Of a stretch of 38,675 nucleotides of DNA, positions 1 through 38,675 are shown one piece after another (within the stretch, counting starts at the first letter, position 1; every line of letters starts with the position of its first letter). The notes under the pieces were generated by a model. The model saw nothing but the letters and a program-made list of their open reading frames with translations. It did no database searches and was not told where the DNA came from. Source of the stretch: Chloroflexota bacterium (GTDB lineage: Bacteria > Chloroflexota > Anaerolineae > B4-G1 > SLSP01); NCBI GenBank assembly GCA_022707725.1, contig JAKJAB010000002.1:1-38675 (forward strand), given 5' to 3'. The position numbers were made by a program, and so were the translations under genes.

Positions 1-647
1 GACTTCTCCACAACGGCGGGCAACATTTCGTGAATCACCAGGTCCACGTAGGCGTCGGCGCGACCTTTATACTCGGCAGGGACGGCATGCGCGCCAAGAA
101 ACGTCGGCACGAGCGTGGCTGGATGGCTACGGTCGAGCGCCACAATCGCCTCCAACTGCCGCATTTCCGCGCCGGTCTCCAAACCGTAGCCCGTCTTCAC
201 TTCTACGGTCGTCGCGCCGTGGGCCAGCATCCGGTCGAGACGTGGCCACATCGCCGCGACCAACTCCTCCACGGAGGCGTCGCGCGTGGCGCGCACAGTA
301 GACATAATCCCGCCGCCCGCCGCCATGATTTCCATATACGTCGCACCGGCGATGCGCTGCTCGAACTCCGCCGCGCGGTCACCCATCCACACCAGATGCG
401 TGTGCGGATCGACAAAACCGGGGCAGACCACCTTACCGCGTGCATCAATCGCGCGGGCGGCGCGGTACTGACACGCCAGTTCGTGGGTCAGTCCCGCCGC
501 AACCACCCGGCCGGCATGAATCGCCACCGCGCCATCTTCGATAAGGCCCAACTCGCCCAGATGCGCACCCCGTTGCGGACCACCGGCCTGCGGCGGGGTC
601 ACACACAGTTGTCCCGCCGAATGAACAAGCAAGTCTACAGTTTTCAT
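1..647 (-). CDS. hutI: imidazolonepropionase (HutI), N-terminal ~215 aa; the C-terminal part lies beyond the window edge
   Basis: Absent from the ORF track because it has no in-window stop. My reverse translation from the ATG (complement of 645-647) reads MKTVDLLVHSAGQLCV...GKVVCPGFVDPHTHLVWMGDRAAEFEQR...GGGIMSTVRATR...TTVEVKTGYGLE...PTFLGAHAVPAEYKG. The PGFVDPHTH metal motif and the KTGYGL and FLGAHA blocks are typical of HutI amidohydrolases. The 30..740 + ORF is its antisense shadow. Confidence 0.85.
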   Translation of the reverse strand, partial: MKTVDLLVHSAGQLCVTPPQAGGPQRGAHLGELGLIEDGAVAIHAGRVVAAGLTHELACQYRAARAIDARGKVVCPGFVDPHTHLVWMGDRAAEFEQRIAGATYMEIMAAGGGIMSTVRATRDASVEELVAAMWPRLDRMLAHGATTVEVKTGYGLETGAEMRQLEAIVALDRSHPATLVPTFLGAHAVPAEYKGRADAYVDLVIHEMLPAVVEK

Positions 648-698
648 CGCGGTCCTACTTCCTCATACGTAGGAATCATCATTGTGAATTATACACAG

Positions 699-728
699 AA
701 AAGGCCAGGATTAACATCCTGGCCTTTA
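699..728 (-). terminator. intrinsic terminator after the SLT gene
   Basis: Perfect 12-bp stem AAAGGCCAGGAT (700-711), loop TAAC, ATCCTGGCCTTT (716-727). On the minus strand it is followed by TTTTCT. It lies between the SLT stop (799) and the hutI start (647). Confidence 0.7.
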
Positions 729-798
729 AAATCCCTGTGAGATAGAGTTTCACATACAGTCCTGATCGGTGTAAGTCAGGTGTCACAGTTCAGTCAGG

Positions 799-2400
799 TT
801 ACGGCGATTCTATATAGATTCCAACGGAGACTTCCTCTTCCCCGGAGATAACCGTCATCGTCCCGACAAGAGTGGCGAATCGGTCCTGGTGAACCCTAAA
901 GGTCACACAGCCAAACGTAGGACCTTCGACTACCTCATTCTCCCACTTATAGGTATACTCGCACGTCCCCCCGTAGCCTCCGGCGTAGATCACAGCAATC
1001 CAGCCGCCTTCCGGGCTGCGATATTTGTCCATAGGCCAGGCTTCAGCCCGAAACGGACCACCGGGGCACGCGACGGTGGGCGTGGGTGTGGGAGTCAATG
1101 TGGGCGTAGGCGAAGGGGTAAGCGTTGGAATTGGCGTTATCAGCCTCAGGCGATACGCAGAGGCGGGAAGGTGCAACTGCGCCATCTGGGTCCACCCTAG
1201 CACCTGTCCGTCCGTCGAGCCAATGTAGACCCAGTCAGGCATTTCGGGATCGTAACCAAGCAAGCGGACTTTCATGCCCGCCGACAAGATCGCAGTAGGG
1301 TTCCACCACAGTGTAGCGCCTGGACGCAGTTCCACGCCCGCGTCGAGCACGACCGCCTCCAACGCGGCAGCGAGTTCGCCCCCTGGCCTCGGCGTCAGCA
1401 GCAGCACAAAGGTCGGCGTGGGCGAGGGAGGTGCTGTGGATGCCGGCAGGGCCATTGACGCACCTGGCGGCGACGTGGGCGCAGGCGCGGTCGCTATGGG
1501 CGTCGCTGTAAATCGGGGGGTGGGAGTCACCGCGGGTGTAGCGGTAGGCAACAACGTAGCCGTAACCTGCCTGGAAGCAGCACATCCATCCCAGGCGTCC
1601 TGAGTCGCATTATAGAGCCAGATGCCGATGCTACGCGGAGCACCGGTTTCTGCAGATGTAAAACGCGCCACAACAGAAGTCGGCGCTACACCCGGAATAA
1701 GGGGCGTGCCATCCGGCAACGCGTTCGTCTGGCCAAAGTAATAGACATCCGAACGGGCAGAATCGGCCACCCAGATTGGGCCGTGCGTGTAACTACTTTC
1801 TACCGCAATAAAGGCGATCCAGCGCCCAGTCGTTCCACAGCGGGAGGCCAGCGCATGCGCATAATCTCGCAGGATGGTCGTGGCAAAAGTACGGGGCCGG
1901 CGATAGTCGGTTTGCTCCCATCCGCCGTTGTAAGCCGCCAAAGCGTTGAAAACATCGCCATTGCCCTGTTGGATGATAATCGACAGGGTGCGCGTGCCCC
2001 AGAAGAGATTCGCGGCGGGATCAAGGAGGGCTTCTTTCGAAGGTCGCCAGGAGAAGCCAGACTCCTTGGGCATGATCTGCATCAAGCCGACAGAACCGCC
2101 CGGCCCAATGGCATTTGGATCGCCGCGGGATTCGCGCCAGACCAAAGAAGCCACAAAGTCAGGATCCAGGCTGCGCCGGTTGGCTTCCTGCACGATCAGG
2201 GTTTCCCAACGCAAAATTCTGGCGCTCCAATAGGATGACAAAACAGGGGTATCGGAAGACGGTTCGGAGGCAGGCGCTAGTTTCTGAACTGCCAGTTTTG
2301 GGAAATAGAAAGCCCCTACCTGTCCAACGAGCAGGCCAGCCAACACGCCACCCACCGCGAGCGCCGTAACGATCTGGCGCTGTAAGGGTTTTATCACCAC
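799..2400 (-). CDS. membrane-anchored lytic transglycosylase (SLT domain) with Pro/Thr linkers and C-terminal beta-rich domains
   Basis: N-terminal TM segment (VTALAVGGVLAGLLVGQV). SLT signature VWRESRGDPNAIGPGGSVGLMQIMP with a catalytic Glu, and AAYNGG. TPTPTLTPTPTPT-type linkers. GTG start preceded by AGGAGA. Confidence 0.8.
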   Translation of the reverse strand: MVIKPLQRQIVTALAVGGVLAGLLVGQVGAFYFPKLAVQKLAPASEPSSDTPVLSSYWSARILRWETLIVQEANRRSLDPDFVASLVWRESRGDPNAIGPGGSVGLMQIMPKESGFSWRPSKEALLDPAANLFWGTRTLSIIIQQGNGDVFNALAAYNGGWEQTDYRRPRTFATTILRDYAHALASRCGTTGRWIAFIAVESSYTHGPIWVADSARSDVYYFGQTNALPDGTPLIPGVAPTSVVARFTSAETGAPRSIGIWLYNATQDAWDGCAASRQVTATLLPTATPAVTPTPRFTATPIATAPAPTSPPGASMALPASTAPPSPTPTFVLLLTPRPGGELAAALEAVVLDAGVELRPGATLWWNPTAILSAGMKVRLLGYDPEMPDWVYIGSTDGQVLGWTQMAQLHLPASAYRLRLITPIPTLTPSPTPTLTPTPTPTVACPGGPFRAEAWPMDKYRSPEGGWIAVIYAGGYGGTCEYTYKWENEVVEGPTFGCVTFRVHQDRFATLVGTMTVISGEEEVSVGIYIESP

Positions 2401-2468
2401 ACCATCTCCTGCTGAATTATGCCTCTCCTCGATAATCTATCCCGAATATAGGAGATTTCGGTAATTTG

Positions 2469-3698
2469 TCAAGCTTCGGTATCTTCAGCAAAAATCGCCT
2501 GTGCCTCTGCCAGATAGGGTGCAATTTCTGCATCCGGCTTCCCCTTGGACTGTAAATAGCGTTCGAGAAGGTGTAGCGGGGTCATTGCGTCTGGTTCCAG
2601 GCCATCGAGACGATCCCGAGCAGTCCGCTCCACATCGCGGTTGATCTGCGCGAAGAAGGCTTCGGTCAGCAGCGGGGAGAGATCGGCATCCCGCAAGCGT
2701 GGCTCCTGTTCCGGTGTCATCTGCACGACCAGCCTGGCGACGGCTCCGATCAGGTCACAACCGGCGATAGCGCGCTCGATGGCACGCAGGGGATGAGCTT
2801 CGTAACGCACATCCGCGCGGATGGTGATAAAAGGGCGCGCCTGAACTTCGACATACTGCCATGTCGTCGCTCCACGCTGCACTTCGACCCAACAGAATCC
2901 TTTGGGTTGTTTCTCCTCGCCGAAGTCGACCCGCTCCAGACTGCCTGCATAAACAACCGGCGGCATATTCCCGCTGTTGAGATCTTGATGCTGGTGAATA
3001 TGCCCAAGGGCGACATAATCCCACGCCGGATCGGTCAGCGCCGACACGGGGATGGCAACATCGCGGCCGATCATGATGCTGCGCTCCGACCCCCAATGCG
3101 CGCTATCGACCGAGAAATGCCCGGTCAGTACCGCCGGTATCTGGGAATCGAGCCGCGCCGCAAAACCCGCGATCAAACTGACGACGGTCTCGCTGACAGC
3201 GCGATCCAGTGCTTCCTGGCGCATCTGGCGGAACTGCTCGCGGGTGAGCAGGCGTTGGCGTACCGGGTACGGGATCGTAGCGAGTTGTAGCGGGCCGTGA
3301 CGCGTCTCAAAACGCAGCAGGTCGGGGCGCGCAGCGACGGTCACATAAGGCACATCGAGGGTGGCGAAAATCTCGATACTGGACGCTCGTTGCTCCATCA
3401 CCGGCACGTCGTGGTTGCCCACCAGCAGCACGGTGGGAATCTCCGCCCGCGACAGGCGATGAATGCGTTGCGCAAACTCGCGCTGATGGGTGGGGTTGGG
3501 ATTGCGGGTGCGAAAGGCGTCGCCGGCGAAGAGCACCACATCGGCCGCGTGGTCGATGGCGTACGCCACAACCGTGTCCAGCCGCTCCAAAAAGTCCGCC
3601 ACGCGCCGGTTCAGACCCGATTCAGGGTCCAATCGTCCGTAGTTTTCCATGCCGATGTGCAAATCGGCGAAATGCAGGATGCGTATTGGTTCAGCCAT
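2469..3698 (-). CDS. sbcD: Mre11/SbcD-family DNA repair exonuclease (calcineurin-like metallophosphoesterase)
   Basis: From Met48 of the tracked ORF: MAEPIRILHFADLHIG...VLFAGDAFRTRNP...LLVGNHD...LTGHF...ALGHIHQHQ, the full phosphoesterase motif set of SbcD/Mre11. The start at 3698 avoids overlap with the upstream gene, which ends at 3766. Confidence 0.85.
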   Translation of the reverse strand: MAEPIRILHFADLHIGMENYGRLDPESGLNRRVADFLERLDTVVAYAIDHAADVVLFAGDAFRTRNPNPTHQREFAQRIHRLSRAEIPTVLLVGNHDVPVMEQRASSIEIFATLDVPYVTVAARPDLLRFETRHGPLQLATIPYPVRQRLLTREQFRQMRQEALDRAVSETVVSLIAGFAARLDSQIPAVLTGHFSVDSAHWGSERSIMIGRDVAIPVSALTDPAWDYVALGHIHQHQDLNSGNMPPVVYAGSLERVDFGEEKQPKGFCWVEVQRGATTWQYVEVQARPFITIRADVRYEAHPLRAIERAIAGCDLIGAVARLVVQMTPEQEPRLRDADLSPLLTEAFFAQINRDVERTARDRLDGLEPDAMTPLHLLERYLQSKGKPDAEIAPYLAEAQAIFAEDTEA

Positions 3699-3765
3699 AA
3701 AAAACCTCAAAAATGACATACATTGATGATGCGTGAAAAGCCCCACACGTATCACGTATCGCAGG

Positions 3766-5841
3766 TCACGGAAGATCAAGGACACCCCAGACACAGATTT
3801 CACCGCTGGCGGAGCCGATGAAAGCAACGCCGGAGGCATCCAATACGAGCGCGGTTATGGCCTCGTTAGTAACGCGCAGGCGATGCATAGTCAGGTTCGC
3901 GTCAACAAAAAGTAGATCGCCGGCCGTTGTCCCACCAAGGATAGGGAACTTATCTCCCCCACTTTCTCCCCCAATGGGGGGAATGTAAGGGGGGGACGTC
4001 CACAGCAAGGTCGAGAGCGTGCCGTCAAGCGCCGGTCGGCGTTGACGCACTTTTACCCCCTGCGCCAGGTTCCACAACATCCACTGCCCGGTCTCGTCAA
4101 CAGATAAGGCGTAGTCGCCCTGCGGGGCAAAGGCGATGAAGCGCACTGGCGCGCTATGGCCTTCCAACACGGCGAGTTCTGTGCCGGCGGTCAAATCCCA
4201 CAGGCGAACTACGCCATCGACGGAACCCGAAAGCGCGCGCGGCGGTGAAGGATGTGTTGCCAATGCCGTCACCGGACTCTCCGAGGCAGGCAACAGCCAC
4301 ACCAGCCCGCCAGTCTCCGGCTTCACGACCCACAGATAGCCATTCTCCAGTCCTAGCACCAGTTGCGATACGCCATCGACGTAAGCCAGCGTTTGAATAC
4401 GCGAAAAGGTTGAAACCCGACTGCGCAACACGCGCGTCCACGATGGAAACGCATACACGTACAGATCGCGCTCTTGCGCCACAGCGATTTGCCCGTCAGA
4501 GCTTGCGAGCGCAAAAACGGCAGGCGGCAGCGCATTGGCGACCCGCGTGACCTGGGCCAGCGCCGGATAACTGTGGCGTAACGTGGTCGTGGACTGTAGA
4601 GCGCGCACTTCACCGTTGACGGTATCCAGCGCTAAAACCGGCTCCGGCGCAGTCTGATAGCAGCCGAGTAGCCTGGCATTTGTGGCAAACGGCTCACCTG
4701 GTGTCGGCACAGGCGTACCGGCAGCCACCGGCCAGTAATAGGGCGTCGGCGTCAACGTCGGTGTGTTGGTGAAGGTAGGCCAAGGGGTGGGTGTTGCACC
4801 GATGGCCAGCGCCGGACGTATCGTCGTCAGCGGGGCGAAGACAGATACCGGATAGAACTGCGCGACGCTCCACAAGGCTGCCAACACCCCAACCACGACA
4901 AAAAGCTTGGCAGGCCAGCCCTCGAAAATCAACACGAGCCACGTCAGGCCGAGCGCCAGCGCCAATATCCCGCCGATCAGAAACATTGGTCCCAGCACAT
5001 GCAGCAGCGCGCGCCATGATGCGGCAAACAGTCCCAGCGTCGCAGCGGAAAAAGGTCGGCCGAACAATGCCCGGAAATCCGGTGACGGAAACACTTCCAA
5101 AATGGCCAGCAGTCCGACCACGCCAACGATCAAACCAGAAGTGAGCAAAGGCACACTGATGCAGACCCACCGCTTGCGGTCGGGCACCAGCAAAGTGGCG
5201 AAGAGTGCCAGCACCAACACCAACAACGGCGCATACCACACCCAGCGCAACCACGGCGGAGGTTCGGGCCACGCGGCGCTGAGGTTCGTTTCAGCCTCGG
5301 CAAACAGGGCGACAAGATCGGCAACATAAGCCTGCCACCATGCTTGCTGTCGCTGTCCTACAGCAGAATGTGCGCCGGGATCGACGGGGATGCAGTAGCG
5401 CGTATCAGCTCCCTCACAGGACGGCAGCGCACGCCACAGCCAATCGCGCAACAGTTCGCCTTGCGCGCCGGTCAGGTACTGTTCCACGGCGGGCGTTAAA
5501 CGCCCCGGAGGTGGCGCCTCGTCGAGCGCCCAGGCTGTCCAGGCTGGCCCCAGGCGCATCACTGCCGGCTCGACATCCACAGTCGCCAATGCTGCATCGA
5601 ACAGTGCGCGCAGCGTCTCCGGCTCGCGCGAAACCCACGGTGGCCATAGTTCAGTGGGAATTTGTCGCGGCAGATCTACAGCAAGTGCAGCGCTAGCCCG
5701 TGAAACGAAATCGCTCTCACGCAGCCAGCGCTGATAGAAAACCGGATTCAACAACGCATAGCGCGCCAGCCACGTCGTGAGCGCAAAGACACTCACCAAC
5801 GATGCGAGCAGACTCAGGAATAGCGCGATACGCAGTTTCAT
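3766..5841 (-). CDS. polytopic membrane protein with a C-terminal WD40 beta-propeller
   Basis: N-terminal half holds several hydrophobic helices, followed by a TPTPWPTFTNTPTLTPTP linker. C-terminal half has WD-like repeat ends (VRLWDL, WMLWNL, ICVWGV). Start taken at ATG 5841 (MKLRIALFLSLL); the tracked 5853 start is a TTG inside the heptamer repeat. Confidence 0.8.
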   Translation of the reverse strand: MKLRIALFLSLLASLVSVFALTTWLARYALLNPVFYQRWLRESDFVSRASAALAVDLPRQIPTELWPPWVSREPETLRALFDAALATVDVEPAVMRLGPAWTAWALDEAPPPGRLTPAVEQYLTGAQGELLRDWLWRALPSCEGADTRYCIPVDPGAHSAVGQRQQAWWQAYVADLVALFAEAETNLSAAWPEPPPWLRWVWYAPLLVLVLALFATLLVPDRKRWVCISVPLLTSGLIVGVVGLLAILEVFPSPDFRALFGRPFSAATLGLFAASWRALLHVLGPMFLIGGILALALGLTWLVLIFEGWPAKLFVVVGVLAALWSVAQFYPVSVFAPLTTIRPALAIGATPTPWPTFTNTPTLTPTPYYWPVAAGTPVPTPGEPFATNARLLGCYQTAPEPVLALDTVNGEVRALQSTTTLRHSYPALAQVTRVANALPPAVFALASSDGQIAVAQERDLYVYAFPSWTRVLRSRVSTFSRIQTLAYVDGVSQLVLGLENGYLWVVKPETGGLVWLLPASESPVTALATHPSPPRALSGSVDGVVRLWDLTAGTELAVLEGHSAPVRFIAFAPQGDYALSVDETGQWMLWNLAQGVKVRQRRPALDGTLSTLLWTSPPYIPPIGGESGGDKFPILGGTTAGDLLFVDANLTMHRLRVTNEAITALVLDASGVAFIGSASGEICVWGVLDLP

Positions 5842-5843
5842 AA

Positions 5844-5913
5844 CAAATGGCAAATGGCGAATAGTGAATCACGAATTACCTGAAGTTCGTGAAGATTCGC
5901 GTAATTCGCGGCT
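5844..5913. repeat. heptamer-word array folding into a long imperfect hairpin (dcd / WD40 intergenic)
   Basis: Read in 7-nt steps: CAAATGG CAAATGG CGAATAG TGAATCA CGAATTA, then inverted ATTCG-containing words. Pairings are GCGAAT(5857-62)/ATTCGC(5904-09), GAAT(5866-69)/ATTC(5895-98) and CACGAA(5870-75)/TTCGTG(5886-91). Confidence 0.75.
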
Positions 5914-5919
5914 AAAACG

Positions 5920-6480
5920 CTACAACCGTGGAAGTACGACGCCCTGCTGACCCTGGTATTTGCCCTTCTTGTCGGCGTAGGAAATTTCACACGGCTCGTC
6001 GCCTTCGAAAAACAACACCTGCGCGATGCCTTCATTGGCGTAGATTTTCGCCGGGAGCGGCGTCGTGTTGCTGATCTCGATGGTGATAAAGCCATGCCAA
6101 CCCGGTTCCAAAGGCGTGAAGTTCGTCACGATGCCGCAGCGCGCGTAAGTCGATTTGCCCAGGACGGCCCCTAGCACGTTGCGCGGCATGCGCATATATT
6201 CGAGGCTGCGGGCCAGGGCGAAGGAGTTGGGCGGGATGATGCAGATGTCGCCCGTGAAATCGACCATCGCGCGTATATCGATGTTCTTGGGATCGACAAC
6301 CGCCAGGTCCCCCACCCCGGAGGTGAAGACCTTGAACTCGTTGGCGACGCGGATGTCGTAGCCATACGAGGACAGGCCATAAGAGATCACGCCGTTGCGC
6401 TTTTGCCCATCGAAAAACGGATCGATCATTTGATGTTCCAACGCCATTTTACGAATCCAGTGGTCAGGTTTGAGTCCCAT
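5920..6480 (-). CDS. dcd: dCTP deaminase
   Basis: 186 aa. MGLKPDHWI...SYGYDIRV...[19 protein letters not shown]...[10 protein letters not shown]...[17 protein letters not shown] matches canonical Dcd over its full length. AAGGAG sits 5 nt upstream of the ATG. Confidence 0.95.
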
Positions 6481-6502
6481 GATAGCTCCTTGGAGATAGA
6501 CG

Positions 6503-6563
6503 GTGGACAGTAGACGGTAGACGGGAGCAAGCCCTGTCTACAGTCTACCGTCTACTGTCTACT
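6503..6563. repeat. inverted heptamer array / strong hairpin between the argS stop and the dcd start
   Basis: GTGGACA GTAGACG GTAGACG GGAGCAA GCCCTGT CTACAGT CTACCGT CTACTGT CTACTAG. Perfect 17-bp inverted repeat GACAGTAGACGGTAGAC (6506-6522) / GTCTACCGTCTACTGTC (6543-6559) with a 20-nt loop. No clear U-tract. Confidence 0.8.
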
Positions 6564-6567
6564 AGAA

Positions 6568-8286
6568 TTACATACGTTCGGGTGCGTCCATCCCCATGAG
6601 ATGCAGGGCGCGGGCGAGGACGTGCTGCGCGGCGCGGGCCAGCATCAGCCGGGCTTGGGTGAGCGCCGCATCTTCGGGCAACGTCGAAACGATGCGGCAG
6701 TCACGGTAGAAAGCATGGAACAGCGACGCCAGCTCGGTCGCGTAGAATGTCAGGTAATGCGGCGCCATGCTGTTCGCTGCCAACGTAATGACTTCGGGCA
6801 GCGCCAGCATTTTGCGGATGAGCGCCAGCTCGCTCGGATGCGTGAGCAGGGCGGGGTCGCCGGGCACGTCGAGGGCACAGCCCTCCTCGGCGGCCTTGCG
6901 CAGTACCCCGGCGATGCGCGTGTGCGCATACTGCACGTAGTAGACGGGATTACGGTCCGATTGCTCCACCGCCAGGTCGAGGTCGAAATCCAGCGTGACG
7001 TCCACGGTACGCGTGAGCATCATAAAGCGGATCGGATCCGGTCCGACTTCATCCACCAACTCGCGCAGGGTGACGAACTCGCCGGAGCTTTTGGACATAC
7101 GCACTTCCTGACCACCACGCAGCAGCGTCACCATCTGGTAGAGGATAAACACCAGCCGGTCGACATCGACACCGAGCGCTCGCGCTGCCGCCTGGACGCG
7201 CGGCACATCGCCGTGGTGATCGGCGCCCCACACGTAAATCGCCTTGTCGAAGCCGCGTTCGACGGCCTTGTTCCACAGATAGGGGATGTCCGATGCCAGA
7301 TACGTCGGGCGATCCTCCGGATCGGGAATGACTTGCGGCGAGCGGATAAGCACAGCATCCTTTTCCAGGTCAGGATGCCGGAACCAGGTGGCGCCAGCGT
7401 ATTCGATGACGTAGCCGCCGTCACGGAGCTTCGCCATCATCGCATCGAACAGCCCGCTTTCGTAGAGCGATTTCTCGCTGAACCAGCTATCGAAGTGCAC
7501 GCGTAACTGCGCCAGATCATCGCGCACGCCATCGAGAATACGAGCAATGCCCCACAGACCGAGCGCGCGGACGGCCACATCGCGTTCCTGCGTAAGATAT
7601 CGGTCTCCAAACGCCTCACGCGCGCATTGCGCCAGCTCTGTCACGTAAGCCCCGGGATAGCCCTGCTCCGGGAACGGGACGTCCAAACCAAACAGAATGG
7701 CGTAGCGGGCATAGATGCTCGCGCCGAAGTTGCGAACTTTGGAACCGGCGTCGTTGACGTAATACTCGCGTTCCACGGCATAGCCCGCAGCATCCAGCAC
7801 GGAGGCCAGCGTATCGCCGATAACGGCGTTACGCGCCGATCCAATCGTGATCGGCCCGGTGGGATTGGCGCTGACGAACTCGACCTGCGCGCGTTGGCCC
7901 GCGCCCAGAGCAACGTTCCCCCACGCTTCTCCGGCTTCAAGGATGACGGGAGCTTGCTGAGCCACCCAGTCCGTCGAAAGCGTAAAGTTGAGATAACCTG
8001 GCGGCGCGACTTCGACGTCTGCGACGAAATCAGCAGAAGGGATGTGCTGCGCGACAGCCTGTGCGATCTGCAGGGGCGCGCGGCGGAGCACTTTCGCCAG
8101 TCCCATGCACACCGGAGAAGCGTAATCGCCGTGCGCCTCGTGGCGGCTCTGATCGACGGCGATAACATCAGGAATATCGAAAGGCGGCAAAGCACCGGTA
8201 GCCTGGACATTCCGCAGTCCTGCGCGGAGGAGTTCGGCGATTTGCTCACGCAGCGGGACAGTAACAAAGGTCTGCTGATGCGTCAT
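6568..8286 (-). CDS. argS: arginine--tRNA ligase
   Basis: Full-length ArgRS architecture: VEFVSANPTGP... block, RMSKSSGEFVTL (KMSKS-like) and the YYVQYAHTRIAGVL anticodon-binding (DALR) block. Start at ATG 8286 (MTHQQ) overlaps the upstream stop as ATGA. Confidence 0.93.
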   Translation of the reverse strand: MTHQQTFVTVPLREQIAELLRAGLRNVQATGALPPFDIPDVIAVDQSRHEAHGDYASPVCMGLAKVLRRAPLQIAQAVAQHIPSADFVADVEVAPPGYLNFTLSTDWVAQQAPVILEAGEAWGNVALGAGQRAQVEFVSANPTGPITIGSARNAVIGDTLASVLDAAGYAVEREYYVNDAGSKVRNFGASIYARYAILFGLDVPFPEQGYPGAYVTELAQCAREAFGDRYLTQERDVAVRALGLWGIARILDGVRDDLAQLRVHFDSWFSEKSLYESGLFDAMMAKLRDGGYVIEYAGATWFRHPDLEKDAVLIRSPQVIPDPEDRPTYLASDIPYLWNKAVERGFDKAIYVWGADHHGDVPRVQAAARALGVDVDRLVFILYQMVTLLRGGQEVRMSKSSGEFVTLRELVDEVGPDPIRFMMLTRTVDVTLDFDLDLAVEQSDRNPVYYVQYAHTRIAGVLRKAAEEGCALDVPGDPALLTHPSELALIRKMLALPEVITLAANSMAPHYLTFYATELASLFHAFYRDCRIVSTLPEDAALTQARLMLARAAQHVLARALHLMGMDAPERM

Positions 8287-9017
8287 ACACATTTCTCCAA
8301 GAAGTAGGGTAGTTGCTTGCGCCACCAGGGCCAGTCGTGAGCCACATCCAAACCCCAATAGTCGAACAAGGCGGGAACATCCAGATCACGCAGGGCGGCT
8401 TCCAGCGCGCGCGTTTCACGCAAGCTGTCTTCCTCCCACGCACCTTGCCCCACACAAATGACGATGCGGCTTTGCCGAAATTGCTCCAGAAACGTGGAGT
8501 CGGTCAGATGCGGCAGATAGCACAATGGGAAGTTAAAATAAACGGCGTCATCCATATAATTTCCGACAAAGTACTCCGGTCCGTACATGCCGCTCAACGC
8601 GACCACACCGTCAAAACGATCCGGATGTTTGAAGAAAAAGTTGGCCGCGTGATAGGCACCCATACTGCACCCGACCGTCATATACTTTCCATGATAACCG
8701 CTGTGCTCACGTATAAACGGCAGCGTTTCCTGAATCACGTAATCCTCGTACTGTTCGTGACGCATACCGCGATCGCCAGGATACATCCAGTGCGCCAGCC
8801 ACGCCTCGCAATCGATGCTATCGAGCGCATACAGTCGCACCCGACCGGCCTCGACGAACGAGGCAATAGCATCGACCATGCCAAAATCCTCGAATTCGTA
8901 AAAGCGCCCACAGGCTGAAGGGAAAATCACCACCGGTTTGCCGGCATGACCGTAGACTTTGAATTCCATATCCTGACCAAGACGACGACTCAACAGTTTA
9001 TAATACTCGACATTCAT
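8283..9017 (-). CDS. alpha/beta-hydrolase, 'putative esterase' family (esterase D/Fes-like)
   Basis: 244 aa. Nucleophile elbow GCSMGAYHA, and a layout typical of the PF00756-type esterase family as I recall it. GGAGG lies upstream of the ATG. The stop overlaps the argS start. Confidence 0.75.
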   Translation of the reverse strand: MNVEYYKLLSRRLGQDMEFKVYGHAGKPVVIFPSACGRFYEFEDFGMVDAIASFVEAGRVRLYALDSIDCEAWLAHWMYPGDRGMRHEQYEDYVIQETLPFIREHSGYHGKYMTVGCSMGAYHAANFFFKHPDRFDGVVALSGMYGPEYFVGNYMDDAVYFNFPLCYLPHLTDSTFLEQFRQSRIVICVGQGAWEEDSLRETRALEAALRDLDVPALFDYWGLDVAHDWPWWRKQLPYFLEKCV

Positions 9018-9032
9018 AGATCCTCCACACCC

Positions 9033-10190
9033 TCAGACTGCCGACACATCTGCAATGGCTGACTGCAAGCGGTCGAGATCAGGGTAGCGGAACAGGTAAG
9101 CATAATGTCCCAATGCAGGTGACAACACTTCGCTCATCGGGCCGTGTTCAGGGATCAGATCACCATAGCGGCGCAACACCTCGGCATGGGACAAACGATA
9201 GGTGCGCGTCCTCCGGCGTCCAACATAGGCGCAATGATAGGGCCGTGCATACTGCATCTTGGAATGGCCAAAAGCCACGATGTTTGCCCACTCCCGGTAA
9301 AGGTCGATGTCATTGGCGTAGTTGAACATATCCATCGTCAAACCGCCCGGCGGACGCATATTGACTTCCAACGCCACCCAGTGTCCATTGTCCAGATGGA
9401 AAAACTCGATGTGGAAGAAGCGCTCGCGCAGGTTGAACGCCGCTACCGCGCGCCGGCCTGCATCCTCAAGGCCCGGGGGAAGCTCGCGCAAGGAATAGTA
9501 GTAGATGTCGAGTCCCTCGTTGACGGTCTCCATAATGCCCTGGCTGAAGAAATGAGACGTGTAGAAGACGATGTTGCCCTCGCGGTCAACCAAACCATCA
9601 AAGGAGTAGAGCGCGCCGGAAACAAAGGCTTCGAGTAAATAATCCGAGGTTGGTTTCGTCGCAAAGAACTGCTCCAGGTCGGCGTCGCTGCGCAGCTTGT
9701 ATGTTCCACTGGCGCCGACGCCCGTATCCGGCTTGGCGACGACCGGATATCCCACCTCGGCGACAAATTTCATGGCCTCGGCGTACGAGTGCGTGACAAG
9801 ACCCGGGGCCACGTCGATACCGACCTGGCTGAAGATGTGCTTCATCTTCGATTTCTGCTTGACCCACGCCAATTCGTCGGACTTGGGGCCAGGGACGTTG
9901 AAATCGGTACGCAGGCGAGCATCCGTCTCCAGCCAATACTCGTTGTGCGACTCGACACGGTCCAGCCTCCCAAAGCGATGCGTGAAGTAGCCACACGCGC
10001 GGATCAAGTCATCATAATGGTGCAGATCGTCCACGCGGTAGTATTCCGAGAGCGCAGACCTCAATTCGAAGCGCAAATCACCGTAAGGTGCATCGCCCAA
10101 TCCCAGAACATTGACGCTGTTCTGGCGCAACGCCACGGCAAAATGATAGTAATTGGTTGGAAAGTAGGGTGACAACAAGACAACGTTCAT
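9033..10190 (-). CDS. ATP-grasp domain protein (carboxylate-amine ligase-like), function unknown
   Basis: 385 aa. YPVVAKPDTGVGASGTYK (ATP-grasp Lys block), LLEAFVSG and HIEFF...ALEVNMRPPGG (Mg/ATP-binding E-x-N). 15-nt gap to the esterase gene. Confidence 0.8.
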   Translation of the reverse strand: MNVVLLSPYFPTNYYHFAVALRQNSVNVLGLGDAPYGDLRFELRSALSEYYRVDDLHHYDDLIRACGYFTHRFGRLDRVESHNEYWLETDARLRTDFNVPGPKSDELAWVKQKSKMKHIFSQVGIDVAPGLVTHSYAEAMKFVAEVGYPVVAKPDTGVGASGTYKLRSDADLEQFFATKPTSDYLLEAFVSGALYSFDGLVDREGNIVFYTSHFFSQGIMETVNEGLDIYYYSLRELPPGLEDAGRRAVAAFNLRERFFHIEFFHLDNGHWVALEVNMRPPGGLTMDMFNYANDIDLYREWANIVAFGHSKMQYARPYHCAYVGRRRTRTYRLSHAEVLRRYGDLIPEHGPMSEVLSPALGHYAYLFRYPDLDRLQSAIADVSAV

Positions 10191-10235
10191 CGCAGCCCTG
10201 CTTCTTCAAACTCTTAAGGGGTGCCCCCCAATAGC

Positions 10236-10269
10236 AAAAATGAGGGGAGAGGGTTATCCCTCGCCCCTC
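10236..10269 (-). terminator. intrinsic terminator after the LysM-PA14 gene
   Basis: GAGGGGAGAGGG (10242-53), loop TTAT, CCCTCGCCCCTC (10258-69) with one mismatch. On the minus strand it is followed by ATTTTTGCT. Confidence 0.7.
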
Positions 10270-10323
10270 AAGATCACAATGTACACTAAGTGATACCTTG
10301 TTTTGGCGAAAAGTCAAACGGCT

Positions 10324-11556
10324 TTAGCGTTTCTCCCACCACACATAGATGAGTGCCTCACCGCCGTCCTCGAAATACTCGACCTGCACTTCGTGCAGAC
10401 CTTTGGTAAGTTGAGCCGTGACGCAGTAGGACAAGCTGTTGGACGGATGCCATTCATCGATGAGGCGCGCGCCATCCACATACAGGCGCACACCATCGTC
10501 GGCCATGGCGCAGAAGGCGTAATTCGCCTTTTCGAAGGCAATCTGGCGCACCCACCGCGCGCTGAAAAAATCCTGTGGGATGCCGGGGGCAGGCGAACCC
10601 AGTTTCCACTCGAAGCCGATGTGCGAGTCCGCGCGGGTGAGGAGAGGCTTGCCGCTCAAGTCCGTATTGCCAAAGTATTCGCCACGCCATGCATCGGTGG
10701 GCGCAGTCGCAGGCGGCGTTGCGGATGGCGCCGGCGTTCCAGGCGCGCTTCCAAGACGGGCGAAGGAAAATACTGCTGTCGCACTTTCGGCTTCGTCAAA
10801 GTACTCGATGGCAATCAGATGATTGCCGGGTGTCAAAGTGACTTCTACCGTGTAGGTCGTCTCTGCTTGCACCCGCCATTGATCGAGCACGAGCTTATCG
10901 TCCACCCGGATGCGCACGCCATCATCGACAACCATCGTGAAGCGGTACAGACCACCCTGGAAGTTGATCGTGCGTGTCCAGCGCACCGAGAAGCGATCGG
11001 TGTTAAGCCGCGTATCCGGAGAGCGCATCCCCCAACGGAAATTTACCGCGGTATCGTTGCGCACAAAGAGCGGCTCGCCGGAGAGGTCGACATTGGCATA
11101 GTAGGCGCCACGCCATTGTCCGGCAGGGGCAGGTATGGGCGTAGGCGCGGGCGCCACGCCAGGGATGACGAGTCGCTGCCCCACATAGATGTGGTTGAGA
11201 TCGTAGATGCCGTTGGCCTGCGCAATGGCCCAGGCTGTGGTCTTGTACAAGCGTGCGATGCTGTATAGGGTATCGCCGGCCTTGACCACATAGACGTTGG
11301 CTGCAGGTGGCGTGGTTGACTTGGCCGGAATGACCAAACGCTGCCCTGCGTAAATCCGATTCGGGTTGACAATGTTGTTTGCGCGCGCCAGGGTCCAAAC
11401 ATCAACGCTGTACATCCGCGCGATGCTGAACAACGTCTGCCCTGGCTGAACTATATGCGTGATTTCACCTGCCGCAACCGGCTGCGCCAAGGCGGCTCCT
11501 GACATTGGAGCCAGCACCAAAGCCAGAATAAACAACGCCCAAAGTAGTTTCTTCAT
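10324..11556 (-). CDS. secreted protein with 2 LysM and 2 PA14-like domains
   Basis: Signal peptide MKKLLWALFILALVLAPMSGAALA, with AGGAGG upstream of ATG 11556. LysM repeats (HIVQPGQTLFSIARMY...YAGQRLVIP; YVVKAGDTLYSIARLY...YVGQRLVIP). Two PA14-like blocks (WRGAYYANVDLSGEPL..., WRGEYFGNTDLSGKPL...). Confidence 0.85.
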   Translation of the reverse strand: MKKLLWALFILALVLAPMSGAALAQPVAAGEITHIVQPGQTLFSIARMYSVDVWTLARANNIVNPNRIYAGQRLVIPAKSTTPPAANVYVVKAGDTLYSIARLYKTTAWAIAQANGIYDLNHIYVGQRLVIPGVAPAPTPIPAPAGQWRGAYYANVDLSGEPLFVRNDTAVNFRWGMRSPDTRLNTDRFSVRWTRTINFQGGLYRFTMVVDDGVRIRVDDKLVLDQWRVQAETTYTVEVTLTPGNHLIAIEYFDEAESATAVFSFARLGSAPGTPAPSATPPATAPTDAWRGEYFGNTDLSGKPLLTRADSHIGFEWKLGSPAPGIPQDFFSARWVRQIAFEKANYAFCAMADDGVRLYVDGARLIDEWHPSNSLSYCVTAQLTKGLHEVQVEYFEDGGEALIYVWWEKR

Positions 11557-11772
11557 CGCTACCCCTCCTATCGAATGTAACTTCTCCTCCATTCATGATA
11601 TACGCGAGTGCACACAAGGTCAAGCAAATAACGCATGTTTAACTAAGGTTTAACTATTTTGGTACTAACCTCCCATATACACTCTTTGGTTTGTGCGATA
11701 TAATGAAGTGATGCAAAAAGTTTTTAAATCGTTATAAAATGCTCGGAATTGGGGTCGTGCGAGGTACATAAC

Positions 11773-12174
11773 GTGGCAAAAATCCTCAGCCTCCATGCTG
11801 AATCCGAAATTCTCGGCCTGCTTCACATCATCCTTGAGCGAGCAGGCCATGAGCATTTATTCACGACCAATTCCAGAACCGCATTAAGTATCTTGCAAAA
11901 AGAAAATATCGATTTGTTCATCCAAAACTTGATGCGCTCGGACATCAATGGCTGCGAGTTCTACACCATGATGCAGGAGGACAAACGTCTCCGGCGCATC
12001 CCCGTCCTCATCACCAGCGCCATCAACCCTTTGACTTACCCGGAGCTATGTCATCGCGTCATCCAGGACCTTTATCCCAATCATTACCTCTTGATGCCAT
12101 TTGGCCCACAACAGCTCATATCCACAACAAACCAGATTCTCTCCGAGACGGCTGCATTCACGGCGGCGCACTGA
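11773..12174 (+). CDS. stand-alone pseudo-receiver (REC-fold protein lacking the phospho-acceptor residues)
   Basis: REC topology is readable: KILSLHAESEI (beta1), IDLFIQNLMRSDINGCEF (beta3), IPVLITSA (beta4), YLLMPF (beta5). Start is uncertain: GTG 11773 with GAGGT 7 nt upstream, or the tracked TTG at 11749. Confidence 0.6.
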   Translation: MAKILSLHAESEILGLLHIILERAGHEHLFTTNSRTALSILQKENIDLFIQNLMRSDINGCEFYTMMQEDKRLRRIPVLITSAINPLTYPELCHRVIQDLYPNHYLLMPFGPQQLISTTNQILSETAAFTAAH

Positions 12175-12302
12175 CACACGCCGATTTCCCTATCACCCCA
12201 GTTGTGCTACAATAGTGTCTGTTGGCTAAGTGACCTCGGCGAAGGCTACGGTTGGGCGCGGCTTTCGCCCGGCACATTTGCCGGGGACAATGACCGACAA
12301 AG

Positions 12303-12331
12303 TTGCCCGCGCAGTTAAAAAGTGGTATAAT
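12303..12331 (+). promoter_or_regulatory. sigma70-like promoter for ychF
   Basis: TTGCCC (12303-08), 17-nt spacer, TATAAT (12326-31), 36 nt upstream of the ychF ATG. A second extended -10 (TGCTACAAT, 12205-13) lies ~115 nt further upstream. Confidence 0.5.
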
Positions 12332-12367
12332 ACCTGCGTCAGTCAATGACAAGTTAAGGAGCTGCTT

Positions 12368-13450
12368 ATGGAACTGGGGATCATCGGGTTACCATCTAGC
12401 GGGAAAACAACCGTTTTCAACGCACTCACAGGAGCCGACCGCCCCACAACCGTCGCTTCCAGTGGACGTCTGGAACTTTACAGCATGGTGGTCGATGTCC
12501 CAGATGTACGCGTGGATACGCTGAGCAAGCTGTACAACCCACGCAAGACCATCTACGCCAAAGTTACCTTTACAGACGTCGGCGGTCTGGACCAGGATTT
12601 GGGCAAGACCGGGCTGACCGGCGAATTGCGCAACAAGATTGCGCCGATGGATGCGTTCGTCCACGTCGTGCGTGCCTTCGAAAATGACCTTGTCCCTCAC
12701 CTGTCCGGCAGCATCAACCCGCAACGAGATGTGGCTATGCTGGATAACGAATTCCTGCTGGCTGACATGTTGACCGTTGAAAATCGCCTGGCGCGCATCG
12801 AGGAAGGGCTGCACAAAGGCGCGCGTGGCGATGAGCGCAAAGCTTTACAGGAAAATCAGGAGCTTTTCCATCGCCTGCAAGCTGCGCTAAACGTAGAGAT
12901 GCCACTGCGCGACCTCGACCTCACCGCAGAAGAAGTCGCCGGGCTGCGAGGCTTTAGCCTGTTGACCCTCAAACCGGTGTTGGTCTTGCTCAACGCAGGC
13001 GAAGACCTCATCGATCCCGCGGAAACCCTCACTTACGACCACAAACAGTCGACGGTACTCGCAATGCAAGGCAAGCTCGAGATGGAGATCAGCCAGCTAA
13101 GCGCAGAGGAAGCCACCGATTTCATGGAAGAATTCGGCATCACCGAACTGGCGCGCACGCGCGTGATTCAGGCTTCTTATCAACTCGTCGGACTACAGTC
13201 GTTTTTCACGGTGGGTGAGGACGAGGTGCGCGCCTGGAACGTGCGCGTCGGCGCGCACGCGCAGGAAGCGGCCGGTGTCATCCACACGGATCTGGCCCGC
13301 GGGTTCATTCGCGCCGAAGTGATCTCCTACACCGATCACATCGCCGAAGGGACAATGGTGGCCGCTCGCAAGGTTGGCAAAGTTCATCTGGAAGGCAAGG
13401 ATTACATCGTACAGGACGGCGATATCATGCACGTGCGCTTTTCGATATAA
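12368..13450 (+). CDS. ychF: redox-regulated ATPase YchF (Obg-like)
   Basis: MELGIIGLPSSGKTTVFNALTGA (P-loop), FTDVGGL, and a C-terminal TGS-like end ...KDYIVQDGDIMHVRFSI. AAGGAG RBS. Confidence 0.95.
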   Translation: MELGIIGLPSSGKTTVFNALTGADRPTTVASSGRLELYSMVVDVPDVRVDTLSKLYNPRKTIYAKVTFTDVGGLDQDLGKTGLTGELRNKIAPMDAFVHVVRAFENDLVPHLSGSINPQRDVAMLDNEFLLADMLTVENRLARIEEGLHKGARGDERKALQENQELFHRLQAALNVEMPLRDLDLTAEEVAGLRGFSLLTLKPVLVLLNAGEDLIDPAETLTYDHKQSTVLAMQGKLEMEISQLSAEEATDFMEEFGITELARTRVIQASYQLVGLQSFFTVGEDEVRAWNVRVGAHAQEAAGVIHTDLARGFIRAEVISYTDHIAEGTMVAARKVGKVHLEGKDYIVQDGDIMHVRFSI

Positions 13451-13467
13451 TCGACAAATTTGAAATA

Positions 13468-15381
13468 ATGAACAAGAAAACGACGAAACAAAAACGCACC
13501 CGAGAGGACACACACGCTCAAGATGCCCCTCCGGAGAAGATTACCCGCAAACGAACGCGCTTGTCCGACCCTAAAGCGGTGCGTCCGGAGCAAAGCACTG
13601 AAACGGTGCTAAGCGAGTCGGAGATCAAGATTGAATCGCTCTTTATCAGCCTGCGATGGCTGTTTCTCCTTACCGTTGCCGGCGTCATCGGCATCAACAC
13701 TATGTTCAGAGCCGAGGAATTCCCGAGCGCTATCATCGCCTTGCTCATTGTTGGCGGCGTTGCCAACATCATCGCCACGATTACCCTGTTCAAGAATGCG
13801 TTAAGCAAGGCGATTCAAAACGTCATGCTGATCCAAGACATCGGCCTGACATTGGGATTCATCGCTGGTTCGGGAGGCGCCGAAAGCTCGCTGCTCTTTG
13901 TATCACTGATCCCGATCGTAACAGCAGCTTTGCGGTTCAGGCGACTCTATGGTCTTGTCGTGGTACTGGGTATCGTCATCGCGTATTGGGACATCACGTG
14001 GAACCAGCAAAAATTCTCGATGACGATGCCTCTGAGCGAGTTGACATTACGTGCATTGCCCTATCTCATCAATGGGATGATTCTCCTGTTGGCGGGCGGG
14101 GCCTTGAGCCAGATTGGCGTGCGCATCAAACAGGCGCTGATCACCGATCGTGAAAAGCAGGAACACGAGGCGCAGACCGCGCTCGAGTCCGCCCACCAAA
14201 AAGTCCGCCTGATCTTCGAACTGGCCAGTACTTTGAGCGCCACACTCAACTACGAACGCGTGCTGGAAGCAGCGCTGGATGTAAGTAACGCTGGCTTACG
14301 AGAATTCTTCTCGGGCGACAAAGAGATCACTCAGGTAGGGATGATCCTGCTTTTCGGGATGGACCAAACGCTCTACGTCGCTAAGGCCAGGGGGATCGCG
14401 TCACAGGACGAACGTCTGCGGCTACCGGCACAAAGCGGTGTGCTCGCCGTAGCCATCGAGAAAACAGATCCTGTGATCATCGATGACCCCAGAGAAGACC
14501 CCGAATTGGCAAAAATCGTCGCGATGTATGGCTGCAAGCAAGCCATCGTCGTGCCGTTACGGGCCGGATTCGAGAGCTACGGTTTGTTGGTGTTGGGCAG
14601 CCCAGAACCCGAAACCTATTCGCCGGATTTCCAGGACTTGCTCGTCGCCATCTGTAACCAGGCCGTGATGGCGATACAAAATGCCAACCTCTATCAAAAC
14701 CTGATGGAAGAGAAGGACCGGCTGGTGACGGTTGAAGAAGACGCGCGCAAAAAACTGGCGCGCAATCTCCACGATGGCCCCACCCAGACGATTGCCGCTA
14801 TCGCGATGCGGCTCAACTATATCCGTATGTTGGTCGAACGCGAGCCGGAGAAATCCCTGGACGAACTCAAACAACTGGAAGAACTGGCGCGCAAGACCAC
14901 CAAAGAAATCCGGCAGATGTTGTTCACTTTGCGGCCGCTCATCCTGGAAACACAGGGGCTCATCCCTGCTTTGGAACAACTCAAGCAAAAGGTCAGCGAA
15001 ACGGACCCGCTCCCGGTCATCCATCTCGAATTGAACAAAGAGGCCGAAGCGTTGCTCAACAAAGAAGCGCAAGGCGCCATCTTCTACATCACCGACGAGG
15101 CGACAACCAACGTGCGCAAATACGCCAAAGCGAAAAATTTATGGATTCGCCTCAGCCAACGCGGAATGAACGTCATTGCTGAAATCGAGGATGACGGCAT
15201 AGGATTCAATGTCGCCGCGATGGAGGCGAACTACGCCAACCGTGGCAGCCTGGGGATGATCAACCTGCGCGAGCGCGCCATGCTGGTCAAAGGTAAAACG
15301 GTCATCAAATCTGCACCGGGACAAGGAACCAAAGTCACCGTTACCATCCCGGTCGCTTCGCCGGACGAAAGTAACTATTGA
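13468..15381 (+). CDS. membrane sensor histidine kinase, GAF + HisKA_3 + HATPase_c (NarX/LiaS type)
   Basis: Basic N-terminal tail followed by ~5 TM helices. GAF-like region (...CKQAIVVPLRAGFESYGLLVLGS...). H-box ARNLHDGPTQTIAAI (HisKA_3). N/G boxes (TNVRKYA, EDDGIGF, GSLGMINLRERA). Confidence 0.9.
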   Translation: MNKKTTKQKRTREDTHAQDAPPEKITRKRTRLSDPKAVRPEQSTETVLSESEIKIESLFISLRWLFLLTVAGVIGINTMFRAEEFPSAIIALLIVGGVANIIATITLFKNALSKAIQNVMLIQDIGLTLGFIAGSGGAESSLLFVSLIPIVTAALRFRRLYGLVVVLGIVIAYWDITWNQQKFSMTMPLSELTLRALPYLINGMILLLAGGALSQIGVRIKQALITDREKQEHEAQTALESAHQKVRLIFELASTLSATLNYERVLEAALDVSNAGLREFFSGDKEITQVGMILLFGMDQTLYVAKARGIASQDERLRLPAQSGVLAVAIEKTDPVIIDDPREDPELAKIVAMYGCKQAIVVPLRAGFESYGLLVLGSPEPETYSPDFQDLLVAICNQAVMAIQNANLYQNLMEEKDRLVTVEEDARKKLARNLHDGPTQTIAAIAMRLNYIRMLVEREPEKSLDELKQLEELARKTTKEIRQMLFTLRPLILETQGLIPALEQLKQKVSETDPLPVIHLELNKEAEALLNKEAQGAIFYITDEATTNVRKYAKAKNLWIRLSQRGMNVIAEIEDDGIGFNVAAMEANYANRGSLGMINLRERAMLVKGKTVIKSAPGQGTKVTVTIPVASPDESNY

Positions 15382-16127
15382 GCACCGAAACCGCCTTACT
15401 CGAACGCTGGGTGTGGTTGAATGTTTCGTTGGTGATTGCTTTGCTTGCCAGCGCCCTCCGGTGGTTCCTGGAACGCCCTCACCTGCGGGAACAGCGCCGC
15501 ACGAATCCGTCTCCCACCTCGTATCGCGCTGTGTGGGAGATGCCCTGGATCATCCACCCCTTGCGGTTGCTCTACGCCGTCGGGATACCGGCACTGGCGC
15601 TGCTGTGGCGCGGCGTGTTAACGCCTAGTGGCCTGGGACTCAAGCCATTCTTCTGGACCGCCGCCCAGACGCTTTCCACGTTATCCGGCAGTTGGGATAG
15701 CTGGGTGCGCGATCTCGGCTGGACATGCGCGTTTGCGGGTGGCTTCTGGGTGCTCGTGGCCCTGGCTGATCGAACGGCCAAGCGCCTGTCGCCGCCGCGC
15801 GAAACGCGGCACAGCTTGAGTGCGGCGCTGCGTGAAGCTGTATACCACCAGGTGCATTGGGCGTTTTACCGCGAGCCTTTTGTGCTACTGTTCGGTGTGG
15901 GAATGGGGGCTTGGCTTGGCCTGGTGCCTGTCGCCGGCGAAGCCTTGCTCAATCCAGCGCGATGGACTGAACTGCAATCCCCCCCACGCGGACGCGATCT
16001 CCTGATTCGCGTGGGCTTGGCGGTCTTGAGCGCCATGCTCTTCATCCAAACACAAAACCTGTGGCTGATGTTACTCGCCGACACGGCTCTGGCCTGGATT
16101 CTAGGTCAAAAGCACGAAACACAGTAA
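15378..16127 (+). CDS. hypothetical polytopic membrane protein
   Basis: 249 aa with ~6 hydrophobic segments. TTG start overlaps the kinase stop (TTGA). No family confidently recognised; REAVYHQVHWAFYRE only vaguely resembles CPBP motifs. Confidence 0.55.
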   Translation: MSTETALLERWVWLNVSLVIALLASALRWFLERPHLREQRRTNPSPTSYRAVWEMPWIIHPLRLLYAVGIPALALLWRGVLTPSGLGLKPFFWTAAQTLSTLSGSWDSWVRDLGWTCAFAGGFWVLVALADRTAKRLSPPRETRHSLSAALREAVYHQVHWAFYREPFVLLFGVGMGAWLGLVPVAGEALLNPARWTELQSPPRGRDLLIRVGLAVLSAMLFIQTQNLWLMLLADTALAWILGQKHETQ

Positions 16128-16157
16128 ACCGTTCGATGCGCTATACGCTATAACGCA

Positions 16158-16186
16158 GACAGGGGTGGCTTTTCGCCACCCCTGTC
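16158..16186. terminator. GC-rich hairpin between convergent genes
   Basis: Perfect 12-bp stem GACAGGGGTGGC / GCCACCCCTGTC with loop TTTTC. It sits between the + gene ending at 16127 and the - gene ending at 16205. U-tracts are weak on both strands. Confidence 0.6.
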
Positions 16187-16204
16187 GCACGTTGAAATCT
16201 GCGC

Positions 16205-16465
16205 TTATACCACAACAAACGCCAGGACAACGAGCAATGCCAACATCGCCGCCGCCAGCCAGGCAATCTTCTTGAGGTCGGTTAACACGTAGTGATATTC
16301 CACTGCTAGGTCCTCGTCAGCCGGCTGCGCGGCGACGGCGACCACCCGCGCTGCCGGGACAACCGTCGCAGACGGCCTAGCTGCATTATCCATCCCAGGC
16401 TGATAAAGCTGGCGCTCGGAAAGGCGTGGCCTTCCGTTGCTGCGCTTTTTCGTCTTCTTTGCCAT
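16205..16465 (-). CDS. small tail-anchored membrane protein (86 aa), hypothetical
   Basis: MAKKTKKRSNGRPR... basic N-terminus with a single C-terminal TM (IAWLAAAMLALLVVLAFVVV). AAGGAG/GAGG lies upstream of ATG 16465. Located downstream of the sortase on the same strand. Confidence 0.5.
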   Translation of the reverse strand: MAKKTKKRSNGRPRLSERQLYQPGMDNAARPSATVVPAARVVAVAAQPADEDLAVEYHYVLTDLKKIAWLAAAMLALLVVLAFVVV

Positions 16466-16543
16466 TTTCCTCACTCCTTATCCGTAATCAGGCTCTATTG
16501 TCCCTCAGTCGGCGATTTTGGCAAGCGTGCAACCGTCGGTCAG

Positions 16544-17497
16544 CTATGGCTTCAACGCCGCGATCACGACGATACGGTGACTATCGATGCCGTAGGGATA
16601 GCAAGAGATCAACGTCAGTACCGGACTGCTCGTCGGGGCCATCACACTCACCTCGGTCGGTTCGATGATGCGCGTCTGCTCGACAACGTAGCGATAGGCT
16701 TGCGTCTGGGTGTGCAGACGAATCTCGTCGCCAATGTTCATCTTCGGCAAGTCCCGGAAAATCTCGCCATAAATATCGTTGTGCGCCGAGATGACGCAGT
16801 TCCCGCGCTCGCCGGGATTCGCGCTGCCAATATGATGACCTGCGCCCATTTTGAGCGATTCCCAATCGTCCCCCTTGACGACCGGCGCATCCACAGCGAT
16901 GACTGGGATAACGATACGTTGGGGATGTTCCGGGCCAGGCGTGGGCACAGGTAATGGCGTGATTTGCGCCACCAACCCCTGCAAGTGCGCCGGAATCGGC
17001 GCCGGTTCTGAGTTGCGTTGCGCATCCGGCGGGGTATGCCCACCGGGCAGCACCACCACCCCGATGAAGGGAGCGGGCGTGGAGGTCGGCGGCGTCTGGT
17101 TGGCCCGGCTTTCCTCGTTGATCCCCTGTACTGTCGTGACCATGCGCGCCACAATCAGCACAAAACCCAACAGCGCCAACACTTCCACCAGCAGCAACAG
17201 CCGGTCCGCGATCCAGCGCCACTTGATCGGACGGTGACGAGGCTCGCGTTTGAGCTTGCCTGGCTCGACGACGGCACTGTAGCGCGGGATACAACTCGTA
17301 TCGCGCGCTGCCGGCCGTGCCGCATCGAGGGGTAGCACCGGAGGCACAGTTTGATCCCGGAGCGGATCAACAGGCTTGACAACGCTCGCCGCCGACTTGC
17401 CTTGCATGCGTCTCAAGCGCTCCTCGCGCCGTCGCACCTGCAACACTTCTTCCAGCTCTTCCAGCGACAGCTCATCTACATAACGATGGTCTTTCAT
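16544..17497 (-). CDS. sortase-family transpeptidase with a long cytoplasmic N-terminus and a TM anchor
   Basis: Catalytic triad context: VISAHNDIYG (His), VLTLISCYP (TLxTC Cys) and SHRIVV (Arg). TM segment LLLLVEVLALLGFVLIVARMV. Confidence 0.85.
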   Translation of the reverse strand: MKDHRYVDELSLEELEEVLQVRRREERLRRMQGKSAASVVKPVDPLRDQTVPPVLPLDAARPAARDTSCIPRYSAVVEPGKLKREPRHRPIKWRWIADRLLLLVEVLALLGFVLIVARMVTTVQGINEESRANQTPPTSTPAPFIGVVVLPGGHTPPDAQRNSEPAPIPAHLQGLVAQITPLPVPTPGPEHPQRIVIPVIAVDAPVVKGDDWESLKMGAGHHIGSANPGERGNCVISAHNDIYGEIFRDLPKMNIGDEIRLHTQTQAYRYVVEQTRIIEPTEVSVMAPTSSPVLTLISCYPYGIDSHRIVVIAALKP

Positions 17498-17512
17498 TTT
17501 TCCCTTACGTTT

Positions 17513-18316
17513 TCACTTTTCTCCTACAGCGAAGACTTCACGTTCGAAGAACCAGCTAAACGGCGGCACACTGAACAACAGCCAACGCGCCAACCGGAAG
17601 ATAACGTTCTCCTGCCGGTGCTGCGGCGGCGTGCTCAACCACGATTTCACGTCGCGGAAACCACTCCGGCGCAAATTCCGCCCCAGGCTGAACATCGATT
17701 GCTCGTTGACATGCACGTGGACGTTTTCGGGGATGATCTCGCGCGGGTTTTTCGGATAGCGCGCGCCCTGCCCCATCAACACTCGCACCAGGCGGACCAC
17801 GGGATAAGCGTACCGGTCGTACCACACGTTCGGCGCTGTGTGGACGATGATCCGTCCGCCAGGTTTGAGCACGCGGCGCGCCTCGGTGAGGGCCAGCGCC
17901 AGTTCCGGCGGATAGAGATGCTCAACGATATCGAACATCAGCACCCGGTCGAACGTCTCTGCCTCGAAGGGCAAGTATAACGCCGACGCCTGGTAGACAC
18001 GCGCCGTCCCACCCTGCTCGACGACCTCAGCCGCAATCCGGCGCGAAAGGCGCACGGCAGCCAGGGCGTAATCAATGCCAAATGCACGCGCGCCCAGATG
18101 AGCCGTATGACGCAGCATCTCGCCGCGCCCACACCCAACATCCAGCACCGCCATCCCCGGCGCGATGCCGGCGACAGCCACAGCCTCGGTCAGGCGTTGC
18201 GAAAGGTAAGCCCCCTCGCTGGACAGAAATTCCTGGTATCCCTCACACACGCCCAGGAAGTAGTGCTCAGTGTACAAGGTCGAAGGAACGGCGCCGGAAG
18301 AAAGTTTGTCAGTCAT
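17513..18316 (-). CDS. class I SAM-dependent methyltransferase
   Basis: Motif I VLDVGCGRGEM, motif II/III region FDRVLMFDIVEHL, and LKPGGRIIV. 15-nt gap to the sortase gene. Confidence 0.85.
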   Translation of the reverse strand: MTDKLSSGAVPSTLYTEHYFLGVCEGYQEFLSSEGAYLSQRLTEAVAVAGIAPGMAVLDVGCGRGEMLRHTAHLGARAFGIDYALAAVRLSRRIAAEVVEQGGTARVYQASALYLPFEAETFDRVLMFDIVEHLYPPELALALTEARRVLKPGGRIIVHTAPNVWYDRYAYPVVRLVRVLMGQGARYPKNPREIIPENVHVHVNEQSMFSLGRNLRRSGFRDVKSWLSTPPQHRQENVIFRLARWLLFSVPPFSWFFEREVFAVGEK

Positions 18317-18367
18317 CAGTTATTAGTCCGAGATCCAAAGTCGAATGGCAAAGAGAACCGCTGCATC

Positions 18368-19780
18368 CTAATAGGCATTGGGCGAGTGAAAGAGTTGCAA
18401 GATCGTGCGAATGATGATTTTGATATCCAGCATCAGCGACCAGTTCTCGATGTACCACAGATCGTACTTTGTGCGCTCGATGATCGACGTATCCTGCCGG
18501 TAGCCGTTGACTGCCGCCCACCCGGTCAGACCGGCCTTCTCCCGGTGGCGGTCCATATACCGCGGGATGCTGCGGCGGAATTGCTCAACGTAGTAAGGTT
18601 GCTCCGGGCGCGGTCCCACCAGGCTCATATGGCCCAAAAGAATGTTGACAAATTGCGGCAACTCGTCGATGTTAGTCTTGCGTAGCAACGCACCGATCTT
18701 CGTACGGCGCGGATCATTCTCCGCCGTCCAGGTGCCGTGCTTTTCAGCATCGGCGCGCATCGAACGGAACTTTAGAATGGGGAAGGGCTTGGCATCCAAT
18801 CCCATGCGCTCCTGCACGAAGAAAACCGGGCCGGGAGATTCAAGTTTGATGACAATCGCGGTCAATAGCATCAACGGCGACAGGAAGATGAGACCGACCG
18901 TCGCTCCGGCAATATCCATCAAGCGCTTGGCGGTGCGACGCCAGCCGGTCATGGCAATATCGCGGACGGTCAAAATGGGGATTCCGCCCATTTCACCGAT
19001 GCTGACGGGGCCGGCCATAATCTGGAACAGGTCAGGATACACCCGAATGGTCACCCGCCCGCGCTCGCACTCGGCGATCAGCCACAAGATGTCGTGATGC
19101 GAGGTTTCTTCCGGCAGCGCGATGACCACTTCATCGGCCTGTTGCGTCTCGATGATCTGCCCCAGGTTGTCCGCCGGGCCTACAATGGGAACTTCCAACA
19201 GCATTTTCTGGTCCGTCTCGTGGAAACTCACCAGCCCCACGACCTCGTAACCCAGTTCAGGCGTCCACATGATCTTCTGCAAGATCATGCGGGCGATGTC
19301 GCCGGTTCCCACAATCAGGACGCGCCGTCTCCCCCACCCCTGACGAACCAGGTATTGGCGCAGCCAACTGTTGAACAGCCGGCCAACCATGATCAACACC
19401 ATCGAGAGGATCCAGGCATAGCCCACCATCACCCGCGAATAGTCCCGGCCCACCACGAAGTCGCGCAACATCAACGAGGCCAGCGCGACACCCATCAACG
19501 TGCCCGCCATCGTCGCTCCGACAATGGCGTAGAACTCATCGACCCGCGAACTGCGGCGCAGCGCATACAGCCGGAACGAAAGAGCGACCGCCAACACTGA
19601 AAAGATGTGGATGAACAACATGGGGACATACTCGCCAAAGGGACGCATCCCCTCGGCCGGTTCAGGAAATGGGAGCGTCGTACGCAGGATATAAGCCAGC
19701 CCAAAGGCCAACGCCGCCATAACCATATCGGTCAATATCAGATAAACGATAAAAACGCGATTGGCGCGTTCTGCTTTCAT
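18368..19780 (-). CDS. polyprenyl-phosphate sugar phosphotransferase (WbaP/EpsB-type, Bac_transf domain)
   Basis: 4-5 N-terminal TM helices, a central Rossmann-like region (VLIVGTGD), and a C-terminal PILKFRSM...DELPQFVNILLGHMSLVGPRP...KAGLTGWAAVNG...DLWYIENWSLMLDIKII. Confidence 0.9.
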   Translation of the reverse strand: MKAERANRVFIVYLILTDMVMAALAFGLAYILRTTLPFPEPAEGMRPFGEYVPMLFIHIFSVLAVALSFRLYALRRSSRVDEFYAIVGATMAGTLMGVALASLMLRDFVVGRDYSRVMVGYAWILSMVLIMVGRLFNSWLRQYLVRQGWGRRRVLIVGTGDIARMILQKIMWTPELGYEVVGLVSFHETDQKMLLEVPIVGPADNLGQIIETQQADEVVIALPEETSHHDILWLIAECERGRVTIRVYPDLFQIMAGPVSIGEMGGIPILTVRDIAMTGWRRTAKRLMDIAGATVGLIFLSPLMLLTAIVIKLESPGPVFFVQERMGLDAKPFPILKFRSMRADAEKHGTWTAENDPRRTKIGALLRKTNIDELPQFVNILLGHMSLVGPRPEQPYYVEQFRRSIPRYMDRHREKAGLTGWAAVNGYRQDTSIIERTKYDLWYIENWSLMLDIKIIIRTILQLFHSPNAY

Positions 19781-19901
19781 ACGTTTGACCTCACATGCGT
19801 GTTGTTGCCATCCACCAATCTCATTTTAACATAGTGAACAGGCAGAGCAAGTTAAGAAGTCTTTCACGAGGAAAGTCACCTCATTCAGTCACAGATAGCG
19901 T

Positions 19902-19930
19902 TTGACGCCAGTTCCCGGCTGGCATACAAT
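19902..19930 (+). promoter_or_regulatory. sigma70-like promoter of the aminotransferase leader
   Basis: TTGACG (19902-07), 17-nt spacer, TACAAT (19925-30). Confidence 0.5.
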
Positions 19931-20033
19931 GAAGGCGTAGGAGATAAAGCTGTGATACAGTTCAACTTATGGGTTGCGCTATGCCCTTCCGTTTATCTGG
20001 GCTTGTTTAGCCTGGAACATATACGCGTACACA

Positions 20034-20063
20034 AAAGCCTGTCAAGGAATTGACAGGCTTTTT
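20034..20063 (+). terminator. intrinsic terminator inside the aminotransferase 5' leader (attenuator candidate)
   Basis: AAAGCCTGTCAA (20034-45), loop GGAA, TTGACAGGCTTT (20050-61), then TT+AT. It lies 21 nt upstream of the aminotransferase ATG and its CAGGAGG RBS. No upstream + strand gene exists for it to terminate. Confidence 0.7.
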
Positions 20064-20084
20064 ATCACACTTCAGGAGGTCGTC

Positions 20085-21311
20085 ATGACAATACATGCAA
20101 ATTCGGCAAATGAGCAGGTTAACTGGGAACACTTTTTAGCGCGACGCACGCAAAAAATGAAAGGCTCCGTCATCCGAGAACTGCTCAAGCTTACACAGCA
20201 GCCCGATGTTATTTCGTTCGGCGGTGGCATGCCGGCTCCTGAACTTTTCCCGGTGCGGGAAATTGAGGAGGCATGCAATTTTTTGCTACGTGAGTCACCT
20301 AAGTCAGTCCTGCAATACAGTACGACCGAAGGCCATCGCCCTTTGCGCGAGTACCTGGTCGACACTATGACAAAGTATAGTATTCAGTGCAGCGCGGACA
20401 ACATTCTCATCACCACGGGTTCACAACAAGCCCTGGACCTAATTGGGAAAATCTTTATCGATACGGGGACTTACGTGCTGACGGAGCGTCCTACCTACCT
20501 GGGCGCGATTCAATCGTGGCGCGCCTACGAAGCAGAATTTGTTACCGTCCCGATAGACGATCAGGGGATGCAGGTCGAGTTGCTGGAAGACACGCTCAAG
20601 GAAACGCCCATCCGGTTCATCTATGTCCTCCCCAATTTCCACAACCCGGCTGGCACCACCTTGCCAGAAGAACGCCGCCGCCTGCTGGCGGAGATTGCCC
20701 GCCAGCACGACCTTATCATCGTGGAGGACGATCCCTATGGAGCGTTGCGTTATTCAGGTGAGGACGTCATTCCCATTGCAGCCTTAGCGCCGGAACGCAC
20801 CCTCTACCTGGGGACTTTCTCCAAAACGTTGACACCAGGTCTGCGGATTGGCTGGATCGTTGCCCCCAGCGAGATCATTCACCGGTTGGTGCAGGCCAAG
20901 CAAGGGTCGGACTTACACACCAGCACCTTCGACCAGATGGTCGCCAACGACGTGGCCCAGCGTGGCATTCTGAAGGCTCACGTGCGTATGCTACGCAAGG
21001 TCTACGGCGAACGGCGCGATCTGATGCTTGATGCTCTCACTGAGTTTTGGCCTGAAGGCTCAAGTTGGACGACGCCCCAGGGGGGGCTGTTCTTGTGGGC
21101 ACGGGTTCCCAGTCCTATCGATACAGTAGCTCTCTTCCCAAAGGCAATAGAAAAGAGGGTAGCTTTCGTGCCAGGCGTGAATTTCTTCCCGTATGAAGAT
21201 GGCGGGTACGACGCGATGCGGCTCAATTTCTCCAATGCGCAACCGGAGATGATCGTTGAGGGTATCCGCCGTCTGGGCTTGACGCTCAAAGAGGAATTGG
21301 CGCACAAATAA
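20085..21311 (+). CDS. PLP-dependent aminotransferase, class I/II fold (LysN / 2-aminoadipate transaminase-like)
   Basis: From Met38 of the tracked ORF (AGGAGG RBS): ...GSVIRELLKL...ISFGGGMPAPELFP...YSTTEGHRPLREYL...ITTGSQQALDL...VLPNFHNPAGTTL...IVEDDPYGALRY...GTFSKTLTPGLRIGW (PLP lysine in SKT). Confidence 0.9.
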   Translation: MTIHANSANEQVNWEHFLARRTQKMKGSVIRELLKLTQQPDVISFGGGMPAPELFPVREIEEACNFLLRESPKSVLQYSTTEGHRPLREYLVDTMTKYSIQCSADNILITTGSQQALDLIGKIFIDTGTYVLTERPTYLGAIQSWRAYEAEFVTVPIDDQGMQVELLEDTLKETPIRFIYVLPNFHNPAGTTLPEERRRLLAEIARQHDLIIVEDDPYGALRYSGEDVIPIAALAPERTLYLGTFSKTLTPGLRIGWIVAPSEIIHRLVQAKQGSDLHTSTFDQMVANDVAQRGILKAHVRMLRKVYGERRDLMLDALTEFWPEGSSWTTPQGGLFLWARVPSPIDTVALFPKAIEKRVAFVPGVNFFPYEDGGYDAMRLNFSNAQPEMIVEGIRRLGLTLKEELAHK

Positions 21312-21348
21312 GCCCGACCATACACGAGGCCGGGCCAAGAAGCGACAA

Positions 21349-21425
21349 GTCAGCAGATTAAGCAGATTTAGCGGATTTCTGCCGGTCAGTTCGAAAAATC
21401 TGCTTTATCTGCTTAATCTGCTGAC
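21349..21425. repeat. 9-mer-word palindrome / hairpin between convergent aminotransferase and rtcB
   Basis: Perfect 19-bp inverted repeat GTCAGCAGATTAAGCAGAT (21349-67) / ATCTGCTTAATCTGCTGAC (21407-25). The left arm is built from 9-nt words (cagcagatt aagcagatt tagcggatt). Probable bidirectional terminator, but the U-tracts are weak. Confidence 0.7.
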
Positions 21426-21439
21426 AAAAGGAACCGACT

Positions 21440-22891
21440 TCACCCCTTGATGACCGCCACCGGGCGCACGCGGGCCACTTTCCGCGCCAGCCCTGCACCG
21501 GCCACCGAATCCACAACGAGGCTCACGTCCTTGTAGGCATACGGCGCTTCTTCCGCCAACCCCTTCAGACTGCCGGTACGCACGACAATGCCCTGGCTTG
21601 CCAATTCCGAGCGTACATGCTCACCGCGCGCTTGCTTGAGTGCAGCGTTGCGGCTCATCATCCGCCCCGCGCCGTGACAGGTGGAGCCGAAAGTCTCATC
21701 CATCGCCGTTGACGTCCCCGCGAGCACGTAGGAGGCCGTCCCCATCGAACCGGGGACGAGCACCGGCTGTCCGATGCTGCGGTAGACGGCGGGCAGCTCG
21801 GGATGGCGGGGCGGAAACGCCCGCGTCGCCCCCTTGCGATGCACGATCACTTTCATGCGCTGCGAGCCAACCTGGTGTTCCTCGATCTTGGCGATGTTGT
21901 GCGTCACGTCGTACACCTGGGTCAGATGCCAGTTCTTCACTTTGCCCGCCATCACCTGCTCGAACGACCGGCGCACGAAATGCGCCAGGATTTGGCGATT
22001 GGCGAAGGCGTAGTTGGCCGCGGCAGACATCGCCGCCAGATACTCACGGCCCTCGCGCGAGTCCACCGGCGCGGCGACCAGCTCGCGGTCGGGGATGTCG
22101 ATGCCGTACCGGCGGGGCGCGTCCTGCAGGGCGCGGATGTACTGCCCGCACACTTCGTGGCCCAGGCCGCGTGAACCGCAGTGAATCTGTACGACGACGC
22201 GATCCTGCGCCAGTCCCATCACGTCAGCGGCCTCGGCGTCGTAGATTTCGTCCACCACGTCGATTTCGAGGAAGTGGTTGCCGGCGCCGAGCGACCCCAT
22301 CTGCGGGCGTCCGCGTTCTTTGGCGCGCGCTCCGACCGCGCCGGCCTGCGCGCCGGCAATGCGTCCCTGGCTTTCGGTGCGTTCCAGGTCGTCGCGCTGC
22401 GCGTAGCCTTTGGAAAGCGCCCACTCTGCGCCGCGCTCCAAAACGTCGTCCAGCTCCTTGTCCGAGAGCTGCACCGCGCCCTTGCCTCCCACCCCGCTCG
22501 GGCAGTTGCGGTCGATCGAAGCGATGAGGTCCTTGAGATAAGGCTCGAGCGCCGCATAGTCGATCTGCGAGGCTAGCATCCGCACGCCGCAGTTGATATC
22601 GTACCCGACACCGCCAGGGGAAATAATCCCTTCATCCCAACGGAAAGCGGCCACCCCGCCGATGGGGAAGCCGTAACCCTGATGCACGTCCGGCATCGCC
22701 ATCGCGTACTTGACGATCCCCGGCAGCATCGCCACATTCATCAACTGTGTCACGGAACTATCGCGGAACGCCGCTTCGAAGATTTCCTCGCTGCCGTAGA
22801 TGCGCGCGGGCACGCGCATCCGGCCATCGTAAGCCTGCGGCAGTTCCCACACGTAATCGTTAATCTGTTCAAAATCGCTTTTCTGCACCAT
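21440..22891 (-). CDS. rtcB: RNA-splicing ligase RtcB (3'-phosphate/5'-hydroxyl ligase)
   Basis: MVQKSDFEQINDYVWELP..., MPDVHQGYGFPIGGV, GGVGYDINCGVR, GAGNHFLEI, QIHCGSRGLGHEV, GSTCHGAGR. Start at ATG 22891 with GAGGTG upstream. Confidence 0.95.
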   Translation of the reverse strand: MVQKSDFEQINDYVWELPQAYDGRMRVPARIYGSEEIFEAAFRDSSVTQLMNVAMLPGIVKYAMAMPDVHQGYGFPIGGVAAFRWDEGIISPGGVGYDINCGVRMLASQIDYAALEPYLKDLIASIDRNCPSGVGGKGAVQLSDKELDDVLERGAEWALSKGYAQRDDLERTESQGRIAGAQAGAVGARAKERGRPQMGSLGAGNHFLEIDVVDEIYDAEAADVMGLAQDRVVVQIHCGSRGLGHEVCGQYIRALQDAPRRYGIDIPDRELVAAPVDSREGREYLAAMSAAANYAFANRQILAHFVRRSFEQVMAGKVKNWHLTQVYDVTHNIAKIEEHQVGSQRMKVIVHRKGATRAFPPRHPELPAVYRSIGQPVLVPGSMGTASYVLAGTSTAMDETFGSTCHGAGRMMSRNAALKQARGEHVRSELASQGIVVRTGSLKGLAEEAPYAYKDVSLVVDSVAGAGLARKVARVRPVAVIKG

Positions 22892-22921
22892 ATCACACCT
22901 CACTTTTTATAGTACACGGAT

Positions 22922-22982
22922 GCACACGGATTCCACGGCTAAAAACAAAAGAAAATCCGCGCGGGCCGTGAAATCCGTGTAC
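22922..22982 (-). other. strong hairpin in the archease-rtcB intergenic spacer
   Basis: GCACACGGATTCCACGGC (22922-39) pairs 16/18 with GCCGTGAAATCCGTGTAC (22965-82) around a 25-nt loop. An extra GTACACGGAT word (22912-21) offers an alternative perfect 10-bp register. Confidence 0.6.
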
Positions 22983-23010
22983 TAGATTCTTCACTCCGCG
23001 CCGGATTGTG

Positions 23011-23412
23011 CTACGTATCGAAGACGATCTCCGTCTCGTAGCCCTCCGGCGTGGCGACGACGCGTAAATCGTGGAACGTCGCCGCTTTGACGTAGCCGGT
23101 ATACGCCCGCACCGGCCCGCCGCGCAGCGTCGCCGACAATGCTGTGGGCGTCAACGCTGCAAACTCGAACGCAGTAAAAGCAAGGCCATGCACTTCGACG
23201 AAATACAACAGTTCGTTGAGCCAGTCGATCAGCAGCGTCTCCACGTCGAGCGCCGTAAGTGTCAACGTCTTTGTCTCCGGCTGCGTATCATCGACTTCCA
23301 CGAACAGCGCGAGCATCCCCTGCGCCGCCATCGTAAACAGATCGGGCAAGTCGGTGGCCCACAGATGCAGGGCCAGATCGGCGGTGTGTTCGATTTCTTG
23401 ATAGCGGCCCAT
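23011..23412 (-). CDS. archease (RtcB activator)
   Basis: 133 aa. MGRYQEIEHTADLALHLWA...LNELLY...VKAATFHDLRV... matches the archease fold signature (EHTAD, KA.T.H). Confidence 0.9.
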   Translation of the reverse strand: MGRYQEIEHTADLALHLWATDLPDLFTMAAQGMLALFVEVDDTQPETKTLTLTALDVETLLIDWLNELLYFVEVHGLAFTAFEFAALTPTALSATLRGGPVRAYTGYVKAATFHDLRVVATPEGYETEIVFDT

Positions 23413-23413
23413 A

Positions 23414-24310
23414 TCACGCCTCGCAGCGGATCACCACACGCTCGACAAAATCCGCCAACGCCATCCCGTCATCGAAAGCGAACTTGGGGACACCGCACGC
23501 CAAATCCAGCACATCCGTCACACAGGCGATGCGGTTTTCCAGGTCGGGGATCAACGCGGGGTCGCGCGCCGCTCGCACCACCTCGATTTTGGGATACGGC
23601 CCGTACTTGAAGCCCTCGATCAGCACGAGATCCACATCTCCCACACCCGCCAGCGCCGCCTCCAACGGGGGCAGTTCGGCGTAACGCCGCGTGTGGACGA
23701 TGCGATCCGGCGTGACGAAAGCGACGTGCTGCGCGCCGGCCTCCCACAAGCGGCGGGTATCCGTGCCCGGCAGGTCGGTTTCGACATCCGCGCGGACGGT
23801 ATGCTTGACCACTCCAACGCGATAGCCACGCTCCCGCAGCAACGCAATCAGCTTTTCGAGTAGCGTTGTCTTGCCGCTGTTCGAACGACCAACAAAAGAT
23901 AGTATCGGCGCTGCAGGTGATTCACCAACCATACCGTCTACCTCCAAATTTTCTGTGCTTTCCTTGAGATAACCGAGCACTTGCGTCAGAATGTCCTCTG
24001 GTGTCAATGCCGAGGTATCGATATAGAGATCACAGTGGGCGCGCGCGTGCGCCAGACGGACTTCCCGCTCCTCCACCCACCACGCGGAGGGTTGTTCCAA
24101 TCCCTCACGCCGCGCGGCAACCCCCATAGTGACATCCAGGTAGATCAACACATCGGGATTGCTGATCCGCCGCCACATCATAGGCGCGGCACAATGTTCT
24201 TGCATGATTTCTTTGACGCGATATCCAAGCGCCCGCAACGCGCGCGCTAACGTGGATTTTCCGGAGGAACAGGGGCCAACGATACCAATACGCCGCGCGT
24301 CCATCATCAT
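23414..24310 (-). CDS. two-domain P-loop protein: short N-terminal kinase-like NTPase fused to C-terminal MobB (molybdopterin-guanine dinucleotide biosynthesis adapter) domain
   Basis: N-domain has IGIVGPCSSGKSTLARAL (Walker A) and DVLIYLDV (Walker B-like). C-domain has ILSFVGRSNSGKTTLLEKLIALLRERGYRVGVVKH...DLVLIEGFK...KIEVVR...IACVTD...LADFV, collinear with E. coli MobB as I recall it. The stop lies 1 nt from the archease ATG. Confidence 0.8.
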   Translation of the reverse strand: MMMDARRIGIVGPCSSGKSTLARALRALGYRVKEIMQEHCAAPMMWRRISNPDVLIYLDVTMGVAARREGLEQPSAWWVEEREVRLAHARAHCDLYIDTSALTPEDILTQVLGYLKESTENLEVDGMVGESPAAPILSFVGRSNSGKTTLLEKLIALLRERGYRVGVVKHTVRADVETDLPGTDTRRLWEAGAQHVAFVTPDRIVHTRRYAELPPLEAALAGVGDVDLVLIEGFKYGPYPKIEVVRAARDPALIPDLENRIACVTDVLDLACGVPKFAFDDGMALADFVERVVIRCEA

Positions 24311-24325
24311 CCCAGCACTGGCGGG

Positions 24326-25036
24326 CTACAGGTCCGGGACGGGCACCTCGACGCGCATGAAACGCGGACCTTGCGGTTCGCCGGATTGCACGTGCAGCAC
24401 CAGTATGCTTGTGTCGTCCTTGGGACGCCCGTTATCCGCCGCCGTCGCCCGCTCCAACAGCCCGTCGGCGATAGCCTGCGCGGTGGGCGAGACTTGCCAG
24501 ATCGCCTCGAATGCCTGCGGGACGTCCAGCGCCGCACCAGTATTCGCGCCGGCATGGACCAGACCGTCGGTGAAGGCCAACGCAATCAGGCCTGGTTCGA
24601 GATAGAGCTGATCCACCGTAGGCCGCGTGTGTTGGTGAAAGCCCAACGGCGGAGACTCGCTCTCCAATAGCTGCAAATCGCCCGCCGGATAACGCACGTA
24701 AACGCTCGATGCGCCGCATTGCGTGATCACCAACGAACCGCTATCGAGGTCCACCGACAGGATAACCAACGTCGCCGACACCTTGCCACGTCTGTGCTCG
24801 TAGAGCATATCGTTGGCCGCGCGTGCCGCCGCGCCATCACGCACGCCTTCGGCCAACTCGGAGACCACTTTACGGACCACACGGATGCTGATGGCTTTGG
24901 CCGCCTCGCCGGAGCTTTGTCCATCGGCCAGCACAAAGGAGATGCCGCCGCGCGGGCGCTCGATCATTTCCAGCGTGTCCCCGCTCTCGCGCACTGCCCA
25001 TTTGTTGATCTTGCTCGCGGCAACAGAAAGATGCAT
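24326..25036 (-). CDS. stand-alone PPM/PP2C (SpoIIE-type) protein phosphatase
   Basis: 236 aa. ESGDT...FVLADGQSSGEAAKAIS...FTDGLVHAG...KDDTSILVLHV gives the metal-binding Asp motifs of SpoIIE/RsbU-type phosphatases. GAGGAG RBS. Confidence 0.85.
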   Translation of the reverse strand: MHLSVAASKINKWAVRESGDTLEMIERPRGGISFVLADGQSSGEAAKAISIRVVRKVVSELAEGVRDGAAARAANDMLYEHRRGKVSATLVILSVDLDSGSLVITQCGASSVYVRYPAGDLQLLESESPPLGFHQHTRPTVDQLYLEPGLIALAFTDGLVHAGANTGAALDVPQAFEAIWQVSPTAQAIADGLLERATAADNGRPKDDTSILVLHVQSGEPQGPRFMRVEVPVPDL

Positions 25037-25048
25037 CGCGGACTCCTC

Positions 25049-25333
25049 TTATGCGTGCTCGGCCTCACGTGGAACGTACTTGCCGCCGATCGCGCTCGGT
25101 AGGATATCCACCTCGACACCCTCGGCCAAACGAATGCGAGCGATATTCGCCTCACGATCGTAGCGGGTCAACGTCCCGATAAAGCCGCCGATGGTGACCA
25201 CGCGATCGCCGGCGGTCAGTTCGCGCTCCTGTTGCTGGCGGCGCCGTCGCGCCATCCACTGCGGCACATAGAGGAAAACGACGATCAACATCATCATCAC
25301 AATCCAAAACAGCCAATCTACACCCTGTCCCAT
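25049..25333 (-). CDS. yajC: preprotein translocase subunit YajC
   Basis: 94 aa from the internal Met of the tracked ORF: one TM (WLFWIVMMMLIVVFLYV), basic stretch RRRRQQQ, and LTAGDRVVTIGGFIGTL...ARIRL. AGGAG lies 6 nt upstream of ATG 25333. Confidence 0.85.
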   Translation of the reverse strand: MGQGVDWLFWIVMMMLIVVFLYVPQWMARRRRQQQERELTAGDRVVTIGGFIGTLTRYDREANIARIRLAEGVEVDILPSAIGGKYVPREAEHA

Positions 25334-25457
25334 ACCGCGCTCCTGACTGACAATGTTACGCTCAAATACTGACTGAACGGTTATACCTCGATTATACCCG
25401 CAAGGTGAAAGAAGGACAAGAGCCAGTCTAACGGCTTCGTTCGGCATCCTCAGCGGC

Positions 25458-26066
25458 GTGTTGGACCATAAAGTCAGTTCAGCGGTTGTGCTGGGTGCCA
25501 ATATCGGCTCGGATGTCGTCCAACAAACGTTGATTATGAGCCTCGTCGTGTTCATCGCCGGCGAGCTGCGCTTCAAGCGCTATTTTCTATGGAAAAGCAT
25601 GGGGCCGATGATCGGTCCCACCATTATGTGCCTCATCCTGGGCTGGGATGGCACATATTCCCGCGTCGACGGCGCGATTCTGTTCGACTCGTTTATCGCC
25701 TATCTTTATTATCTGTACGTCGATGAACGGAAGCATTACAAGGCCCACGAGAATGGGTTCTCCGAAACCGGCGAAGCTCCGGAAGGCGTCCCGACCAGTG
25801 TCACTCATGCGCTGCGTGATGGGTTGATCGCAGTGGTAGCCCTCGGCATCACCGTCGGCAATGCGATGGCGGCGCTTGAGTTTGCCGAGATCATTGTCGC
25901 GCGCACCGGCATCGGCGGCTCGCTCATCGGCGTGACGACCCTGGGTGTGGCATCGGTGCTCCCGGAGTTGATCACTGCCGTCACCGGCATCCGCAACGGC
26001 GACAGTGGGATCCCGCTCGGCACGCTGGTCGGCAGCAACATTACCAATCCTTTAGTTAGTTTTTAG
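25458..26066 (+). pseudogene. remnant of a CaCA (Na+/Ca2+ exchanger, YrbG-like) gene, truncated at both ends
   Basis: Contains only the tail of alpha-repeat 1 (LGANIGSDVV) and most of alpha-repeat 2 (GVASVLPELITAVTGIRNGDSGIPLGTLVGSNITNPLV), then stops. There is no GxSxPE of alpha-1 upstream (in-frame stop at 25374) and no C-terminal TM helices downstream in any frame. Confidence 0.6.
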
Positions 26067-26086
26067 TGAGAATACTATTGACAGCC

Positions 26087-26151
26087 GCCCAGAACATGTT
26101 ATGATTGCAGCAGATTTTGCAATCCACCTGTAACATGTTCTGGGCGTTTTT
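26087..26151 (+). terminator. long-loop hairpin plus T-tract at the CaCA-remnant / cpaF junction, overlapping promoter-like hexamers
   Basis: Perfect 15-bp inverted repeat GCCCAGAACATGTTA (26087-101) / TAACATGTTCTGGGC (26131-45) followed by GTTTTT. TTGACA (26078-83), 16-nt spacer, TATGAT (26100-05) overlaps the left arm. Confidence 0.5.
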
Positions 26152-26178
26152 CATCGACGGAAATATGGAGGGGGAACG

Positions 26179-27639
26179 ATGACGCTATTCAAACGCCGCG
26201 ATCACGCAGATTCCACTGCAATGCCGGTACCGGAGCCGAAGCCGGTCAAAGTCGAGAAAAAGGAAGAACCACCGGACCCGATGTTTCGATTACTGGAACC
26301 GGAACCAGCGGGAACGCCACCCCAACGGGGCACCATCAGCGACCGGCAGGCTGCGCTGCTGCGCATGCAGCTACAAATCGCCGATACGCTGCGTCAGAGA
26401 TTCCTTGCTCCCAATGTCTCTCTCGATTTGCCCTTGGAACGCACTCCAGAATACGAAAGAACTGCCCGCGAAAAGTTACAGCAATTGATCAGTAGCGGCA
26501 ACTGCAGATTGCCATCGAACACCAACCAGGAAGACTTCGTTAACGAGGTGTTGAACGAGGCATTTGGCTACGGCCCCATCCAGTCATTGACCGAACGAAC
26601 CGACATCACCGAGATCATGGTCAATGGCCCCTACATCATCTTCGTGGAAAAAGATGGACGCGTGCGCGAGACCGGCTACAAATTCCTGGATGACGATCAC
26701 GTCGAGCGCATCGTCAAACGTATCGTGCTGCCACTGGGTCGCACAGTAAGCATCGACAATCCTCTGATCGACGCGCGTCTGCCGGATGGCTCGCGCGTGA
26801 ACGCCGTCATCCGCCCGTGCGCTATCGACGGCCCCAACATCACCATCCGCAAGTTCTCGAAGGACAAACTGACCGTGCATGACTTGATGCGCTTCGGGTC
26901 GCTGACCGAGGATATGGCAAAACTGCTGGAAGCTGCCGTGGTCTCGCGGCGCAACATCATCGTCTCCGGCGGCACCGGCTCCGGCAAAACGACGCTGATC
27001 AACATCCTCTCCGGTTACATCCCCGAACACGAGCGCACCGTCACCATCGAGGATGCCGCCGAATTGCAACTGCGCCAGCGCAATGTTGTGCGCCTGGAAA
27101 CGAAGAAACCGAATCCCATCAGCCCTACCGAAGTGACCATCCGCCAGTGTGTGATCAACGCGCTACGGATGCGGCCCGAACGCATCGTGGTGGGCGAGTG
27201 TCGCGGCGGCGAGGCGCTGGATATGCTCCAGGCGATGAACACCGGCCACGATGGCAGTATGACGACTATCCACGCAAACACGCCCCGCGACTGCATCTCC
27301 CGTCTGGAGACGCTGGTGCTGATGGCCGGCGTAGACTTGCCGCTGATGACGGTTCGCAAACAGATCGCCTCGGCGATCCACATGATCGTGCAAGCCGGGC
27401 GTCTGCGCGATGGCAGCCGCAAAGTCACCAACATTACTGAGATTCTGGGGATGGAAGGGGAAACGGTTATTTTGCAAGACATCTACCAGTTCTACGATGA
27501 GGGCGACGGGCCGGACGGCAAGATTACTGGCTACCACGGGCCTACCGGCGTGCGCCCCGACAGCGACAGTATCTTCAAGCAGTACGGCTTCAATCTGCCG
27601 CCAACCATGTTTATGAAAAAGAAAGGATCGCTGAGTTAG
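26179..27639 (+). CDS. cpaF: CpaF/TadA-family secretion ATPase (Tad/Flp pilus assembly type)
   Basis: ITEIMVNGP, IIVSGGTGSGKTTLINIL (Walker A), TIEDAAEL, RMRPERIVVGECRGGEALDMLQAMNTGHDGSMTTIHAN (Walker B / His box). Confidence 0.9.
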   Translation: MTLFKRRDHADSTAMPVPEPKPVKVEKKEEPPDPMFRLLEPEPAGTPPQRGTISDRQAALLRMQLQIADTLRQRFLAPNVSLDLPLERTPEYERTAREKLQQLISSGNCRLPSNTNQEDFVNEVLNEAFGYGPIQSLTERTDITEIMVNGPYIIFVEKDGRVRETGYKFLDDDHVERIVKRIVLPLGRTVSIDNPLIDARLPDGSRVNAVIRPCAIDGPNITIRKFSKDKLTVHDLMRFGSLTEDMAKLLEAAVVSRRNIIVSGGTGSGKTTLINILSGYIPEHERTVTIEDAAELQLRQRNVVRLETKKPNPISPTEVTIRQCVINALRMRPERIVVGECRGGEALDMLQAMNTGHDGSMTTIHANTPRDCISRLETLVLMAGVDLPLMTVRKQIASAIHMIVQAGRLRDGSRKVTNITEILGMEGETVILQDIYQFYDEGDGPDGKITGYHGPTGVRPDSDSIFKQYGFNLPPTMFMKKKGSLS

Positions 27640-27653
27640 TCATCGGCAGAAAG

Positions 27654-27687
27654 AAATCCCCGACGCTTTCCAGCGTCGGGGATTTTT
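27654..27687. terminator. bidirectional intrinsic terminator between convergent cpaF and methyltransferase
   Basis: AAATCCCCGACGC (27654-66), loop TTTCCA, GCGTCGGGGATTT (27673-85), followed by TT. T-rich runs follow the stem on both strands. Confidence 0.8.
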
Positions 27688-27694
27688 CGTGGGA

Positions 27695-28324
27695 CTAAGC
27701 TCCTTTGTCCACTACCACCCAGAAATTCGGGCTGGACTCGTGCAGTGTGAGGAGGTACACACCAGGCACGGTGAAAAAGCGCATCAATGCCTGGGGCGGA
27801 TAGAAGTGACTGCGCATCAACGTCAGCGTTTCGCCGAGTGCCACGAGCTTGACGGAAAATCGCCGTATATCCGGCTCTTCGATCACCAACCGTCCGCCCG
27901 GCGCAAGGACACGCAGCAGTTCCCGCGCCGCGCGGTGATGGTCGCGGAAGTGGTGGAAGCTGTCGATGGCGATGATCCGCTCGAACGCGCCATCGCGGAA
28001 GGGCAAGCGCTCCGCCGCTCCCAAACTGGCGCAGAAGCCACCCTTCGCCAGCGCCTCGCACATCATCTTCACCGACAGGTCGAGAATGCACACATGCGCC
28101 ACATCCACGCGAAAGTGCTGCGACACGCGTCCCGTACCGCCACCCACATCCAACAGCCGGTCATGCGGCTCGAACGCGCACAACTCGCGCAACCAGCGCG
28201 CGTCCGGCGGGCGGATGAATCGCTCGTACAGCGGCGCAACCAGACTAAAATGATCGAATGGCGGGTCGGATTTGACGCTCACAGTGCTCCTTTCAAACCT
28301 TGGCACGGGTAGGGACAGCCTCAT
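27695..28324 (-). CDS. class I SAM-dependent methyltransferase (Methyltransf_11/UbiE-like)
   Basis: LLDVGGGTGRVS (motif I), ILDLSVKM, IIAIDSFHHF and LAPGGRLVIEE. Start placed at Met21 (28324), because the 28384 start would sit on the divergent promoter of the next gene. Confidence 0.8.
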   Translation of the reverse strand: MRLSLPVPRFERSTVSVKSDPPFDHFSLVAPLYERFIRPPDARWLRELCAFEPHDRLLDVGGGTGRVSQHFRVDVAHVCILDLSVKMMCEALAKGGFCASLGAAERLPFRDGAFERIIAIDSFHHFRDHHRAARELLRVLAPGGRLVIEEPDIRRFSVKLVALGETLTLMRSHFYPPQALMRFFTVPGVYLLTLHESSPNFWVVVDKGA

Positions 28325-28449
28325 TGTAACAAAAAACTGAAGCAGCGCAATGGTCACTGCCGTCAAGTCATTGGACAAAAACACGCGCCTGGGTATGATT
28401 GACCTTGTTTCTCGAACTAACGACTATCCGACTATTGCAGGAGATACAA

Positions 28450-30540
28450 ATGACGGATGAAGGACTCGACCGGTATTTTTTCAACCCGCAAGGGATCGCC
28501 GTCATCGGTGCGAGCGGCGATCCAACCAAACTGAGCTATGGTACGGTCCATAACCTCATCGCCCACGGCTATCGCGGGCCGATCTACCCCGTCAATCCCA
28601 AAGGTGGCGAAATTCAAGGACTGACGGCCTATCCGAGCATCCTGGACGTACCCGATCCCGTCGAACTGGCGGTGATCATGATTCGCGCCGAAGCCGCGCC
28701 TGAAGCGTTGAGCGCGTGCGGCGAGCGCGGCCTCAAAGCCGTGATCGTCGTCACTGGTGGATTCCGCGAGACGGGGCCGGAAGGCGCGGCGCTAGAAGCC
28801 TCGCTCAAGGACATCGCCGCGCGGTATAGAATGCGCCTGATCGGGCCGAACTGCGTCGGCGTGATGGATTCACATCTGCCGCTCGACACCACGTTCATCA
28901 CGATGATGCCCGAACCGGGCCACATCGCCTTCGTCTCGCACTCCGGCGCGATCTGCGGCGGCTCCATCGATTGGGCGCGCAGCGTCGGCGTGGGGTACAG
29001 CCGCATCGCCAGTCTGGGCAACCAGCTAGACGTAGACATCGCCGATGGCATCCAGATGATGAAGGACGATCCCAACACGCGCGTTATCAGCGTCTATGCC
29101 GAGGGCCTGCCCGATGGGCGGCGTTTCGTGGAGGCAGCGGCGAGCGTCTACCGCAGCAAGCCCGTGGTCATGCTCAAGGCCGGATTGACGACGGCCGGCG
29201 TACAGGCCGTGGCGTCGCACACCGGCGCGCTGGCGGGCAACAATGACGCCTACGTCGCCGCGTGTCACCGCGCGGGCGTGGTGATGGTACACTCGCTCCA
29301 GGAACAGAACGACGTGGCGATGGCCCTGGCGACGCAGCCCCTCCCACGCGGCAATCGTGTGGCTTTGCTCACCAACGCGGGCGGTCCGGCAGCGCTGGCT
29401 GCCGACGCGCTCGACCGGCAGGGCCTGGTGATGGCGCCCATCAGCGCCGCCACGCAGGAACGCCTCAAAGCCGTGACCCCACCCGGAACGCAGTTGGGCA
29501 ATCCCGTCGATATGCTCGGCGGGCCGCGCGCGGGAATGTTCAGCGCGGCGGGCAAAATCCTGCTGGAAGACCCCGACGTGGATATGCTGATGACGATGTT
29601 CGTCCCGCAGGCGATCACGCCGGTGAACGAAGTGGCCCAGGAGATGGTGAAAACCGGGCTTGGCGCGGAAAAGCCTGTCGTCGCCTGCCTTGTCGGCGGG
29701 GAGAGCCTCACCGAAACGATTTATACGCTCAACCGAGGCGGCGTCCCCTTCTACCGCGATCCCAACCGGGCCGGACGCGCGCTCGGCGGGCTGTGGGAAT
29801 ACCGCCAGCTCCGCGAGCGCCCCGACCTCACCCCCACCCCGGTCGCGGGCGTGGGCCGCGCGGCGGCGCAGGCGCTTCTGGATGCGGCGCGGGAGCAGCG
29901 CGGCGCGGGCTTCCTGGATGCGGAGACTTCCGCGCGCGTGGCCGAGGCTTACGGCATCGCCATCCCCTTCTCGGGCCTCGCCGGCAACGTCGAGGAAGCC
30001 GTCGCCCTGGCAGAACAGGCTGGGTATCCGGTCGCGCTCAAGCGCATCGCGGCGGACGTCGTCCACAAAGCGGACGTGGGGGGGCTGGCGGTGGGTTTGC
30101 GCGACGCGGACGCGGTGCGCGCCGCCTTCGAGCGCGTCACCGAGGGCGGGCGGGCGCGCGCGATGGTGCAGCGGATGATCCCCAAAGGCCAGGAGGTCAT
30201 TCTGGGCGCCCGGCGCGACGCGCAGTTTGGGCCGCAGTTGATGTTTGGGATGGGCGGCCTCTACGTCGAAATCTTGCGCGACGTGGCTTTCCGCCTCGCC
30301 CCCATCAGCGCCGAGGATGCGCGGGGGATGATCGCGGAGACCGCTGCCGGGCGCATTATGCGGGGCGTGCGCGGCGAGCCGCCGGGTGACATAGCCGCCG
30401 TCGTCGAGGCGCTACAGCGCGTCGGGCAGCTCGTGGTCGACTTCCCCAACATCGCCGAAATGGACATCAACCCGCTAATCGTCGGGCCAGCCGGCGCAGG
30501 CGTGTGGGCAGTGGATGTGCGGATACGAATCGAAGGGTGA
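28450..30540 (+). CDS. ADP-forming acetyl/acyl-CoA synthetase (fused alpha+beta; CoA-binding + ligase-CoA + ATP-grasp_5)
   Basis: From Met18 (AGGAG RBS): FFNPQGIAVIGAS...YPVNPKGGEI (CoA-binding), GPNCVGV, phosphohistidine segment VASHTGALAGN, and the C-terminal ATP-grasp half YPVALKRIAADVVHKADVGG... Confidence 0.9.
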   Translation: MTDEGLDRYFFNPQGIAVIGASGDPTKLSYGTVHNLIAHGYRGPIYPVNPKGGEIQGLTAYPSILDVPDPVELAVIMIRAEAAPEALSACGERGLKAVIVVTGGFRETGPEGAALEASLKDIAARYRMRLIGPNCVGVMDSHLPLDTTFITMMPEPGHIAFVSHSGAICGGSIDWARSVGVGYSRIASLGNQLDVDIADGIQMMKDDPNTRVISVYAEGLPDGRRFVEAAASVYRSKPVVMLKAGLTTAGVQAVASHTGALAGNNDAYVAACHRAGVVMVHSLQEQNDVAMALATQPLPRGNRVALLTNAGGPAALAADALDRQGLVMAPISAATQERLKAVTPPGTQLGNPVDMLGGPRAGMFSAAGKILLEDPDVDMLMTMFVPQAITPVNEVAQEMVKTGLGAEKPVVACLVGGESLTETIYTLNRGGVPFYRDPNRAGRALGGLWEYRQLRERPDLTPTPVAGVGRAAAQALLDAAREQRGAGFLDAETSARVAEAYGIAIPFSGLAGNVEEAVALAEQAGYPVALKRIAADVVHKADVGGLAVGLRDADAVRAAFERVTEGGRARAMVQRMIPKGQEVILGARRDAQFGPQLMFGMGGLYVEILRDVAFRLAPISAEDARGMIAETAAGRIMRGVRGEPPGDIAAVVEALQRVGQLVVDFPNIAEMDINPLIVGPAGAGVWAVDVRIRIEG

Positions 30541-30648
30541 GTGGCAACATGGAAGCGGGCTTGAACGCCGGTTCTACGTCGCCAGTTGCCGGTTGCTCTT
30601 ACAAGGAGTGTAACCGAACCTGTGGTACAGCCCCGATCATGAAAGCTG

Positions 30649-30697
30649 GCGCCGGATCATAATCCGGCGCTGCGGGGACGGCGGATTGTGATCCGCC
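30649..30697 (+). promoter_or_regulatory. two-hairpin leader motif, copy A (upstream of the SLC13 permease)
   Basis: GCGCCGGAT-CATA-ATCCGGCGC (30649-70) and GGCGGAT-TGTG-ATCCGCC (30680-97). Identical hairpins recur at 34510-34558. Confidence 0.6.
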
Positions 30698-30735
30698 TTA
30701 AGCGTTGAAGTAGAACTATTTCCCGAGGAGGCATA

Positions 30736-32511
30736 ATGACGGTAGAGATAGGCTTACTCCTGGCCATCGTGGCGGCAGCGGTGGTGCTGTTCTCGCTGGA
30801 GAACTTGCCGGTAGACGTCATCGCCCTGGGCATCACGATGACGCTCATCCTCACGGGACTGCTGCCTGCAGAGCAAGCCTTCGCCGGATTTGGCAGCAAC
30901 ACGGTGGTGATGATCTTCGGCTTGCTGGTGATCACCGCTGCGTTGATGAACACCGGCGTGACGGATATGGCCGGGCGCAAGCTGCTGCAAATGGCCGGCG
31001 ACAAACCCAAGCGTTTGCTCGCTATCGTGATGGGTATCCCGGCCATTTCGAGCGCCTTTATCAGCAACACGGCGGCGGCAGCGATGTTCACGCCGTTGAC
31101 GTTGGGGCTGGCGCGGCGGATGAGAATCAGTCCGGCCAAGCTGTTGATGCCGATGGCCTTTGCCACCATCCTCCCCAGTTCGGTCACGCTGATTGCCACG
31201 TCGACCAATATCGTCGTCAGCGACGTTATGACGCACTACGGCATGAAGCCGTTGGGGTTGTTCGAGTTGACCGTGGTGGGGCTGCCCATTGCGATTCTGG
31301 GCATCCTCTATATGCTCACCCTCGGCTACCGTCTGATCCCCGACCGCAGCACCGACGAGGAGCTTTCCACCCCGCTGGGGTTCCGTCCCTATCTGGCCGA
31401 AGTTTTGATTCTCCCCGGCTCGCCTCTGATCGGCAAAACGCTCTCTGAGAGCGGGTTGGGACGCGATATGGACCTGACTGTGCTGCGGGTCGTCCGCAAC
31501 AAAAACCACTATCTCGTCCCCCAGGCCAAGTTGCGCCTGCAAGAAGCCGACGAGCTGTTGGTGGAAGGCCAGCGCTCCCAAATCCTCAAGGTCAAGGACG
31601 CGGCGGGCATCGGCCTCAAGGCTGACATCACGCTGGCCGATCCCCGGTTGCAGGCCGGCGATACGGAACTGGTCGAAGTGATCCTGCTGCCGCAATCGCC
31701 GCTTACCGGGCGCACACTGAAGACGCTTGATTTCCGCGAGCGATATGGTTTGCAAGTACTCGGCATCAACCGTAAAGGACAAGCCATTTTTCGCAAGTTG
31801 AGCGAGACCCGGCTGCGCACCGGTGACCAACTGCTGATTCAAGGGCCGCGCACGAATATCACGGCGTTGGACGAGGACAACTTCCACATCATCGGCGCGG
31901 TGGAGCACCAGCGCCCCAACCGCAAGCGTGCGCCGATCGCCATCGGCATTTTCGTTGCCGTGCTGGCGCTGACGGCGTTCAATGCGCTATCGCTGCCAGT
32001 GTCCGTCATCCTGGGCGCGATTGGCGTCTTTGTCACGCGCTGCATCACGCCCGACGAGGCCTACCGGAACATCTCGTGGAAGGCCATCATCGTCATCGGT
32101 TGTATGCTGGCGATGGGCCGAGCCATGGAATACACCGGCGCGGCGACCTATCTCGCCGACCAGATCGTGTCGCTTACCCGTGGACTGACCAATCCGGTAT
32201 GGCTGTTCACTGCATTCTTCGTGCTGACGATGATTCTGACACAGCCGATGTCGAACCAGGCGGCGGCGGTGTTGGTGCTGCCGATTGCGATCCAGACGGC
32301 GCTGCAACTGGGGCTGAATCCACGCGCATTCGGGGTGATGATCGCCGTCGGCGCAAGCTGCTCTTTCATCACGCCGTTGGAACCGGCCTGCCTGATCGTC
32401 TACGGGCCGGGTGGCTACAAATTTACAGACTTCGTCAAAGTCGGATCGCTGCTCACAGTGCTGGTGTATCTGGTCGCCATCCTGCTGGTGCCGATATTCT
32501 GGCCACTTTGA
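30736..32511 (+). CDS. SLC13/DASS-superfamily anion permease with two central TrkA-C (RCK_C) domains
   Basis: 591 aa with hydrophobic N- and C-terminal halves. Two RCK_C-like inserts (AEVLILPGSPLIGKTL...LLVEGQ; VEVILLPQSPLTGRTL...LLIQGP). Confidence 0.9.
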   Translation: MTVEIGLLLAIVAAAVVLFSLENLPVDVIALGITMTLILTGLLPAEQAFAGFGSNTVVMIFGLLVITAALMNTGVTDMAGRKLLQMAGDKPKRLLAIVMGIPAISSAFISNTAAAAMFTPLTLGLARRMRISPAKLLMPMAFATILPSSVTLIATSTNIVVSDVMTHYGMKPLGLFELTVVGLPIAILGILYMLTLGYRLIPDRSTDEELSTPLGFRPYLAEVLILPGSPLIGKTLSESGLGRDMDLTVLRVVRNKNHYLVPQAKLRLQEADELLVEGQRSQILKVKDAAGIGLKADITLADPRLQAGDTELVEVILLPQSPLTGRTLKTLDFRERYGLQVLGINRKGQAIFRKLSETRLRTGDQLLIQGPRTNITALDEDNFHIIGAVEHQRPNRKRAPIAIGIFVAVLALTAFNALSLPVSVILGAIGVFVTRCITPDEAYRNISWKAIIVIGCMLAMGRAMEYTGAATYLADQIVSLTRGLTNPVWLFTAFFVLTMILTQPMSNQAAAVLVLPIAIQTALQLGLNPRAFGVMIAVGASCSFITPLEPACLIVYGPGGYKFTDFVKVGSLLTVLVYLVAILLVPIFWPL

Positions 32512-32640
32512 CCTTCACGGATTTTTGGTATTACCGCAATAGGAGAAAGAAAAGTAGGGAGGGTTGGGGGTATAGCCACCCCAACTCCAGATTCCCGAGC
32601 AAACTCGTGGTTATTTCCCAGCAGAGGGGGCACAGCATTA

Positions 32641-33966
32641 ATGTATCACTTTCTATCACGCTTGCGTGAGCGCGCGAGTATGCGGATCAAGGCCATGCGC
32701 ATCCGGCTGCGCGGCGCAAACCTGCAAGGCAAGATCGATCACAACATTTGGTATCTTTACGTAGAAGTCTTCTGGGCCGCGATGCTCAGTGCGGCGGCGT
32801 CTTTCAACGCCACGTATGCGGTGCGGCTGGGCGCGTCCAATACGATGATCGGTTGGCTGTCGTCAGTGCCGGCGTTGCTCGCGGTCTTTTTATTGGTGCC
32901 GTCGGCGCGTCTCCTGGAGCGAAAAACACAGCGCGCGCCGTGGATTTGGGGCAGCTTGTTCATCGCCCGGCTCGGCTATGGCCTGATTGCTGTGTTGCCC
33001 TGGCTCGTCGCCAACTATCGCGCTGAAGCCGTGGTCGGCCTGTTGATCGCCATCAGCATTCCAAGCACGTTTTTCGCAGCGGGCTTCAACCCACTGCTGG
33101 CCGATGTGGTACCCGAGCGCGACCGCGCGCGCGTCTTTGCCAACCGCAATATCATTGCCGGCCTCACCATTGCGGTCTTGACTTTTCTTGCCGGCAGATG
33201 GCTGGAGGCTGCTGCAAACATCCGCTGGGCCGCCTTTCCTGCGAATTACCAGGCAGTCTACGTCGTCGGGTTTCTGGGCGCGATGATCAGCCTCGTCTAC
33301 CTGCTCAAAATCAGGGTACCGGAGAGCAAAGTTGTCACGCAGACGTCGAAGCAAAGGGCGTCTTTGGCGCAGCTCAAGACGATGTTTGGGGAAAATCGCG
33401 CTTTCGCGCGGATCATCCTCAACACATTGCTTTTCGGGTTCGGCGAATGGCTGGTCTCGCCGCTGTACATCATTTTCTTCCTGCGTCATCTCCACGCCAC
33501 AGACGGTTGGGTGGGGCTGAACAGCACGTTAGCCAACCTCGGCGTCATCGTCGGCTACGCGCTCTGGCAGAGAATCATCTACCGGTTAGGCGACGCGCGC
33601 ACGCTGCTTATCACCATCCCGCTTTCTGCAAGCTATGCTTTTCTGGTGAGCCTGTTTCCCAACCTGACGGCGATCCTGGTGTGGGGCGTGCTGATCAACA
33701 TCATCAACCCCGGCGTGAACCTCAGCCACTTCAACATCCTGCTCAAGCTCTGTCCCAGCGAACGTCGCGCGAGCTACATCGCCTTCTATTCGACGATCAT
33801 CAATATGGGCGCGTTCATCGGCCCGTTGGTCGGCGTGGCGCTATCCAAGACACTCGACATCCGGCTGCTGCTCATCATCGGCGGCAGTATACGGTTGATC
33901 GGCGCGTTGATGTTCCACGTGTTTCCCATCAAAGTAGCCGACCCAACGAGAGCGGGGGCGGAGTAG
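32641..33966 (+). CDS. MFS transporter
   Basis: 441 aa with ~12 TM segments and an MFS-like loop motif after TM2 (PSARLLERK). The start is uncertain (ATG 32641, or Met14/Met19). Confidence 0.8.
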   Translation: MYHFLSRLRERASMRIKAMRIRLRGANLQGKIDHNIWYLYVEVFWAAMLSAAASFNATYAVRLGASNTMIGWLSSVPALLAVFLLVPSARLLERKTQRAPWIWGSLFIARLGYGLIAVLPWLVANYRAEAVVGLLIAISIPSTFFAAGFNPLLADVVPERDRARVFANRNIIAGLTIAVLTFLAGRWLEAAANIRWAAFPANYQAVYVVGFLGAMISLVYLLKIRVPESKVVTQTSKQRASLAQLKTMFGENRAFARIILNTLLFGFGEWLVSPLYIIFFLRHLHATDGWVGLNSTLANLGVIVGYALWQRIIYRLGDARTLLITIPLSASYAFLVSLFPNLTAILVWGVLINIINPGVNLSHFNILLKLCPSERRASYIAFYSTIINMGAFIGPLVGVALSKTLDIRLLLIIGGSIRLIGALMFHVFPIKVADPTRAGAE

Positions 33967-34006
33967 GGAGTAAGGAGTAAGGAGTAGGAAGTAAGGAGTA
34001 GGAAGA
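33960..34006 (+). repeat. tandem heptamer array GGAGTAR x6 (plus a partial unit) between the MFS stop and the ATL start
   Basis: GGAGTAG GGAGTAA GGAGTAA GGAGTAG GAAGTAA GGAGTAG GAAGA-ATG. The first unit contains the MFS stop codon (33964-66) and the last abuts ATG 34007. Confidence 0.9.
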
Positions 34007-34369
34007 ATGGCAAATTACGCAGCAGAGTTCCAAAATCAAGGATCAAAAACCGAGAATCAGTTCGAGCAAGTGTATGCGCTGGTGAAGGCGATTCCGCGGG
34101 GGAAGGTGGCCGCGTATGGGCAGATTGCGCGATGGCTCGGCTGGCCGCGCGGGGCGCGCACCGTCGGTTGGGCACTGCGCGCACTGCACACGGACGAGGT
34201 TCCCTGGTATCGCGTGGTCAACGCGCAAGGGCGCGTGAGCTTACGGGATGACGGTGGCTTGCAACGGGCGCTGCTGGAAGCGGAAGGCGTCGTCTTCGAT
34301 ACTGCCGGGCGGATCGATCTGAAGGTCTACGGCTGGACCGGGCCAGTTATTCCGTGGGGTGAGGAATAG
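34007..34369 (+). CDS. alkyltransferase-like protein (ATL; MGMT DNA-binding domain without the acceptor cysteine)
   Basis: VYALVKAIPRGKVAAYGQIA (HTH) followed by VPWYRVVNAQGRVS. The MGMT PCHRV active site has Trp in place of Cys, as in the ATL proteins (YbaZ/Atl1) as I recall them. Confidence 0.8.
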   Translation: MANYAAEFQNQGSKTENQFEQVYALVKAIPRGKVAAYGQIARWLGWPRGARTVGWALRALHTDEVPWYRVVNAQGRVSLRDDGGLQRALLEAEGVVFDTAGRIDLKVYGWTGPVIPWGEE

Positions 34370-34446
34370 GAAATGGGAAATGGGAAATGGCAAATGGTGA
34401 ATGGCAAATGGTGAATGGCAAATGGTGAATGGTGAATGGCAAATGG
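34363..34446 (+). repeat. tandem heptamer array NRAATGG x12 immediately after the ATL stop
   Basis: GGAATAG GAAATGG x3 CAAATGG TGAATGG CAAATGG TGAATGG CAAATGG TGAATGG TGAATGG CAAATGG. Higher-order 14-mer (CAAATGGTGAATGG) x3 at 34391-34432. Confidence 0.95.
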
Positions 34447-34456
34447 CAAAAGAAAG

Positions 34457-34485
34457 TTGACGTTTTAGCCAGTTTGCTCTATGAT
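34457..34485 (+). promoter_or_regulatory. sigma70-like promoter driving the 34.5-kb non-coding leader
   Basis: TTGACG (34457-62), 17-nt spacer, TATGAT (34480-85). Confidence 0.5.
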
Positions 34486-34509
34486 TGAAAATGCATCCAC
34501 AAAATGCTT

Positions 34510-34558
34510 GCGCCGGATCATAATCCGGCGCTGCAAGGATGGCGGATTGTGATCCGCC
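34510..34558 (+). promoter_or_regulatory. two-hairpin leader motif, copy B
   Basis: GCGCCGGAT-CATA-ATCCGGCGC (34510-31) and GGCGGAT-TGTG-ATCCGCC (34541-58). Both hairpins are identical to copy A, and similarity continues to an AAGGAG-ATG at 34586-34599. Confidence 0.6.
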
Positions 34559-34585
34559 TTAAGTGTTGAAATAGGATAATTTACC

Positions 34586-34713
34586 AAGGAGTTTCCATGT
34601 GGAACTCCACACCAACGAGGACGAAAATAAAACTTTCCGTGTATTCTGTGTATTCCGTGGTTTATTTTCGAAGGAGTCTCCATGTGGGATTCCACACCAA
34701 CGAGTGACGAAAA
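34586..34713 (+). repeat. direct duplication of a ~42-nt SD-ATG module
   Basis: Unit 1 (34586-34627) is AAGGAGTTTCCATGTGGAACTCCACACCAACGAGGACGAAAA. Unit 2 (34671-34713) is AAGGAGTCTCCATGTGGGATTCCACACCAACGAGTGACGAAAA. Identity is ~90% with a 1-nt indel. Confidence 0.85.
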
Positions 34714-34719
34714 GGATTT

Positions 34720-34790
34720 CCTCAACGGATTCAACGGAATCTAACGGATATTTTTCCGTTTAATCCGTTCGATCCGTTGAGGCCATTTTT
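34720..34790 (+). terminator. 9-mer-word hairpin plus T-tract directly upstream of the epimerase RBS
   Basis: Left arm words are ctcaacggat tcaacggaa tctaacgga; inverted words are tccgttt aatccgttc gatccgttgag. This gives a ~27-bp imperfect stem (34720-34782) followed by CCATTTTT, then AAGGAGG and GTG 34803. Confidence 0.65.
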
Positions 34791-34802
34791 AAGGAGGGCC
34801 TT

Positions 34803-35729
34803 GTGCGAATTTTGGTCACGGGTGGGGCAGGTTTTCTGGGGAGCGCGCTGGCGAATGCTTTAGCGCGCCAGGGCCACGAAGTGTTGGTATTGGACGATCT
34901 CAGCGCCGGGGATCAAACGCGGCTGGATGCGAAGGTGTTTTTTCATCGCGGGGAGATCACCAACCGGCCCAAGCTCTGGACGCTCTTGCAGGGCGTGCAG
35001 TGCGTCTATCATCTCGCCGCGCGCGTACTGGTGGCGGAATCGATCCTCTATCCGCGCGAATACAACGACGTGAACGTCGGCGGCACCGTCGCGCTGTTGG
35101 AGGCGATGCGCGACGTGGGTGTCCCGCGTCTGGTCTTCACTTCGTCGGGCGCGGTCTACGGAGCGCAGGAAACGCAGCCGGTGTCCGAAACGACCACGCC
35201 CAACCCACAATCCCCCTACGCGGTGAGCAAACTCGCGGCGGAATACTACGTCCACACGATTGGCGCGCTCTGGGGGACGACGACCGTGGCCTTGCGGATC
35301 TTCAACGCTTACGGCCCAGGACAGCCATTGCTGCCTTCGCACTCACCGGTCGTTTCGCGGTTCATCTACCAGGCGTTGGGCGGCGGCTCGCTGGTGATCT
35401 TCGGCAGCGGCGAGCAGACGCGCGATTTCGTCTACGTCGATGACGTGGTGCGCGCGCTCGTCGCCGCAGCGACCGCGCCCGACGTTGCCCGCCGCACGAT
35501 CAACGTTGGCAGCGGCGAGGACACCGCGATCCAAATGCTGGCCCAACACGTGCTCACCCTGACCGGCTCTTCCAGCAACATCATCAACAGCCCGGTGGAG
35601 AGCGGCGGCGTGACCCGCCTGCGCGCCGATGTGCGTCTGGCGCGCCAAATTCTGGGCTACGAACCCAAAGTCACATTGCAGGAGGGCCTGCGGCGCACAC
35701 TAGCCGAAGACCCACGTTTCCAAAAGTAG
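34803..35729 (+). CDS. NAD-dependent epimerase/dehydratase (extended SDR, UDP-glucose 4-epimerase-like)
   Basis: ILVTGGAGFLGSAL (Rossmann), SSGAVYG and YAVSKLAAE (YxxxK). GTG start with AAGGAGG 5 nt upstream. Confidence 0.9.
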   Translation: MRILVTGGAGFLGSALANALARQGHEVLVLDDLSAGDQTRLDAKVFFHRGEITNRPKLWTLLQGVQCVYHLAARVLVAESILYPREYNDVNVGGTVALLEAMRDVGVPRLVFTSSGAVYGAQETQPVSETTTPNPQSPYAVSKLAAEYYVHTIGALWGTTTVALRIFNAYGPGQPLLPSHSPVVSRFIYQALGGGSLVIFGSGEQTRDFVYVDDVVRALVAAATAPDVARRTINVGSGEDTAIQMLAQHVLTLTGSSSNIINSPVESGGVTRLRADVRLARQILGYEPKVTLQEGLRRTLAEDPRFQK

Positions 35730-35803
35730 CGAGTCAAGAGTAGCGAGTAGCGAACTATGAATCTTGCAACTCTTGACTCATAACTCGCAACTCTTAAGTC
35801 AAG
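35726..35803. repeat. inverted heptamer array / alternative hairpins between epimerase and ssnA
   Basis: GTAGCGA GTCAAGA GTAGCGA GTAGCGA ... AACTCTT GACTCAT AACTCGC AACTCTT AAGTCAA. GAGTCAAGAGT (35731-41) pairs with ACTCTTGACTC (35769-79). CTTGACT (35773-79) can alternatively pair with AGTCAAG (35797-803), which abuts the GGGAGG RBS. Confidence 0.8.
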
Positions 35804-35812
35804 GGAGGCTTT

Positions 35813-37144
35813 ATGTTAATCACACACGCTTGCATTGCCACGCTTGGTGATGAGCCACAGTTGCTCGAGGATGGCGCGATGCTCATTCGCGATGGGAAGA
35901 TCGCGGCGCTGGATACGACGATGGCGTTGGCGACGCAGTACCCGCACGAGGAACGTCTGGATGCCGGTGGGCAGCTCGCGCTGCCGGCGATGCTGTGCGG
36001 GCACACGCACTTCTACGGCGCGTTTGCGCGCGGTTGGGCCTATCCCGGCCCACCGGCGACGCGCTTCGGCGAAATCCTCGAACGGTTGTGGTGGCGACTC
36101 GACAAGGCGCTGACGATGGACGACGTCCGGTATTCCGCGTTGGTGTGTCTGGTCGACGCCATCCGCCACGGCGCGACGACGCTCATCGATCACCACGCCA
36201 GCCCCAACGCCATCGAAGGCTCGCTCGATATACTGGCCGAAGCGGTAGCGCAGTCCGGCATCCGCGCCTCGCTGTGCTACGAAGTGACCGACCGCGACGG
36301 CCCCGCGCGCGCGGCGGCGGGCATCGCGGAGAACGCGCGCTTCCTGCGACGGATGCGCGCCGAACCGCATCCACAGTTGGCGGCCTCGTTTGGGCTGCAC
36401 GCCTCGCTGACGTTGAGCGATGCGACGCTGTCCGACGTCGTTGCCGCCGCTGCCGGACTCGAAACCGGCTTCCACATCCACGCGGCGGAAGGCATCGAGG
36501 ACGTGGAGGACAGCCTGGCGAAGTCCGGCCAGCGCGTCATCCATCGGCTGCACGACGCGGACATCCTCGGCCCACGCTCCATCGTCGCGCACGCCGTCCA
36601 TGTCGATGAAAGCGAGATGGACGTGTTGGCGGAAACCGGCACGTGGGTCACCCACCAACCTCGTTCGAATATGAACAACGCCGTCGGCTTCGCGCAGGTG
36701 GAGGCGATGCTGGCGCGCGGCGTGCGGATCGCGTTGGGCAACGACGGCTTCAGCAACAACATGGTCGCCGAGATGAAGATGGCCTATCTCGGCCACAAGC
36801 TGGCGCAGCGCGATCCACGAGCGATGCCCGCCGACCTCGTCTTCCGCCTGGCCTACGACGCCAACGCCAAACTGGCGCGCCTCTTCTGGCCCGCGCAAAC
36901 GCTGGGCGTGCTCGCGCCCGGCGCGATGGCCGACCTCATTCTGGTGGACTACAAGCCAACGACACCGCTGACTGCGGGCAATCTACCGTGGCACATCCTC
37001 TTCGGCTACGAAGCCTCTGCCATCACCACCACGATCAGCGCCGGGCGTGTGCTGATGCAGGATCGCCGCCTGCTGACGTTGGATGAAGAGGCCATCACCG
37101 CCCGCTCGCGCGAACTGGCTGCGGCGGTATGGGCGCGAGTTTGA
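35813..37144 (+). CDS. ssnA: SsnA-type putative aminohydrolase (amidohydrolase superfamily, chlorohydrolase-like)
   Basis: Collinear with E. coli SsnA as I recall it: [69 protein letters not shown]. Confidence 0.85.
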
Positions 37145-37175
37145 GCTTTGGAATATAACGTTTATCACTATCTTC

Positions 37176-37203
37176 TTGTTCGTTAGTTATGTTATGCTAG
37201 AAT
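37176..37203 (+). promoter_or_regulatory. promoter-like element placing the TSS at or next to the trmD ATG
   Basis: TTGTTC (37176-81), 16-nt spacer, TGC-TAGAAT (extended -10; TAGAAT at 37198-203). Only 8 nt separate the -10 from ATG 37212, and there is no SD. Confidence 0.4.
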
Positions 37204-37211
37204 ACAGTCAG

Positions 37212-37961
37212 ATGCGGATCGACATTCTTACGCTATTTCCAACGATGTTCTGCGGAGCGCTGCAAGAGAGCATTCTCAAGCGCGCTCAACAACGTGGACT
37301 CCTGCACCTGGTCATCCATCAGATCCGCGATTACGCGCTGGACCGGCATCAGATGACGGACGACCTGCCTTATGGCGGGGGCGTGGGTATGATTATGAAG
37401 CCCGAGCCGGTTTTCCGCGCCGTGCGCACGGTGTTGGGCGGGACACAAGCGCCGGTGATTCTGTTGACCCCACAAGGGCGGACGTTCACCCATGCAGTGG
37501 CCCAGGAACTGGCTCAACATCCCCGATTGATGCTGATTTGCGGTCATTACGAAGGCGTCGACGAGCGCGTGCGCGAGCGCCTGATCATCGATGAACTTTC
37601 GATTGGCGATTACGTGTTGACCGGCGGCGAGCTGGCGGCGATGGTGGTGGTGGATGCCGTCGCGCGTTTCGTGCCGGGCGTGTTGGGGGCCGCCGAGGGC
37701 GCGCACGACGATTCCTACGCCGGCGGCCTGTTGGAAGGCCCGCAGTACACACGCCCCCCGGTTTTCGAAGGTCGGCAGGTTCCGGAAGTTTTGTTGTCGG
37801 GCGATCATGCCCGGATTGCGCGATGGAAGCGTGCGATGGCGTTGCAGCGGACGTTGGTGCGGCGTCCCGATCTTTTGGAAGCTGCATCCTTGAGCGCCGA
37901 GGATGAGGCGCTCTTGCGGGAATTTCGTCGCACTTTAGGTGAACCCGATGGCGTGGAGTGA
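37212..37961 (+). CDS. trmD: tRNA (guanine37-N1)-methyltransferase
   Basis: From Met44 of the tracked ORF: [13 protein letters not shown]..., [71 protein letters not shown]-like. Confidence 0.93.
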
Positions 37962-38589
37962 AGTATATTTATGTAGAGCGTGCGATAAGGGCAAGGCGGG
38001 CGGCCCTCCCTCAGACGTTGAGTCGGGGCTGATCTGGCGATTGCAACGTGGGGACTCCACGGCGTTGGGTGAGCTTTACGAGTTGTTCAAAGACAACGTC
38101 TACCGCACCGCATTGGCCATCACCCGCGATGAACATACCGCAGAAGATATTCTTCAGGAATCTTTTGTGCGTTTATATCGCTATGCCGCATCCGTTGATG
38201 CTGAGCGTCCGCTCAAACCCTGGCTTTACCGGGTTGCGGTCAATCTATCGTACGATTGGTTCTCGAAAAAGCGGGTGCTGCAGCCTCTGGATGATGTGCT
38301 GGAATGGCTATCCGGTCTGTCGAATGTTTTCCCATCGCCCGATCATAAGGCCGAGGAGCGGGAATTGCATAGCATGGTCCGCGATGTGATCGCGGAATTG
38401 CCGGTGTCTCATCAAGTTGTTGTCGTTCTTTTCTATCTGGAAAATTTGCCACTCGAGGAAGTGGCTGAGGTAGTGGAATTGCCGGTTGGGACGGTGAAGT
38501 CCCGGCTGCATTATGCGCGCAAGCGTTTGCGCGATGCCCTGGCGCAACGCCAGCGGCCTGTACCTGAGATGGCGTATGAATTCACGTGA
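37948..38589 (+). CDS. ECF-type RNA polymerase sigma factor (sigma-70 regions 2 and 4)
   Basis: Region 2: [35 protein letters not shown]...[14 protein letters not shown]. Region 4: [47 protein letters not shown] 37948 overlaps the trmD end by 14 nt; the exact start is uncertain. Confidence 0.88.
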
Positions 38590-38675
38590 ATTTGACGGTA
38601 TGCTAGACGATCTGGTGCGGCAAGCCCTTTATCCTTTTGTGGAAGCCGAACCGCCGGCGCGGGTGTGGCGGCGGG
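38576..38675 (+). CDS. 5' end of a hypothetical gene overlapping the sigma-factor stop; possible anti-sigma factor (partial)
   Basis: ATG 38576 overlaps the sigma gene by 14 nt. Reads [33 protein letters not shown] and remains open to the window edge. The anti-sigma call rests on position only. Confidence 0.4.
   Translation, partial: MNSREFDGMLDDLVRQALYPFVEAEPPARVWRR

Follow-up and report, generated by a model that had tools for sequence, protein, structure and literature searches.

A MobB-family domain linked to archease and RtcB, behind a PP2C/P-loop gene pair, in a Chloroflexota bacterium

We analyzed a window of 38,675 nucleotides (the whole stretch of DNA studied here, contig JAKJAB010000002.1) from a Chloroflexota bacterium, in which five minus-strand genes at 21440-25333 run in one direction: yajC, a PP2C/SpoIIE phosphatase gene, a gene for a P-loop+MobB fusion, the archease gene, and rtcB (Table 1). 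The gaps between them are 12, 15, 1, and 119 nt, the last counted to the rtcB ATG and shrinking to 107 nt if RtcB begins at an upstream GTG. This layout had been given in a preliminary description of the sequence, and its gene identities agree with the Pfam/NCBIfam assignments on which the domain identities used here are based. A consensus scan called no promoter-like or terminator-like site on the minus strand within the cluster, including before archease-rtcB, which, together with the gaps of 12, 15, and 1 nt, suggests that the cluster is cotranscribed. The terminator-like hairpin 3' of the cluster sits between rtcB and an aminotransferase gene that converges on it.

Table 1. Features of the locus, in minus-strand order (coordinates of the window)
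Feature	Coordinates	Strand	Remarks
Sigma-70-like promoter candidate	25391..25419	-	Upstream of yajC; TTGTCC, 17 nt, TATAAT; 10/12 consensus matches; consensus match only
yajC	25049..25333	-	94 aa; PF02699 1.9e-13; first gene of the co-directional run
PP2C/SpoIIE phosphatase	24326..25036	-	236 aa, stand-alone; PF07228 6e-26
P-loop+MobB fusion	23414-24310	-	298 aa
N-terminal P-loop domain	23936..24310	-	~125 aa of the fusion; minimal kinase-type fold (predicted)
Ancestral MobB start kept in the fusion ORF	23930..23945	-	GGAGG 23941-23945; ATG (Met127) 23930-23932
MobB-family P-loop GTP-binding domain	23414..23923	-	Fusion aa 130-298; archease-linked MobB clade
Archease	23011..23412	-	133 aa; PF01951 1.3e-30; start 1 nt past the MobB stop
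Spacer hairpin	22924..22980	-	18-bp stem, in the 119-nt archease-rtcB spacer
RtcB	21440..22891	-	483 aa from ATG 22891; PF01139 8.6e-174
Terminator-like hairpin	21311..21336	-	3' of rtcB; stem of 9 bp with 7 GC pairs, T run weak; consensus match only

RtcB joins RNA 3'-phosphate or 2',3'-cyclic-phosphate ends to 5'-OH ends in a GTP- and Mn-dependent reaction with a His-GMP intermediate, and archease is an RtcB activator that speeds RtcB guanylylation. The rtcB ORF, including the upstream GTG, spans 21440-22903; the ATG at 22891 is preceded by a ribosome-binding site (GAGGTG), and the resulting 483 aa match the length in relatives. The protein aligned with Pyrococcus horikoshii RtcB (1uc2; 1.2e-176) with the DINCG, GNHF, HxGSRGLGH, HN, and CHGAGR motifs conserved, and archease aligned with P. 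horikoshii archease (4n2p; 2.4e-9) at the EHTAD and KAxTxH motifs. Judged from these alignments, RtcB is of the long archaeal/eukaryal (Pyrococcus) type, the kind working with archease. The spacer between the two genes carries a hairpin, its arms located by a pattern search, with a fold of -48.1 kcal/mol (z = -3.0) and no match in Rfam. In relatives this spacer is missing or unrelated (only 8 nt in L088), and both hairpin and spacer are a lineage-specific, nonconserved insertion.

The fusion had been described as a double P-loop protein. This holds for the window, where a second Walker A motif (aa 12-19, with P-loop-level matches only) precedes the MobB domain, but in most relatives the two are separate genes, the small P-loop protein having ~115-128 aa. 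The small P-loop family has 1017 homologues, and the 120 listed are all stand-alone (105-149 aa). Besides, the fusion ORF keeps a Shine-Dalgarno sequence and ATG at the former MobB start, and in one relative (L004) the TGA of the upstream gene lies 5 nt before the ATG equivalent to Met127. Together, these features indicate that the fused protein is, as far as sequences tell, a recent, lineage-specific stop-loss fusion of two neighboring genes. P-loop-MobB fusion arose independently in two lineages, window/P0001 and L001/P0003, whose linkers differ. Where intergenic gaps are short, stop-loss fusions can easily occur whether or not the proteins are functionally coupled.

The small P-loop domain reached no Pfam family cutoff, and its family profile gave a weak match to cytidylate kinase, at the nucleotide-kinase level only. 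Across 121 sequences of the family, 22 positions are invariant, and the invariants comprise GPC..GK, QEH, W46, D59, R68-E69, WW, E81, and R85. The best PDB fold matches of an AlphaFold2 model (pLDDT 84.9) were the N-domains of RapZ and Rv1421 and shikimate/guanylate kinases (E ~1e-4, TM 0.6-0.7), with CMP and thymidylate kinases also near, and the top 50 included neither Pnk nor Clp1. The modeled fold is predicted to be a generic nucleotide/shikimate-kinase or RapZ-N-domain-like one, not the Clp1/PNK-like fold that had been considered for it; nor is the domain an ordinary annotated nucleotide kinase. In the adjoining PP2C, the metal-binding Asp motifs (SGD, DGQ, TDG, and DD) are intact and align with those of its closest solved relative, PDB 3pu9 ("protein serine/threonine phosphatase"; 1.4e-48), and the family is of constant length in Anaerolineae/Thermoflexia. 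The window PP2C is thus likely to be of the protein-phosphatase type.

The MobB domain had been called bona fide, and this was borne out: the match spans fusion aa 136-266 (PF03205, 1.7e-38; TIGR00176, 128 bits, cutoff 76), E. coli MobB (1np6) aligned at 6e-17, and the canonical motifs are all kept (Walker A, KH, DxPGxD, Walker B/EGxK, and KxExxR). Since every canonical motif is retained, the linked MobB may have an ordinary or dual molybdenum-cofactor role. In a neighbor-joining tree of 163 MobBs, however, all archease-linked members (15/15) formed one exclusive clade with its own residues (T171, W189, D202, R209, and R260); W189 occurs in 0% of unlinked MobBs, and canonical MobBs carry Arg there. 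For 88 unlinked MobBs the flanks were adequate, and in these flanks we found no match to archease, RtcB, the small P-loop protein, or yajC, nor any PP2C close by (in L099 a single 27% match lay ~6 kb off). Molybdenum-cofactor genes were absent within 6-8 kb of linked MobBs in the loci with gene tables returned, whereas sampled canonical MobBs adjoin MoeA or MobA. MobB and archease also occur as a single polypeptide (P0051, P0059, P0069, P0077, P0079, P0085, and P0241) with at least two linker types, although such fusions are rare, an exhaustive search having yielded no more than two clusters of them at 50% identity.

The arrangement is conserved well past the source genome: 12 or more distinct related contigs show it, with MobB identities of 49-90%, a recurrence that exceeds chance; all belong to one class, Anaerolineae/Thermoflexia (Chloroflexota). 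The block of PP2C, small P-loop protein, MobB, archease, and RtcB was found in L001, L002, L004/5, L008, L088 (where a gene for 717 aa stands between the P-loop gene and MobB), L090, L168, L169, L170, L172, and L174. Most related loci share the flanks too (a convergent aminotransferase gene and glycosyltransferase genes), so that the conservation may in part reflect inheritance rather than selection. In L007, the MobB-archease-RtcB trio stands alone amid unrelated flanks (an ECF transporter and type III CRISPR), its MobB and archease genes sharing 23 nt; L089 has the trio and no PP2C or P-loop match in ~700 nt upstream. PP2C and the small P-loop protein are a separable pair, occurring without RtcB in L171 and L173. 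Thus, the cluster breaks into two modules, MobB-archease-RtcB and PP2C with the ~120-aa P-loop protein. yajC adjoins the PP2C gene in nine related loci and is missing in L169, L170, L171, and L173; the position upstream of the block is held by yajC, a histidine kinase gene, or a Metallophos gene (the last just upstream of PP2C in L170), with the block itself intact. yajC is probably incidental to the RNA-ligase module, a passenger heading the transcription unit.

The exclusive clade, the MobB-archease fusions, and the trio kept in unrelated flanks argue that the MobB domain belongs specifically with archease/RtcB, which makes GTP handling or RtcB activation by MobB a reasonable reading. We therefore favor, with about even chances of its being right, a Chloroflexota-lineage version of the RtcB-archease RNA-ligation operon with two modules, in which MobB aids RtcB activation. 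The first module would be a dedicated MobB paralogue with archease and RtcB, the paralogue acting with archease in the GTP-dependent guanylylation of RtcB, whether as a protein that binds GTP and presents it or as a loading/recycling factor dependent on NTP. We infer that MobB is coupled physically or functionally to archease/RtcB, GTP handling included. Such help would parallel that of canonical MobB, proposed as a helper of the GMP-transferring enzyme MobA. The PP2C/P-loop pair directly upstream would be an add-on, and a regulatory role, phospho- or nucleotide-dependent, seems more likely for it than RNA end healing. If this is true, MobB is a possible third component of the RtcB-archease RNA-sealing system and a MobB protein with a nonmolybdenum job; no paper that connects MobB with archease came up in our literature search.

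The pair might do more than this, in a way compatible with the two-module explanation and adding to it: RNA ligation would be gated under stress by a reversible modification of MobB, archease, or RtcB, carried out by PP2C and the P-loop protein, the latter acting as a protein kinase or nucleotide-bound partner. At least 12 loci have the pair beside the trio, the independent P-loop-MobB fusions and intact PP2C motifs fit such a switch, and conservation within the P-loop family is very strong. Nevertheless, we consider it unlikely, as the pair also occurs in unrelated contexts, so that its targets may be other or more general, the P-loop gene is separated from MobB in L088, and we know of no P-loop protein kinase of this family.

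It is similarly improbable that the adjacency is accidental, with an ordinary molybdenum-cofactor MobB and housekeeping PP2C/P-loop genes inherited side by side from an Anaerolineae ancestor and the fusions being by-products of very short intergenic gaps. The restriction to one class, the conserved flanks, the canonical motifs of linked MobBs, and the fewness of MobB-archease fusions are all consistent with that account. It is opposed by the survival of the trio in L007, the intact block behind changing upstream genes, the diagnostic residues of the exclusive MobB clade, its neighborhoods lacking molybdenum-cofactor genes, and repeated fusions with differing linkers at both the P-loop-MobB and MobB-archease junctions.

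Least of all do we expect that the small P-loop protein is a polynucleotide kinase and PP2C an RNA end phosphatase preparing ends for RtcB: at least 12 loci have genes for a kinase-fold protein and a phosphatase directly ahead of the ligase genes, the kinase-fold protein is fused to MobB in two lineages, and L170 adds its Metallophos gene, but the fold matches and nucleotide-kinase-level profile matches point away from Pnk/Clp1, PP2C/SpoIIE enzymes are protein Ser/Thr phosphatases, each module occurs without the other, and a 5'-kinase with a 3'-phosphatase would ruin the substrates of RtcB, which needs 3'-phosphate or 2',3'-cyclic phosphate plus 5'-OH. Of the expanded RNA repair module suggested in the preliminary description, the tie of MobB to archease/RtcB thus stands and the end-healing role of the P-loop protein and PP2C does not, so its interpretation as a whole is partly supported. 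It had itself named an arrangement restricted to this genome, a promoter or terminator isolating archease-rtcB, and an ordinary nucleotide-metabolism kinase as N-domain as counterevidence, and none of these clearly emerged.

Its analogy to T4 Pnkp/Rnl1 and bacterial Pnkp/Hen1 extends to the joint encoding of a kinase-fold P-loop protein, a phosphatase, and an RNA ligase. In contrast to those systems, the window has no Pnk/Clp1-type kinase, its phosphatase is a PP2C and not a DxDxT or calcineurin-type phosphoesterase, and its ligase is RtcB, not an ATP-dependent Rnl, with the opposite end chemistry (3'-P/5'-OH). With the E. coli rtcBA operon and its RtcR, the locus has in common that a stress- or repair-type operon encodes a ligase of the RtcB family; it differs in its long archaeal-type RtcB working with archease, and, as had been noted earlier, neither RtcA cyclase nor the sigma-54 activator RtcR is among the 30 predicted proteins scanned (window 30-32511). 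The small P-loop protein resembles cytidylate kinase in its Walker A motif and C-terminal "DTS" segment, but differs from RapZ/Rv1421 N-domains and shikimate/NMP kinases in its size (~120 aa), its lack of recognizable NMP-binding or LID inserts, an identity of at most 22%, and its own invariant motifs (GPCSSGK, QEH, WW, and ER..RL.HAR.H).

Like MobB of the mobAB pathway (E. coli, PDB 1np6/1p9n), the linked MobB is a full-length domain above curated cutoffs with the motifs present; unlike it, it has no molybdenum-cofactor genes nearby, belongs to a separate clade always found beside archease-RtcB with W189 for the canonical Arg, and is fused in places to archease or the small P-loop protein. 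Although MobB resembles the G3E-type GTPase chaperones (MeaB, HypB, UreG, and CobW) at the Walker A level only and lacks the CxCC metal motif, there is an analogy, and only that, in a small SIMIBI-class P-loop NTPase whose gene lies beside, and is sometimes fused with, that of the enzyme or cofactor-loading partner it serves. Known RtcB-archease "tRNA splicing" operons of archaea and diverse bacteria have rtcB and archease, and some of them also a gene for a tRNA m5C methyltransferase (Desai et al. 2014, PMC3973293). The window shares with them a P. horikoshii-type RtcB with all catalytic motifs and an archease gene immediately upstream in the same orientation, and departs from them in the coupling of MobB to archease, across a 1-nt gap here and by overlap or fusion in relatives, and in the PP2C/P-loop pair that precedes MobB.

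The preliminary description had placed five genes in one co-directional row, and all five were recovered on the minus strand by the ORF list and by Pfam and NCBIfam scans (see the table). The gaps between them are 12, 15, and 1 nt, as had been stated, and the last is 119 nt if RtcB begins at the ATG at 22891, which has the ribosome-binding site GAGGTG and yields a protein of 483 aa, as in relatives.

Genes of the archease-RtcB cluster in the window
Gene	Position	Strand	Source	Content
yajC	25049-25333	minus	ORF list + Pfam/NCBIfam	
PP2C/SpoIIE phosphatase	24326-25036	minus	ORF list + Pfam/NCBIfam	stand-alone, 236 aa
P-loop+MobB protein	23414-24310	minus		298 aa; MobB at aa 136-266; ~125-aa N-terminal segment containing a second Walker A
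archease	23011-23412	minus	ORF list + Pfam/NCBIfam	
rtcB	21440-22903	minus	ORF list + Pfam/NCBIfam	

Site prediction placed a sigma-70-like promoter ahead of yajC and, past rtcB, a terminator-like hairpin; on the minus strand within the cluster, it called no site of either kind. An Rfam scan of the cluster region gave zero matches, and no tRNAs were found in the window. The other genes of the window are ordinary chromosomal ones (ArgRS, dCTP deaminase, sortase, sugar transferases, T2SSE ATPase, ADP-forming acetyl-CoA synthetase, and CitMHS transporter). Pfam scans of 30 predicted window proteins (30-32511) revealed no molybdenum-cofactor gene and neither RtcA nor RtcR, and the reported absence of the latter two partners is thus borne out. 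A reading of the cluster as a defense system was discarded, as PADLOC models gave only a weak P-loop-level match to mad8. Elsewhere in the window, the ORF of a 695-aa WD40-repeat protein, taken at its longest (3766-5853), overlaps the start of the gene for a 456-aa calcineurin-like phosphoesterase (2469-3839) by ~70 nt on the same strand; the start of the TTG-initiated ORF has probably been set too far upstream.

RtcB matches its family over the full length (PF01139, 8.6e-174, profile positions 1-426) and aligns end to end with Pyrococcus horikoshii RtcB (PDB 1uc2, 1.2e-176), with every catalytic motif intact. Its metal-binding and guanylylated-His residues fall in motifs identical to those of 1uc2 (DINCG, GNHF, H.GSRGLGH, HNI, and CHGAGR); in the P. 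horikoshii enzyme, we take the metal-binding Asp, Cys, and His residues and the guanylylated His to be D95, C98, N202/H203, H234, H329, and H404. Archease is likewise covered by its family profile (PF01951, 1.3e-30, positions 1-135 of 136), and its N-terminal acidic motif EHTAD and its VKAATFHD (KAxTxH) align with P. horikoshii archease (4n2p). RtcB forms a His-GMP in a GTP/Mn-dependent manner and then joins 3'-P or 2',3'>P ends to 5'-OH ends, and archease accelerates the guanylylation (PMC3973293). In other organisms, archease is fused to FAD synthetase/riboflavin kinase domains (P0274, 456 aa, FAD_syn+Flavokinase+Archease; P0336, 340 aa, Flavokinase+Archease), an unexpected link to flavin nucleotide synthesis. 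Human RTCB is protected by the flavoprotein PYROXD1, and for this reason the fusions may deserve attention.

By tblastn and context look-ups, the relatives at all fetched genomic loci (numbered with L) were sorted into three arrangements. The full block of PP2C, small P-loop protein, MobB, archease, and RtcB was found in L001, L002, L004/5, L008, L088, L090, L168, L169, L170, L172, and L174, demonstrating that the arrangement is conserved outside this genome; MobB and archease are fused in L002, and L008 is a Thermoflexia MAG. The MobB-archease-RtcB trio only was found in L007, where it has unrelated flanks and MobB and archease overlap by 23 nt, and in L089, where the ~700 nt available upstream show no PP2C/P-loop match. 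L171 and L173 carry PP2C and the small P-loop gene without MobB, archease, or RtcB. With the trio alone in L007 and L089 and the pair alone in L171 and L173, the cluster can be divided into two separable modules, which are usually joined in the Anaerolineae/Thermoflexia lineage. The yajC gene, present in nine of the sorted loci and not in L169, L170, L171, and L173, is incidental. Flanking synteny is likewise kept in most relatives, and all of the conservation evidence is drawn from one bacterial class. Contigs presumed to be shared because their lengths agree (longest contigs of at least 5 kb, from top-120 match lists) combine MobB with the small P-loop protein (22), MobB with PP2C (14), and the small P-loop protein with PP2C (16), giving indirect support for a wider co-occurrence of the three.

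Individual loci hold further neighbors. In L170, a gene for a 181-aa DNA_binding_1 protein (O6-alkylguanine-DNA alkyltransferase-like; 6955-7500) sits between archease and RtcB, and a Metallophos gene lies upstream of PP2C. In L007 (2173-7259), the trio, lacking the pair, lies within ~750 bp of a divergent type III CRISPR-like cluster (1074-aa RAMP protein and Cas6), which is a single case.

The MobB domain of the window is well supported by PF03205 (131.9 bits; cutoff, 26.6) and TIGR00176 (128.3 bits; cutoff, 76.2) and aligns over its full length with Escherichia coli MobB. The P-loop and MobB signature motifs of the MobBs encoded beside archease/RtcB (linked MobBs) are common to 88 other MobBs. 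A genome-collection scan with the MobB alignment mostly listed proteobacterial MobBs, drawn in by the conserved Walker A pattern; among the 600 matches listed was one clade member (L008), the others serving as negative controls, and a similar metagenome scan gave 3 clade members and 77 controls. Around the 88 unlinked MobBs whose flanks extend 1.5 kb or more on both sides, we found no archease, RtcB, small P-loop protein, or yajC and no close PP2C, the only PP2C match (27%) lying ~6 kb from MobB in L099. Besides, in a neighbor-joining tree of 163 MobBs, the 15 archease-linked proteins formed an exclusive clade, which keeps all shared MobB motifs and carries the diagnostic residues T171, W189 (0% in others), D202, R209, and R260. 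No molybdenum-cofactor genes lie within 6-8 kb of linked MobBs at the loci with gene tables. Linked MobB thus lacks the genomic association with mobA/moeA of the canonical molybdenum-cofactor (MGD) MobB, whose controls have MoeA (L014) or MobA (L043) adjoining, although such neighbors were clear in two of five control loci, crude ORF picks in GC-rich genomes having left several ORFs uninformative.

The third gene of the cluster had been described as encoding a double P-loop protein. The second Walker A and the bona fide MobB stand, whereas the fusion is not general. In L004 (88% identical), a TGA lying 5 nt ahead of the MobB ATG keeps P-loop and MobB as two genes; the window ORF reads through this junction and retains the old MobB start (GGAGG and ATG). 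Judged by this comparison, the double P-loop protein is a stop-loss fusion, and free MobB may still be made through internal initiation. The relatives found with the fusion protein are for the most part MobBs on their own, ~170 aa long and encoded in Anaerolineae MAGs, and only P0001 (99%) and P0003 (56%) are full-length P-loop+MobB fusions, the latter (locus L001) being independent, with a longer and different linker. In six matches of this search, MobB is fused to archease (PF03205+PF01951). When one such MobB-archease protein served as the query of an exhaustive search, the fusions recovered fell into two clusters (P0051 and P0241) at 50% identity, and at least two linker types were seen; such fusions are rare. 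In L088, the closest metagenomic relative, a co-directional gene (4825-6978) for a 717-aa, Ala/Glu/Arg-rich, likely coiled-coil protein lies between the small P-loop gene and MobB.

Within the 119-nt gap between archease and rtcB (22892-23010), a hairpin is predicted whose stem spans 18 bp (z = -3.0); it has no U-tract directly after it and no match in Rfam. We rejected this hairpin as a conserved regulatory RNA, since the spacer differs by lineage: the hairpins of relatives are unrelated, being strong in L004 (z = -3.0) and L168 (z = -6.7), as in the window, and weaker elsewhere, and other relatives have tandem heptamer repeats (L090), short gaps, or nothing (L088, L089, L008, and L172). The L088 spacer measures only 8 nt, and the rtcB ribosome-binding site overlaps the archease stop codon there. 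In the window and L004, the ancestral "TGAGGTG.GA.ATGG" junction is still readable at the 3' end of the insert. Compared across the window, L002, L004, L007, L090, L168, and L169, the spacer is a hot spot at which unrelated sequences have inserted. It marks no conserved boundary, and the ancestral state of archease and rtcB is thus one of tight coupling. A promoter or terminator that might set these two genes apart from those upstream was not called either.

The N-terminal segment of the fusion protein belongs to a strongly conserved family with 1017 matches; the 120 of them that were listed are not fused, measure 105-149 aa, and mostly carry the annotation "hypothetical". Its invariant motifs are GPCSSGK, QEH, W46, LIYLD, RE, WW, and ER..RL.HAR.H; the Walker A (GPCSSGKS) and Walker-B-like (LIYLD) motifs, both invariant, together with a predicted kinase-type alpha/beta fold, assign it to the P-loop kinase superfamily. 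Against Pfam, the ~120-aa domain gave a borderline match to AAA_18 and a partial, sub-threshold one to CPT, and passed no other family cutoff; its conserved Arg, Glu, and His residues did not point to a substrate, and sequence and profile searches of the PDB gave only P-loop-level or weak cytidylate-kinase-like similarity. A single-sequence AlphaFold model of the whole fusion was unusable (pLDDT 39.8), and an alignment-based model of the N-domain was used instead (pLDDT 84.9). This model resembles the N-domains of RapZ and Rv1421 and shikimate, guanylate/CMP, and thymidylate kinases (E ~1e-4, TM 0.6-0.7); the best 50 PDB fold matches also contain dephospho-CoA kinases and receiver domains. A Pnk/Clp1-like identity, raised earlier as a question, was not upheld, as neither Pnk nor Clp1 was among these 50 matches or in the profile search. 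As modeled, the N-domain is a P-loop protein with a minimal kinase fold, and it belongs neither with the ordinary annotated nucleotide kinases nor with the polynucleotide kinases.

PP2C matches PF07228 (6.2e-26, profile positions 2-191 of 192) and, over its whole length, PDB 3pu9 (1.4e-48), a structural-genomics "protein serine/threonine phosphatase" without described function; thus, a structure already exists for this uncharacterized PP2C subfamily. The metal motifs SGD, DGQ, TDG, and DD align with 3pu9 and with SpoIIE (3t91/5mqh). The 236-aa PP2C and the ~120-aa kinase-fold P-loop protein represent a widespread, uncharacterized Chloroflexota gene pair. In L173 (2359-7093), the pair occurs without RtcB, with a TrkA-like gene between its two members, and is flanked by genes for a Hanks-type protein kinase, an FHA/Trans_reg_C regulator, and a Macro-domain protein; these surroundings hint at a signaling context. 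A regulatory role for this separable pair is plausible.

A kinase and a phosphatase beside an RNA ligase had suggested an analogy with end healing. However, in contrast to Pnkp/Hen1 or T4 Pnkp-type systems, the cluster has no Pnk/Clp1-type 5'-kinase domain, its phosphatase is a PP2C and not a DxDxT/calcineurin-type 2',3'-phosphoesterase, and its ligase is RtcB and not an ATP-dependent enzyme joining 5'-P/3'-OH ends. An end-healing role for the pair is unlikely, since these are not the protein families of such systems and classical healing strips the ends that RtcB needs. The earlier interpretation is thus supported in part: protein families and end chemistry give no support to end healing, whereas a link of MobB and GTP to RtcB is favored by the clade, the fusions, and the trio standing alone.

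Given the exclusive clade, the overlap or near-overlap of MobB and archease, the recurrent fusion, the trio in foreign flanks, and the absence of molybdenum-cofactor neighbors, we argue from sequence comparison that this MobB paralogue would work with archease and RtcB. Most economically, MobB would bind and present GTP, or act in NTP-dependent loading or recycling, at the step of RtcB guanylylation. The control of RtcB's GTP-dependent activation is an active question, and a MobB clade that invariably has archease-RtcB as neighbors, with archease in some cases part of the same polypeptide, offers a concrete and cheap hypothesis, i.e., a GTP-binding helper of guanylylation; the natural MobB-archease fusions suit structural work. 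A bolder version, which we consider tentative and rather doubtful as a whole, is that the linked clade is an unrecognized third RtcB component, a GTP-binding protein that would dock on archease, to which it is covalently joined in some species, and would load or gate GTP for RtcB guanylylation, the pair switching it in a phospho- or nucleotide-dependent way. To our knowledge, MobB has been without a firm biochemical role for decades; if true, a MobB-family protein would for the first time have a defined biochemical function apart from molybdenum-cofactor synthesis.

No paper on archease and MobB together came up in the literature searched, a set that left out the 2016 Burroughs & Aravind survey of RNA-repair neighborhoods. 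Papers naming RtcB and MobB together were irrelevant, and a search for RtcB, PP2C, and operon led to the CoCoNuT paper, in which the arrangement is not described. The conserved MobB-archease-RtcB module with its associated PP2C/P-loop pair is apparently an undescribed new variant of the known RtcB-archease system. Canonical MobB is a proposed helper for the GMP-transferase MobA, and the GTP helper role that linked MobB may have in RtcB guanylylation would be analogous. Unlike in the rtcBA-rtcR operon, the neighbors of rtcB here are archease and a convergent aminotransferase gene. The rtcB-archease operons described in PMC3973293 sometimes include a tRNA m5C methyltransferase and have no MobB, whereas the present cluster adds MobB, together with the associated PP2C/P-loop pair.

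Follow-up and report, generated by a model that had tools for sequence, protein, structure and literature searches.

The double-hairpin leader that occurs twice in the 38,675 nucleotides of Chloroflexota DNA analysed here (the whole stretch is referred to below as the window) belongs to a lineage-specific dispersed repeat of Anaerolineae (Chloroflexota). The repeat is present in high copy, in sense orientation only and 5' of the ribosome-binding site (RBS) of unrelated genes. It therefore belongs with insertion-type repeats, as opposed to riboswitches or operators that serve a particular gene. On a judgement slightly better than even, we infer that it is a REPIN/BIME-like repeat carried in a polar cassette, which would be co-transcribed with its neighbours as a generic stable RNA module.

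Two copies and a remnant in the window

A first-pass annotation, made from the window alone, had proposed that 30645-30738 and 34506-34599 align without gaps, share two identical hairpins and end in a Shine-Dalgarno sequence (SD) and ATG at the same distance. Pairwise comparison bears this out: 78 of 94 positions are identical in ungapped register, the runs identical between the copies are 25 and 23 nt long (48/48 in sum), the hairpin centres lie 29 bp apart in both copies, and the SD and ATG are equally spaced from the hairpins. In a repeat search of the window, the two emerge as one 89-nt repeat whose copies are 87% identical. CGGAT-N4-ATCCG occurs four times in the window, every time within these copies, against a chance expectation of 0.04. 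The flanks are also similar, with an outer helix (P1, AAUGCUU/AAGCGUU), an A/U-rich tail and, at copy 1, a 39-nt left module. The features are listed below.

22998-23010, minus strand: remnant CACAATCCGGCGC, corresponding to the hairpin-1 loop and 3' arm, directly after the TAG of the ORF at 23412-23011 (minus strand)
30603-30641, plus strand: copy 1 left module, 'box' variant AAGGAG-TGTAACCGAACCTGTGGTACAGCCCCGATCATG, with blastn-short matches beside other family copies
30642-30648, plus strand: copy 1 P1 outer helix, 5' strand AAAGCTG (family consensus AATGCTT)
30649-30670, plus strand: copy 1 hairpin 1, GCGCCGGAT-CATA-ATCCGGCGC, with compensatory changes across the family in the outer four pairs
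30671-30679, plus strand: copy 1 linker, purine-rich TGCGGGGAC
30680-30697, plus strand: copy 1 hairpin 2, GGCGGAT-TGTG-ATCCGCC
30700-30706, plus strand: copy 1 P1 outer helix, 3' strand AAGCGTT
30707-30725, plus strand: copy 1 conserved A/U-rich tail GAAGTAGAACTATTTCCCG
30726-30738, plus strand: SD AGGAGG, spacer and ATG of the CitMHS/TrkA_C permease gene (30736-32511)
34457-34485, plus strand: sigma-70-like promoter TTGACG-17-TATGAT, matching 10/12 consensus positions
34503-34567, plus strand: copy 2 core, comprising P1 5' strand (34503-34509), hairpin 1 (34510-34531), linker (34532-34540), hairpin 2 (34541-34558) and P1 3' strand (34561-34567)
34568-34599, plus strand: copy 2 tail (34568-34585), SD AAGGAG (34586-34591) and ATG (34597)
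34597-34628, plus strand: 'box' module A, ATGTGGAACTCCACACCAACGAGGACGAAAAT, a recurrent companion repeat
34671-34715, plus strand: 'box' module B, which has an SD-like AAGGAG and an ATG of its own
34721-34781, plus strand: large hairpin built from TCAACGGAT units, which form a dispersed repeat of their own, in the spacer between copy 2 and the epimerase GTG

Copy 1 is intercistronic, with a CoA-ligase-like gene upstream and the permease gene downstream. Its left module has blastn-short matches of 86-98% identity in loci L201, L152, L186, L203 and L234, and the 62 nt to the left of this module (30541-30602) are unique sequence. Upstream of copy 2, the sigma-70-like promoter ends 17 nt 5' of P1, outside the repeat. 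The ATG assigned to the end of each copy holds for its spacing, but that of copy 2 (34597) opens only a 36-codon pseudo-ORF, which is itself a repeat module and not the epimerase gene; the latter starts at GTG 34803, 206 nt further on. The hairpin of TCAACGGAT units in the intervening spacer gave 33 blastn-short match rows over 24 fetched sequences. A 'chimeric half-copy' had also been described at 22998-23010; related sequence is indeed present there, but it consists of the hairpin-1 loop and 3' arm in reverse complement. The pattern CAYAATCCGGCGC has three matches in the window, namely this remnant and both full copies, where 0.03 are expected.

A dispersed family in Anaerolineae

Public scans and profile searches of the fetched DNA recovered at least 157 sites of this element, in contigs of Anaerolineae and of Thermoflexus. 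The first public scan returned at least 119 stretches, of which about a dozen are family members, and the second at least 120, nearly all of which are. By extrapolation, the copy number would be about one per 20-40 kb, or ~100 per genome. Searches of plasmid, phage and viral-contig collections for the element gave no match, and a literature search by sequence words and topic found no description of the family. Rfam returned no matches for the whole window at the gathering score and nothing overlapping the element at E up to 10 for 30400-34900, in agreement with the initial impression that it is no known riboswitch class.

The core is an inverted pair of palindromic units of 22 nt and 18 nt, each composed of GCTT followed by a 7-9-bp stem with a 4-nt loop, and separated by a 9-nt spacer. 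The 14-nt core of hairpin 2 is the reverse complement of that of hairpin 1 except for one transition, which corresponds to a G-U wobble in RNA. Around this core, a cassette of ~90-125 nt is built from P1, the double hairpin, the A/U-rich tail and, optionally, a 'box' hairpin on the left. A left box with an SD-like motif and ATG is present in about a quarter of copies, and the box hairpin shows covariation at the nucleic acid level (TGTGG/CCACA, TGAGC/GCTCA, ACCGG/CCGGT). The core sequence is very highly conserved among copies that precede different genes in different metagenome-assembled genomes (MAGs). Changes in CGGAT/ATCCG are present in copies recovered by profile alone, and the apparent invariance of this motif arises because the search patterns imposed it. 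Tandem arrays and decayed or truncated copies also occur (L178, L099, L068 and window 22998), and other repeat families share spacers with the element.

Orientation and placement at gene starts

Full-length copies are strictly polar with respect to genes. Among main-type copies, an SD-led gene start lies 15-70 nt past the core on the sense side in 61/83 and on the antisense side in 0/83. Of the 97 main-type copies for which an ORF was called, 71 have their start codon 35-48 nt beyond hairpin 2, and the usual distance is 37-46 nt. The right flank of the element is always the SD, and covariance model scores are ~100 bits on the sense strand and ~50 on the antisense strand. The leader position first noticed in two copies is borne out, with the element in sense orientation, 5' of a gene and ending at the SD. 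Only the divergent core-only copies resemble REPs in placement, with a gene start beside the core on the sense side in 4 and on the antisense side in 8 of 28. The six-frame ORF context survey is noisy in G+C-rich DNA and gives rough trends only. Many scattered copies had been named as the mark of a REP/MITE-like repeat; many copies were found, but they respect gene starts and orientation.

The downstream genes are functionally diverse: 55 distinct downstream proteins match 84 Pfam families, 25 of which, among the matches listed, each occur once, and the families include GH95, IlvD, CysS, RsgA, Lhr and UbiX. With at least 157 sites before unrelated genes, and with the element missing from eight permease orthologues, the suggestion of a riboswitch or gene-specific regulator is not sustained.

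Filled and empty sites

Comparison of orthologous loci reveals filled and empty sites, and the element is an insertion at the permease locus. It is missing upstream of all eight permease orthologues compared, at 89-70% identity (L240-L243, L252-L255). Five of these (L240, L252-L255) have the same CoA-ligase gene upstream, with a stop-to-ATG spacer of 12-77 nt, such as TGA-AGGAGGGGCGCT-ATG, and in contigs with an identical permease the spacer is 195 nt. The permease SD is also found at orthologous sites without the element. Three further pairs of filled and empty sites were identified besides the permease locus, and the element is kept in 37 of 51 closer ortholog comparisons. Where both members of an orthologous pair carry the element, core identity is 91% vs 76% at four-fold degenerate sites, a difference that is inflated because pair members were found with a pattern fixing 24 core positions; without these positions the values are 85.7% vs 75.8%.

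Covariation and predicted folds

Compensatory stem mutations, which the first-pass annotation had proposed looking for, support both stems across copies. Double-sided changes occur at 12 pairs and in 56 cells, a level reached by 0/500 shuffles. Hairpins 1 and 2 are unlike each other at the outer stem positions, where the changes are compensatory, and in one copy (L172:10449) compensation extends across the two units. Both the minimum free energy (MFE) fold and RNAalifold predict a 14-bp duplex between hairpin 1 and hairpin 2, forming one long hairpin, and thermodynamics prefers this rod over two hairpins, as in paired inverted REP repeats (REPINs). The alternative three-way-junction fold agrees with the outer-stem covariation and has a conserved purine-rich junction. 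The SD is unpaired in most predicted folds.

Within the main type alone, covariation is not above shuffles, and main-type stem mismatches carry no sense-strand wobble bias (G-U 49 vs A-C 56), so that selection on RNA and selection on single-stranded DNA or a cruciform are not separable. One loop position is biased (T-G 28 vs C-A 3), a bias for which subfamily ancestry could account. Kissing loops were considered and rejected: the loops are complementary and covary, but the inverted-unit architecture and the rod fold give the same complementarity. Loops of 4 nt are also too small for a 4-bp kissing complex.

Proposed mechanism and alternative explanations

In the favoured reading, the cassette would have been inserted directly 5' of the SD of unrelated genes, always in sense orientation. 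Lacking a promoter of its own, it would be transcribed by read-through: copy 2 as part of the 5' UTR behind the sigma-70-like promoter, and copy 1 as the intercistronic spacer between the CoA-ligase-like gene and the permease gene. The RNA is predicted to fold very stably in the cell, either as two hairpins closed by P1 or as one long rod, and the SD would stay single-stranded a few nucleotides 3' of the fold. With the read-through RNA stably folded and the SD left free, any effect on mRNA stability or translation would thus be generic and post-transcriptional, with the element acting as a 5' stabiliser, processing site or RBS insulator; it would neither sense a ligand nor control a specific pathway. 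A promoter inside the repeat was considered and rejected: the only candidate is a weak -10-like CAYAAT in the hairpin-1 loop, and the intercistronic copies argue against it.

An unlikely though realistic alternative is a selfish REPIN/MITE-like repeat with no host role, whose position at the SD reflects target-site choice alone. Insertion polymorphism, the inverted doublet with its rod-like fold, the tandem arrays and decayed or truncated copies, the presence of other repeat families in the same spacers and the lack of wobble bias in the stems are all consistent with it. AGGAG-like motifs flank both sides in about a quarter of copies, which also counts for it. As a candidate target-site duplication, an SD-like RGGAR peaks at -41/-42 relative to GCTT, although only 24 of 101 copies have one in this region, vs 12 in a control window. 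Against this reading, searches for a transposase, for terminal inverted repeats and for a conserved tag were negative. A tblastn search of the family loci with an IS200 TnpA query found no transposase, its sole match being a weak one to an unrelated locus of Chitinophagaceae. Terminal inverted repeats are lacking, since there is no complementarity between the left ends (TCCCCATG... or TGTAACC...) and the right end (...CTATTTTCG), and no GTAG or CGTC tag stands at the head of either unit in the alignments, where GCTT precedes the units. Shared orthologous copies also evolve more slowly than synonymous sites, subject to the ascertainment effect noted above, and 0/83 antisense copies at gene starts would require extremely strand-specific targeting. 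In L164, the region between two inverted copies was considered as a possible transposase locus and rejected, its genes being a methyltransferase and a membrane glycosyltransferase-like protein.

It is quite unlikely that the element is either a new strand-specific, non-autonomous element that targets the SD (AGGAG) or the handle of a hitherto unrecognised global post-transcriptional regulator or processing enzyme of Anaerolineae. An SD-targeting element, if real, would have installed a standard structured leader before about 100 genes.

A global RNA regulon, in which the double hairpin binds one trans-acting factor and ~100 unrelated mRNAs are controlled together, is also quite unlikely. Candidates for this factor are RNA-binding proteins, endoribonucleases and second messengers, the last as in the many-copy c-di-GMP-I riboswitch. 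Strict sense orientation and a fixed distance to the SD speak for such a regulon, as does a core that is highly conserved before different genes in different MAGs and exceeds four-fold sites in conservation at shared orthologous positions, and the purine-rich junction and the covariation-backed three-way junction are likewise in keeping with it. However, the gene set is themeless and includes housekeeping genes (cysS, ilvD, rsgA), the element is gained and lost at the same locus between close relatives, and main-type stems are invariant in sequence and do not covary. No switching expression platform is seen in the predicted folds, most of which leave the SD free, and Rfam provides no match.

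The first-pass annotation had also raised two palindromic operators for a dimeric DNA-binding regulator; in this reading a dimeric or tetrameric transcription factor would repress the downstream genes. The two perfect palindromes with half-site CGGAT, their 29-bp centre spacing, the dyad symmetry of the core and the location of the copy 2 hairpins just 3' of the sigma-70-like promoter all fit this reading. It is nonetheless very improbable. Several copies lie inside operons and start within about 10 nt of the stop codon of the preceding co-directional gene (L160, L126, L190, L225, L139, L099, L137), which leaves no room for a promoter, and the promoter-like sequences seen upstream of other copies vary in their distance. 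The family is strand-specific, whereas operators are orientation-free; the compensatory outer-stem changes point to base pairing and not to protein contacts, and the apparent CGGAT/ATCCG invariance came from the search patterns, profile-only copies varying there.

A short leader peptide coupled to downstream translation, such as MLAPDHNPALRGRRIVIRLKR ending at the TGA in GTTGAAG, can be dismissed: an in-frame ATG in AAAATGCTT, the common TGA/TAA of GTTGAAG/GTTAAAG in the alignment and the SD-like motif and ATG of the left box in about a quarter of copies favour it, but it is rejected because 1-nt linker indels break the frame in L133, L143, L166, L170 and L174 and the stop is gone in several copies (GTTGCAG, GTCGAAT, GTTCAAG), and in addition window copy 1 has no ATG (AAAGCTGG) and the box hairpin covaries as nucleic acid.

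Comparison with known repeats and leaders

The closest parallels to the repeat are the BIMEs of enterobacteria and the REPIN doublets of Pseudomonas (Bertels and Rainey 2011, as cited in PMC3575422). Like these, the Anaerolineae element consists of short palindromes in high copy in non-coding DNA, arranged as head-to-head units with a short spacer, so that the doublet can form one long hairpin; it likewise has subfamilies that differ in stem and loop, with compensation within and between units, and would act as RNA hairpins once transcribed. REP units carry a conserved GTAG (or CGTC) tetranucleotide at one end and lie for the most part 3' of genes, where the flanking ORFs are unidirectional or convergent (PMC3733652). 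In contrast, the Anaerolineae units lack this tag, and the full-length form lies 5' of the SD, is sense-only and has a conserved polar tail. No RAYT-type (IS200/IS605-type Y1) transposase gene was found near copies in the family loci with the IS200 TnpA query.

Putative mobile promoters, or cases of promoter reuse, have been described by Matus-Garcia, Nijveen and van Passel (2012; PMC3575422), where Correia and ERIC elements are also named; the present family resembles the former in having >80% identity over >50 nt before non-homologous genes, in being common to different taxa and in being absent from Rfam (PMC3575422). Unlike mobile promoters, the Anaerolineae repeat is apparently promoterless, the promoter of copy 2 being outside the repeat. 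Correia elements (Neisseria) and ERIC elements (Enterobacteria/Yersinia) are ~100-150 nt long, lie next to genes and are co-transcribed with them, and their hairpins alter mRNA processing or stability; they have terminal inverted repeats, are found in both orientations and vary in presence between strains. The Anaerolineae family shares their approximate length, location beside genes and presence/absence polymorphism, but lacks terminal inverted repeats, keeps to one orientation and is fixed in position at the SD.

In operons of Mycobacterium tuberculosis, MIRUs are dispersed between cistrons and co-oriented with the genes on either side; they are tandem units whose small ORFs overlap the stop and start codons of the adjacent genes. 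The Anaerolineae element is similarly a dispersed intercistronic repeat co-oriented with its flanking genes, but it conserves no reading frame and is followed by a separate SD. The c-di-GMP-I (GEMM) riboswitch is present in many copies in the 5' leaders of functionally diverse genes within one genome and, like the present element, places two adjacent hairpins there. Unlike c-di-GMP-I, the element has no Rfam match, its stems are invariant in sequence, some copies are intercistronic, and it shows insertion polymorphism in close relatives and an extrapolated ~100 copies per genome.

Implications

Recognition of the family avoids its being catalogued as a new riboswitch or operator, and documents a REP-doublet-like repeat in the poorly studied, mostly uncultured Anaerolineae of digesters and activated sludge. 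The restriction of the full-length form to the 5' side of the RBS and to the orientation of the gene is unusual. If this polarity reflects SD targeting, it would represent a new insertion specificity; if it reflects selection, the element would serve in nature as an 'RBS insulator' or 5' stabiliser and would lend itself to reuse. The element also parts operon genes that are nearly contiguous in relatives. Such repeats break short-read assemblies, which matters for reading gene order in the window, where a recombinant or chimeric join may have arisen from them, the candidate being the join to the epimerase gene at 34700-34800; short-read contigs were found to terminate inside the element.

The two copies in the window and their neighbours

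The two near-identical leaders reported in the first-pass annotation are borne out: positions 30645-30738 and 34506-34599 align without gaps and are identical at 78 of 94 positions, and the pair was also recovered by a repeat search. Identical runs of 25 nt and 23 nt hold hairpin 1 (GCGCCGGAT-CATA-ATCCGGCGC) and hairpin 2 (GGCGGAT-TGTG-ATCCGCC) in both copies, and the four occurrences of CGGAT-N4-ATCCG in the window, against 0.04 expected, all lie inside them.

Genes (Pfam), promoter and companion repeats around the two copies
28399-30540, ADP-forming acyl-CoA synthetase-like gene
30603-30641, 34597-34628 and 34671-34715, 'box' modules (SD-like sequence, ATG, 5-bp covarying hairpin and CCAACGA..ACGAAAAT)
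30736-32511, CitMHS/TrkA_C permease, behind copy 1
32641-33966, MFS transporter
34007-34369, MGMT-like gene
34457-34485, sigma-70-like promoter TTGACG-17-TATGAT, rated good, with copy 2 about 17 nt behind it
34721-34781, large hairpin of TCAACGGAT/ATCCGTTGA units, a second dispersed repeat family
34803-35729, NAD-dependent epimerase

The SD and ATG of copy 2 lead only into a 36-codon ORF, which is itself a repeat module, and two box modules and the large TCAACGGAT hairpin lie between this copy and the epimerase start. Tandem heptamer arrays (GGAGTAA x6; AAATGGC/AAATGGT x11) occupy both spacers flanking the MGMT-like gene (33960-34005 and 34371-34450), and a heptamer array was also listed at 5838-5871. 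The spacer array beside the MGMT-like gene is also present in the metagenome contig L198, and the equivalent spacer of locus L241 has GGGGATT-type arrays.

A family of dispersed repeats

A scan of one genome per species with a pattern of two CGGAT-N4-ATCCG hairpins returned clear homologues from at least about a dozen loci, amid unrelated REP-like matches; among the matches listed, most homologues were in Anaerolineae MAGs (five within one fragmented MAG), with single cases in a Thermoflexus MAG and in a bin carrying the label Armatimonadota. A tighter pattern run over metagenome contigs gave at least 120 stretches, almost all of them genuine family members, with bioreactors, activated sludge and comparable settings as the sources, and one contig, L198 (MTKY01051648.1), carries both window copies. 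Proteins clustering with two window proteins at 90% identity or more are named Anaerolineae bacterium. A profile search of all DNA retrieved for comparison found at least 157 family sites. Mean column identity is 87% in an alignment of 68 full copies, the family consensus reads ACGAAAATGCTT-GCGCCGGATCACAATCCGGCGC-TGCGGGGAC-GGCGGATTGTGATCCGCC-TT-AAGCGTT-GAAGTAAGGCTATTTT followed by the SD, and a covariance model scores about 100 bits on the sense strand versus about 50 on the antisense strand. No Rfam family matched the element, whether at gathering score or with E relaxed to 10, plasmid, phage and viral-contig collections gave no match to it, and a literature search found no description of the repeat family.

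The loose two-hairpin pattern also caught an actinobacterial pair motif, operator-like in look, in which CGGAT-N4-ATCCG stands beside GCTAGC, and typical GTAG-tagged REP doublets in Planctomycetes (loci of these two unrelated finds include L011, L018, L048, L053, L111; L001, L007, L012, L058).

Insertion polymorphism

Permease orthologues were retrieved across a range of protein identities to the window's permease, and the element is absent at all eight orthologous loci of 89-70% identity (L240-L243, L252-L255). The upstream CoA-ligase gene is kept in six of the eight (L240, L241, L252-L255), and in five of these six the stop-to-ATG spacer is just 12-77 nt, as in L240 (TGA-AGGAGGGGCGCT-ATG) and L255 (TGA-TTCGTAACAAGGAGGGCGTA-ATG); the L241 spacer, of 188 nt, is occupied by other repeats. 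The window's 195-nt spacer is also found in L257 and L258, contigs with an identical permease. The SD AGGAGG is found in both filled and empty states, so this SD belongs to the gene itself and the extra DNA abuts it on the 5' side; at the permease, 30541-30602 of this DNA is unique and the repeat begins at the box, at 30603. Three more filled/empty pairs were found (L148/L128 versus L145; L129/L202 versus L201; L234 versus L229), and a screen within the retrieved loci gave 37 ortholog comparisons with the element at both genes. Judged from filled and empty orthologous sites, the element is an insertion, gained and lost over roughly 10% protein divergence.

Such repeat elements break short-read assemblies: contigs recurrently terminate within the element or its companion repeats, and Logan contigs with an identical permease or epimerase (L259-L261, L246-L251, L256) begin 44-50 nt 5' of the gene, inside the repeat. 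In other assemblies (L244, L245), the identical epimerase sits behind divergent HflX and FtsJ genes on the other strand, and the repeats upstream of it are limited to box B and the TCAACGGAT hairpin, the double-hairpin core being absent. L198 shares copy 2 and its companion repeats, after which it continues into sequence unlike the window's. As far as about 34785 the window agrees with the L198 haplotype, and beyond that point with that of L244, the switch falling within 34700-34800 at a repeat of about 115 nt, so the join to the epimerase would reflect either genuine recombination or a chimeric assembly across this repeat. In either case, copy 2 is not to be read as the epimerase leader.

Position relative to genes

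Among 111 main-type (full-length) copies surveyed for spacing, 97 had a callable downstream ORF, and in 71 of these an SD-led start codon lies 35-48 nt past hairpin 2 (mode 40-42). Several apparent exceptions obey the same rule, having an in-frame TTG further upstream, a tail that is shortened or an apparent ATC/ATA start (RsgA-like N-terminus). Where at least 200 nt were available on both sides (83 copies), a gene starts 15-70 nt past the core in 61 copies on the sense side and in none on the antisense side. The 55 distinct downstream proteins map to 84 Pfam families, all 25 listed families occurring singly, and include glycoside hydrolases, IlvD, LarC, CysS, RsgA, Lhr, UbiX, transporters and regulators. 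The stop codon of a co-directional upstream gene lies 10 nt or less before the repeat in several copies (L160, L126, L190, L225, L139, L099, L137), and other copies lie behind promoter-like sequences at variable distances; on these grounds, the repeat is taken to be without a promoter of its own and located in 5' UTRs or intercistronic spacers.

Structure and conservation

The stems of the main type alone are too conserved for covariation. When divergent subfamilies were added (116 distinct copies; model of two hairpins, the outer helix P1 and a loop-loop pairing), the compensatory stem changes that the first-pass annotation had proposed to look for were found at 12 pairs, with 56 cells carrying two-sided changes, a level reached by 0 of 500 shuffles and by no slid control. 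The core of hairpin 2 reverse-complements that of hairpin 1, so all four arms are mutually complementary, which energetically favours a single rod: nearest-neighbour energies are about -42 kcal/mol for the rod, in which hairpins 1 and 2 form 14 bp closed by P1, versus -34 for a three-way junction. RNAalifold likewise gives the 14-bp duplex, and the consensus has a further helix, CGAAAAU/AUUUUCG. The flanks of the rod model are without covariation, whereas the local hairpins do covary at their outer pairs. Decayed copies show compensation both across units (L172:10449) and within hairpin 1 (L098:2893), and such dual compensation is the described behaviour of REP doublets/REPINs. Selection acting specifically on RNA was not indicated by the mismatches, as the stems have no wobble bias (G-U 49 versus A-C 56) and one loop position alone is biased. 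Orthologues that both have the element agree at 91% of core positions versus 76% of four-fold degenerate sites, the core figure being subject to ascertainment bias; by our own calculation it is about 86% after 24 pattern-fixed positions are dropped, and the bias persists.

Identity and proposed action

The element fits a lineage-specific dispersed repeat whose core has REP-doublet (BIME/REPIN) architecture, sharing with these doublets short palindromes paired head to head, a fold resembling a rod and a division into subfamilies. Unlike them, it lacks a GTAG or CGTC tag, has a polar tail and has no transposase detected nearby in the sampled DNA, and its sense-only placement immediately 5' of the SD is opposite to that of typical REPs. 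It also qualifies as a 'putative mobile promoter' in the operational sense of Matus-Garcia and colleagues, yet carries no promoter.

A generic action on the mRNA, rather than a gene-specific one, appears most likely. Its position and the promoter before copy 2 point to transcription together with the downstream gene, and the transcribed element would fold very stably, the structure ending a few nt before a free SD. Its possible roles are protecting the downstream cistron against 5'-end-dependent decay once the transcript has been processed, presenting a double-stranded target for processing, or preventing upstream structure from involving the ribosome-binding site. It may instead be purely selfish, with insertion directed to the SD, or belong to a global regulon in which one trans-acting factor would serve the many copies. 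The paired operators suggested in the first-pass annotation are unlikely, since copies occur between cistrons, the family is strand-specific and the outer stems change in a compensatory way. The unrelated downstream gene set and the insertion polymorphism exclude its other suggestion, a riboswitch, as a metabolite sensor.

Companion repeats and decayed copies

The box (SD-like RGGAR, ATG and 5-bp hairpin) stands to the left in about one quarter of copies, and its stem covaries (TGTGG/CCACA, TGAGC/GCTCA, ACCGG/CCGGT). It is sometimes found to the right of the tail as well, and this recurrence on both sides suggests head-to-tail modular arrays. The TCAACGGAT/ATCCGTTGA hairpin gave 33 blastn-short rows over 24 of the compared sequences, often near the double-hairpin element, and its sole Rfam match is at chance level (Plastid-psbJ-4, E 0.96). 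A 13-nt hairpin-1 remnant lies directly past the TAG of an archease-sized ORF (23412..23011, minus strand), in the spacer (22900-23013) toward an RtcB-sized ORF (22903..21440, minus strand); several CACGGAT/ATCCGTG repeats, which are of a third type, occur in the same spacer. In locus L178 (6700-7430), six subfamily copies with a hairpin 2 stem of GGGGCGGAT...ATCCGCCCC follow one another in tandem about every 110-145 nt, and no SD or gene starts follow them. Elsewhere in the window, the longest TrmD ORF (37083-37961, 292 aa) overlaps the end of an amidohydrolase gene; the annotated proteins of relatives have 249-255 aa, and the gene therefore probably begins about 110 nt further downstream.

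Follow-up and report, generated by a model that had tools for sequence, protein, structure and literature searches.

A conserved rpiA promoter and a modular-repeat leader upstream of an epimerase gene in an uncultured Anaerolineae bacterium

The DNA analysed here (the window, 38,675 nt of a Chloroflexota contig) contains a gene-free stretch of 356 nt (34447-34802) between an MGMT-like gene and an epimerase gene. A heptamer repeat (34371-34450) runs into its left end. From there the stretch holds, all on the forward strand, a sigma-70-type promoter (34457-34485), a two-hairpin repeat element (34503-34585), a first copy of a module called the T1 box (34586-34628), an array of short words (34629-34670), a second T1 box (34671-34713) and a long hairpin (34714-34790). 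The ribosome binding site and start codon of the epimerase follow (34791-34805, forward strand). The original prediction read this layout, placed before the epimerase, as a translation-coupled attenuator or as an independent small RNA or peptide locus. Every feature that it listed is present on direct reading, but most of the interpretation fails.

The promoter, TTGACG-17-TATGAT, was found where predicted, both by direct reading and by a promoter scan, and matches the consensus at 10 of 12 positions. The match alone is not above chance (two such promoters against 1.9 expected in the 6-kb region). Instead, the promoter is credible because it is conserved across species. Hexamers and spacer are kept upstream of rpiA in L029, L031, L032, L035, L036 and L037-L039, L034 has a variant form, and the flanks diverge among these relatives. 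In these nine related metagenomic contigs the spacer between MGMT and rpiA measures 82-190 nt and carries no modules. In sister species the promoter leads directly into rpiA through a leader of 35-110 nt. Hence, transcription from this promoter must reach rpiA. Apart from the rpiA promoter and a weak match (TCCACA-17-CATAAT), the scan returned no further internal promoters in the leaders.

Upstream of the promoter, between its -35 hexamer and the stop codon of the MGMT-like gene, the heptamer AAATGGY is repeated about 11 times (TRF and repeat family D1). The copy number depends on the strain: relative to the window, L013 and L014, the array lacks 14 nt in L012 and 28 nt in L010. The relatives L034 and L036 have similar repeats in front of this promoter.

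The same leader connects the MGMT-like gene to rpiA in five conspecific contigs (L010-L014), and likewise in L028. MGMT is also followed by rpiA in 11 contigs of relatives. The epimerase gene follows hflX, in three conspecific contigs (L001-L003) as well as in three sister species (L108, L109 and L111/112). We found no public contig in which MGMT adjoins the epimerase; this placement is unique to the window. Thus, the prediction was right about a conserved promoter, but gene order and cross-species promoter conservation assign promoter and leader to rpiA and not to the epimerase.

The rpiA leader stands before the epimerase because both genes carry the same repeat of about 120 nt. The rpiA-locus and epimerase-locus copies of this T1 unit differ at 4 positions. 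In alignment A2, the window has the rpiA-locus base at 34711, 34720, 34744 and 34771, and from 34790 onward it has the sequence of the epimerase locus. The epimerase leader having the same T1 unit, the window changes locus within this shared repeat, in the interval 34772-34789. Beyond the interval, direct reading places the epimerase ribosome binding site AAGGAGG at 34791-34797 and the GTG start at 34803 (34791-34805 is identical in L001-L009).

The junction could originate from homologous recombination or from an assembly mis-join, and we consider a mis-join more likely. On the left side, L013 and L014 match the window over about 1.0-1.2 kb with at most one mismatch and one gap. On the right side, L008 matches except for three SNPs in the hairpin. 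Thus both parental junctions are represented by strain-matched contigs. The hairpin is a breakpoint of short-read contigs at the junction repeat. SNP densities are alike on both sides of the junction (0.6-0.8% against other strains), and a test for strain chimerism is uninformative.

Judged from its sequence, the stretch from 34447 to 34802 is the conserved sigma-70-type promoter of rpiA together with the first 300 nt or so of a species-specific, repeat-built rpiA 5' leader. The stretch is neither a switch dedicated to the epimerase nor a gene for a peptide. The evidence supports reading the DNA 3' of the promoter as a leader, presumably transcribed, and not as junk limited to one spot. A locally duplicated junk spacer had been named as the outcome that would overturn the original prediction, and a search of relatives as the way to find out: both module and leader recur in other genomes.

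The two-hairpin element has its hairpins at 34510-34531 and 34541-34558, and its tail ends in an A/T-rich tract. It had been recognised as the second copy (copy B) of a leader, and indeed 34503-34591 is 87% identical to copy A at 30642-30730. The element folds well (-32.3 kcal/mol, z = -5.0). In other species it also precedes a T1 box, as a full copy in L020 and in a shortened form in L018. Copy A is part of a related unit on the forward strand (30603-30735), upstream of a CitMHS/TrkA-C transporter gene, which consists of AAGGAG, a T4 box, copy A and TATTTCCCGAGGAG. This T4 box is shared with the L013/L014 version of the rpiA leader, with the leader of the S8 peptidase and with L020.

The two T1 boxes belong to repeat family D12 and were also found with nhmmer. 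Copy 1 reads AAGGAG-TTTCC-ATG-TGGAACTCCACACCAACGAGGACGAAAAT (E = 7e-14) and copy 2 reads AAGGAG-TCTCC-ATG-TGGGATTCCACACCAACGAGTGACGAAAA. The duplicated AAGGAG (34586 and 34671) and ATG (34597 and 34682) lie where they had been predicted, but the copies are 85% identical over 46 nt, not about 90%. By direct reading, 217 and 132 nt separate the two AAGGAG motifs from the start of the downstream gene. The segment between the boxes holds 2.8 copies of the word TTCYGTGTA (TRF), flanked by an A-tract and TTTATTTTC. Here the predicted tandem 9-mers are real (TRF reports 9-nt repeats at 34635-34659). The predicted AT-rich hairpin (CGAAAATAAAAC/GGTTTATTTTCG) is not significant; it folds like shuffled sequence (-9.8 kcal/mol, z = -1.0). 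The same word array also fronts other genes in L012, L021 and L025.

The second box is followed by a long imperfect hairpin of 9-nt words (TCAACGGAT three times, plus complement), then by CCA and TTTTT. Its arms (34720-34748 and 34755-34782) and T-tract (34786-34790) agree with the prediction, and TRF confirms 9-nt tandem repeats at 34722-34749 and 34755-34778. The fold is very stable (-39.3 kcal/mol, z = -6.7). This hairpin has copies at three loci of the species (rpiA, epimerase and S8 peptidase), and all 4 substitutions between the rpiA type and the epimerase type preserve pairing.

Termination at this hairpin may be leaky. CCA stands between the stem and UUUUU; a canonical terminator is available for comparison elsewhere in the window (27654-27690). 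In several other units the U-tract follows the stem directly: in the S8 unit of L012 the stem is followed by UUAUUUUC. In the units of L019, L023 and L024, GCGG is followed by UUUAUUUUC. Of 18 distinct segments located 3' of T1 boxes, 7 have no significant hairpin, and the first unit of the window is one of them. Hence, a single structural mechanism cannot serve all units.

What had been described as a leader and as SD-ATG modules are, as far as sequence comparison can tell, members of one dispersed, modular repeat family in the mRNA leaders of some Anaerolineae. A unit begins with an SD-like AAGGAG, followed by a box of about 30 nt (types T1 to T4), GAAAAU, an array of tandem 7-9-nt words that often forms a long hairpin, and UAUUUUC, which leads into the AAGGAG of the following unit. 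At the end of a chain, the final AAGGAG is the ribosome binding site of the gene. We observed chains of one to five units per leader, with an AAGGAG every 85-120 nt. The junction ATTTTC-nAAGGAG recurs both before boxes and before start codons, and the motif CACAYCA-NCG...GAAAAU is common to several box types.

We counted five T1 boxes, spread over three loci, in about 65 kb of this species, along with two two-hairpin elements and with T2 and T4 boxes. Another 13 T1 boxes were found in 8 other species-representative Anaerolineae MAGs, where nucleotide-level similarity to this species is confined to the repeat modules. Since the search that returned them required an exact match to a 21-nt pattern, the identity of the box across species is partly forced. 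An nhmmer search for more diverged T1 copies, over about 0.75 Mb of fetched DNA, gave only T2 and T3 relatives in L015. In sister species there are no T1 boxes in 89.8 kb, which includes both orthologous leaders. Hence, the elements are not conserved regulators of these genes. The composition of a leader even changes between strains: in third position, the rpiA leader has a T2-type unit in L010-L012 but a T4-type unit in L013/L014.

The genes downstream of the units are functionally unrelated (GyrI-like, baseplate-J-like, Ldh, GH5, adenylyltransferase, GH127 and GT4, as well as rpiA, the epimerase, the S8 peptidase and an SLC13-type transporter). The T1 box has the same orientation as the adjacent downstream gene at 14 of 16 loci, and at no locus does it lie between convergent genes. 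Two T1 copies (L023 and L026) lack a downstream gene in their own orientation. The family has many dispersed copies, a mosaic content that varies between strains and a patchy distribution, all of which mark small interspersed modular repeats. We did not find it described in the literature on Anaerolineae/Chloroflexi intergenic repeats, STRR or MITE/REP, and it appears to be undescribed so far.

Several other identities can be set aside. A phage origin was rejected, as neither the T1 box nor the two-hairpin element was found in IMG/VR. A metabolite riboswitch was rejected because the downstream genes are functionally unrelated. A known RNA family was rejected as well: at the gathering score, Rfam matched neither the window nor any of six related loci, and at E values up to 10 on 30400-35000 the matches were all at chance level. 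The predicted fold of the boxes is no more stable than that of shuffled sequence. For the P1 hairpin of the T1 box, which would sequester the SD, 96.7% of cells are paired, but its covariation is not significant (reached by 122 of 500 shuffles). The pairs of an alternative 5-bp hairpin (UGUGG/CCACA) are invariant. We found no common fold for box types T1 to T4.

We assign the repeats to a new family of the general BOX/BIME kind, on a comparison of descriptions. Like BOX of Streptococcus pneumoniae (boxA-boxB(n)-boxC), the T1 family consists of small modular repeats with few box types and a strain-variable number of modules (PMC3049150). Like BOX, RUP and SPRITE, it is abundant in one species but rare or missing in its close relatives, presumably co-transcribed with its neighbours, rich in structure and able to create spurious open reading frames (PMC3049150). 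However, the pneumococcal repeats are enriched between convergent genes (PMC3049150), whereas T1 units lie in sense orientation immediately upstream of genes at 14 of the 16 loci. Furthermore, an SD-like AAGGAG closes each T1 unit and could serve as the ribosome binding site of the gene.

The BIME/REP elements of enterobacteria combine palindromic units with short linkers in transcribed intergenic DNA and have been proposed to stabilise mRNA or to act in termination. The T1 family forms similar mosaics, and its two-hairpin element resembles a pair of REP-like palindromes. REPs are described as palindromes of 20-40 nt with GTAG or CGTC tags, typically at 3' ends or between cistrons (PMC3733652). 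On direct reading, neither hairpin of the leader element has such a tag, and we saw no RAYT gene, as in REPIN/RAYT systems, in the sampled DNA. Unlike in BIME/REP, the hairpins of the T1 family can be as long as about 30 bp and consist of 7-9-nt words in tandem.

Other short repeats share single traits with the T1 family. Correia elements of Neisseria and ERIC are short dispersed repeats near gene starts, co-transcribed, with long hairpins that affect mRNA processing or expression. T1-family repeats are also short, dispersed and close to gene starts. Correia elements have terminal inverted repeats of 26 bp and duplicate a TA target; T1 units have neither a consistent terminal inverted repeat nor a target-site duplication. 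The STRR of filamentous cyanobacteria are tandem heptamers in intergenic regions. Heptamers are amplified here too ((AAATGGY)n, (GGAGTAA)n and (GTAGACN)n), but their sequences and the phylum differ, the words often form inverted arrays that fold into hairpins, and they occur together with conserved boxes and SD junctions.

What might such units do? We think it reasonably probable that the stretch is an rpiA promoter with a repeat-module leader, joined to the epimerase via a shared repeat, and that the repeats have a generic role in cis. The units would be generic cis modules that are co-transcribed with the downstream gene. Long hairpins with U-tracts could act as leaky terminators or as roadblocks to ribonucleases. 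Internal SD-like sites could be decoy or stand-by sites for ribosomes, some of which happen to carry an AUG. The net result would be a tuned expression level or mRNA stability, without any signal being sensed. The internal SD-like sites recall STAB-SD of the cryIIIA leader of Bacillus thuringiensis, where an SD-like site in a long 5' UTR, far from the start codon, may hold 30S subunits and protect the mRNA. T1 leaders also carry internal AAGGAG motifs that are not the ribosome binding site of the main ORF, but STAB-SD is a single site and the T1 unit a repeated, dispersed module with a putative protective role. A purely generic role leaves the near-identity of the T1 box across species unexplained, which hints at a trans-acting partner.

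Alternatively, the units may be purely selfish or neutral interspersed repeats of the MITE, REPIN or BOX kind that merely find a tolerated insertion site in leaders. We regard this as unlikely. The repeats are patchy (many in this species, absent from the orthologous sites of sister species), units are swapped and change in copy number between strains, some copies are degenerate and have lost the hairpin or the ATG, and the downstream genes have no functional theme. A similar argument has been made for the pneumococcal BOX, RUP and SPRITE, which are held to be parasitic (PMC3049150). However, most of the loci are in sense and immediately upstream of a gene and none lies between convergent genes, where the pneumococcal repeats are enriched, and each unit ends in what looks like a functional ribosome binding context. 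No transposase was found in the window or in the roughly 65 kb of this species, and units show no consistent terminal inverted repeat or target-site duplication. A MITE that duplicates AAGGAG as its target was rejected. Chains of several units do have AAGGAG on both sides, but the left flanks of single units differ (GAAG, GAAGAG or ACAAG in L017, L021, L023 and L025). The only inverted flanks of a unit are its A-tract (GAAAAU) and U-tract (AUUUUC). No clean empty site can be aligned in orthologous leaders, which are too diverged to define insertion ends.

Another alternative is a portable cassette. In this case, a clade-specific trans-acting factor (a protein or an RNA, for example, an antiterminator, an RNA chaperone or a ribonuclease) would recognise the T1 box and govern read-through or decay at the following hairpin for many unrelated genes. 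The box, about 35 nt long, is near-identical in at least nine Anaerolineae species and its flanks are variable. It is strictly in sense orientation in leaders, it always stands directly before A-tract, hairpin and U-tract, and several box types have the CACAYCA-NCG...GAAAAU motif in common. If true, T1 units would be copy-and-paste attenuation or antitermination cassettes before unrelated genes, used singly or in chains of up to five, and the T1 system would be a general-purpose leader control of a previously undescribed kind. Nevertheless, we give this reading only a small chance. The exact-pattern search inflates conservation inside the box, the box has no significant structure or covariation, and its absence from sister species speaks against an essential, conserved regulon.

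A translation-coupled attenuator, as originally proposed, is about equally improbable. Here a ribosome translating the ORF of a T1 box would melt the terminator hairpin that follows and thereby allow read-through. Such an arrangement resembles the leader peptides of trp, his, erm and cat, where a short ORF with a good SD precedes a hairpin and U-tract before the gene. In 15 of 19 distinct T1 boxes an ATG stands 5 nt behind AAGGAG, a favourable context for initiation, and T2 and T3 boxes have GTG or ATG at the equivalent position. The two small ORFs of the window (sORF1, 34597-34707, and sORF2, 34682-34744, forward strand) lie exactly as predicted. sORF1 stops with TGA at 34705-34707; the TAA of sORF2 (34742-34744) lies in the left arm of the 9-mer hairpin, before its U-tract. 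Yet the start codon is ACG in two of the 19 boxes, AGG in one and AAG in one. The AAG allele replaces the ATG of copy 2 at the window's own site in other strains of the species (L010, L011, L012 and L028), and thus before rpiA, a core metabolic gene. The position of the stop varies as well (left arm, loop, right arm or past the next SD), the T4 box lacks a start codon at a distance suited to initiation, and 7 of the 18 units, among them the one after sORF1, lack a stable hairpin. Unlike in the trp, his, erm and cat leaders, neither start codon, peptide nor stop position is conserved, no alternative antiterminator pairing was found, and the genes are unrelated. Moreover, the U-tract begins 3 nt past the stem and the terminator scan makes no call.

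The small ORFs themselves are, by the same sequence comparison, accidental products of the box and not conserved genes. ORFs that start in T1 boxes span 14-126 codons and have unrelated tails. The only shared part of the peptides is MW[DN]STPT, which is common to the copies because the nucleotide sequence of the box fixes it. Related box types keep the nucleotides CCACAYCAACG in another reading frame. A conserved peptide was therefore rejected.

Scarcely credible, finally, is an independent small-RNA or small-peptide locus running from the promoter at 34457 to the 9-mer hairpin: promoter, structured RNA and hairpin with T-tract do follow each other in the window, and the T1 copies without a co-oriented downstream gene include one with a 26-codon ORF and a hairpin (L023), but the same promoter feeds rpiA directly in sister species, the peptides are not conserved and no Rfam family matches.

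The probable reading as an rpiA leader with generic cis modules holds a lesson for annotation. What looked like a plausible layout of promoter, leader, small ORFs and terminator at an epimerase is the promoter of another gene plus dispersed repeats. In metagenome assemblies, such repeats cause breaks or mis-joins, and they yield spurious small ORFs. Uncultured Anaerolineae are abundant in wastewater systems. Some of them appear to build long mRNA leaders from conserved boxes, arrays of 7-9-nt words and SD junctions. The sense bias of the T1 units and the identity of their box across species set them apart from classical parasitic repeats. Hence, T1 units are candidates for a generic, portable module that may tune gene expression.

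Direct reading of 34200-35000 recovers every feature listed in the original prediction, which had read the gene-free region before the epimerase gene (34447-34802) as a translation-coupled attenuator or an independent small RNA or peptide locus. A promoter (TTGACG-17-TATGAT, 34457-34485; 10/12 matches in a promoter scan) is followed by two small perfect hairpins (34510-34531 and 34541-34558) and by two modules in which AAGGAG precedes ATG (34586/34597 and 34671/34682), with a 9-nt tandem repeat at 34635-34659. A long hairpin comes next, whose arms (34720-34748 and 34755-34782) consist of the 9-nt word TCAACGGAT and its complement, then TTTTT (34786-34790), the RBS (34791-34797) and GTG (34803). 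The translations of sORF1 and sORF2, which open in the modules, also match. By itself the promoter match is not above chance (2 found, 1.9 expected in the scanned region). The module is indeed duplicated, at 85% identity over 46 nt instead of the claimed ~90%, and copy B of the two-hairpin leader is 87% identical to copy A (30642-30730). Compared with shuffled sequence, stability is far higher for the two-hairpin element (z -5.0) and for the 9-mer hairpin (-39.3 kcal/mol, z -6.7), and no higher for the AT-rich "hairpin" proposed between the modules (z -1.0).

Nine related contigs have short MGMT-rpiA spacers, of only 82-190 nt. TTGAC[GC]-N17-TATGAT is kept in these spacers (as a variant in L034), the remaining spacer has diverged, and the leader is only ~35 nt in three relatives' contigs (L037-L039). 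Leader B, the T1 box (the AAGGAG-ATG module) and the 9-mer hairpin are absent from all nine spacers. Hence, the rpiA 5' UTR has gained its 350-450 nt of modules by lineage-specific expansion. Conservation of the sequence identifies 34457-34485 as the rpiA promoter; the predicted promoter is real and conserved, and it belongs to rpiA, not to the epimerase.

A heptamer array, (AAATGGY)n at 34371-34450, stops 6 nt 5' of the -35 hexamer of this promoter. Among conspecific strains, of which L013 carries it too, its copy number varies, L012 having an array shorter by 14 nt and L010 one shorter by 28 nt; it is also found in two related species (L034, L036). It could alter promoter strength, like a contingency-type SSR.

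By gene content the window is ordinary Anaerolineae chromosome. Upstream of the gene-free region lie genes for an acyl-CoA ligase-like protein, a CitMHS/TrkA-C transporter (with leader copy A in front of its gene), an MFS transporter and an MGMT-like DNA-binding protein of 120 aa; downstream follow the NAD-dependent epimerase, an amidohydrolase, trmD and an ECF sigma factor. Conspecific contigs with an identical epimerase have hflX upstream, not MGMT, and short-read contigs end inside the hairpin, 49 nt 5' of the epimerase. Conspecific contigs with an identical MGMT run through the heptamer repeat, promoter, leader B, module 1, module 2, 9-mer hairpin and one further unit into rpiA. A metagenome scan with the MGMT-like protein found rpiA directly after MGMT in 12 loci (MGMT identity 72-100%) and the epimerase in none of these 12; the MFS gene lies upstream of MGMT in all MGMT-rpiA contigs reaching that far. 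Epimerase orthologues in three sister species (87-90% identity) stand in the order ftsJ, hflX, (FemAB), epimerase, amidohydrolase, trmD, sigma, and these loci retain their own conserved promoter-like TTAGAA-17-TAAAAT beside hflX. The FemAB-family gene, present between hflX and the epimerase in two sister species (L108 and L111), is lost in the window's species (L002:9683-10000), where the promoter-like sequence is kept and a T1 unit now fills the space before the epimerase.

Four positions tell the two repeat copies apart (34711, 34720, 34744 and 34771); in an alignment the window has the rpiA-locus allele at each of them, and epimerase-locus sequence from 34790 on. The switch therefore falls inside 18 identical bases, 34772-34789. 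Strain-matched contigs were found for both parental junctions: L013 and L014 differ from the left side by at most one mismatch and one gap, and L008 is identical to the right side bar three hairpin SNPs. Together, the rpiA-type alleles, the switch interval and the parental contigs leave two origins for the window: recombination mediated by the repeat or, with the higher probability, a mis-join during assembly via a collapsed near-identical repeat. Among the contigs compared, the MGMT-epimerase junction is unique to the window, and it is non-native.

A nucleotide search, as proposed with the original prediction, finds that module and leader do recur in other genomes. Species-representative genomes scanned with a 21-nt module pattern yielded 13 T1 copies in eight Anaerolineae/Chloroflexota MAGs; the invariance of these copies within the pattern is forced by exact retrieval. 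All copies compared are built on one plan: AAGGAG, then a ~30-nt box and GAAAAU, next a variable stretch of 7-9-nt words in an array or hairpin, and finally (U)AUUUUC and nAAGGAG. T2 and T3 boxes are recognisable relatives of T1. T4 is the box before leader copy A, and the two-hairpin element fills the "hairpin" slot of its unit; at L020, a complete T4 box, the two-hairpin element and again a T1 box precede an unrelated gene. Units form chains of one to five, the final AAGGAG being the gene's RBS. They turn over within the species: heptamer copy number varies, and the rpiA leader has a T2-type third unit in L010-L012 but a T4-type one in L013/L014. The modules are the sole nucleotide-level similarity between the other MAG loci and the window's species, which has five T1 boxes in ~65 kb versus none in 89.8 kb of sister-species DNA. 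On these comparisons the units are dispersed, modular and fast-turning-over. No Rfam family matches them, no viral copy was found, and the searchable literature holds no description of the family.

A third conspecific locus (L012:17800-18450) has a 560-nt leader 5' of a 2214-aa S8-peptidase/metallophosphatase gene. Here a strong promoter (TTGACA-17-TAATAT) precedes five units (T4, T1, T1, T2 and a heptamer hairpin). Unit two reproduces the window's 9-mer hairpin without change. The T2 box (L012:10767-10785, L012:18270-18290) contains CTGGCGCAC(A/T)CCATGCA, like a sigma-54 -24/-12 promoter. It matches the spacing and most bases of TGGCAC-N5-TTGCA, and a T2 variant in L015 lacks the -12 GC; the match is probably coincidence.

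The family is dispersed, mosaic with variation among strains, and patchy in its distribution, which places it among small interspersed modular repeats, BOX/BIME-like in general kind. It has no homology to any family that could be tested. Judged by terminal repeats and target duplication, it does not qualify as a MITE. Pneumococcal BOX, RUP and SPRITE repeats are enriched between convergent genes (PMC3049150), whereas T1 units are mostly sense-oriented upstream of genes. Sense orientation in leaders, SD-containing junctions and hairpins of tandem words set the family apart from known ones.

Hairpins or arrays made of tandem 7-9-nt words occur in most intergenic regions of the window (6497-6563, 21349-21425, 22924-22980, 35721-35790 and 5870-5920), with words such as GTAGACN, AGCAGATTT, ACACGGATT, AGTAGCG/AGTCAAG and CGCGAAT. 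The AGCAGATT hairpin, which separates the convergent genes for an aminotransferase and RtcB, has copies at 97% identity elsewhere: at L018:1171-1201, from another species, and at L001:8283-8315. Hence word hairpins are dispersed repeats in their own right. About six copies of the SD-like heptamer GGAGTAA (33960-34005) overlap the MFS stop and run into the MGMT-like start codon as tandem potential ribosome-binding sites. At 26079-26153, upstream of a T2SSE-type ATPase gene, a 23-bp inverted repeat is followed by TTTTT, and its left arm overlaps a promoter-like TTGACA-16-TATGAT; it would be a terminator of upstream read-through overlapping the next promoter. An intrinsic terminator of canonical, bidirectional-looking form (AAATCCCCGACGCT-ttcc-AGCGTCGGGGATTTTT) separates convergent genes at 27654-27690, so the organism uses ordinary GC-rich terminators besides word hairpins.

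T1 is sense-oriented directly upstream of a gene at 14 of 16 independent loci (one-sided binomial probability ~0.002 against 50%), and the units thus occupy a leader position. The exceptions have no co-oriented downstream gene: at L023:3205-3440 a T1 unit stands between two genes on the minus strand, with a 26-codon ORF and a GC-rich hairpin after it, and at L026:1157-1199 (minus strand) an ACG-variant T1 box faces a MerR-like gene at its 3' end. The structure of the 9-mer hairpin is constrained: each of the four substitutions that separate its paralogous copies preserves pairing (A-U to G·U twice, C-G to U·G, U·G to U-A). Strong hairpins follow T1 in 11 of 18 distinct segments (z <= -2.4; ten <= -3.2); the other seven, the window's first unit among them, have none. 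Given the dispersal and turnover on one side and the sense orientation on the other, purely selfish or neutral repeats seem unlikely.

A hairpin sequestering the T1 SD fits all copies (96.7% of cells paired), but without significant covariation; a 5-bp hairpin that could form instead does not vary, and the boxes fold like shuffled sequence. A translation-coupled attenuator is decidedly improbable, and a cassette recognised by a trans-acting factor, for which nucleotide-level conservation might speak, is about as doubtful. The downstream genes are functionally unrelated (GyrI-like, baseplate-J-like, Ldh, GH5, adenylyltransferase, GH127, GT4, rpiA, epimerase, peptidase, transporter), which excludes a metabolite-specific switch.

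The box "ATG" is replaced in 4 of 19 distinct copies (ACG twice, AGG and AAG once each), one variant being a conspecific allele of module 2. Box ORFs range from 14 to 126 codons with unrelated tails, and CCACAYCAACG, common to T1 and T3, is in different frames. Conservation thus concerns the nucleotide sequence, and the sORFs, which are not conserved, are by-products. A minus-strand 89-codon ORF (TTG start, 34465-34734), built wholly of repeat modules, is almost certainly spurious; in L002 and L003 the T1 box is crossed by a 45-aa ORF that gene callers placed in a different frame. Since promoter and leader are rpiA's and the sORFs are not conserved, neither an epimerase regulator nor a peptide locus is supported, and an independent sRNA or peptide locus can be all but discarded.

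We favour units that would be co-transcribed with the gene and work as generic cis modules. Long hairpins with U-tracts may act as leaky terminators or RNase roadblocks, and internal SD-like sites, much as in STAB-SD, as decoy or stand-by ribosome sites. The combined effect would be to tune expression level or stability, not to respond to a signal.
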